Notes: a model not told the origin generated them from the sequence alone. 43,661 nucleotides of DNA from a virus (IMGVR_UViG_3300028591_000092:1-43661); one strand, 5' to 3'; shown: positions 1 through 43,661, numbered from the stretch's first letter. Numbers and translations: made by a program.

Positions 1-317
1 TTCCAGTATTTAATTTAAAAAAGCGTACTTTTACAGATAAGGATGTTCTTGATTCTTTTACAGTGCAAAATTGTTTTACATATCAAGGAACTAAGATTAT
101 AAATGGTAAACTATATGCATTCAGTGGTCTTGATACTAAAGAATATCCTACGTATCTGCATATTATTAATTTACAAACCCATGAAGTTGAAAATAGAATT
201 AATATTAATGGATTAAGTGAATTAGAAGCAATAGGCCATTATGAAGATGGGTTTATTTCTGTAAATAATGCTTATAATCCCACTTATACATTTTTAAAAA
301 TTAAGGAAAAAATTTAG
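1..317 (+). CDS. Hypothetical protein, 5' truncated
   Basis: Frame is open from the window edge through the tracked ORF. Ends in TAG (315-317), with the next ATG at 320. Confidence 0.7.
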   Translation, partial: PVFNLKKRTFTDKDVLDSFTVQNCFTYQGTKIINGKLYAFSGLDTKEYPTYLHIINLQTHEVENRININGLSELEAIGHYEDGFISVNNAYNPTYTFLKIKEKI

Positions 318-319
318 AT

Positions 320-478
320 ATGGATGGAATACTTAATCAAATAACATATTATTATAATAAAGATAAATATAAAAATACTATTATTGATTTAGAAGATCAT
401 ATAAATAATCATTCAAATTATTTTAGAGTAGATGACTGGTTTTGTTCTTTTACTGAAGATTTCTTCTCTAATTTTTAA
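320..478 (+). CDS. Small hypothetical protein (52 aa)
   Basis: Hand-translated MDGILNQITYYYNKDKYK...FFSNF; abuts the upstream gene. Confidence 0.4.
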   Translation: MDGILNQITYYYNKDKYKNTIIDLEDHINNHSNYFRVDDWFCSFTEDFFSNF

Positions 479-730
479 GCATTATTCTTTTAAATGCATA
501 TTGTGCGGAATAGTCTCAACTTTCAGAATATACATTTAAAAGTACTATCAATGAAGTATAAAACATTTATATTGTTCTCCTATTTCTTTTGATAAAATTA
601 AAAAAATACTAGAACAGCATCTAAAATGAAATCTTTAGAAGATAAGTATTCTCTTATAGAAGAAGATTCTTTTTATCCCATGTTCCACATTTGATATTGT
701 GTGCTCATGTTTTTAATTTTTTCTGTTATT

Positions 731-738
731 TATATTTG
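731..738 (+). promoter_or_regulatory. Possible Bacteroidota primary-sigma -7 element
   Basis: TATATTTG matches TAnnTTTG upstream of ORF 759 and the tRNA; the -33 element is poor. Confidence 0.35.
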
Positions 739-758
739 TGTAAAAATTAACAAAAATC

Positions 759-938
759 ATGACTATTACATATTCTGATAGTATTATAAAAATATTTGAG
801 GAATGTAAGAAGGATTACGATAGAGCTCATATAGTACATACTTCTTACACTTCTTGGACAAAATATAAAAAACTAAAATATAAAAGAAAAAGAGGATTTC
901 GTAAAGAAATACAACAAGTATTAGCTCTTATATATTAA
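759..938 (+). CDS. Small basic hypothetical protein (59 aa)
   Basis: Hand-translated MTITYSDSIIKIFEECKKDYDRAH...; AT-rich leader. Confidence 0.5.
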   Translation: MTITYSDSIIKIFEECKKDYDRAHIVHTSYTSWTKYKKLKYKRKRGFRKEIQQVLALIY

Positions 939-949
939 GTATTAATAAA

Positions 950-1023
950 GGCCCCTTAGCTCAATGGATTAGAGCAACAGATTTCTAATCTGTAGGTTCT
1001 GCGTTCGACCCGCAGAGGGGTCA
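950..1023 (+). tRNA. tRNA-Arg (anticodon TCT)
   Basis: Acceptor GGCCCCT/AGGGGTC; D-arm with GG-A20 (Arg identity); anticodon stem ACAGA/TCTGT with loop TTTCTAA; TTCGA T-loop. No encoded CCA. Confidence 0.93.
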
Positions 1024-1041
1024 CTTATTTATAAATTTAAT

Positions 1042-1176
1042 ATGATTGCATCTATAAAATGTCCTAAATGTGGTTCTATATATACTGCATTATCTATATC
1101 CTATTTTAATAAAATAGTAGTTTTTGATGCCTGTGGTAAATGTGGAACAAAATTAACAAATTGGAAAGAACAATGA
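1042..1176 (+). CDS. Small zinc-ribbon protein (44 aa)
   Basis: CPKCG...CGKCG; ATGA overlap with the next gene. Confidence 0.65.
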   Translation: MIASIKCPKCGSIYTALSISYFNKIVVFDACGKCGTKLTNWKEQ

Positions 1177-1478
1177 ATTATTTATTCACTCAAAAAAAGA
1201 TCTCTCTTGGAGATGTTTGTAAAGTAATTTGTAATAAAGATCAATTAAAACTACTACATTTTGACAGATATTTTCCTACTACATATAGTACAGTACAAGG
1301 TATTTCTATGATAGGTATTAAAGTAACTCAAATTTCTGATACTTATTGTAAAGGATACATGGTGTATTATAATAAAACATCTAAAAAAGTATGTCCCAAT
1401 CTTAATAAAGGGGAAAAAATTTATTTTTATATAAATCAATCTAATATTATTGGAATTTTAAAATATGAACATCAATGA
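1173..1478 (+). CDS. Hypothetical protein
   Basis: ORF track 1140..1478; ATG 1173 preferred because of the ATGA coupling. Confidence 0.6.
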   Translation: MNYLFTQKKISLGDVCKVICNKDQLKLLHFDRYFPTTYSTVQGISMIGIKVTQISDTYCKGYMVYYNKTSKKVCPNLNKGEKIYFYINQSNIIGILKYEHQ

Positions 1479-1689
1479 TTTTAAGAAGCAAATTTATAAA
1501 TTAGTTGATAATGCTCCTAATTGTTGGAGACGAGGTCAATCTGTTTTTAATGTAATAGAAGAACATTATGGAGAAGTTGCAAGACATGTTCAATTTGTTG
1601 ATGGTGTAGATTGTTTTTATAATGATAGTTTAATTGATACATTTATATTTAAATGTTATTGTTATTTAAAAGAACGTAATATCATATAA
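1465..1689 (+). CDS. Hypothetical phage protein
   Basis: WRRGQSVFN...DCFY; coupled to both neighbours. Confidence 0.65.
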   Translation: MNINDFKKQIYKLVDNAPNCWRRGQSVFNVIEEHYGEVARHVQFVDGVDCFYNDSLIDTFIFKCYCYLKERNII

Positions 1690-2381
1690 TGAAATATCAA
1701 TTCTTTGGAGACACACATGGTGAAACTTATTGGAAAACTTTATTAGATCCTGAAGCTATTCAAGTATTTTTAGGAGATTATTTTAGTCCATATAGAGAAC
1801 AATCTTATGAACAATGTAAAAATAATTTTCTTGAAATTATAAATCTTAAAGAAAGTAAACCTGAAACTATTTTATTAATAGGAAATCATGATGAAGATCA
1901 TTGGCATATTAGAGAAGGATATTCTAGATTTGATTTTTATAATGTAGAAAAAATATCTTCTTTATTTGAATCTAATAAAGACAAATTTCAAGTTGCTTTT
2001 GCCGTTGGTGATTATCTTGTTACTCACGCTGGAGTTACACAGGAATGGAAAGAGAAAAGACTTCCTTATGTAGAAATAACTCCACAAAGTTTAGCAGAAG
2101 GTATTAATCAATTATGGTTAAATGGTAAATATTCTGCTTTTAATTTTCAAGACAATGCTTCTTATTTTGATTATTATGGAGAAACAGAACGTCATGGTCC
2201 AATGTGGATTAGATGGAAACAACTTTGTAAACATAATGTTTTTAAGAAAACCTCTTATAAACAAATTGTTGGACATACTGTTGATCCTGAGTTTAAATAT
2301 TCTCCTAATAAATCTAATTGGAATTTAATATGTATTGATTGTATGGCTTATAAGCCAAATTCATTAATATTGGAAATATAA
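1689..2381 (+). CDS. Calcineurin-like metallophosphoesterase
   Basis: Motifs GDTHG, LGDY, GNHD, THAG, VGHT. Confidence 0.9.
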   Translation: MKYQFFGDTHGETYWKTLLDPEAIQVFLGDYFSPYREQSYEQCKNNFLEIINLKESKPETILLIGNHDEDHWHIREGYSRFDFYNVEKISSLFESNKDKFQVAFAVGDYLVTHAGVTQEWKEKRLPYVEITPQSLAEGINQLWLNGKYSAFNFQDNASYFDYYGETERHGPMWIRWKQLCKHNVFKKTSYKQIVGHTVDPEFKYSPNKSNWNLICIDCMAYKPNSLILEI

Positions 2382-2526
2382 TGGAAGAGAAAGTATTAAA
2401 ATTAATTTATGCTGGCCCAATTCTTGCTGCTTTAATTAAGCAATATTCTACTACTAAAGAAAATTGGGAAGAATATTGTGTGAATAAAACTTGTGAATTG
2501 GTAAAGCAATTAGAAGCTAATTTACA

Positions 2527-2754
2527 ATGAAGCCATTTGAATTAGAAAAAGCTTTTAATGGAGCTGCATTATGCACGAGAGATGGTCATGATGTAAGAAT
2601 TATTTGTTATAATAGAAAAGATTCTCATAATCGTGCTCCACTAATAGGACTTGTTTTAAGTTCTAGTGGGCATAATGAAAGAATTATTCAATATGATAAT
2701 TTTGGAAGACAAATAAACTTTTGTAAAGACTTAGATTTATTCTTAAAAGATTAA
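2527..2754 (+). CDS. Hypothetical phage protein
   Basis: MKPFELEKA...TRDG...DLDLFL. Confidence 0.65.
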   Translation: MKPFELEKAFNGAALCTRDGHDVRIICYNRKDSHNRAPLIGLVLSSSGHNERIIQYDNFGRQINFCKDLDLFLKD

Positions 2755-2760
2755 ATATAT

Positions 2761-3852
2761 ATGTTATATTGTAGTCAGATAAATAATTATGAAGATTTTA
2801 GAGCTCGGTTTGGTTATAAAACTGGGCAAGATGGGAATTACTTAGTTAATTCTAATGGAGTAAGACAACGTAAAAATAATATTCCTTATTTATTCTGGAA
2901 AGAAACCAGTATAGAGGAACATAAAAAAGGAATGTCTTTAAGTAAATCTTTTGATTGTGGTATTAAATTAAATACTGCGAAAGATGTATTTAATTTAATG
3001 CTTAGAGAAGTCTTTAAAAAAACCAGTAACGATATTTGCCCAGTTATTAGTTTTGGTAATTATGAAATTCAAAACTATGGTATTTGTTTTGATGGAGATG
3101 TAAATTCTGTCAGATATAAAGATACTAATACTGGAAAAATCTATAAAATGAAAATAGGAAAATTTACTGGCAAAGCTTTAGATTTCTTAATAAAACAAGG
3201 TGCTGTTATAGGTTGGATTAATAATCCTACTTTGCGTATTTTCTTTATAGAAGAATTAACAGAGCTTTGGAAAAATAAACGTCTTAAAGATAAAACTTTA
3301 AAAGTTGTTGTAAATAAGGATTTTGAAGGTATTTATAGGAGAGCTCGTAGACCTTTTGACAGTCGTGATTTTAGTTCTTGTATGGATGATGATCAGAATT
3401 ATAATTTTTATGTTAATCATCCAGATCTATTTGATGCTGTTTCTTTACAAGATGATGATAATTTAATTTATGCTCGTGCAATTCTTGTTCATTGTAAAGA
3501 TGAAAAAGGAAATGAACATAAATATCTTGAAAGAATTTATTGTAATAAGAGAATGTATAAAGATTTCTTATTTGATAAAGCTAAACAAGAAGGAGTATTT
3601 GATTTATATAAGAGTCTTGAAGCATCTTGTCATGAATATGAAAAAGTTATTGATGCAAAAACTGATAAACAAATAGATTATACTCTTGTTATTCCTCTTA
3701 CTTTAAAGAGTGGAGACTATATTTCTTATCAAGATTCATTTAAATGGTATTATGATAGACAAAATGTTGCAAAAAATAGACCTCCTAAAAATTCTTCTGA
3801 TAAAGAGCATTGTTATAATTTAGCAACCACTAATGAAAGATTTCATACATGA
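2761..3852 (+). CDS. Hypothetical protein (SSCM / YARA / YLERIY motifs)
   Basis: 363-aa ORF with an ATGA overlap onto the peptidase gene. Confidence 0.75.
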   Translation: MLYCSQINNYEDFRARFGYKTGQDGNYLVNSNGVRQRKNNIPYLFWKETSIEEHKKGMSLSKSFDCGIKLNTAKDVFNLMLREVFKKTSNDICPVISFGNYEIQNYGICFDGDVNSVRYKDTNTGKIYKMKIGKFTGKALDFLIKQGAVIGWINNPTLRIFFIEELTELWKNKRLKDKTLKVVVNKDFEGIYRRARRPFDSRDFSSCMDDDQNYNFYVNHPDLFDAVSLQDDDNLIYARAILVHCKDEKGNEHKYLERIYCNKRMYKDFLFDKAKQEGVFDLYKSLEASCHEYEKVIDAKTDKQIDYTLVIPLTLKSGDYISYQDSFKWYYDRQNVAKNRPPKNSSDKEHCYNLATTNERFHT

Positions 3853-4709
3853 TCGATTTAAATTTACTTAAAGATCTTTACAAGATTAATAGTCAATCAG
3901 GTAAAGAAGAAAAAATTAGAAGATTTTTATTATCTTACTTAAAGAAACATTATACAGGACTTAAAATTAAGGTTGACAGTCTTGGTAATATTTATATAAC
4001 AAAAGGAAAAACTGATTTTTATCCTTGTTTGGCCTCACATATGGATCAAGTGCAAACTTATACGGGTAAAATATATATATTTCGCCATAATCACTTTATG
4101 ATTGGTGTTGGAGAAAATGGCCAACAAGTCGGTTTAGGAGCGGATGATAAAAATGGTCTATGGATAGCTTTACAAATGTTAAAATATGTAAAAGCTATGA
4201 AATGTGTATTCTTTGTTGGAGAGGAAGTTGGTTGTGTAGGCTCTTCTAAATGTGATATGTCTTTCTTTAATGATGTTAAATATGTCATTCAATGTGATAG
4301 ACGCAATGGAGGAGATTTTATTAATTATGCTAGTGGATCACAACTATGTGATTCTTCTTTTGTAAGCAAAGAATTAAAAGAAAAATATGGATATAAGGAC
4401 CAATATGGATTGGTAACAGATGTAGCTACTCTTAAACATAATGGATTAAAGGTAGCTTGTTGTAATCTTAGTTGTGGTTATTATAACCCACATTCTTCAA
4501 ACGAATTTACTAATATTAAAGAATTAATTAATTGTTTAAATTTTGTACGTGAAATAGTACGTATTACTCCCTTAGTACAACATGAAGATAAAAGATTTTA
4601 TTCAACAATGGGTTCAAATACAAATTACGGATCCTACAATAATAATTCCAAAACAGGAGGAAACAATAATTCCTATCCACCTTATTACAACTGGGAATAC
4701 GAAGATTAA
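3849..4709 (+). CDS. M28/M42-like zinc peptidase
   Basis: SHMD, GADDKNG, GEEVG, QCDR and YNPH metal-binding pattern. Confidence 0.88.
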   Translation: MIDLNLLKDLYKINSQSGKEEKIRRFLLSYLKKHYTGLKIKVDSLGNIYITKGKTDFYPCLASHMDQVQTYTGKIYIFRHNHFMIGVGENGQQVGLGADDKNGLWIALQMLKYVKAMKCVFFVGEEVGCVGSSKCDMSFFNDVKYVIQCDRRNGGDFINYASGSQLCDSSFVSKELKEKYGYKDQYGLVTDVATLKHNGLKVACCNLSCGYYNPHSSNEFTNIKELINCLNFVREIVRITPLVQHEDKRFYSTMGSNTNYGSYNNNSKTGGNNNSYPPYYNWEYED

Positions 4710-5187
4710 AAAGTGCTATAGTTGGTCTTGTAATGATCGTTGTCTCTATTTTAAAGACCAACTTGTTTGTTTTAAATCGCATGGTTTAATTTTCAATGAT
4801 TCTCGTTTTTCTGAACAATTGCAGCCAATTTGGAGTGAAATAGGAATAAGATCTTATTTATTTACTGATACTCCATCTGATGCTGAAAGATTGGTTGGAA
4901 TAGTATTGAAAAAATTCTATGATTGTGCGAAAAATGACAGTTGGATAGATGAGATAATCATTACTTTCTTTCAAACATTTAATTGTAAGTTTGAAGATAA
5001 ATATCTAAATTATTGTTCAAAACTTACATTAGATAAATTTCAAGAGATTAGCGAGAAACACGCTAAAAGAAAGAAAACTACTATTGCTTCTTCTAAAATA
5101 TTGAATGGGCTATGGTATGAAGATCAAGATTCAGAAATTGTTAAGTTTTCTTATGATCGTCCTATTGGTGCCCCTGTAGACGCTTAA
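4582..5187 (+). CDS. Hypothetical protein (start uncertain)
   Basis: Fills the gap to clpP; the tracked ATG overlaps the peptidase by 128 nt. Confidence 0.55.
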   Translation: MKIKDFIQQWVQIQITDPTIIIPKQEETIIPIHLITTGNTKIKKCYSWSCNDRCLYFKDQLVCFKSHGLIFNDSRFSEQLQPIWSEIGIRSYLFTDTPSDAERLVGIVLKKFYDCAKNDSWIDEIIITFFQTFNCKFEDKYLNYCSKLTLDKFQEISEKHAKRKKTTIASSKILNGLWYEDQDSEIVKFSYDRPIGAPVDA

Positions 5188-5190
5188 TAT

Positions 5191-5781
5191 ATGAGTAATT
5201 ATCAAATTGTAGAAACAAGTACTTCTTCTAGAATGTCTGTAATAGATTTAGATTCTAAATTATTACAAGAAGGAGTAATAGAAATTAATGATGCGTTTTC
5301 TCCAGAGACAGTATCTTCTTGGAGAAACGCATTATTATTTTTACGTTCAAAACTATCTCCAGAAGAAACTCAGTCTAAACCAATTCAGATTCATATCAAT
5401 TCTCCTGGAGGAGAAATATGTTCTATGTTAGGTTTAATTTCTACCATTAAAAGTATGCAAGAAGTTGGATATATTATTTCTACTATTAACGTAGGAATGG
5501 CTTATAGTGCTGCTTGTTGGCTTTTAATGGCCGGTTCTCCTGGGTATAGAAAATCATTAAAGTATTGTCGTATTATGGCTCATACGTTATCTTCAGGTAC
5601 TTATGGTAAGATTGCTGATATGATCATTGATGTAGAAGAATGTAAAGCATTACAAAAAGTGCTTGATCAATTGACTATAGAAATGGCTTGTCCAGAACTT
5701 ATCGAAAAAAGTAAGTATCTTGATTTTTATATGAGTCCAGAAGAAGCTATAAAATATAATATAATTGATTCTATAGTATGA
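5191..5781 (+). CDS. clpP: ClpP-like serine protease
   Basis: HINSPGG, GMAYSAA (Ser), IMAH (His), DFYMSPEEAIKYNIID (Asp). Confidence 0.9.
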   Translation: MSNYQIVETSTSSRMSVIDLDSKLLQEGVIEINDAFSPETVSSWRNALLFLRSKLSPEETQSKPIQIHINSPGGEICSMLGLISTIKSMQEVGYIISTINVGMAYSAACWLLMAGSPGYRKSLKYCRIMAHTLSSGTYGKIADMIIDVEECKALQKVLDQLTIEMACPELIEKSKYLDFYMSPEEAIKYNIIDSIV

Positions 5782-5933
5782 CAATTAAAGACTTTAAAGA
5801 CTGGTTAAATTCTTTTTCTAATGATAAAGAATTAGTAATTGCTGGACATTTGCCAACACATGTTTATAATTTTAAAATTATAGACATTGTAGAACATAAT
5901 AATTCAGTAGAATTAATTACTGGTGTTATTTAA
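5778..5933 (+). CDS. Small hypothetical protein
   Basis: MTIKDFKDWLNSF...; ATGA overlap with clpP. Confidence 0.5.
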   Translation: MTIKDFKDWLNSFSNDKELVIAGHLPTHVYNFKIIDIVEHNNSVELITGVI

Positions 5934-5945
5934 TAACATCAGTTT

Positions 5946-6017
5946 GCATTCTTAGTATAACGGTTATTACTTCGGCTTTGTAATCCGAAAATCTCAGTTC
6001 GATTCTGAGAGAATGCT
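5946..6017 (+). tRNA. tRNA-Thr (anticodon TGT)
   Basis: Acceptor GCATTCT/AGAATGC (G1-C72, C2-G71); anticodon loop TTTGTAA with a C:T mismatch at 31-39; T-arm CTCAG-TTCGATT-CTGAG. Confidence 0.82.
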
Positions 6018-6037
6018 CAATTTAAATTTCATATAAT

Positions 6038-6256
6038 ATGAAAAATTTCTTTACTAAAATTATAAGATTTATTAAGTACAAACAATCATGCAATATTCAA
6101 TTAGATATATTATATGATTATATAGCTCAATTAGAGACATTATATAAATATACAAAGAGTAAAAAATATAAAACATCTCAAAGAGATTTACTTAATTTAA
6201 AAATGGCTGAAGTTAGATATAATATATATAATCATTTAAAGAATTTTGTATGTTAG
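6038..6256 (+). CDS. Hypothetical protein
   Basis: 72-aa ORF ending in TAG, overlapping the next ATG. Confidence 0.55.
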   Translation: MKNFFTKIIRFIKYKQSCNIQLDILYDYIAQLETLYKYTKSKKYKTSQRDLLNLKMAEVRYNIYNHLKNFVC

Positions 6257-7266
6257 GAACATGTAGTATTGGAATTCCTGCTCCTATTTATAGAGGAGAT
6301 AGGAATGTTTTAGATTTTATTTGTGATGCTTTATCAAAATCCGCTACATTAGAAAATGGAGATGTTGTAGGAATTACTGAATCATTAGTAGCTCGTTCTC
6401 AAAACAATTATTGTAATGTAGATGATATTGCTAAAAGTGTAAAATCTCTTTTCCCAACAACTTCTTCAATTTATTTATATGAACCTATTGCCAGCAGAAA
6501 TAGATTCAGTTTAATTTTAAGAGGTGTAGCTAGAGCATTTAAAGGTGTAAATGTTGTATGGCGCAATAATTTTGATGAAGTTGGAAATTATATTAGAGGA
6601 GAACATCCTTTTACTGGTTTAAATTATAGAGAATTTTATAAAGGTATATGTGAAGAAGAAGGTGCAACTTTTTCTTTGTTTACAGAAGTTCCTCCTTATA
6701 AAAATAATTATGTATTAGATTGTAGATGCCATCCAACAGAAAATGAGTTTGAACATACTTTAAAAGAAATTCTAAAAATTCCTGTTATTAGAGAAGATAA
6801 TACTCAGAGTGGATTTAATCCTGATTATGGTGTTCTTGGCTCTAATATTGCTGGACCAGAAAGACTTAAATTATTTCCGAGAAATGGTCAGGAATTTGTC
6901 TTACGACTGCAAGAAAAATTACAAAATTCATTTGGTGTTCATGTTGAATGTCTAATTTATGGAGATGGTTGTTTCAAAGATCCTGTAGGAGGTATATGGG
7001 AATTTGCCGATCCTGTAACATGCCCTGGAAGTACTATTTCTTGGGATTTAATCCCTTCTGAATTAAAATTAAAGTTGCTTGCTGATACTAAAACAGATGA
7101 TGAAATAATTTCTGCAATTAAATCTGCTCCACAGCAAGCTTTAGGAACAACACCAAGACGAGTTAATGACCTTTTAGCTAGTCTTATGGATCTTACTTCT
7201 GGATCTGGAGATAAAGGCACTCCTATAGTAGTTGTTAAAAATTATTTTACACATTTTACTAAATGA
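6250..7266 (+). CDS. CofE-like (F420-0:gamma-glutamyl ligase family) protein
   Basis: GDVVGITESLVARSQ N-terminus and GTTPRR...DLLASLMDLTSGSGDKGTPIVVV C-terminus, typical of bacterial CofE-like ligases. Confidence 0.82.
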   Translation: MLGTCSIGIPAPIYRGDRNVLDFICDALSKSATLENGDVVGITESLVARSQNNYCNVDDIAKSVKSLFPTTSSIYLYEPIASRNRFSLILRGVARAFKGVNVVWRNNFDEVGNYIRGEHPFTGLNYREFYKGICEEEGATFSLFTEVPPYKNNYVLDCRCHPTENEFEHTLKEILKIPVIREDNTQSGFNPDYGVLGSNIAGPERLKLFPRNGQEFVLRLQEKLQNSFGVHVECLIYGDGCFKDPVGGIWEFADPVTCPGSTISWDLIPSELKLKLLADTKTDDEIISAIKSAPQQALGTTPRRVNDLLASLMDLTSGSGDKGTPIVVVKNYFTHFTK

Positions 7267-7270
7267 TTTT

Positions 7271-8419
7271 ATGGGAAAATTAAAAATAATTGGTTATGAA
7301 TTAAGAGATATTGCAGTAATGCAAGCGCCTGTTTCATTTGCCAATCATCGTGGTGATGTTAATCCATTTATCAATGTATGTAATAGAGAAGTATATCCTA
7401 TTTTTGTTGCTCCAATGGCTTCGGTAACAGATCAAAATAATTATCATATTTGGATTGATAATAAATTAACTCCTGTAATTCCAAGAAGTATTCAAATTAG
7501 TGAATGTAATCCTAATGGATTAACTTTTGAGGAACGAATGGAAATTGCAAAAGAAACATTTGTTTCTATTTCACTTAACGAAGCTTTAAAAGATATTTAT
7601 GAGTGGGCAGTAACACAATTAAACTCTCCTAGTCCACAAGATTATCTTGGGAAAGATCCAGATGTTAAATACTACATTTGCATTGATATTGCTCATGGAA
7701 CATTAAGTGAAATGTATAGAGCAGCAAAAGGTCTTAAACAGTATTCTAATGTTGTTTTAATGGCTGGAAATGTTGCTACTCCTAATGCATATTCTTTCTA
7801 TGCTGATGCTGGAATTGATTGGATGCGTGTTTCAGTTGGTTCTGGAAGTCGTTGCACATCTGCTTGTAATGTTGCAGTTCATTATCCTATGGCATCTCTT
7901 CTTGATCAATTAAATGAAGAAAGAAAAGCATATGCTCATAGTCATAATGGAAATGCTCCAACTAAGATTATTGCTGATGGTGGTATTGGATGGTTTGATG
8001 ATATTCAAAAATCATTAGCCCTTGGGGCAGACGCAGTTATGTGCGGCAAAATTTTTGCAGAATGTGATGAGGCGTCTGATCCAATTTATTTTTCTAAAGA
8101 TCTCGAGCACGCTAAAAATAAAGATTGCCGAATTTATGGATCAGTTCCTATAGGATTAGGATGGAAACGTTTTCGTGATTATTATGGTATGAGTACTAAA
8201 CGAGCCCAAAAACAAACTGGAGGCTCTGGTAATAAAACTGCTGAAGGTATTGATTGTCCTGTTGAAGTTAAATATCCTGTATCAAAATGGACTGAAAATA
8301 TGGAATCATATCTTCGTAGTTGTATGACTTATACAAATTCACACAATATTAAAGAACTTCGAGAAAACTCACAAGTAATTATTCTTGGTGGTTCTGGAGA
8401 TGCTGCATATAGAAAATAA
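7271..8419 (+). CDS. GMP reductase / IMP dehydrogenase family protein
   Basis: APMASV, DIAHG, AGNVAT, VGSGSRCTS (catalytic Cys loop), IIADGGI, YYGMS, AEG. Confidence 0.88.
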   Translation: MGKLKIIGYELRDIAVMQAPVSFANHRGDVNPFINVCNREVYPIFVAPMASVTDQNNYHIWIDNKLTPVIPRSIQISECNPNGLTFEERMEIAKETFVSISLNEALKDIYEWAVTQLNSPSPQDYLGKDPDVKYYICIDIAHGTLSEMYRAAKGLKQYSNVVLMAGNVATPNAYSFYADAGIDWMRVSVGSGSRCTSACNVAVHYPMASLLDQLNEERKAYAHSHNGNAPTKIIADGGIGWFDDIQKSLALGADAVMCGKIFAECDEASDPIYFSKDLEHAKNKDCRIYGSVPIGLGWKRFRDYYGMSTKRAQKQTGGSGNKTAEGIDCPVEVKYPVSKWTENMESYLRSCMTYTNSHNIKELRENSQVIILGGSGDAAYRK

Positions 8420-8432
8420 ATAAAGTAAAAAA

Positions 8433-8780
8433 ATGCCAAGAAAAAAGAAAATAGAAGTAGAAGAAGTTGTTCCTGTTGAAGAAATATCACAGGAACAGTC
8501 TTCTTCGGACGTTAAGGAAGAATTAACAGATGAACAGAAAAAGAAAGCACAAGAATTTGTTGATGCTTTAATTAAGAAAAGACTTCATCCAAGAGTAGTT
8601 GATCTTTATAAATATTTGATATTCACAAAAAAGACTTTAGATGAAGTTTATCACGATCTTATAAATAAGAAGTGTGGACTTTCTAAATTAAACAGAAATT
8701 TTTTAGAATCTTTTGAGAGATCTCTTATTGAAGAATTGCTTACTGAACATATTAAATATATAAAACATAATGCTAGTTAA
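8433..8780 (+). CDS. Hypothetical protein
   Basis: ORF track; coupled to thyX. Confidence 0.7.
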   Translation: MPRKKKIEVEEVVPVEEISQEQSSSDVKEELTDEQKKKAQEFVDALIKKRLHPRVVDLYKYLIFTKKTLDEVYHDLINKKCGLSKLNRNFLESFERSLIEELLTEHIKYIKHNAS

Positions 8781-9330
8781 TGTTATTCAAGAAACTTCTT
8801 GGAAGAGAGCTCTTAATGCTGCAAGACGTACTATAGGTAAATCTCCGCTAGATAAAGAACCTTCTGATCAATGGAAAGATAGTATTCTTTATGCTGAACA
8901 TTCTCCTATACGTCTTGTTGAATATAGAATTTCTTTTGAGGGGATTCGTCAATGGGTAACTACTCATTTAGTTAGACATTGGCTTGGGTTTATTCCTTTT
9001 GTTCACTCTCAACGAGAAGACAGACGAAAGTTGGATGTTCCAAGAGATCAATTACCACAAGGCACGGAAAATGATGCTGATTTTGTTGCTAATGCTCAAG
9101 CAATTATAAATATTTCTCATAGAAGATTATGTAATTGTGCAAGTAAAGAAACTAAAGAAGCTTGGTCTGCTGTAAAAAAAGAAATGGAAAAAGTTGACCC
9201 AATAATGGCAAAACATATGGTTCCCTTTTGTATTTATAGAGGTTTTTGTCCCGAATTAAATTCTTGTGGTTATTCTAAGACACTAAAATTTCAAGAAGAT
9301 TTAAAAATATATAGAAATGGAAAAGAATAA
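8770..9330 (+). CDS. thyX: FAD-dependent thymidylate synthase (ThyX-like)
   Basis: EHSPIR, THLVRH...SQR and RRLC...ET motifs. Confidence 0.8.
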   Translation: MLVNVIQETSWKRALNAARRTIGKSPLDKEPSDQWKDSILYAEHSPIRLVEYRISFEGIRQWVTTHLVRHWLGFIPFVHSQREDRRKLDVPRDQLPQGTENDADFVANAQAIINISHRRLCNCASKETKEAWSAVKKEMEKVDPIMAKHMVPFCIYRGFCPELNSCGYSKTLKFQEDLKIYRNGKE

Positions 9331-9494
9331 TTTCTTAAAAATTTTAAATTCTATATATTTATGTTGTAAATTTTCTTTTTTATATCCTATAAATAGATTT
9401 ACTAACAAACATCAAGTTAATATTTGTAATAAAAGTATAAATAAATTATTTAAAAATCCTTTTTATACTTTTTCTATTGCAGGAAAAATATAAT

Positions 9495-9752
9495 ATGAGT
9501 GGAAAATTTATAATTAATAATCATACATATTTAAAACTTTACAACTTTGATAAAACTTTTTTTCTATGTTATTTTAATTCAATTTTGCCTTTTAGAGTAA
9601 TCGGTGATATTAATTATCCAGATGCTTTAGATCCTTCTGGAGGGCCTTATATGGAAAAAAATGTTTTTACAATTAATGGTTTTAAATTAGTTAATATTTG
9701 TTGGATTCCAGAAGAAAAAAAGTATTTTTTGGAATTTAAAAAATATGAATAA
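9495..9752 (+). CDS. Hypothetical protein
   Basis: DPSGGP motif; ATG 9495 chosen over the upstream TTG. Confidence 0.6.
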   Translation: MSGKFIINNHTYLKLYNFDKTFFLCYFNSILPFRVIGDINYPDALDPSGGPYMEKNVFTINGFKLVNICWIPEEKKYFLEFKKYE

Positions 9753-9912
9753 AAGTTTGGTATTATGCCAAAAACTAAAAAACGATTTAATTGGGAAATT
9801 TATGATGAAAAGGGAACATTTTTAGATATTTTAACAATGACTCGTGATGAATCTAAAAATTATCAAAAAACGTTTCCTAAGTATAAATTACAAGAGATAG
9901 GATATACAGATA

Positions 9913-10203
9913 ATGACTGAAGAAACTTTTCATGGAGCTTTAGTACAGAAAAAAGAAGGAATGTATACAATATATGTTTTCCAAAAGGATAATGGTGAGT
10001 ATTTAATGTGTACAAAACTGCCAAATTGGGGGCCATATATAATTAATATAGGAGATTCTGGATTTTTTACTGTAGATTATGTAACTGCAGGAGAAGAGTA
10101 TTTTGACAGGTTGTCTGGAGAAACTGTTAAATATATGTTTTCTAACATATATTTCAAAGAGTTTATTAAAGATAAAGAACTAGTTAAAGAGATAAGATTA
10201 TGA
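9913..10203 (+). CDS. Hypothetical protein
   Basis: ORF track, operon context. Confidence 0.7.
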   Translation: MTEETFHGALVQKKEGMYTIYVFQKDNGEYLMCTKLPNWGPYIINIGDSGFFTVDYVTAGEEYFDRLSGETVKYMFSNIYFKEFIKDKELVKEIRL

Positions 10204-10218
10204 AAAAGAATATAGAAA

Positions 10219-11061
10219 ATGAGTAATTTGAAGATTGAATCTTATACATGGAAAGATAGACGATTAACAGATGATCGTACTGAAAAAGCAGCAGAATATA
10301 AAATGATTGATATGGCTGATTATGAACTTCAGCAAGCATATAATCATTGTAAACATATGTTATATAATAATGATCCAACTAATCCTGGTAGAACACTAGT
10401 GTTAGACATGATTTCTGAACAATTAGAATATTGTGGTGCTGAATTAGCGTTACGATGGTTTAAATCTTTAGTAGATAAAGATAATAATCCTTTATATTCT
10501 AATGATAGTTTATTGACAGACATTAGAAATTGGTTATCTACAGCTCCTGAGGAAACAGGTGTTGTATATAGACTACAGGATTTTGTAAAGGTGCATCCAG
10601 ATTATAAAGGAGTGCCTATTGAATCTTTAATTAAAGCGTGTAGAGATTCTCTTGGATTCATTGATTTATCTAAAATTTCATTTTCTTTTATTTATAGACT
10701 TGGTCTTTATTTTACTCCAGATGAGTTAAAAGAAATGAATGCTTACACATATGGGCATGGTCTGCAAGAGAAATTTGATATTTTAAAGTATCAACTTGGT
10801 TTGAAAGATGATGTTGTTTTACATGCTAATCCTAATGGATTAACTGAACAACAATTTAGAGATATGATTCATCTAAAAAAACAAAAAGGTTTTACTAAGT
10901 GTAAATATTCAGAGCTTACTACTGGGCAATTGGAAACTTTACGAAAAAAAGTACTTTATAGTCTTGAGGATGAAGTATTATTTCAAATTCGTATTTGGAC
11001 TACTTTAATGAAACAAATTAAAGAAGTCGCTGATTATAAAAATTATACATTAATTGAATGA
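10219..11061 (+). CDS. Hypothetical protein
   Basis: 280-aa ORF in the replication block. Confidence 0.8.
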   Translation: MSNLKIESYTWKDRRLTDDRTEKAAEYKMIDMADYELQQAYNHCKHMLYNNDPTNPGRTLVLDMISEQLEYCGAELALRWFKSLVDKDNNPLYSNDSLLTDIRNWLSTAPEETGVVYRLQDFVKVHPDYKGVPIESLIKACRDSLGFIDLSKISFSFIYRLGLYFTPDELKEMNAYTYGHGLQEKFDILKYQLGLKDDVVLHANPNGLTEQQFRDMIHLKKQKGFTKCKYSELTTGQLETLRKKVLYSLEDEVLFQIRIWTTLMKQIKEVADYKNYTLIE

Positions 11062-11062
11062 T

Positions 11063-11236
11063 ATGGCAGAATGTAAAATAATGAAATGTACTTGTACGTC
11101 TGATTTCCAAGATTCTGTTTATGGAAAGGGAATGAGAGTATTTAATCCTATTGGTAAAGGAAAAGATCAAGGTAAGGATTATATTTGCACTGTTTGTGGT
11201 AAAACTACAAGTGGCGTACTTAAAAAGAAAAAATGA
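11063..11236 (+). CDS. Small zinc-binding protein
   Basis: CTC...QDSVYGKGMRVFN...CTVCG. Confidence 0.7.
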   Translation: MAECKIMKCTCTSDFQDSVYGKGMRVFNPIGKGKDQGKDYICTVCGKTTSGVLKKKK

Positions 11237-11514
11237 TAAATAACGTTGATTTATTTAATCAAATTGTGAATGACATGTCCGAACTCTATTCTAAAAAGAA
11301 TAATGATTATGGGAATAGTTTTGAGGAGACAGCTAATGAGTTCGGACTTGTTGCTCCAGTGATAAGAATTTCTGATAAATTAAATAGACTTAAGTCATTA
11401 TTAAAAAGACCACAATTAGTTAAAGAGAGTATTGAAGATACTTTATTAGATATGGCAAATTATGCTATTATGACTGTTATATGGTTAAGAAATAATGATT
11501 TATCTAGTAAGTAA
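11233..11514 (+). CDS. DUF1599 / nucleotide-modification-associated domain protein
   Basis: KKNNDYGNSF, RISDKLNRL, ESIEDTLLDMANYAIM. Confidence 0.82.
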   Translation: MINNVDLFNQIVNDMSELYSKKNNDYGNSFEETANEFGLVAPVIRISDKLNRLKSLLKRPQLVKESIEDTLLDMANYAIMTVIWLRNNDLSSK

Positions 11515-13561
11515 TCAGAAAGAATTATTTAATAATCCACATTATAAAATTATATCTATTGAAGAATCTTTAAATAAAATTTCTCGATGGTCTTGTATAC
11601 AGTTTGATACTGAAACTACTGGAAGAGATCCACATTTATGTAAATTGTTATGTGCTCAATTTGGTAATGACGAGTTTGATGAAAGAATTATTATAGATTG
11701 TTCTTGCGTAGATATTTGTCTTTATAAAGAATTTCTTGAAAATAAACTAATAATTGGGCAGAATTTAAAATTTGATATACAATTTTTATATAATTTTGGT
11801 ATTATTCCATTAAATGTTTATGATACAATGATTGTTGAACAACTTTTATATCTTGGATATCCACCAGCTGGCAAACCAGGAGGAATAAGCTATAGTTTAC
11901 AATCTATTGCATATAGATATTTAAACATTGATATTGACAAAACTGTTAGAGGCGAGATAATATGGAGAGGATTAGATCCTTCAGTCATATTATATGCTGC
12001 TGGGGATGTCACATATCTAGAACAAATACGTAGATTACAGCTGCTTGAATGTGAGAAAAAATCTTGTGTAGTAGGAGCAGATCTTGAAAACAAGTTTGTA
12101 CCTGTTATTTCATATTTAGAATGGTGTGGTGTAAAGCTTGATCAAAAGAAATGGAAAGTAAAAATGGATAAAGACGAATTAAATTTAAAGAAGTTTGAAG
12201 AACAACTTAATGAATTTGTCGCTTCTCGTCCAGATTTAAAAGAATTTGTTTATTTTGATACGCAAGGAGATTTGTTTTCTGGATTTAATCTCACTCCAAA
12301 AGTAAATATTAATTGGTCTTCTTCTCAACAAGTAATTAAAGTAGTTAAAATATTAGGTTTCAATACTGAAGTTAAAGATAAAAAGACAGGAGAAAGTAAA
12401 GATTCTGTTCTTGAAAAAACTCTTGCTGTACAAAAAGGAATTTGTGATGAGTTTCTTAATGCATATTTTAAATATCAAGAGGCTTCAAAACTTGTTTCTT
12501 CATTTGGTCAAGGTCATTTAAATGTTGTTAATCCAATTACTGGAAGATTATATACTAGCTGGAGGCAGCTAGGAGCGGCATCGGGACGCATGTCCTGTGG
12601 TTCTACACAACCTAACACAGATCTTGCCGCATATAAACATATACCAAGTTCAGAGTGTTCTTATCCAAATTTACAACAACTTCCGCATGATGCTGAAACA
12701 AGATCTTGTTTTGTTGCTGAAGAAGGAAATAATTGGGTTTCTTGTGATTATTCTGCAATGGAAGCACGACTTGCTGGAGATATTTATAATGATCAGGCTG
12801 TTAAGGATATTTTCTTAAAAGGAATTGATTCTCATAGCATGTATGCAAAAATATTTTTTAAGGATGAATTAAAAGATATAGATGTGAATGATGTTAAAGA
12901 ATTAAGGCCAGACTTAAGGTCTCGTGCAAAAAGTCCAGAATTTGCTCTTAACTTCGGTGGTGGACTCCCTTCTATTATGTCTGCTCTTCAGTGTTCTAGA
13001 GAAGAAGCAGAGCAAATTATCAAAAATTATGAAGAGGGCTTTAAAGGTACTGCTGAATTTGCGAGAATGGGAAGTAAATTTGTAAGAGAAAATGGATATG
13101 TTTTAATATCTCCGATTACTGGGCATAAAATGTATTGGTGGGATTGGAAACACTGGTTAGAAGAAGAAGAAAAATTTAATTCTGATTCTTGGAGTTGGAA
13201 AGATTATAAATTATATCATAAAGGTTCTGGAGACATTGTAGAACAAGAAGTAAAGATGCATTTTAAAGCAGCATCAAAATGGGATAGAATGGCCCGTAAT
13301 GCCCCAACACAGGGTACTGGAGCTTGTATATTAAAACATAGTCAAATTTTATTATTTAAATGGATTATTAAAAATGGGTATTTTAATAAAATAAAATTAT
13401 GTACTTTAGTACATGATGAATGTAATTGGGAATACCCTGAAGAATTAATTGATTTTCCTAATATAGTTTCTAAGTGTATGGAAAGAGCCGCAGCAATATA
13501 TTGTAGATCTCTTCCTATACCAGCAGAAGCAACAGTAGGAAAATATTGGATACATGAATAA
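11495..13561 (+). CDS. polA: DNA polymerase family A with 3'-5' exonuclease domain
   Basis: Exonuclease motifs DTETTG, NLKFD, YAAGD; polymerase motifs SGRMS, DYSAMEAR, RSRAK, NAPTQG, VHDE. Confidence 0.96.
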   Translation: MIYLVSNQKELFNNPHYKIISIEESLNKISRWSCIQFDTETTGRDPHLCKLLCAQFGNDEFDERIIIDCSCVDICLYKEFLENKLIIGQNLKFDIQFLYNFGIIPLNVYDTMIVEQLLYLGYPPAGKPGGISYSLQSIAYRYLNIDIDKTVRGEIIWRGLDPSVILYAAGDVTYLEQIRRLQLLECEKKSCVVGADLENKFVPVISYLEWCGVKLDQKKWKVKMDKDELNLKKFEEQLNEFVASRPDLKEFVYFDTQGDLFSGFNLTPKVNINWSSSQQVIKVVKILGFNTEVKDKKTGESKDSVLEKTLAVQKGICDEFLNAYFKYQEASKLVSSFGQGHLNVVNPITGRLYTSWRQLGAASGRMSCGSTQPNTDLAAYKHIPSSECSYPNLQQLPHDAETRSCFVAEEGNNWVSCDYSAMEARLAGDIYNDQAVKDIFLKGIDSHSMYAKIFFKDELKDIDVNDVKELRPDLRSRAKSPEFALNFGGGLPSIMSALQCSREEAEQIIKNYEEGFKGTAEFARMGSKFVRENGYVLISPITGHKMYWWDWKHWLEEEEKFNSDSWSWKDYKLYHKGSGDIVEQEVKMHFKAASKWDRMARNAPTQGTGACILKHSQILLFKWIIKNGYFNKIKLCTLVHDECNWEYPEELIDFPNIVSKCMERAAAIYCRSLPIPAEATVGKYWIHE

Positions 13562-13564
13562 GTT

Positions 13565-13963
13565 ATGGTAAAGATAATAAAAAGAATAGACGATTATTCT
13601 GAAGAATTTAAAGAATATTGTAAATTACATAGTTTTTCTTATGATTTATTTCATTGCATGTATAAATCTTGGGCTATATCAAAAAGAGAAAATGAATTAT
13701 TTTTCTTCATTTATAATACTGGAGAGGACAATATAGTAAAAGTTACTGGAACTGTTTATATAGACAATGAACGTCATACTTTAAAACCTAAAATATTATC
13801 TTTATTTGAAGCTTTTAATCAGATATTAACTCCAGATATTAAAGATTATATTGTTATACAATCAGCTATGGGAAATTATTATGTCTTAGCATATCATGAC
13901 AGAGGACATAATGTTTTCAAAATTTACAATGACAAGAACACAAAGACAACAACTAGCAATTGA
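13565..13963 (+). CDS. Hypothetical protein
   Basis: ORF track. Confidence 0.6.
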   Translation: MVKIIKRIDDYSEEFKEYCKLHSFSYDLFHCMYKSWAISKRENELFFFIYNTGEDNIVKVTGTVYIDNERHTLKPKILSLFEAFNQILTPDIKDYIVIQSAMGNYYVLAYHDRGHNVFKIYNDKNTKTTTSN

Positions 13964-15164
13964 GAGATGGAAACAAGCGAAATGCAGAGGAAGTATAGTT
14001 GCCGGCACAGGATTTGGCAAAACTAGAACTGCTCTTGATGCTATAGAAAGAGTTTTTGCAAAAAATCCAAATATTCCAGTTACAGTTGTTGTTCCTACAA
14101 AAGTTCTTAAAAATCAATGGGAAGAAGCAATTTTTAAACGAAATTTTGATTATCCTGTAAATGTATTAATAATTAATACAGCAGCAAAAAAACCATTTAA
14201 TTGTGTTTTTTTAATTATTGACGAATGTCAACATATATCTGCAGAAGGAATGAGTAAAGTGTTTAAAAATTGTTCGCCTACATTTATTTTAGGATTAACA
14301 GCTACGTACGAAAGATTAGATGGAAGAGAAAAACAAATATTAGATCATTACGCTCCTGTATGTGACGAGATTACTATTAATGAAGCTTTATCTAATGGAT
14401 GGGTTGCCCCATATGTAGAATATAAAGTTTTATTAGATGTAGATCTAAAAGAGTATGATAATGCTAATCAGCTTTTTCTTAAATGTTTTAGCTTCTTTAA
14501 TTTTGATTGGGATTTAGCAATGACTGTTGCTACTAATGTTTTTAAAGCGCAACAATATGCAAAACATATTAATTGTACATTAAAAGAAGTTCAATCTTGT
14601 GCTTATGGCTTTATTAAATCCTTAAAAACAAGAAAATCTTTTATTGCTAATCATCCTAAAAAGTTAGAAATAGCAAAAAAGATTATAGAAGCACGCCAAC
14701 ATTCTAAAATAATTACTTTTAATGGTAGTATAAAACAATGTGAGGCTTATGATATGGGGTATGTATTACATTCTGGAAATACTAAGAAAAAGAATCAAAT
14801 GACTGTTGAAGAATTTTCGTTATGTAAAGAAGGGGCATTGCATACTTCAAAAATGGCTGATGAAGGACTTGATATTCAAGGACTAAATGTAGCAATTATA
14901 ACTGGATTTAATTCTTCTAAAATTTCTAAACGACAACGAATCGGGCGCTGTATTAGATTTGAACCAGGAAAAACTGCTGAAATATTTACATTAGTTTTAA
15001 AAGGAACTGTTGAAGAAAAATGGTATTCTAAATCTGGAGAAAGTCTCGAATATATCGAGATTAATGAACAAGAGTTAGATAGCGTATTACAAGGAATACC
15101 GCTAAAAAATAAAAGAAAGATTTTACAAGAAACAACAACATTTAGTAATATGTTACGATTCTAA
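13896..15164 (+). CDS. Superfamily 2 helicase (ResIII/UvsW-like)
   Basis: GTGFGKT, DECQH, GLTAT, EGLD, QRIGRCIR. The start may be slightly downstream. Confidence 0.92.
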   Translation: MTEDIMFSKFTMTRTQRQQLAIERWKQAKCRGSIVAGTGFGKTRTALDAIERVFAKNPNIPVTVVVPTKVLKNQWEEAIFKRNFDYPVNVLIINTAAKKPFNCVFLIIDECQHISAEGMSKVFKNCSPTFILGLTATYERLDGREKQILDHYAPVCDEITINEALSNGWVAPYVEYKVLLDVDLKEYDNANQLFLKCFSFFNFDWDLAMTVATNVFKAQQYAKHINCTLKEVQSCAYGFIKSLKTRKSFIANHPKKLEIAKKIIEARQHSKIITFNGSIKQCEAYDMGYVLHSGNTKKKNQMTVEEFSLCKEGALHTSKMADEGLDIQGLNVAIITGFNSSKISKRQRIGRCIRFEPGKTAEIFTLVLKGTVEEKWYSKSGESLEYIEINEQELDSVLQGIPLKNKRKILQETTTFSNMLRF

Positions 15165-15232
15165 ATTACAGGTAACTTACTAACAGCTATACAAGCATTA
15201 ATTAGTATGAGTAATGGAATTTACTTATACCT

Positions 15233-15838
15233 ATGAGAAATTTAGAATTAAGTATTGAAAGAGAAATTGATTTTCTTATTCATTATAATTTAACTCCTGA
15301 TGAGTTATTTTTAATGAAATTAATTTGGTATGCTCAAGATGGGCATGATGAGTATTTTTCTGAATATTTTTCAGAAAACACATTAACTTTGGGACTTCGT
15401 AGTACGATGCTTTCTCTTCAGAAAAAAGGTATTATTAATAGCACATACGAAGTTCCAGAGGACGGAGAAATTTTAAATCCACGAGATGTGGATTTTAATC
15501 AAAATGTTATAAAAACTTTTTTAAAACATAGTCTAGAATTAGGATTTGAATTATTTGAAATTTATCCTGTTGAAATTGTTGTAGAAGGGAGACAATTTGA
15601 TATGCGAAACTTTGCTAAAGTATATAAATCTTTTGATGAGATGTGCTTTGCTTATGGTAAAGAAATTAAATTTAATCCTAAAAAACATCAAGAAATATTA
15701 GAATTAGTTGAATGGGGTAAAGAAAATAATCTTATTACAAATAATATAAGTTCTTTCATTATTTGTCATCAGTGGGAATATTTAGAACATCTAAGAGATA
15801 AAGGTAATGGATTTTTTAATACTAATGAATTATTATGA
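15233..15838 (+). CDS. Hypothetical protein upstream of dnaB (possible initiator/loader)
   Basis: 201-aa ORF with an ATGA overlap onto the helicase; function inferred from position only. Confidence 0.7.
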   Translation: MRNLELSIEREIDFLIHYNLTPDELFLMKLIWYAQDGHDEYFSEYFSENTLTLGLRSTMLSLQKKGIINSTYEVPEDGEILNPRDVDFNQNVIKTFLKHSLELGFELFEIYPVEIVVEGRQFDMRNFAKVYKSFDEMCFAYGKEIKFNPKKHQEILELVEWGKENNLITNNISSFIICHQWEYLEHLRDKGNGFFNTNELL

Positions 15839-17177
15839 TTGTTGATAGTTTATTTCAAAGTATTGAAAAAGGCCGAGAAGGGTTAAATAAAGGGTTATCT
15901 ACAGGATTGCCTAAATTTGATTCTGTTACATATGGTGTTCAAAGAAAATGGTTAAATGTAATAGCTGGAGACAGTGGTAGTGTTAATAATACATATAAAT
16001 ACATATCAAATATTTATCTAGATAGAAAATATGATAGATATTTATATTACTGCCGTCTATATGAGTAATTGTATAGATTATTACAGGGCAAAAACGGCGA
16101 AGACTGAGATGTTAATGTCGTGCTAACTAATTAAATTACGAAAGGTTAATTAGTAGTGTAGAGCGTAGAGAGTGAATAAATATAATCTCTCCAAGAGTGT
16201 CCTGCTCCTATTAATAGGATGAATACGTACGCCGAACTAGTAAGAATTAAATTACTAGAGGTAAGGATAAAAAGCCTTACGATAACAATTTGAGTGGCAA
16301 ATCCAGCTATATGCTTTATACTCAAGTATTTAGTCCTTTTCAACAGTATATGAAAGATAAAACTATAGATATTCATTTCCTATTATTTTCATTTGAGATG
16401 AGTGCTGAAGTTTTATTAGCTAAACTTTTATCTACTTATGTATATGAAGAATTTAATCAGGTGATTTCATATGATGAAATTCTTTCTTTATCTACTAAAT
16501 TAACAGAAGAACATTACAAATATTTACTTGCTTCTAAAGAATGGTTATCTGAATTTGAAAGTAAATGTGAAATTATTGATAAACCTGTTACTTCAGGAGG
16601 ATTATATGCTATTTGTAAAGAGTGGTCTAGAAAATTTGGTAATTATAAAGAACTAGGGCAAACTGGAGAATATACAAAAGAAGAATATATTCCAAAAAAT
16701 GATAGACAATATTTAATTGTGTGTGTTGATCATATTAAATTATTATCTACATCTCCAGGAAATACATCTAAACAAGAAATTGATAAAGCTTGTGATTATT
16801 TAATTCATTTTAGAAATAAATGTGGATTTACTATTAATATTGTTCAACAATTAAATAGAAACTTTAAATCCATGGAAAGAAGACAAAATGGATTTCAATT
16901 ATTACAACTAGATGATTTATCAGATTCTTCTGGTCCTGCGCAAGCTGCTGAAACTGTAATTGGAATTTTTCATCCTTACAGAGAAAAGATGGCAAAATGT
17001 GAAGGATATGATGTGAGACAATTAGGAGACAGAATAAGAATTTGCCAAATTCTAAAACATAGATTTGGAATGGCCGATAAATCTGTTGGTGTTACATTCT
17101 TTGGTGAAAATTCTGTTTGGAGAGAACTTCCACTTCCATCAGAAATAAATGACTATGAAAAGTTTAAAAGTTTATAA
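15835..17177 (+). CDS. dnaB: DnaB-like replicative helicase, join(15835..15978,16293..17177), 342 aa
   Basis: Splicing restores Walker A AGDSG/SGKSS; also GLSTG, FSFEMS, VDHI, QQLNR and DLSDS motifs. Confidence 0.9.
15979..16292 (+). ncRNA. Group I self-splicing intron (314 nt, no ORF) in dnaB
   Basis: Exon ends in U and intron ends in G. P1 GGT|AGT pairs with ACTGCC (16049-16054) with U-G at the splice site; P3 CAGGGCA/TGTCCTG; P7 GCGTA/TACGC. Confidence 0.88.
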
Positions 17178-17225
17178 GATATTGCTATTTTAGATAATAT
17201 AAATTAATTTATATTATTATTTTAT

Positions 17226-17978
17226 ATGGGATTACTTCCTACAACAAAATCTGTTAAGAAAACAGATGATCCAAGAAATTTAATTATATTTTCACTTCCA
17301 AAAACTGGTAAAACAAGTTCAATAGCTCAACTTCCAAATTGTCTTATAGTTGATCTTGAAAATGGTAGTGATTATGTTTCTGGTTATATTGTAAAAGCAA
17401 ATACTTGGATGGATTTAAGAGACATTGCAAAAGAGTTATGTTCTACTGAACATAAATTTAAATTTGTTGCATTAGACACTTTAACAGCTCTTGAAGAAAT
17501 TGCACAAGATCTTGCTTGTAAACTATATCAGAATACTCCAATGGGAAAATCTTGGGATTATAAAAATCCTACTGATATTTTAAAATTACCTAGTGGTGGT
17601 GGTTATTTATATTTAAGAGAAGCAATGCAAACTATTATTGGCTGGTTTGAAAAAACAGGTCTTAATTTGATTTTAGTTTGTCATGTGAAAGATAAGCTTA
17701 TTACTGATTCTGCTTCTGAAGAAATGACTGTTAAAGCTATTGATTTAAGTGGTAAAATTGGTAATATTCTTTCAGCAAAATCTGATGGCATAGGATATGC
17801 TTTTCGTAATACAGAAGAAAATAAAGTATATTTGAATTTTGGTGCAAATACTTCTATTATTTGTAGTGCTAGACCACCACATTTGAATGGAAAAACTATT
17901 CTTTTATCTGAAATGGATAAGGATGGGAATATTATTACACATTGGGATAATATTTATCCAAGTTTAAAAAATGCTTAA
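17226..17978 (+). CDS. AAA_24 / Sak4-like ATPase (recombination)
   Basis: PKTGKTS, VDLENGS, ALDTLT, LVCHVK. Confidence 0.82.
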   Translation: MGLLPTTKSVKKTDDPRNLIIFSLPKTGKTSSIAQLPNCLIVDLENGSDYVSGYIVKANTWMDLRDIAKELCSTEHKFKFVALDTLTALEEIAQDLACKLYQNTPMGKSWDYKNPTDILKLPSGGGYLYLREAMQTIIGWFEKTGLNLILVCHVKDKLITDSASEEMTVKAIDLSGKIGNILSAKSDGIGYAFRNTEENKVYLNFGANTSIICSARPPHLNGKTILLSEMDKDGNIITHWDNIYPSLKNA

Positions 17979-18348
17979 AATAGAAAATAATAAACTAATT
18001 TTATCTCCTGAATTAGTTAATTTATTACAAGCTACTCCAGGAGATAAAATTATAATTGAATATTTAACAGAGGACAATAAAATAACTCCTGTAATTCTTA
18101 AAAGTGATAGAGGGAATGTCTTAAGTAACTCTAATACCATATCTTTTAGAGGAAAGCAAAAAGAATCTCTATTACAATTTGGAACTGAATTTCAAGAGGT
18201 ATTAAAAGAAAGTAATATTTATCTCCTTGGGAATAAAGGAACTATTATTTATACTCCTGTTAAATCTATTATTAAGGACTCTTTAGATAAATCTATAATT
18301 TTAGATACAAATTATAATATACAAAAATTTGAAACGTATGAATTATAG
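17971..18348 (+). CDS. Hypothetical protein
   Basis: ORF track; ends in TAG inside the start region of the next gene. Confidence 0.65.
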   Translation: MLKIENNKLILSPELVNLLQATPGDKIIIEYLTEDNKITPVILKSDRGNVLSNSNTISFRGKQKESLLQFGTEFQEVLKESNIYLLGNKGTIIYTPVKSIIKDSLDKSIILDTNYNIQKFETYEL

Positions 18349-18994
18349 TTTTGATGAAACTGCTGGTAATAGCCAAAACAGTGCTCGTAAACTTTTTGAT
18401 GGAAATGCAATTTATGATGTAACATTTGATGGGTGTGAAGCTCGTGATATTCAAGGAGTTCAAGATCCCACAAAAGTATTTCATGTTTTAGATATTAAAT
18501 TTTCTAATCCTACTGGATATTATACACATACAATTTTTGAACCTAATCCTGAGGACGCTACAGATCGCCAAGGACCTTTTGGACCACAGCCTTCTAATGT
18601 AAAAGCAATGATGTTGTTATTTAAGCATCTTATTGATGCTGTTAATCCTACATTAGGTCAAGCTATTGATAAAAAGGAAAAGAATCTTAACACCACAAGT
18701 TGGGATGCTCTTCGTCAATTAATGGTACAGGCAACTGAGCCTGGAAAGGGAACTTCAACAAAGATTAAACTGTTTAAGAATAATAAAGGTGTTGCTACAT
18801 TCCCATTCTTTGCTACTTATACAAAAGATGGTAGATTAGGAATGCAAACTAACTTTATTGGTAATAATATATTCTTTACAAATAAGGAATTAGATCGTAT
18901 AGCAAAGTATACTGAAGCTAAGCCAACTGAAGTTGTTGATTCGTTTGGAACAACTGCAACTACAGTTCCTTCAGATTATTCTTTTGATATCTAA
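18338..18994 (+). CDS. Putative single-stranded DNA-binding protein
   Basis: Lies between the Sak4-like gene and primase; acidic/aromatic C-terminus (SDYSFDI). Confidence 0.55.
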   Translation: MNYSFDETAGNSQNSARKLFDGNAIYDVTFDGCEARDIQGVQDPTKVFHVLDIKFSNPTGYYTHTIFEPNPEDATDRQGPFGPQPSNVKAMMLLFKHLIDAVNPTLGQAIDKKEKNLNTTSWDALRQLMVQATEPGKGTSTKIKLFKNNKGVATFPFFATYTKDGRLGMQTNFIGNNIFFTNKELDRIAKYTEAKPTEVVDSFGTTATTVPSDYSFDI

Positions 18995-20010
18995 TGACTT
19001 TTGAAATTCCTCGTACCGAGCCTAGAATAACTAAAGAGTATCTATTATCTAAAAATAGTGAAGAAACATATATGAGTACTTATCTTGGAGTTCCTGTAAA
19101 AAAGGGACTCCTTGTAAGTCCATTAAGAAATGATCATAGACCCACTGCTAGTTTCTATAGAAGTAAGAAAACAGGAGAATTGATTTTTCATGATTTTGGT
19201 ACAGGATTTCACGGAAATTTTATATCTGTTGTTGCTGAATTAAATAAATGTACATATTGGAAAGCTTTGCAAATAATAGCAGAAGATTTTCATTATATTG
19301 ACAGAATTTCAGAAAGACCACAGATTAAAATTAAGCATACTTCTGCTAAAATAGAAGAAAAAACTGATACTTTAATACAAATAGAAGATCGTCCTTTTTC
19401 TGAAAAAGAATTACAATGGTGGAAAGATTTTGGAATAACAGAAAAAACATTACATAAATATCAAGTACATGCTTGTAATACTGTATTTTTAAATGGTAAT
19501 TATTTTTGTTCCTCTTCTTCTAGAAGTTTTGCTTTTGGATATTATGGCGGAACAAGAAATGGTATACAGTTATGGAGAATTTATTTTCCGCAAAAGCACT
19601 CTTATAGATTCATTTCAAATTGGGATAAACGATTAATACAAGGAGCAAAACAATTGCCTGAGTATGGAGATTTATTATGTATCACAAAATCATTAAAAGA
19701 TTGTTTATTAATGCATGAATTAGGAATTCCTGCAATTGCTCCAAATAGTGAACTGCTATTTTTATCAGATGCTCAATTAGAAAGAATTAAATTGCGTTTT
19801 AAAAAGATTGTTTGTTTTTATGATAATGATCTTCCTGGTATTAAAGGATTACAAAGAATAAAAAAAGCACATCCTGAATTAAGTTATTTTATAATTCCAC
19901 GAAAATATAAAGCAAAAGATGCTTCAGATTTTTGTAAATTGTATGGATTTGAGAAAACAAAAGAATGTGCGGAACAATTAAAACATTATTTCTTGTATGA
20001 AGAAAAGTAA
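18994..20010 (+). CDS. DNA primase (Toprim, crAss-type)
   Basis: SPLRND...FHDFG N-terminus; ITKSLKD, YDNDLPG, KDASDF. Confidence 0.88.
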   Translation: MTFEIPRTEPRITKEYLLSKNSEETYMSTYLGVPVKKGLLVSPLRNDHRPTASFYRSKKTGELIFHDFGTGFHGNFISVVAELNKCTYWKALQIIAEDFHYIDRISERPQIKIKHTSAKIEEKTDTLIQIEDRPFSEKELQWWKDFGITEKTLHKYQVHACNTVFLNGNYFCSSSSRSFAFGYYGGTRNGIQLWRIYFPQKHSYRFISNWDKRLIQGAKQLPEYGDLLCITKSLKDCLLMHELGIPAIAPNSELLFLSDAQLERIKLRFKKIVCFYDNDLPGIKGLQRIKKAHPELSYFIIPRKYKAKDASDFCKLYGFEKTKECAEQLKHYFLYEEK

Positions 20011-20386
20011 ATTACGCTCAATAGGTGCACGTAATAGAACAAGAGGGCAAGAGTATGAGCGCAAATTAGTAAATGAATTAAAAGAAATAACTGGGAATAA
20101 TAACTTATGTACTTCTAGATCTGAATCTAAAAATTTAGATAATATGAAAATAGACATTGCTGATCCTGATAAGGTTTTACCTTTTTATGTTCAAGCAAAA
20201 GCTACAAAAGCAGTTCCAACAATTAAAAAAATATTTGATGAAGTAGGTAAACAAGATCTTCCTCTTTGTATTTTTTGGAATGCTCAAGAATCTAGAACTA
20301 CAAAACAAATATCTAAGGGAGAATACTGTATAATTCCAAAATCATTTTTTTATGATTTAATAAAACAATTTTATGAACGTAAGTAA
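19997..20386 (+). CDS. PD-(D/E)XK endonuclease, Holliday junction resolvase-like
   Basis: RGQEYER...DI...VQAK. Confidence 0.7.
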   Translation: MKKSKLRSIGARNRTRGQEYERKLVNELKEITGNNNLCTSRSESKNLDNMKIDIADPDKVLPFYVQAKATKAVPTIKKIFDEVGKQDLPLCIFWNAQESRTTKQISKGEYCIIPKSFFYDLIKQFYERK

Positions 20387-21425
20387 TTATAAAGTAAAAT
20401 TTCTAAATATTTCTGGAGAAGATCTTTCTGATAAGGATTATTTTATGCGCCCTGGAATTAGTAATTCTAGATTAAAATATATTAATCCAAAAGAAGGAGG
20501 TTCTCCACAATTATATTTAGATCCTCCTAAACAAGATTTTAATCCATCATTATTATTAGGTAGCGCTATACATCAACTTATTTTACAACCAAATGAGTAT
20601 GAATTAAGTCTTTATGACAAAAAACCTTCAGGAAAATGTGGTGCTTTTATTGATCGATTATTTGAATATAGACAAAAAGGAATGTCCTTAGAGAAAGCTA
20701 TTCAAATCGCTTCTGAACAAAGTGATTATTATAAAAATAACATAACACATAATAGACTAAAAACTATTATTTCGTCTGGATTAGATTATTATTTAAAAAA
20801 GTTAAATAATAATTTTATTAGTCTTGGAAAAGAGGTAATAGTTCTTCCAAAGCAACAACTAGATACATGTGTTAAATGTTTAAATTCATTTAATAATAAT
20901 TATAATATTCAAAATATATTAAAAGATAATATATTTGATCCAAAAGAATTTTTAAATGAAATAGCTTTATTTAGTGATATTGAAGTTGTATTACCGGACA
21001 ACAAAACTGTTTCTTTGAAAATAAAAGGAAAATTTGATAGCGTTGTAATAGATCCTGAAACAAAAACAGTTTATTTAAACGATATTAAAACTACATCAAA
21101 ACCTCTTGAATATTTCATGGGAACTGTGCTGACAAATGACGATGGTATAGAAGAATCATATAACGGTGTTTTCGAAAGTAAATCATATTATAGACAACTG
21201 GCTTTATATACATTACTATTACAAATGTATTTAGATCATGTATTATATAAAGCTGACTATAATATTAAATGTAATATTTTTGCCATCGAAACCACAGGAA
21301 ATAATAGATCTCAGTTATTTAGAATAAATAATTCCTATATTCAATATGGAATAAAGGAATTTAAAGAATTAATTTGCCGCGTGGCATATTGTGAAGTTTA
21401 TGGCTACAACTCAGAACCCGTTTAA
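20373..21425 (+). CDS. PD-(D/E)XK exonuclease (RecE/ExoVIII-like)
   Basis: ISNSRL, LGSAIH, KGKFD, DIKTT, YYRQLALY. Confidence 0.88.
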   Translation: MNVSNYKVKFLNISGEDLSDKDYFMRPGISNSRLKYINPKEGGSPQLYLDPPKQDFNPSLLLGSAIHQLILQPNEYELSLYDKKPSGKCGAFIDRLFEYRQKGMSLEKAIQIASEQSDYYKNNITHNRLKTIISSGLDYYLKKLNNNFISLGKEVIVLPKQQLDTCVKCLNSFNNNYNIQNILKDNIFDPKEFLNEIALFSDIEVVLPDNKTVSLKIKGKFDSVVIDPETKTVYLNDIKTTSKPLEYFMGTVLTNDDGIEESYNGVFESKSYYRQLALYTLLLQMYLDHVLYKADYNIKCNIFAIETTGNNRSQLFRINNSYIQYGIKEFKELICRVAYCEVYGYNSEPV

Positions 21426-21783
21426 AGATTTAGATGCTGAAGGCAAAAACACAATTTTTATGCAATTATTTTCACTTGGTACAAATTTAAATCAAAGTAT
21501 TGATGATAAATTTGAACTATTGAAGTTAATTTGTTTTCTTTCATATAAAATGAAAGAGAAAGATCCTTTAAAATTCAAAACAACATTAAGTGTTCTTCAG
21601 CATTTATATGGCAGAAACTTCGTAGAAAAAACAGGAGAAGACTATTATCTTATTAGTCTTTCAATTATTTGCGATGATTTGTTATATGGTATTAAAGATA
21701 TTAAAAAGCCTGATGGTTTCACTAATATGAGTGAAATTTGTGCTAGAATTAAAGATCTAGTTAGTCAATGGATGCCTTTTTAA
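21400..21783 (+). CDS. Hypothetical protein
   Basis: ORF track; ATG 21400. Confidence 0.7.
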   Translation: MATTQNPFKDLDAEGKNTIFMQLFSLGTNLNQSIDDKFELLKLICFLSYKMKEKDPLKFKTTLSVLQHLYGRNFVEKTGEDYYLISLSIICDDLLYGIKDIKKPDGFTNMSEICARIKDLVSQWMPF

Positions 21784-21786
21784 TAA

Positions 21787-22719
21787 ATGTTTAACGAACA
21801 AAATATAGATTTTATAGTAGACCAAGCATTTGAAGATGCTTCTATGGAGCATTCTGATTATTTAGAAAGTACTCCTTTCTCTATTTGGATAGCAGATGGG
21901 GATAAATATTCGCCAGCCGTTAGTATTACAAAAGCAGATAAACTGCCTAGCGGTGTTTATAAAGTAGGATATCAAAATGATAATTATGTTGTTACAAAAA
22001 TAACTATAAATGGTGACGAAATATTTACATTTACTACTAATTTTACTAGCAAAATATTAGAAGAATTAAAATCATTTTGGTCAAAAGCCGAACTTTATAA
22101 ACAAAATAATATAATTCACAAAAGAGGAATGCTATTAATGGGGGGGCCAGGATGTGGTAAAACATCATTGGTTACATTATTGATCCAACAATTACAGGAA
22201 CAAGACGGAATTGTTTTTTTAGTTAATAATTATAAAGATTTTACTATTTTAAATGATTGCCTTAATCCTGTAATTAGAAAAATAGAACCAGATAGACCTA
22301 TTATTACAATTATTGAAGACGTTGATAAAATGTTACAAGAAAATGGTGAGAATGATGCAGAATTATTAAATTTTCTTGATGGAAAGAATTCTATTAATCA
22401 TCATGTTGTAATAATGACGTCAAATAATACTAGTGGTCTGTCAGAAGCGTTATTAAGACCATCAAGAATTGACATGCATTTTGAAATTACACCCCCAGAC
22501 GAAAATGTTAGAAAAGAATATTTTCAAAAAAAAGGAGTTGAAGAAAGTAAAATTGATGGTTTTGTTGCTGCTTCAAAAGGACTATCTTTTGCTGAATTAA
22601 AAGAAGTATTTATTGGTACTCAAATTCTTGGTAAACCATTAAAACAAGTAATCAATAGATTAAAAAATCCATTAAGTAATAAAGATTATTTAACAACTTC
22701 TAAAAATTTAGGATATTAA
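21787..22719 (+). CDS. AAA+ ATPase
   Basis: GGPGCGKT, IIEDVD, TSNN, LLRPSRID. Confidence 0.92.
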   Translation: MFNEQNIDFIVDQAFEDASMEHSDYLESTPFSIWIADGDKYSPAVSITKADKLPSGVYKVGYQNDNYVVTKITINGDEIFTFTTNFTSKILEELKSFWSKAELYKQNNIIHKRGMLLMGGPGCGKTSLVTLLIQQLQEQDGIVFLVNNYKDFTILNDCLNPVIRKIEPDRPIITIIEDVDKMLQENGENDAELLNFLDGKNSINHHVVIMTSNNTSGLSEALLRPSRIDMHFEITPPDENVRKEYFQKKGVEESKIDGFVAASKGLSFAELKEVFIGTQILGKPLKQVINRLKNPLSNKDYLTTSKNLGY

Positions 22720-23345
22720 TGGATAAATTAAAAATTATTGAATGTCATGGGTATTCTCGTGAAGAGGCCTTTAAGGATTTAAAGTTTGACCCTGCGTGTG
22801 CTGCTATAAGAGGAAATAATGCAACTCAAGCATGGGTTAAATATGGTAAGCCTATTCCAGGAACTGCAGCTTTTAACAGATTTGTTTCTCAGCAGTTAAT
22901 GGAAAAAACAAAATGTGTTCCAGGATTAGGATTACATATTGTTTTAGAGCAACCTATACAAGATACTCGTAAAAGACCTTATACGTTAATAAATATGATA
23001 AATAAAGGAAAGAGAAATTGGGTATTAAAATATCAAATTAGACAAGATGATATATTCATTAATTCTCTTCCTAATAAAAGTATAGATTATGACGGAACAC
23101 TAATTTCTGATGGAGATGTATTAGATATTAGTGTATCAAAGATAGGATCTGTTATTGATATATGTGATAGTAAATCTGAAGCTCTTGCAAAGGCAAAGCA
23201 AAAGACTACTGAAACACATAAAAATTATTCTATTATACCAATTAAAGTACCAGATAAAACTCCTATATCTGCATTTAGTTTATATACCCCTGCTAGTAAA
23301 ACAAAAGAGGGAATATATATAGCATTTGGTATTGATAGAGACTAA
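22719..23345 (+). CDS. Hypothetical protein
   Basis: ORF track; coupled. Confidence 0.75.
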   Translation: MDKLKIIECHGYSREEAFKDLKFDPACAAIRGNNATQAWVKYGKPIPGTAAFNRFVSQQLMEKTKCVPGLGLHIVLEQPIQDTRKRPYTLINMINKGKRNWVLKYQIRQDDIFINSLPNKSIDYDGTLISDGDVLDISVSKIGSVIDICDSKSEALAKAKQKTTETHKNYSIIPIKVPDKTPISAFSLYTPASKTKEGIYIAFGIDRD

Positions 23346-23351
23346 TATTAT

Positions 23352-24698
23352 ATGAATATAGTAGAATTAGTTAGAAATGGTGCTCCTTTCGTAAGCCAAT
23401 TAACTCATCTTGATAGTAATAAAATATCTGAATATAGAATCATCACTGATACGAATACTTTTACAATGTCTAGAGAACAAGTAGAATTGTTATATAGATA
23501 TTATGTACGTGATGGATATGATTTAAGTATAAGAGATATTGCGTCTTATTTTTCATTATTTTCTGCTTCAGATTTAGCAAGAATAAGACAAGCTTTTACA
23601 AATACATTTGGATTAAGAAAGGAAGATACAATAATTACTCCTCATGAAGTAGAAGAATATTCTACAGAGGATTTAGAGTATATTATTGCTGAATTTGTTA
23701 AAAATAAAAAACTTCTTGATGTTAAAAATAATCTTCCAGAAGTTCTTACAAAAATAATTGAAGAACAACAAGAAGAAATTTTAGCATTAAAAGATTATAA
23801 ATCAATCATTTTAGAGGGGTTTCAAGATGTTCCTTTCACTGTACCACAAATTATTTCTACCCCTAGTAATCGTTCACTTGCTATATGGTTAGCTGATATG
23901 CATATAGGATGTCAAGTTACATATCCAGGGGCTGTTCTTAATGAAAATATAGGTTGGAATAATGATATGGTAATAGAAAGATTAAATATTCTTTTATCAA
24001 CAATATCTCAATTAGGACATTTTGATGAAATTTGGGTATTTAATTTAGGAGATGCCATTGATGGTATGGATGGAACAACATCTAGAAGAGACGTACACCT
24101 TCCTCAAAATATGAATAATTCCGAAATGGCAAGAAATTATAGACAAGATATTAATTATCTTTTCGATACTATGATTAGTAATAATATGGCTAATAGGTAT
24201 TATTTTAGAACTGTAAGTCAATCTAATCATGGTGGAGATTTCGAGGCTCAAGCTAGTGAATTTCTTGTTGAACAATTACGTCATAAAGGAATAAATTCAT
24301 ATATGGCTGAAACAGCTTTCGATATATGTACTATTAAAGGAACCCCTATAGTATATGGCCATGGTAAGGATAATCATTACCAAATGAGACCATTAAGTGA
24401 GCGTCTTGATACAAGAACTAAAAATTATGTAGATTCTTTGATAAGAGCTAAAGGCCTTTCTAGTTATTTTGGAAAAATTCTTGTTGTAAAAGGAGACTCA
24501 CATCAATATAATATTTCTGGGTGTGCTGATTATACATATATATCTGTAGGTAGTTTATTTGGAAGTAGTGAGTGGGCACAGTCTAATTTTCCATGTAGAG
24601 GATGGGAAATTAATTTCAGTATATTTGATAATAATAATATTTTACATGGATCAGTAAGAGATAATAATACGTACACTTCAAATATACAGTTTAATTAA
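23352..24698 (+). CDS. Metallophosphoesterase/nuclease with N-terminal helical domain
   Basis: ADMHIG, LGDAIDG, SNHG, GHG, GDSHQ. Confidence 0.82.
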   Translation: MNIVELVRNGAPFVSQLTHLDSNKISEYRIITDTNTFTMSREQVELLYRYYVRDGYDLSIRDIASYFSLFSASDLARIRQAFTNTFGLRKEDTIITPHEVEEYSTEDLEYIIAEFVKNKKLLDVKNNLPEVLTKIIEEQQEEILALKDYKSIILEGFQDVPFTVPQIISTPSNRSLAIWLADMHIGCQVTYPGAVLNENIGWNNDMVIERLNILLSTISQLGHFDEIWVFNLGDAIDGMDGTTSRRDVHLPQNMNNSEMARNYRQDINYLFDTMISNNMANRYYFRTVSQSNHGGDFEAQASEFLVEQLRHKGINSYMAETAFDICTIKGTPIVYGHGKDNHYQMRPLSERLDTRTKNYVDSLIRAKGLSSYFGKILVVKGDSHQYNISGCADYTYISVGSLFGSSEWAQSNFPCRGWEINFSIFDNNNILHGSVRDNNTYTSNIQFN

Positions 24699-24699
24699 T

Positions 24700-25455
24700 A
24701 TGATAGAAAATTTACAAACTGTATTGTTCGGAAAGGCTGTAGATATAAAAGGAAAACATTTTTTATCTACTGCTGCTTATCTACAGCCTTTTATAGACCG
24801 TTTAAAGCCATTTAATGTTGAGTTTTCATGTAATGTCAAACTTCCAGATGTTATTACAATAAATGATTCCTCAGAAGCAAATATAACTTATACTAGAGTA
24901 AGCATTAGTGCAATATTCCCCAAAGAACCAGATAGACAATACAGAAAAATCTTAACCATGTCTTATGGATTGGATATTAAAGTACCTCTTGTAAAATTTT
25001 ATGTTGGCGCTTTATTAGATGATAATTCATTTGTTGCCTTTGATAAAGAAGCTATAAGTATTCAAGAATTAGAACCTGATACTCCAATTAATTATTCTCC
25101 TATTAGAACATTATTAGAAAAATCTGATAATATCAATACTATGATTACTTCTTTACAAAATGTATATATTCATAAAGATTTATTTCAAAAGTATTTAGGA
25201 GAATGGATTGATTTTACTATTGATGCTTGTTATATAAATCCTTGTGGCAAAGTTAAGCTTGCATCTACTATGCCAATTGATGTTTATAAAATGATTATTA
25301 AAGATTCTTCTTCTGATTTTTATATTCATGATGATTTTGATATAAGTATATTTGATGTCTATAATGCTTTTTTGACTTTAATCAGAGATGACGATAAAGA
25401 CATAATTAATAGATTTGAGAAAACATTTCTAGTAGATATGTTATTAAAGTTATAA
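24700..25455 (+). CDS. Hypothetical protein
   Basis: 251-aa ORF; a resemblance to DUF932-like proteins is tentative. Confidence 0.7.
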   Translation: MIENLQTVLFGKAVDIKGKHFLSTAAYLQPFIDRLKPFNVEFSCNVKLPDVITINDSSEANITYTRVSISAIFPKEPDRQYRKILTMSYGLDIKVPLVKFYVGALLDDNSFVAFDKEAISIQELEPDTPINYSPIRTLLEKSDNINTMITSLQNVYIHKDLFQKYLGEWIDFTIDACYINPCGKVKLASTMPIDVYKMIIKDSSSDFYIHDDFDISIFDVYNAFLTLIRDDDKDIINRFEKTFLVDMLLKL

Positions 25456-25518
25456 TGTTCCACTCTTTTATAAAATATAAAGACACTTAAAACTTTTTTT
25501 ATAAAAATTTCATTTTTA

Positions 25519-25550
25519 TTTGTTTTTATGAAAAAAATTTATTATCTTTG
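25519..25550 (+). promoter_or_regulatory. Bacteroidota primary-sigma promoter upstream of nrdD
   Basis: TTTG (25519-22), 20-nt spacer, TATCTTTG (25543-50): matches the -33/-7 consensus in a non-coding gap. Confidence 0.75.
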
Positions 25551-25583
25551 TACTTTATTTCGCTAATTTAAAAATGATATTAT

Positions 25584-28500
25584 ATGAAAGTAGTTAAAAG
25601 AGATGGAAAAATAGTTGATTTCCAACCTGAAAAAATAAAGAAAGCAATTGAAAATTGTTTTCAACAGATAGAAACAAATCATCTAGCTTTTGAAGTAGAA
25701 GAAATTGTTGTAAATGAATTAAATTCTTGGCAAAGAGACGCCGTTACAGTAGAAGAAATTCAAGATCTTGCTGAAGATGTTTTAATGAGTCTTGATGAAT
25801 ATGAAGCAGCTAAAGCTTTCATTCTTTATAGAGAAAGACATAAAACAATTCGAGACTATGTTCAAAATAAAATCGATTTCATTTCTAAATATAAGAAAGC
25901 TTCTAACACCGCTAATGCTACTGTTGATGATAATTCTAATGTTAGTAATCGGAATGTTGCTGTAATTAACGCTGAAATTCACAAACCTGATAATATTGAA
26001 ATTAATCGAGGGATGGTAATGCATAAGCTAAAAGAATTGTATCCTGATTTTGATAATAAACAATATATTCGGGATCTTGAAAGTCATATAATTTATAAAC
26101 ACGATGAGAGTTCTTTCTCTGGTGCTATTGCTCCTTATTGTTGTTCTATATCAATGTATCCTTTCTTAACAAGTGGTATAGAAGGTATTGGAGGATTGTC
26201 TGCTGCTCCTAAGAATATTGATTCTTTCTGCGGTATGTATGTAAATCTTATATTTGCTACAGCATCACAGTTTGCTGGTGCAGTTGCCACTTCTGAGTTT
26301 CTTTTGTACTTTGATTACTTCGCAAGAAAAGAGTGGGGAAATAATTATTATACCCATTCTGATGAAGTAGTTACTAATAGTCTTGTCTGCAACAGAGAGA
26401 AGACTATTAAGAAACAAATTCATCAGTATTTTCAACAGGTTATTTACAGTATAAATCAACCTGCCGCAGCAAGAGGAATGCAAAGTGCTTTTGTAAACTT
26501 CTCGTATTTCGATAAACCATTTTTCGAAGGAATGTTTGGTAATTTCTATTTTCCTGATGGAACACAACCAGACTGGGACTCGTTAAATTGGATTCAAAAA
26601 GAATTCATGATGTGGTTTAATAATGAAAGATTGCGCTGCTTATTAACATTTCCTGTAGAATCTTTTGCTCTTGTTTATAAAGATGGAAAATTTGTAGATC
26701 AAGAATCTGCAGATTTTGTAGCAGAAGAATATGCAAGAGGACATAGTTTCTTTACATATATTAGCGATACTGTAGACAGTCTTTCGTCATGTTGTCGTTT
26801 AAAAAATAAAGTTCAAACTAAAGAATTTAATTTTACAAATGGAAACATAGGAGTCGAGACAGGTTCTAAATCAGTTATTACTCTTAACCTAAATAGGATT
26901 GTACAAGACAGTTACAACGAGTGGATCATGAAATTCTCTAATGGAGCCCCTGATGAACTAAAAGAGGCATTCAAAAAAGACTATAATATGCTTACTACTC
27001 ATCTCAAACCAATCCTTGAACGAGTTTATAAATATCATACAGCTTATAATGAACTCTTATGGGACATGTACGATTCTAATCTTCTTCCTGTATATAAAGC
27101 TGGATTTATTGATTTAAATAAACAATATCTTACAATTGGAATTAATGGTTTAAATCAAGCTGCCGAATTCTTAGGAATTAGATGTTCTGATAATAAAGAA
27201 TATGAAGAATTTTGTCAATTTATATTTGGAATTATTAAACAAAGCAACGAAAACAGTAAATGTAAATTTAATGGGCATCAGTTGACTTTTAATACCGAAT
27301 GTGTTCCAGCTGAAAGTCTTGCTATTAAAAATTACAATTGGGATAAAGCAGATAATTACTGGGTTCCCTCTGATACTAATCTTTATGCATCTTATATCTA
27401 TAAACCAAATGATCCTACTACATCTGTATTGGAAAAAATTAGAATGCACGGATCTAGATTCATAGGCGATTTTTTGGATGGTAGACATTTCTGCCTGTTA
27501 TACCTTTTCGCTTAATCAAGCGGGTATTATTTATTTAATAATGCTAACGGTGGAGCCTAAACTGGAAACAGCATGGTAATACCGTGGGAAAATAATTATA
27601 TTATGTTAATTTATAAAATTACAAATCTTATCAACAGTAAGGTATACATCGGCCTTACAACTCTCTCTTTAAATAAACGATGGATATCTCATAAAGCTAA
27701 TTGTAATAGAGGTAACTAGAAGCATCTATATAAAGCTATGAGAAAATATGGTATTGAAAATTTCATCATAGAAGAAATAGACACTACCAACGATATTGTA
27801 AAACTTGGAGAATTAGAAAGGTACTACATTAAACTTTATGATTCTCAAAACCCAGATAAAGGGTATAACAATACAGCAGGAGGAGAAAAAAATCAATTAG
27901 ATGCCAATCCTCGTGCTACGCTAACTGTTGATGAAGTAATTCAAATAAGAGAAATATATTCTAGTTGTGAAATTACTTGTAAACAATGTTGGTAGATATA
28001 TAAATCAAAAATATCTTTCTCTGCATTCTAGAAAATATGGGAAGGAACAACATGGAAAGATATTAACTTTGAAGTTTATACAGAAGAAAACAAAAGTTGG
28101 CATCAAAAGCAAACGCAATTATGTGGAGAGAATAATCCGTTTGCATTATATAAAGATTTGGAAGTTTTAGAAATAAGAAAATACTACGTAAATCATTCGC
28201 TTACTGAGTGCTATAAAAAGTTTGGCTAGAACTGTAAATCAAAAGCTTCTTTTAGAAACTTAATTGATAGAGGGTATCAAACTATTCCAAGGTACTTAAA
28301 GAATGAGAAAAAGTGGATTTTCAAAGGAAAAGAAATTAACATAAATGATTATAAACCTGTATCGACTATCTCCGAATCGGGAGAGTAGGTTTGCTATTGA
28401 TACGCAAATCGAAATGGGTATTGTGGTATTAATACCACTAAGATATAGTCAGTGCGTATAGAAATATACGATTGCACGGGAAGTGCAGCTCATATAAATC

Positions 28501-28769
28501 TTTCTGAACACTTGTCTAAGAAACAATATCAGATGCTTCTTGAATATGCTGCTAAAGAAGGGTGCCAATACTTCACATTTAATATTCCTAACTGTGAGTG
28601 TGATGATTGTGGTTATATAGCAAAACAACCATTTACAGTATGTCCTAAATGTGGCAGTACACATGTAAGCCTATGGGATCGTATTATTGGTTATCTTACC
28701 AAGATTAAGAATTGGTCTGAAGGAAGACAGATAGAACAAAAAACTAGAATTTATTCAAAAGAAGTATGA
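25584..28769 (+). CDS. nrdD: Anaerobic ribonucleotide reductase, join(25584..27482,28479..28769), 729 aa
   Basis: ATP cone VVKRDG; IYKHD; PYCC; SSCCRL. Splicing restores LDG/GSAAHINL. CxxC...CxxC and glycyl-radical motif RIIGYL follow. Confidence 0.95.
27483..28478 (+). mobile_element. Group I intron (996 nt) in nrdD carrying a homing endonuclease
   Basis: P1 GGT|AGA-CATT-TCTGCC with U-G; R element GTATCGACTA; S element AAGATATAGTC; P9 CGTATA-GAAA-TATACG; terminal G. Confidence 0.93.
27603..28400 (+). CDS. GIY-YIG homing endonuclease, TAG-recoded (265 aa)
   Basis: MLIYKITN...VYIGLT...RW..H...E..YI...GYN. One frame with TAG at 27717, 27993, 28029, 28227, 28386 and no TAA/TGA until 28398. Confidence 0.85.
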
Positions 28770-28909
28770 TAGATGCTAAATTTGTAAATAAAATAGGGGT
28801 GTGCATAAAAGATAGGCCAATTGAAGATTGGATTAAATTTCTTGGAGATTCTTATTCCGTAGATGAAATTAAAATCATAAAAGCAAAGATTCATTCTAAA
28901 GAAGTATGA
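28766..28909 (+). CDS. Small hypothetical protein (47 aa)
   Basis: ATGA overlaps at both ends. Confidence 0.5.
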   Translation: MIDAKFVNKIGVCIKDRPIEDWIKFLGDSYSVDEIKIIKAKIHSKEV

Positions 28910-29220
28910 GTATATTAGCAGAAGAATTAATAGAATATATAAATGAAGGTTTATCAGAAGTATTTTTAAAAACAGAAGATACTGTAAATTTAAAATTTCA
29001 TGATTTTGTTGAAGATCATGATAATTACGTAGTTGCTGAATTTTATGGAGGTATCAATGGTTTGGGAAATTGGGCAAACTACTTAACAGCAATTACTGAA
29101 GTAGTTACAATTTTAAATTCTGACTACAAATGTTGGTTAGTAGATCTTCATAATGATTGTTTAGATGATGTATTCTATTTAAAATTAGGAATTCAACAAA
29201 ATGATAATAGAAGTAACTAA
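28906..29220 (+). CDS. Acidic hypothetical protein
   Basis: ORF track. Confidence 0.65.
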   Translation: MSILAEELIEYINEGLSEVFLKTEDTVNLKFHDFVEDHDNYVVAEFYGGINGLGNWANYLTAITEVVTILNSDYKCWLVDLHNDCLDDVFYLKLGIQQNDNRSN

Positions 29221-29497
29221 AGACAATCCGATAGTACTTGGAAAAAATCCAGTACTATTGGATTTTTATGCAGAATGGTGCGGACCGTGCAAATTAACAA
29301 AAAAGCACCTTGAAGAATATTGTGAAGAACACCCAGATCTTATAATATATAAAATTAATGTTGACGAGCAACCGGATTTTACAGAAACATTTAATGTTAT
29401 AAATTTACCAACATTAATATATACCACATTAGATGATGTTCTTTGGAGACATATAGGTCTTATGACTAAAAAACAATTAGAAGAAAAATTGTCATGA
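29201..29497 (+). CDS. trxA: Thioredoxin
   Basis: DFYAEWCGPCK, INVDE, LPT. Confidence 0.95.
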   Translation: MIIEVTKDNPIVLGKNPVLLDFYAEWCGPCKLTKKHLEEYCEEHPDLIIYKINVDEQPDFTETFNVINLPTLIYTTLDDVLWRHIGLMTKKQLEEKLS

Positions 29498-29667
29498 CAG
29501 TAAAAGAACTAATTGAAGAATTATCATATTTTGATCAAGACCTAGAGATTGCCCTTTGGGACGGATATGCTGGTACAGCTCAGCAAATTGGATCAATTTA
29601 TGTAAACGAAAAAGATCCAATGTACCCTGAAGATATGGTTTGGATTGAAGGAGGGCAATTAGTATGA
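29494..29667 (+). CDS. Small hypothetical protein (MTVKELIEEL type)
   Basis: Hand-translated 57 aa; ATGA coupling. Confidence 0.6.
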   Translation: MTVKELIEELSYFDQDLEIALWDGYAGTAQQIGSIYVNEKDPMYPEDMVWIEGGQLV

Positions 29668-29825
29668 CAGTACAAGAATTAATTGATAAATTAAAGCAAA
29701 TTCCTTCAAACGCTATTGTTGGAGAATATGTAAACAAAGAAACAAGGTTTTCAGATTATATTGAATTCAAACCTTATAATACAGTGGATTATAGAAATTC
29801 TGAGAATAAAGTATTTATTTATTAA
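29664..29825 (+). CDS. Small hypothetical protein (MTVQELIDKL type)
   Basis: Hand-translated 53 aa; ATGA coupling. Confidence 0.6.
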   Translation: MTVQELIDKLKQIPSNAIVGEYVNKETRFSDYIEFKPYNTVDYRNSENKVFIY

Positions 29826-29832
29826 TGTGTTT

Positions 29833-30321
29833 ATGTTAAAATATACAACAACAGAAGTTACATTTAGAGAAATTCCTGATGAAATTACTCTTTGTATAAA
29901 TATCTCAGGATGCCCTATACATTGTCCAGATTGTCATTCTAAAGAACTTTGGCAAGATATTGGAGAAATCCTTTACCCAGATACTTTATTGCGTCTAATC
30001 GAAGAAAATAAGGGTATAACATGCGTTTGTTTTATGGGAGGGGATTCTGATATTAATGAACTTATAAAATTAACAACTCTTATTAAAAATACATATGGTG
30101 AAGACTTAGCAGTTGCTTGGTATTCTGGCCAAAATAAAATTTATAATATTTTTGATTATGTTAAAATAGGTTCGTATAAAAAAGAATGTGGTAGTTTGGA
30201 TGTTCCAACAACAAATCAACGACTGTTTAAATCAAATTTCAATGAAATAAATAATGATTTATTCTGGTGCTGGGAAGACATAACTTATAAATTTTGGAGA
30301 AATGACACAAATAGTAATTAA
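29833..30321 (+). CDS. nrdG: Anaerobic RNR activating enzyme (radical SAM)
   Basis: GCPIHCPDCHS (CxxxCxxC), FMGGD, YSG, TTNQR; ATG 29833. Confidence 0.92.
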   Translation: MLKYTTTEVTFREIPDEITLCINISGCPIHCPDCHSKELWQDIGEILYPDTLLRLIEENKGITCVCFMGGDSDINELIKLTTLIKNTYGEDLAVAWYSGQNKIYNIFDYVKIGSYKKECGSLDVPTTNQRLFKSNFNEINNDLFWCWEDITYKFWRNDTNSN

Positions 30322-30496
30322 AGAAGGATTTAAACTTAATACTCCTAAAATTGTTCATAATATTCTTAAACGAATAGAAAAGAACGGGGGAGATTGTCCT
30401 TGTACACATCCTGAAAATGATGGATGTATTCATTGTCCTTGTGATAGCTATATGAAAAGAGATCTTTGTTATTGTGGTTTATATATTAAAAAATAA
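30302..30496 (+). CDS. Ferredoxin-thioredoxin reductase catalytic subunit-like protein
   Basis: CPC...CPC...CYCGLY triad. Confidence 0.8.
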   Translation: MTQIVIKEGFKLNTPKIVHNILKRIEKNGGDCPCTHPENDGCIHCPCDSYMKRDLCYCGLYIKK

Positions 30497-30500
30497 AAAA

Positions 30501-30977
30501 ATGAATCAAGTAATAAAAGTTGTTAATAACAGTACTAACCCCCTTCCAACATTTGCTAAAGAAGGAGATGCCTGTGTTGATTTAAGAGTTTCATTTGAGG
30601 AAAGTGTTCCTGCTGGATATAATTATACTTATAATTCTGACTCAAGAAGCATAATGGTTTATCCTCATGGAAGAGTTTTAGTTGGTACCGGTTTACATAT
30701 TTCTTTTGACAAAAATTTCTTATTCAAAATTATGGAAAGAAGTGGTATAGGGTCAAAAGGTATAAAAGTAAATGCTGGAAATATTGATTCTGGGTATACT
30801 GGAGAAATAAAAATAAGTTTGTCTAATCTGTCTGAAAGACCTTTTATGATTTATGAGGGAGACAGAATAGCACAAGCAGCGCTCATTCCTATAGAACGAT
30901 TCACTTGGGATGTAGTTGATAAATTAGACGAATCAGATAGAGGCGATAGTGGCTTTGGTGCTTCTGGTCTTAATTAA
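30501..30977 (+). CDS. dut: dUTP diphosphatase (trimeric)
   Basis: DL, RSG, GNIDSGYTGEI, DRIAQ, RGDSGFGASG. Confidence 0.95.
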   Translation: MNQVIKVVNNSTNPLPTFAKEGDACVDLRVSFEESVPAGYNYTYNSDSRSIMVYPHGRVLVGTGLHISFDKNFLFKIMERSGIGSKGIKVNAGNIDSGYTGEIKISLSNLSERPFMIYEGDRIAQAALIPIERFTWDVVDKLDESDRGDSGFGASGLN

Positions 30978-31007
30978 GATGTACTTTTATTTTTTATTTA
31001 AATTTTT

Positions 31008-31247
31008 ATGATTATGATTACAGCAAATGATGCACGTGGAATGATGAACTATGAGAAAGCAATGAATTTTATTGACAAAAACATTAGAGCAGCTGCTTTG
31101 GAAGGAAAAACTGAGTATACCTATACTACAGATTATAAAGCAAAAGCCAGCAAGATTGTTTCTGAGCTTAAGGCTCTTGGATATGATGTTCGCTTTATTC
31201 ATACTCCTAATGGAGTCAGAGAGCATAAAATTGTAGCTCGTTGGTAA
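31008..31247 (+). CDS. Hypothetical protein
   Basis: ORF track. Confidence 0.65.
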   Translation: MIMITANDARGMMNYEKAMNFIDKNIRAAALEGKTEYTYTTDYKAKASKIVSELKALGYDVRFIHTPNGVREHKIVARW

Positions 31248-31440
31248 TTATGGATAATTTATATCACGAATTACAAACTCTATTAGAAGATTTTAGTAGA
31301 GATCGCACCCATGTAGCAGATAATACAGATCTGCTCATGGGATATGCTGATGATTTTTATGATATGTTAACAAGAATTAAAGACAAATTAGATTCTTTTT
31401 TACATGAGTAAAACAAAAGACTGGTTAATGGCATTGCAAT

Positions 31441-31650
31441 ATGGTTATGACATACGACGTACAGATATGCATAATAAGCCCAGTAACATACAAGGCAGTA
31501 CTACAAAAGTGTGTTATTAGTATAGACCATGTTCCTGATTATAAAGACGTTGTATGTGAGTTTTTTAAACAATGGGATAAGGAAGATAAATATACAACTT
31601 GTTATGCTATTGGTGTAGAATCAATGAAACTTCATGATAATCAGAACTGA
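31441..31650 (+). CDS. Hypothetical protein
   Basis: ORF track; overlaps the ligase start. Confidence 0.45.
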   Translation: MVMTYDVQICIISPVTYKAVLQKCVISIDHVPDYKDVVCEFFKQWDKEDKYTTCYAIGVESMKLHDNQN

Positions 31651-32821
31651 ACATTTAGTTATTTTAAATAACAAAAATAGAGTACAACACGTATTACTCC
31701 AACTTGAACAAAAAGAGTTGGGTAATACGTTTTGTATTTATAGAACAACTGGGCAATACGGTGGTAAAGAAGTTTATCAGCCTGCTATTACTATAGAATT
31801 TGGAAAAGGAAAACGAACAGTGTCTGAGCAATCAAGTCTTCAATTTAATGCATTATTAAAAAATTATTTAAATAAAGGATATAAGAGACTTTGTGATTTA
31901 ACTTCTATCCCTTATGACCAACTATCAGAAAATGGAATAAAAGCATTACTTGGAGAAACTTATACTACAGATACTTCTGGTATTCCTAAACCAATGTTGT
32001 GTAAATTACTTGACACTTGTACTACAGGAATAACAGAGAAGTGCTGGTATGTATCAAGAAAAATTGACGGCGTACGTGCATTGTTTTATTTTAAAAACGG
32101 AGAAGTACATACTGCATCAAGAGGAGGAAATACGTACGATCCTGCAACAACACACTTAAGAATGTGCCCAGAACTAGTTGAGCTTTTTAAATCTAATCCT
32201 AATTTAATATTAGATGGAGAATTATATAAACATGATATTAATTATCCTCTTCAAAAAATTTCTGGTCTTGCGAGATTAGATAAATGGAATGAAGAATGTG
32301 GAGAATTAGAATATTGGATATATGATTACGTTTCTAATGAGCCTTTTTCAGAAAGGGCTAAATTTTTATTAGGATTAAAACCTTTATTTGGAGAAAATTC
32401 TAAAATAAAAATTGTTGATCATGAATATATTTGTGGTCTTTATAAAATAAAAAGAAGACACGATCAGTATATTAGAGAAGGATTTGAAGGATTAGTAATG
32501 AGAAATCCTGATAAAGAATATGGAGTAAATAAACGTTCTTCTAAATATATGATCAAAATGAAAGAACGTAAATCCGAAGAGTTTACAATTGTTGATGTAA
32601 AAGACGGTTTACGCCCTGAAGACATGTGTTTTATTTTAGAAACAAATAAAGGCAAACGCTTTGCTGCAAAACCTATAGGTTCTGTTGAAGCAAGGCTCGA
32701 ATATTTATATAATGCTGGAAATTTTATTGGTAAAAAAGCAACATGTACGTTTTTTAATTATACCTCTGATGGTATTCCTAGTCAACCGATCTTCCAGCAC
32801 GTTAGGCCTGACGGAGAATAA
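31634..32821 (+). CDS. ATP-dependent DNA ligase
   Basis: PMLC, KIDGVR, LDGEL, YDY, EGLVMR, KMK. Confidence 0.94.
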   Translation: MIIRTEHLVILNNKNRVQHVLLQLEQKELGNTFCIYRTTGQYGGKEVYQPAITIEFGKGKRTVSEQSSLQFNALLKNYLNKGYKRLCDLTSIPYDQLSENGIKALLGETYTTDTSGIPKPMLCKLLDTCTTGITEKCWYVSRKIDGVRALFYFKNGEVHTASRGGNTYDPATTHLRMCPELVELFKSNPNLILDGELYKHDINYPLQKISGLARLDKWNEECGELEYWIYDYVSNEPFSERAKFLLGLKPLFGENSKIKIVDHEYICGLYKIKRRHDQYIREGFEGLVMRNPDKEYGVNKRSSKYMIKMKERKSEEFTIVDVKDGLRPEDMCFILETNKGKRFAAKPIGSVEARLEYLYNAGNFIGKKATCTFFNYTSDGIPSQPIFQHVRPDGE

Positions 32822-32852
32822 GGCTATTGTTTAATTTTAAATCTTTAATAGT

Positions 32853-33314
32853 ATGGTACAAAAACCTCCAGTAGACATAGAATGGTATGACGATGGTTTT
32901 TCTATGGAAGAGCAACAAGAATTAAAAGCAAAATATGCTAAAATTAAAGCAGCTAATCGTCCTAAAATTAAAGTAACAGAAAGATATCACAATAACACAA
33001 AAGACAAAATCATTTCTGAATTAAGACAAAAAGTTGCAGCTAATGAAGAGTATATTAAAGAACTTGAAGATCCTTATTGTAAAAAAACACGTCAAGAATT
33101 AAAAGAAGATAATGCTAAATTAATAAATCAGCTTAAAGAGTTTGAAAATCTTAAAAATCAGTATTCTCAACTTAACAAAAAATATCAAGCTGTTTTAGAG
33201 AATCCAGAACTTGGAGTTCAAAAGTATAGAGATACTATTAAAGATTTAGAAAAACAAGTAAAATCTTTAAAAAGTATTAGAGACGAATTAATTACAAAAT
33301 TAAATAAACAATAA
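32853..33314 (+). CDS. Coiled-coil hypothetical protein
   Basis: Heptad-like K/E/L/Q-rich sequence. Confidence 0.7.
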   Translation: MVQKPPVDIEWYDDGFSMEEQQELKAKYAKIKAANRPKIKVTERYHNNTKDKIISELRQKVAANEEYIKELEDPYCKKTRQELKEDNAKLINQLKEFENLKNQYSQLNKKYQAVLENPELGVQKYRDTIKDLEKQVKSLKSIRDELITKLNKQ

Positions 33315-33315
33315 T

Positions 33316-33678
33316 ATGGCAAGACTAACTTGGGCTAAAAAATTAAATAATAGACTTAAAAGAAATTGGAATTTAGAAATTGATTTTTCTAAATGTTTTA
33401 TAGCTGTTGCTTGTGGTAAGAGAGATAGAAAAACATGGTCTTCTCCAACTCCTATAAATGATGAACGTATTCGCAGAATATATAATGAATTATTAAGAGC
33501 ATCAAAAAGAGATTCTATTGATGTTTGTTATTTAAACTGTTACGATTGGAACGAAGGATGGGAAACAGATAGAATTAGAGAAGTTGAATATTATGGATAT
33601 TATAATAGTTATATATTAATTTCTGTGAAAACTCCAACAGGAAGACAAAAATTAACAATTGATAGTCGCCATGTTTGA
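33316..33678 (+). CDS. Hypothetical protein
   Basis: ORF track. Confidence 0.65.
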   Translation: MARLTWAKKLNNRLKRNWNLEIDFSKCFIAVACGKRDRKTWSSPTPINDERIRRIYNELLRASKRDSIDVCYLNCYDWNEGWETDRIREVEYYGYYNSYILISVKTPTGRQKLTIDSRHV

Positions 33679-33949
33679 TGAAATTTTTAAAAGATGGATC
33701 AATACCGGGCAACTATCTGAAAATGATATCGTCCCCTTATTTCTTGAATGGAATCAAACATTTGGAGATGGCAAGGGAACTCCACAAGAAGTTATATCTT
33801 TATTACATGTTATACAGACAGATTATTATAGAATAATGTGTAAAATTCTAAAATACGTCGGAATAATAAAAGGGTATAATTGGGCTGAAATTTATGACAA
33901 AAATGGAACTTTTGTCGCTAGATATTGGAATAAACCTTTAAAAAAATAA
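33671..33949 (+). CDS. Hypothetical protein
   Basis: ORF track; ATG 33671. Confidence 0.65.
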   Translation: MFDEIFKRWINTGQLSENDIVPLFLEWNQTFGDGKGTPQEVISLLHVIQTDYYRIMCKILKYVGIIKGYNWAEIYDKNGTFVARYWNKPLKK

Positions 33950-33953
33950 TAAT

Positions 33954-34136
33954 ATGAAAAATTGGAATTGGAAACAATGGACTGCTTTTGGTATAATTTG
34001 TGCTATTGTAATTGCTGCAGTAGTATGTCATTTAGTTCAACCTGCAGTTTCTTATGCATGGCTTGAAGTAGTATCTCTTTGTACCGCAGCTTTAGGTGGT
34101 GTTGCTGGATATTTTATAGGCAAAAATAAGAAGTAA
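33954..34136 (+). CDS. Small membrane protein, two predicted TM helices
   Basis: Two hydrophobic stretches and a basic tail GKNKK. Confidence 0.75.
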   Translation: MKNWNWKQWTAFGIICAIVIAAVVCHLVQPAVSYAWLEVVSLCTAALGGVAGYFIGKNKK

Positions 34137-34137
34137 T

Positions 34138-34359
34138 ATGAATCAAGAAGAATTACAAAGTTTGGTAACTAGATTATTAGACAGTAAAGCAATAACATCA
34201 AAAGAAGCAATTGAACTTTTGAAATTATCTTTACCAGAAAAAACTAATACTATCTATGTGCCAAGTTATATACCTAGTTATTGGTCGTGGGGATATCCAT
34301 ATTTTACTACTACGCACAATACATCCTCATTTACAAATGACACAAGTACACATAATTAA
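34138..34359 (+). CDS. Hypothetical protein
   Basis: ORF track. Confidence 0.6.
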   Translation: MNQEELQSLVTRLLDSKAITSKEAIELLKLSLPEKTNTIYVPSYIPSYWSWGYPYFTTTHNTSSFTNDTSTHN

Positions 34360-34361
34360 TT

Positions 34362-34805
34362 ATGTATAAAGAAATTCAAAAATTAATGTCTTCTGCATTA
34401 AAGGTAGGAGATAAAAATAAACTTAATACTTTACGACTAATTAAATCAGAATTTTTACTTGCTGAAAAAAACAATATTACAATAACCGACTCTGTAGAAC
34501 AAAAAATCCTGTCTAAGATGATTACTCAAAGACAGGATTCTATAGATCAATATATAAAAGCTGGAAGATCAGAACTTGCTAATAATGAAAAAATTGAAAT
34601 TGATATTATTAAAAGCTATCTTCCAGAACAACCAAACGAAGAAGTTTTAAAGAATCATATTAGAAAATGTATAGATGCTTTTAAAGAAAATAATTCAACA
34701 GTTTCTCTAAAAGACACTAAAACAATAATTGATTTAGCAAAACAAAAATATAATTTTCCAGTAATTGGAAAACTAGTTAGTCAAGTATTAAAAGAATATG
34801 TATAA
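34362..34805 (+). CDS. GatB/YqeY domain protein
   Basis: ALKVGDK..LNTLRLIKS, QRQDSIDQYIKAGRSELANNE..EI..I.SYLP. Confidence 0.9.
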   Translation: MYKEIQKLMSSALKVGDKNKLNTLRLIKSEFLLAEKNNITITDSVEQKILSKMITQRQDSIDQYIKAGRSELANNEKIEIDIIKSYLPEQPNEEVLKNHIRKCIDAFKENNSTVSLKDTKTIIDLAKQKYNFPVIGKLVSQVLKEYV

Positions 34806-34851
34806 AAAACAACCCCTATCTGGAGAAATCCAGGTAGGGGTATTTTTTTTT
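34803..34851. terminator. Bidirectional intrinsic terminator between the convergent blocks
   Basis: Stem ACCCCTATCTGGA-GAAA-TCCAGGTAGGGGT with a 9-T tract on the right and an A-rich tract on the left. Confidence 0.9.
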
Positions 34852-34855
34852 CTTG

Positions 34856-37800
34856 TTATGCTAAATGTGCATCTTTTACTATTGATAAATTATTGTTTAT
34901 TGCATTCCAAAAACGATAATTATCCTTTTGTAACACTTTTACAGAGTCTCCATATATCTAGCTAATGTACTCTGTGCCAGCAAAATCAAAGTCAACTACT
35001 GGATCAACAACAGACTGTTTAAAATCTAGGTCTCCGCCTATTTTTATTGCCAAGTCGTATGCTTGGTGTTCTATAGTGGAAAGCTCTTTTTTGTCCATAG
35101 AACCTTCTGTCATTAGCATTAACATAATTGTTCCGAATAATGAGCCAAACAATAGATTAAATAATGCTAATAACGCCAGCTTCCATTGCTGAGGATTATC
35201 TTTTAAGTGTTTTCTGTCAACCAAAAGATCTCTTCCTGTTTTAACTAAAGAAACCAACAATCCATCCATTGGAGTAGATTTCCATGACATTACTGGTGTG
35301 TTATATTTTCCTTCGGCATTCTTCTCGTTAGTTGTTTTTATTTTATTTCCTAGAGAATCTTCTTCCCAATATAATGGCAAAGGATTACCGTCTTTATCTT
35401 TCTCTATTGGATCAACCTCTTGAACATAATGCCCTGCGCTGCCGTCTAATCCTATTTGCAACCATTTCTGTACATCGCCTGGCAAATATGTTAAGAATTG
35501 TGTAAACATGTTATACCATGTTTCGTTCTAGAATATTGACTTTTCTTCGTGATCATAATATCCATACAACAGACCTATTTGCTCTTTGATAGAATTACGT
35601 TCTTGCGTTGTATAAGCCATTGGTAGAGGATCGTATTTTCCGTCTTGACCATAGTGCAGATTTACAAAGCCCTCTGATTCAAATTGCTTCATCAGCGTCA
35701 TATATAAAGCTTTTTGCTTTTCGAAGTTCTTTGTCGAATAACTTTTATCATTTCTATGTGCCCAAAATTCATTAAAGCGCTCATCTTTAGCTATGTCATA
35801 ATGTAATGTTCCATCATCTCCTTTTGAGTGCGCATTCCATGTTCCATCAGCTATCATCTTAGCGACAAAAATTGTCATTCTTACAAACCAGTCAGGTCTT
35901 ACGGTGTTGTAGAATAATGTTCTACTACCAGTATTAAATATTCCATAGTTATCAGCAGATAGTTTAGCACTTAATGCATTAGCATCTCTATCTGTAATAG
36001 CATACTCATCATTAATTAATCCAAGCAGATCTTTTTCTCCCAAGTCTAATTTGCCAGTTAACTTGTCTACTTTTTCAGTTATTAAACTTTTTCCATAAAC
36101 ATATGATGCAGCTTCTAACAAAATAGGAAGCGTTATTTCTTTACCATTTTGTATAAATCCTGACATTATAGCGCTTATGTTTTTAAGAGTTCCTAATGTC
36201 ATTTCCTTGAAATATAACATTGGTCTTAAAGCAATCTTTGTATAGCTGCCAAATGATTTTGCAAGCCCAAGTAATGCCATAAGATCTGTATATTCTTTAT
36301 CAACTAGAGAGTCATTATATACAGAAATTTTTACTCTTTTAAACATAGCCTCAATCCTATCAGACATGTCTTGGCCAGTCATGTTTTCAATTGCTTTTAA
36401 AACAAATATCTGATTATCAATTGTTTTTAAAAGTTTCTTTTGAACGTTATATTGAATGTATGCAAGTGTAAAGTCATTTGTTAGTTCAGTAAAGTTCCAT
36501 TCAAAATCAGTCGGAAGTTTCTTTTCTAGTCTTTGAACTCTAGATTCCGAATCTTCTAGGAACTGATTGAACGCCTCTAAAGAATTTTCTTTATTTAACT
36601 TTTCTTGTCTTTGATAGGATGTTAGTCTTTGCGGATTGATAAATTCTCTTAATCGATCTAACTATTCATTATATAATTGCTCAAAGCTCTTGTCTCCAGA
36701 CAAAAATGCAGTTACACCTAACGCTAATCCTCGTGCGCCACTTGCTGGTTTTAAAGGAATATTTAATAATGATATATCAGAATTAACAGCTTTCACATAT
36801 TTGTCAAAAGCAACTTTGTTTTCTTTTAACTACTTATATGTTAGAGATTTATATTCTTCATCTAATTGAGAGTTGTGAATCCTTTTCCTATTTATTGACC
36901 AAAGAATTACCTCAAGATATTCTTTTTCGTGTTCAGCAAGTTGCCCCGAGCTATATGGATTTATGAATCTAAATCCTCCAGCGAGTTTACTTTGGTCTTT
37001 TGGGTCTTTTTCAATTAGCGCTTTATAATATGGACTATGTCTTCCAAATACAGCATCTTGGATTCTTCCTCCAGGCATTATATTGTCTTGTATATAATTG
37101 AAGTACTTTCTAGCAGCATCGTTTACTTCTTTTATTTCGTCTATAAACTATTTACGAACCTAAGTAAAATACGAGTCGATAGCCAAGTTAATTCTTCGTC
37201 CCATTTCATCTGGATTCTTATATGAAACAGAACTTTCTAATCCATTAGCAAGTCCAGTAATCAGATATCCATCAGAAGTATACGCTTTTATCTGTCCTCT
37301 AGCTAAAAGATATATACCAGCAACAAGAGAATCCTAGAATGAATAACCCTGTTTTGTTATATTTGGGATCTTGTCAGACAATATTCCTTGCAACTATGCT
37401 GTAAGCGCAGCACAATATGCATATGCTCTTTGGACTGGAGTTTCTACTTCCTAATGTGTCTTTTTCTGTTGATTAAACTCTGCTGGGTATGATCTTTTCA
37501 GCTCTGACTAAATAGTCTCAAGTTTAGAAATTTTTTGTTGTAAAGAAAGAGTTGAGAAATGATCAGGAAATTCAATGTCAACATCCATTACAGACGTAAT
37601 TACTAAGTCCTCCAACCTCTACTCCATACTTACAAATTTAATTTCCTTGGCCTTTGTATAAGCATTTGAGAATACGCCAACGTTTTCTACTGGCGATTTA
37701 GAATCTCTTGATTCAGCTTCTAATAATCTTAATGAGTTTAAGAACCCATCAAAATTTAAGTTGAACGAAGAAGAACCGTCAGTATAAGAAAATACTTTTA

Positions 37801-39514
37801 TATCCTAAACCTCGGCTCCCTCAGGAATAAGGTCATTGAATTGGCTAATATAAATTAATCCTTCCATTAATTTTGCATTTGCCATGTTCATTACTGGTAA
37901 ATCCTTATATCCAAAGTATTTAGATTTGATGGAATCTGGAACGATATCACTTATAATCTTGTCGCCTTTTTCTTTGTTTTCTTTATCCCAGTCAGGATTT
38001 TGATATAGAGATTTACTGTCCGTTAGAATTAAATATTCTACCCTATTTAATCCTTTATTATACATCGTAAGTATACCCTTTCCTTCAAGTGCATTATTGC
38101 GTATTACTTCCCACGTAGGAGAAAGATATTTGTGTAAATTCTATGCAATACGCTTATTTTGTGCTTGCTCTCTTGATAATAAATACGACAATGCGTCTTT
38201 ATCTCCAGAAGTTAGTACTCTAATATATTGTCCAATAATTTCGTCCTTCTTATCTTTTATTGCTTGAATTTCATCATTAATAAATGATTCTAATGAAATA
38301 GCTTCGTCTTTCTTAGTTCCGTCAGCATACGTTATTTGTATCTTACCATCTGTAATTGTTCCTGAAACTATTTCGTTTTCTTTGTGTAATTTAAATGGCT
38401 TGTTTTTGCGGCATTGTTCCTCAATATATAATTTATAGTTTTCCTTTTCTAACTTATTAAAGAACTTACTTCTATATAATGTAGACGTCATCTTTCCAGC
38501 CTAATCTAAACGATTCTATTCATCAGACGACATTATATTCTTTACAACCCTTGGAAATATATCTTTTAACTCAATATTTGCAGAACTCTTTTGATTAAAT
38601 TCTAATTCTGACTCAGCATCAACCATTCCATTAAACTTTATTTTCCCTTCTGAATAATGAATGTTGATGTTCATAAGCTTACAAGTTTTCCAGTTAACTC
38701 CATTTAACTATAGCATTCTTCTATAACACTCTAACTGCATATAGTGTGCTCTTTTTGACTTTGAGCTTACCGCCTTAGAACTAGTCTTGAAATCTACTAT
38801 TATAACATTGCCTTCATTATCATAAACAAGCAAATCTATTTTTCCTTTTATAGGATTATTTGCATTAGGATTACTTACTATTGGAAGCTCACATTGTAAA
38901 GATTTGCCTCTTAAATTTTCGTTGTTTACAATGTCTTCTATTAAGGCTTCTATTTGATTATAAACTCCAGATTCCTCAGAATTAGCCCATTTTATAAAAT
39001 CAACAACTCCTTTCTAAAATCCTTGAACATTACTGTTTATAAAATTTTTATCAGAATCTGAAAGCTGCTCATATTTATTTAAATAGTTTTTAAGATTATT
39101 TTTAAGCTATACTCTTGCAGCGGTCTCCTTATCTAAATCTTTAGATAGCCTATACTGAAGAATAGCATGAATATCAGTTCCGAAGTCTTTAACAAAATCA
39201 TTCATAAATTTTGTTATTTTACTATCGCTGTCTTGGTTTGATTTTTTCCCCTCAACAATAGATGTTACAGACTATCCTGATTTCTTTTCAGCTGTTTTTC
39301 TGATTTCATTTAATTTGCTATTCATTTCTTCAGTATAGCTTGCGTGATACCGAACAAATTTTCCTCTATTATTATCCCATACAGCCTATTTTATGCCCTG
39401 CAAAGTAGGCCATTTTATAATACCATCATTATCGCCGTAGCTTAATTTTTTTAAATCTTCCGAGGACTTTTTCAAGTCCTCAGAAGATTCAGAATATACA
39501 TAAAAGCATGCCAT
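34856..39514 (-). CDS. Large virion/ejection protein (1552 aa) with an N-proximal RecB-family PD-(D/E)XK nuclease domain, TAG-recoded
   Basis: Single frame from ATG (MACFYVY) to TAA 34856 with about 20 TAG and no TAA/TGA; motifs FGTDIH, KGKIDLL, IVDFKTS, QLECY. Confidence 0.85.
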
Positions 39515-39515
39515 A

Positions 39516-42500
39516 TTAACAAATTTCTTTTATATTATCATACATTTTAAGAAGAACAGATTCATTTAGTATAAAGTTTATATTAAGATCACTTGTGGTT
39601 TCTTTAAAGAAATCGGAGTTATATCTTCCTAAAATAGAAGCAACTGTGTTATCTAAAGAAACTGGATTAGAATTTAACTTAAACAACTATCTAAATCCAT
39701 TATTCATTGCTAACTTTATGAACTCTAATTCATTAGTTTTTTCATTAAAGTTAGCTGTGTTTTCAATATATCTTACTATAAATTCCTCTGCCTATTCAGT
39801 TGTTGACTCATAAACAGACTTCTAACTTAATATTTCTTTAACGAGACTGTTTTGCTTTCCTTCTTCAGATTGCATATAATTTCTAACACTATCAATCAAT
39901 CCAAAATAAGCTTCTGGCTATTGTGCCTACATATTAGCTAATGCTATATGTGTAAACTCATGCAATGATTGTTTTGCTATGTATTCGCCATCAGTCATTG
40001 TTGGTGGCTTTTGACTAGTATTTATATATATTATACCATCTTTAATATAAGCAAAATTCGTGTCACTAGAATCATCTATTATTTGTATATCTACGCCAAA
40101 CATTTCCTCGAGCTAGTCTACTATCTTTAGACCTTTTTGCGTCATTGTGTCAAGCATGTCTAACTTTGGAGATATATAAGATATATTAAGCTTGATTTGA
40201 TTTGGGTCATTACTATATACTCGTAACTGTTTGTTATCAAAGAAGTGTCTATCGACTTTTTTCACATTATAATCTCCAGAATCTGTTATCTCCAACAGAA
40301 GTAATGTTCCATTGTTATCTGATAAAACTTTATAGCAATTCTCAATATCGCCAGTTCTTTCTATAATAATGTTTCCAGGCTTAATAGAAGTTGTTGTATT
40401 TAATAATGTATGATCGTATATATTTCTAACAGCCCAGTCACCATCCATATATTCATATTTAATTAATGATGAGTTACTCATTTCAATTGGATTACTTTTA
40501 GTAAAACCAAATGTTTCAGGATAAATCGCAAATGATTGTTTCTTTTCAGAGCTTGAAACAATTACTTGTAATTTTTCCATCATTAATTTGAATGACTTGT
40601 CAGGATTTATAGGATGTTTAAATATTATCTTAGATACATTTTTAATATCAACAGCAGAAATATTATTATTATTATCTTTTACCAGTAAAACAGAATCACT
40701 TTGCTTTCTGTAGAAGCTATACGTAGTATCATTATATACTATTTGATCTCCGATTTGTAAATCTTCACCAGGATTATAGTAATCAAACAAATCTTTCGTA
40801 ACATCTACAATAGAGTTTTTAGAGCTTGATACAGAGTCAAACTAATAATTACTCTTTGCAGATTTAACCTCAGCTCTATCAACGATTTTGTTTATTCCGT
40901 CTTTAGATACTATTAACTGTTTTTTATAGTTACCACTTTCGTCTCTATCATATACTATATCAGACACAATCCAATCATCAAGTCCAATCTTTACTTTGTC
41001 AGTTATATTTATATTCTCTATTTTCGTAAGAGAAAAACCTGAATATTTGTATTTATTTGGATTGAGTTGCACAAGCGTATATAATGGAGATCTTTTTATC
41101 TGTGCAGTCTTTTTATATTTAGAAATCTCTTGATCGGACAGCTAAAGAACATGTGGCTCTTTTTCATTTATTGATACAAATGTATGATCGTTTCCTTTCT
41201 TTTTTCCTAAATATAAATAAGTTACTCCATCTTTTTGGTACTTATCTCCGATACTAAATGTATCATCTTTATAAGACGAATAATAATACAATTTAGGATC
41301 AGCAGTTAATCTATTTTGATACAACGTTAACTCTGCTAAACATAATTTCTTAAAATGATCATCTATCTACAGCTATTTCAAATAAGAAATATACTAATTT
41401 ACTTTTTTCTAATCAGCAGAACTCAATTTTTCTATGTTTCTTTGATAATTAGGCTCAATTCCTATTTTTGGATTTAGAATTGAAATAAGTAAATTAATTT
41501 TTGCATTTTCTGTAGTAGAACTATTTCTCTAAATTAAATTCAGTTCAAGCAATGCGTCATATACTTCATTAATTTCAGTAGCTAGAGCTCCTTCTCTGAT
41601 TATTGCAAATGATTGATCTCCTTGCTTAACAACAAACGATCTGTTAACTCTACGTGGCAACTATTCTCCATCGTCTGTAACGATCAAGTCAGAATCATCA
41701 GGCAATGCATTTAAAAGCTTATTAAACAAGGTGTTTCCAGATTTTCCATGATAGTAATCTTTTAACTCAGAAATTTTAGCAAATGTGCTAGAAGAACTTA
41801 ATGGTAATTCTGCTAAGATTTCGGTTACAGATTTCGTGTTTGCTAAAATTTCATCAGTTATTATTTTTACCTGTTCTGCAGACATCCCAACTGTCATTGG
41901 ATCTGTAGATGAAGTTTCAACTCCTTCTATACTTGTTTTATATCTAAAAGTCCTATTTCCAGACTATACATCGACAGAAATATATAAATTACCATCTGTT
42001 AATTTATATGACGTTTTAATAGTACCGCAATTAAGATCTTTAAATAGTTGCTTGATATTTAGATCAAATCCCTTTACAGATGTAGCCTAAACAAATGGAG
42101 CATCAACATAGAACCAACTATCTTTTAAATTAATTTGTTTACCGTTAAACACGGCTGATTTTGAATCACTCTTTAGAGCTTCTATTATAGCTCTTAACTT
42201 TTCTATTCCAACTTGTTCAATTACACTATTAATCTGCCCAGATTGAGTTTTCTAATCATATTCTCTATATGCCTTGTCTAGCATACTAGGAAGATCTAAA
42301 TATTGCTGTACTCCAGATCTAACTGCAGTATTTAACGACGAAACCGCTCCCTTTCTTGTGATTAAATCATATAAGAAGAATAATTCTCCTATTGAAATAA
42401 CTTTGCCATCTATTGTCTTTAACCCAGAAGAATTTTTCATTATTGTTTCAAACTAAACCTTTGCTTGATTTACATTTGCTATTTCACTCTTATCTTCTGT

Positions 42501-43661
42501 GTTAAATGCATTATATTTAATTGTCCAGATCTTTTGTTTAGTGTTCCAATCTTCCTTCTATTCCAAAGACTGCATAAAGAAATTATCTTTATACTATTGC
42601 ATTAGCTTCGGAATAATTGTGTCGTTTAGAATTCTAATAAAAGTATTTGTCCCTTGATATGTTTTAAAATCAAACACAGTATTCATGCCAAGATTAAGCG
42701 TAGTCTTTCCAAATTCGGATTCTATATCACTAACTTTAAATGCATACTGTAGTTTATTTTTTAGCATATCAGATATAACTATATGTCTGGCAATGTCTTT
42801 TATCTTTATATATATATTATAATCACTTTTTGTTAAATTATTAGGAACGTCTGGCTAATCTTCTGTACTAAACTCTTCAGAGTTTTCTTCTTCGTTAAAA
42901 TCGCCCATAAGCTATTGAGTAAGACCGGCAACGAATGCAACATTCTATATAGATTTTAATGAAAAGTTTACTCCGCTAAGCTGAGCTCTAAAGCTTGGAC
43001 TATTTAGGATGATGTCTATGTAGTTTATTCCAACTTTAGTCATATCACAATATTCAGAAAGTCTTTGTGCATAATCACTGTCAGTAAACATTCTGTCAAA
43101 ATCAATAGGCTAATTCACTATGTCAGAATAGCGTTTATTTCCATTTTCATCAGTAATATTTGCAATTGTGCTTATAATAGAAACGCCATCAATTCCTTTA
43201 CTTTCACTTAACAACTAATCTCTTTCCAATTTCAGCCTCGACAGAGAACTAACCCATGCAAGTAATTTTTCATATTTAGCATCAACGCCCTGATTTACCT
43301 TATAGAAACTTGTAATTGCTCTTAACTCTTGTGCGAAATCATATAACTTTAGTAAAGATTGTGTTGTTATTTCATCATACACTTTATCCTTACCTAGCTA
43401 TTGTATTACATCTCTCACATTAAGCTTCTTTGTTCCGCTTACGAATCTATTAGCTGACATTCTATCTGCAATAGCGTCCAACAGGTTAACACAGACTTTA
43501 ACTACAGAATACTAATCCATTCCAAGGGAAGTCATTGCTAATGGTAATGACATCAACTCTGGAGTTGCATTTAATCTTGCTAATGCTAACACTTTAGCAT
43601 TATCAGTCGCTAATGATATATAAACACTTAACTAGTCTGCAGCATTTTCTTCAAACTGAGT
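39516..43661 (-). CDS. Virion RNA polymerase, C-terminal part with zincin domain, TAG-recoded, 5' truncated
   Basis: Single frame of about 1380 codons with about 28 TAG and no TAA/TGA. SLATDNAKVLALARLNA (ATDNAK at 43593-43610) and KVNQG resemble crAss-type RNAP; HEFTH...EE zincin motif. The catalytic DxDxD motif is not in the window. Confidence 0.8.

Follow-up and report, generated by a model that had tools for sequence, protein, structure and literature searches.

The homing endonuclease I-TevI, encoded in the td intron of bacteriophage T4, is made late in infection: its transcription starts at a late promoter, and in early RNA its ribosome site is masked by a hairpin. Agate phages, which are recoded at TGA, have in an early gene a group I intron whose homing endonuclease shows preferential recoding; its in-frame stops should block production until late in infection (Borges et al., bioRxiv 10.1101/2021.08.26.457843). 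Crass-like phages of the Zeta and Delta groups have genomes of 145-192 kb, many group I introns and late genes in which TAG is read as Gln or TGA as Trp (Yutin et al. 2021, PMC7886860). In the same two groups, reassigned stops were found within intron and intein ORFs, and one PolB example has TGA in the gene and its intron ORFs alike (Yutin et al. 2021, PMC7886860).

We analysed a 43,661-nt stretch of viral DNA (IMGVR_UViG_3300028591_000092:1-43661; hereafter the window) in which an nrdD gene is split by an intron bearing an ORF with in-frame TAG codons. The original prediction held that this ORF is a homing endonuclease written in a TAG-reassigned code within a standard-code gene, the genetic code acting as a timing switch. 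Our results make it likely that a functional GIY-YIG endonuclease resides in the nrdD intron of a Zeta-like crAss phage and is written in the late code of that phage, the full enzyme being made only with amber suppression.

The phage and its two codes

The window represents the first 43.7 kb of a phage genome of 171,661 bp (171.7 kb) with a G+C content of 31.8%. Between 34.8 and about 131 kb, the minus strand opens into long ORFs, with 1-37 TAGs apiece, once TAG is taken as a sense codon; among the late genes the portal gene has 12, the gene for the large terminase (TerL) 11 and that for the endolysin 5. Standard decoding suffices for a plus-strand block that encodes DNA polymerase, helicase, primase, ligase, exonucleases and NrdD, and no internal TAG occurs in the polymerase, helicase, primase, ligase and nrdD genes. 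The genome is therefore partially recoded: late structural, packaging and lysis genes need TAG as sense, whereas replication genes do not. Some 11 early ORFs (two endonuclease fragments excluded) terminate in TAG, and in several a second, back-up stop follows 1-4 codons on, so TAG seemingly keeps its stop function among the early genes. A tRNA gene with a cloverleaf, the anticodon CUA and a CCA end was detected by ARAGORN at c125087-125165. TerL is 26-41% identical to its counterparts in crAss-like phages, and the genome size, intron load and code are as in the Zeta group of Yutin et al. (PMC7886860); these features fit a crAss-like phage of Zeta-like type.

Other TAG-holding ORFs on the plus strand (6038-6442, 7166-8419, 9844-10203, 13851-15164 and 34012-34359) were considered as recoded genes and rejected, as they merely extend standard ORFs, by read-through or in the upstream direction, and match no family. 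The intron endonuclease is the sole convincing plus-strand recoded ORF in the window.

The nrdD gene and its intron

Exon 1 of nrdD (25584-27482, plus strand) has 633 codons and encodes the ATP-cone and NRDD domains (Pfam ATP-cone, 2.5e-22; NRDD, 3.6e-59); exon 2 (28479-28769, plus strand) adds 96 codons with the Zn ribbon and the C-terminal RIIGY loop (Pfam NRDD, 5e-21). Neither exon has an in-frame TAG. Exon 1 ends in RFIGDFLDG and exon 2 starts with GSAAHINL, so that the intron splits Gly633 from Gly634. Its removal restores FLDG/GSAAHINL, which matches the intron-less NrdD of the crAss-like phage cr116_1, FLDGGAACHINL. The cr116_1 protein reads YIGDFLDGGAACHINL across the junction, and a tblastn alignment with it as query stops at FLDG. 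Because this NrdD is continuous across the exon junction, we place the intron at 27483-28478 (996 nt, plus strand). Its borders show a U before the 5' splice site and a G as the last intron base (GGT/AGAC and CACG/GGA).

The core of the intron is T4-td-like and has in common with the td intron the strings CGACTATC, GAGTAGG and GATATAGTC as well as the P4 strings. By analogy with GGGU/GCCU in T4 td, the probable internal guide is GCC at 27493-27495, conserved in 8/8 introns, which would pair with the exon-end GGU to form P1. The 5' strand of P3, ATACC at 27500-27504, pairs with 28417-28421 in a long-range helix. The P4-P5 domain (27547-27585; ACGGTG ... TACCGT) is similar to td TAAACGGGG...TCCCGTG. 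The 3' side of the core, at 28364-28450, comprises P7 (28364-69/28445-50), P7.1 (28370-83), P7.2 (28388-94/28404-10), the 3' strand of P3 (28417-21) and P8 (28423-38), and is followed by the P9 hairpin with the terminal G (28452-28478), all on the plus strand. Group I introns of subgroup IA, td among them, have this same order, P7-P7.1-P7.2-P3'-P8-P7'-P9. Between the 5' strand of P3 and P4 lie two hairpins, an oddity that makes the helix names provisional, and P8 was read by eye.

Covariation was assessed over eight homologous introns at one nrdD site (the window and the loci L001, L002, L017, L018, L022, L023 and L024). At least 92% of the cells are paired in every helix tested, rising to 100% in P3 (40/40), P4 (48/48 for the P4-P5 domain), P7, P7.1, P7.2 and P9. 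Each of P3 (2/5), P4 (T-A to G-C), P7.1, P7.2, P9 (5/9) and two further hairpins has between 1 and 5 positions with compensatory changes; P7 is invariant. Rfam Intron_gpI (RF00028) gave no match on 27300-28700 at E <= 10, a weak negative given that the T4 td control with its ORF also scored below gathering (40.3 vs 50 bits); the 783-nt ORF probably blocks the model. On the strength of the junction and the covariation, the element is a group I intron, predicted to be self-splicing and mobile. Its site, 633/634, is occupied in eight diverse phages, crAss-like and Lak-like, with cr116_1 providing the intron-less allele.

An intact endonuclease with in-frame TAG codons

The intron ORF (27603-28400, plus strand) probably lies in the P6 loop. 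Translation of this interval gives 265 codons followed by TGA at 28398-28400, with five in-frame TAGs, no TAA or TGA and no frameshift, exactly as had been claimed. The product matches Pfam GIY-YIG (PF01541; E = 8.2e-10, 39.3 bits against a cut-off of 22.6) and PHROG 7168, annotated 'homing endonuclease' (E = 2.7e-30), and its N-terminal 90 residues align to the I-TevI catalytic domain structures 1MK0 and 1LN0. Residues Y4, Y15, R26, H30, E72 and N89 occupy the I-TevI catalytic positions Y6, Y17, R27, H31, E75 and N90; all six are invariant in 41 homologues, and G17 is kept with them. Nearly all residues that are invariant among the homologues are retained in the window copy.

The first TAG, codon 39 (27717-27719, plus strand), falls in a variable loop of the catalytic domain, and standard-code translation ends there after 38 residues. 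The GIY-YIG motifs had been placed on both sides of this codon. For the motifs themselves this does not hold, as GIY (codons 3-5) and YIG (codons 15-17) both precede it; the catalytic domain as a whole does span it, with R26 and H30 before and E72 and N89 after.

Is the ORF a decaying pseudogene? In that case the endonuclease would be dead, its TAGs would be nonsense mutations and the intron would have been kept by vertical descent. Decay is common among intron endonucleases (the annotation of T4 I-TevIII calls it defective), and three of the four internal TAGs are in non-conserved or E/K/Q columns. Yet the 261 codons up to the last TAG are free of TAA, TGA and frameshifts, and every catalytic residue survives. 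Single-base changes lead from the sense codons of the ORF to TAA by 79 routes, to TGA by 39 and to TAG by 44 (27% TAG, 73% TAA or TGA); as the original prediction had argued, random decay would favour TAA and indels, and four TAGs out of four would arise by chance with P ~0.005, the absence of indels being left uncounted. The substitution pattern points the same way. Against the nearest relative, L001 (79% identity), dN is 0.12 and dS ~2, giving an omega of ~0.06, and omega is 0.1-0.5 across other pairs. A dN/dS near 1 had been named in advance as evidence against the predicted reading; the ratio is far below 1 and shows the gene to be under purifying selection, and values of ~0.06-0.3 speak against a dead gene.

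TAG density is equally telling. The plus-strand genes of the window have 0 internal TAGs in 8,742 codons (33 genes), in line with what had been noted for the flanking genes, and 17 large late genes have 282 in 18,587 codons (1.52%). With four internal TAGs in 261 codons (1.53%), the endonuclease is unlike the early genes (Fisher p = 7e-7) but does not differ from the late ones (p = 0.8); its density is identical to that of essential late genes. Since a like pattern recurs in L018, L022 and Lak-A2 (see below), we regard a pseudogene as extremely improbable. The evidence supports an intact, I-TevI-like homing endonuclease predicted to depend on TAG read-through.

The residue inserted at TAG

Which amino acid would be inserted? 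Gln had been expected at the TAG columns of homologues, and the expectation is borne out at codon 143 (28029-28031, plus strand), where 35/40 protein homologues have Gln. Counts from the protein database are possibly circular, as entries may have been translated with code 15, and the column was hence rechecked on DNA: CAA or CAG is found in 8/10 DNA-level homologues. The remaining internal TAGs do not discriminate, since the columns of codons 39 and 209 (the latter at 28227-28229, plus strand) are variable and that of codon 131 (27993-27995, plus strand) holds E, K or Q; only codon 143 of the four is diagnostic. Column 98, occupied by TAG in L018 and L022, is CAA or CAG in 9/9 other DNA-level homologues.

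In TerL, TAG columns were mapped across 80 viral loci and counts made on the 49 homologues without in-frame stops. TAG204 corresponds to Gln in 49/49. Over all TerL columns, Gln is enriched ~5-fold in both directions, vs ~2-2.7-fold for Glu, and more steadily than any other residue. A comparison of the window's late proteins with all the loci collected, for TAG column mapping, returned no matches.

Should TAG stand for another residue, such as Glu or Lys, the endonuclease would still be suppression-dependent. Glu is found at TerL TAG233 in 49/49 homologues and at TAG613, an E/Q column, in 36/49; TAG131 of the endonuclease pairs with E or K more often than with Q; and the tRNA(CUA) shows no resemblance to the phage's own tRNA-Gln genes and no visible descent from them. 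Set against this are the higher enrichment of Gln in both directions, the conserved columns (TerL 204, endonuclease 98 and 143), all of which are Gln, and the assignment of TAG to Gln in crAss-like phages by Yutin et al. (PMC7886860). We consider another residue very unlikely, and Gln is most likely the best reading of TAG.

One endonuclease lineage, several codes

Relatives of the endonuclease in nrdD introns differ in the stop codons that they contain. In the window, TAG occurs four times within the 261 endonuclease codons (and once at the stop) and is absent from the 729 nrdD exon codons. L018 has a single TAG, at the conserved Gln98, and none in its exons, and the TerL homologue of the same record has 23. 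L022, a Lak-like locus adjoining TAG-rich late genes, has three ORFs (one HNH, two GIY-YIG) with 4, 5 and 4 TAGs, and its tiling nrdD exon segments have none. In Lak-A2, the intron ORFs have 9 TAGs in 345 codons and 6 in 300, the exons 1 in ~725. The endonucleases of L002-L005 each have one TAG and their nrdD exons none; in these phages the single TAG could be a nonsense mutation. TGA takes the place of TAG in L001, with six in the endonuclease, at Trp columns, and seven in the nrdD exons, and in L023, with six and two. L001 was considered as a parallel case of a recoded ORF within a standard gene and rejected, because TGA = Trp is also used in its nrdD. The endonucleases of L017 and L024 have no in-frame stops.

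These relatives weaken the suggestion that the TAGs restrict homing to recoded phages. The same lineage is found stop-free (L017, L024), in TGA = Trp phages (L001, L023) and in TAG phages; one lineage with at least two recodings and stop-free copies argues against a strict single-code limit on homing over evolutionary time.

In several relatives, a spacer of 60-100 nt with a TAnnTTTG motif lies just 5' of the endonuclease start. We take TAnnTTTG to be the Bacteroidetes -7 promoter element. When aligned with these relatives, the window copy has neither the upstream spacer nor the motif, so it may rely on the nrdD transcript.

A switch or a passive mark?

Why would the ORF be written in the late code? 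In the reading that we favour, the late genes of the phage would read TAG as sense, most likely as Gln, by means of its own tRNA(CUA), and the replication genes, nrdD among them, avoid internal TAG, some using it as a stop. Standard decoding of the intron ORF would halt at codon 39 and leave an inactive 38-residue peptide; active amber suppression, which by the published model comes late, would yield the full-length endonuclease. From this need for suppression we infer that synthesis is confined to late infection. The neighbouring early genes are all TAG-free, which shows the endonuclease to be under a different regime. A code that acts as an adaptive timing switch is plausible; such a gate might, for instance, protect the DNA of the phage or its splicing in early infection.

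The same TAGs might be a passive mark with no regulatory role, on an endonuclease that matters, or is transcribed, only late, its CAA and CAG codons having drifted to TAG up to the late-gene level. The endonuclease has 8 CAA, 0 CAG and 5 TAG codons in its Gln set, and the internal TAG share of 4/12 equals the late-gene average of 32%; the ORF is thus not preferentially recoded, and its share fits neutral accumulation as much as selection, as does a TAG density no higher than the late average. TAG positions vary from relative to relative (39/131/143/209 in the window, 24 in L002, 98 in L018 and 24/98/166/190 in L022), as they would after repeated neutral gains. The promoter-like motif of several relatives suggests separate transcription, and in T4 the expression of I-TevI is late. 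The window copy, however, without that spacer and motif, probably depends on the nrdD transcript, and all other plus-strand genes of the window are TAG-free under equal mutational pressure, so that something sets the endonuclease apart. Passive marking is possible, though we hold it doubtful, and drift would leave the consequence unchanged: no full-length protein would be made before suppression.

The last TAG and the ribozyme core

The fifth TAG, codon 262 (28386-28388, plus strand), is of a different kind. It had been suspected to be the ancestral stop, and this is confirmed in two ways: protein homologues end in STISESGE, directly ahead of it, and on DNA the related introns have a stop at the same codon, TAA in 6/8 and TAG in 2/8. 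Read-through at this point would append QVCY ahead of the TGA. The third base of the codon opens helix P7.2 and covaries with its partner there (A-T in six introns, G-C in two).

The overlap of the ORF end with the P7 core, also proposed beforehand, proved to involve P7, P7.1 and P7.2. The last 12 endonuclease codons form P7, P7.1 and the start of P7.2, and show zero synonymous change relative to L001 and L002, though synonymous sites elsewhere are near saturation; the absence of synonymous change in these codons indicates RNA constraint.

This arrangement allows a further, more speculative proposal. A ribosome completing the ORF would have to unwind the core, as it would pass through the strands of P7, P7.1 and P7.2. 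The early halt at codon 39 would keep ribosomes ~650 nt off the ribozyme core, leaving the nrdD pre-mRNA to fold and splice; once suppressor tRNA is present, at a time when NrdD would no longer be needed, ribosomes would reach the core and the endonuclease would be made at the expense of splicing. The window copy, having no promoter-like spacer, might depend on the amber gate alone. We think such a toggle unlikely.

Comparison with known systems

The window intron resembles T4 td and its endonuclease I-TevI in the catalytic domain, the core strings, the helix order P7-P7.1-P7.2-P3'-P8-P7' and the position of the ORF, which forms a loop separating the P4-P6 region from P7. It differs in its host gene, nrdD rather than td, and in its timing: T4 uses the standard code and times I-TevI by transcription and RNA structure. 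The structures are not identical either, as the end of the window ORF enters P7, P7.1 and P7.2 and two hairpins intervene between the 5' strand of P3 and P4. With T4 nrdD (sunY) and I-TevII, the window shares the host gene family and the endonuclease superfamily. The possibility that both introns use one homing site was rejected: in T4, exon 1 stops near residue 180, and the window intron is inserted at 633/634, immediately ahead of GGSAAHINL.

Among recoded phages, the PolB example of Yutin et al. is one in which the host gene is recoded too, whereas in the window, L018, L022 and Lak-A2 the recoded stop is used by the intron ORF and avoided by the exons (save for the one TAG of Lak-A2). A single transcription unit is thus written in two codes, the exons being readable in the standard code and the selfish gene of the intron in the late code only. 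Across the endonuclease lineage, copies occur with in-frame TAG, with in-frame TGA or free of both. The four amber codons, together with a nuclease open to assay, its known target site and splicing as a read-out, make the locus a compact system in which to test recoding as a translational timer.

The closest parallel is the Agate system of Borges et al., which likewise has, in a partially recoded gut phage, an intron-borne homing endonuclease with recoded in-frame stops inside an early standard-code gene. The timing idea is already published for those phages and is not new here. The Agate phages use TGA as Trp, and their endonuclease family is statistically over-recoded; in the window the recoded stop is TAG, probably read as Gln, its density in the endonuclease is the late-gene average, and the phage is crAss-like, probably of Zeta-like type. 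What we add is the TAG version, the nrdD 633/634 site common to crAss-like and Lak-like phages, and a stop codon embedded in P7.2. The observation made on TGA in Agate phages is thereby extended to TAG recoding, in crAss-like and Lak-like phages alike.

Distribution of the nrdD Intron

The group I intron that separates Gly633 from Gly634 of nrdD in the window is also present in L022, a locus of a Lak-like phage. As the intron is common to both, it has been passed between crAss-like and Lak-like phages. Three or four introns interrupt nrdD of Lak-like phages, and every one of them contains a TAG-rich endonuclease ORF of either the HNH+HTH or the GIY-YIG type (L022, positions 1-6500; Lak-A2, MK250019.1, positions 373701-382366).

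The nearest relative of the GIY-YIG endonuclease of the window, with 79% identity, was found in the related locus L001 (positions 1-3653), from a phage in which TGA is written for Trp in both nrdD and the endonuclease; in that nrdD, another insertion seems to be present between positions 1176 and 1436. The record of another relative, L018 (IMGVR_UViG_3300045988_113697, 282 kb), contains two TerL homologs, one with 23 in-frame TAG codons and the other with none; its assembly may be chimeric or doubled. In the helicase gene of the window (15900-16350), the Rfam Intron_gpI model gave no match at E <= 10.

Possible Expression Signals and Stop Codons

In four relatives, a spacer of 60-100 nt separates the endonuclease start codon (ATG) from the intron core (L002, 3780-3868; L017, 9930-10000; L023, 4150-4213; L024, 9915-9982). 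Each spacer includes TAAATTTG or TAACTTTG, which we take to resemble the Bacteroidetes -7 promoter element TAnnTTTG. Neither the window (27591-27602) nor L001 has a spacer bearing such a motif before the endonuclease start.

In some early genes, the terminal TAG is followed by a back-up stop, TAA or TGA, just 1-4 codons downstream (window 17971-18354; positions 133968-134576, 137344-138132, and 161745-162575 of the whole genome), as if to limit damage once TAG is read through later.

Outside the window, a GroEL-like chaperonin gene of the late block (genome positions 120198-121688) contains no TAG, and neither do several further late ORFs. Also outside the window, ARAGORN reports a tRNA-like gene at genome positions 154186-154259, for which the anticodon loop is called with two bases (tRNA-???, 'tg').

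Intron Architecture

Two covariation-supported hairpins (27509-27522 and 27524-27544) are located between P4 and the 5' strand of P3, as we provisionally call this long-range helix. This arrangement (27500-27546) departs from the usual group I layout.
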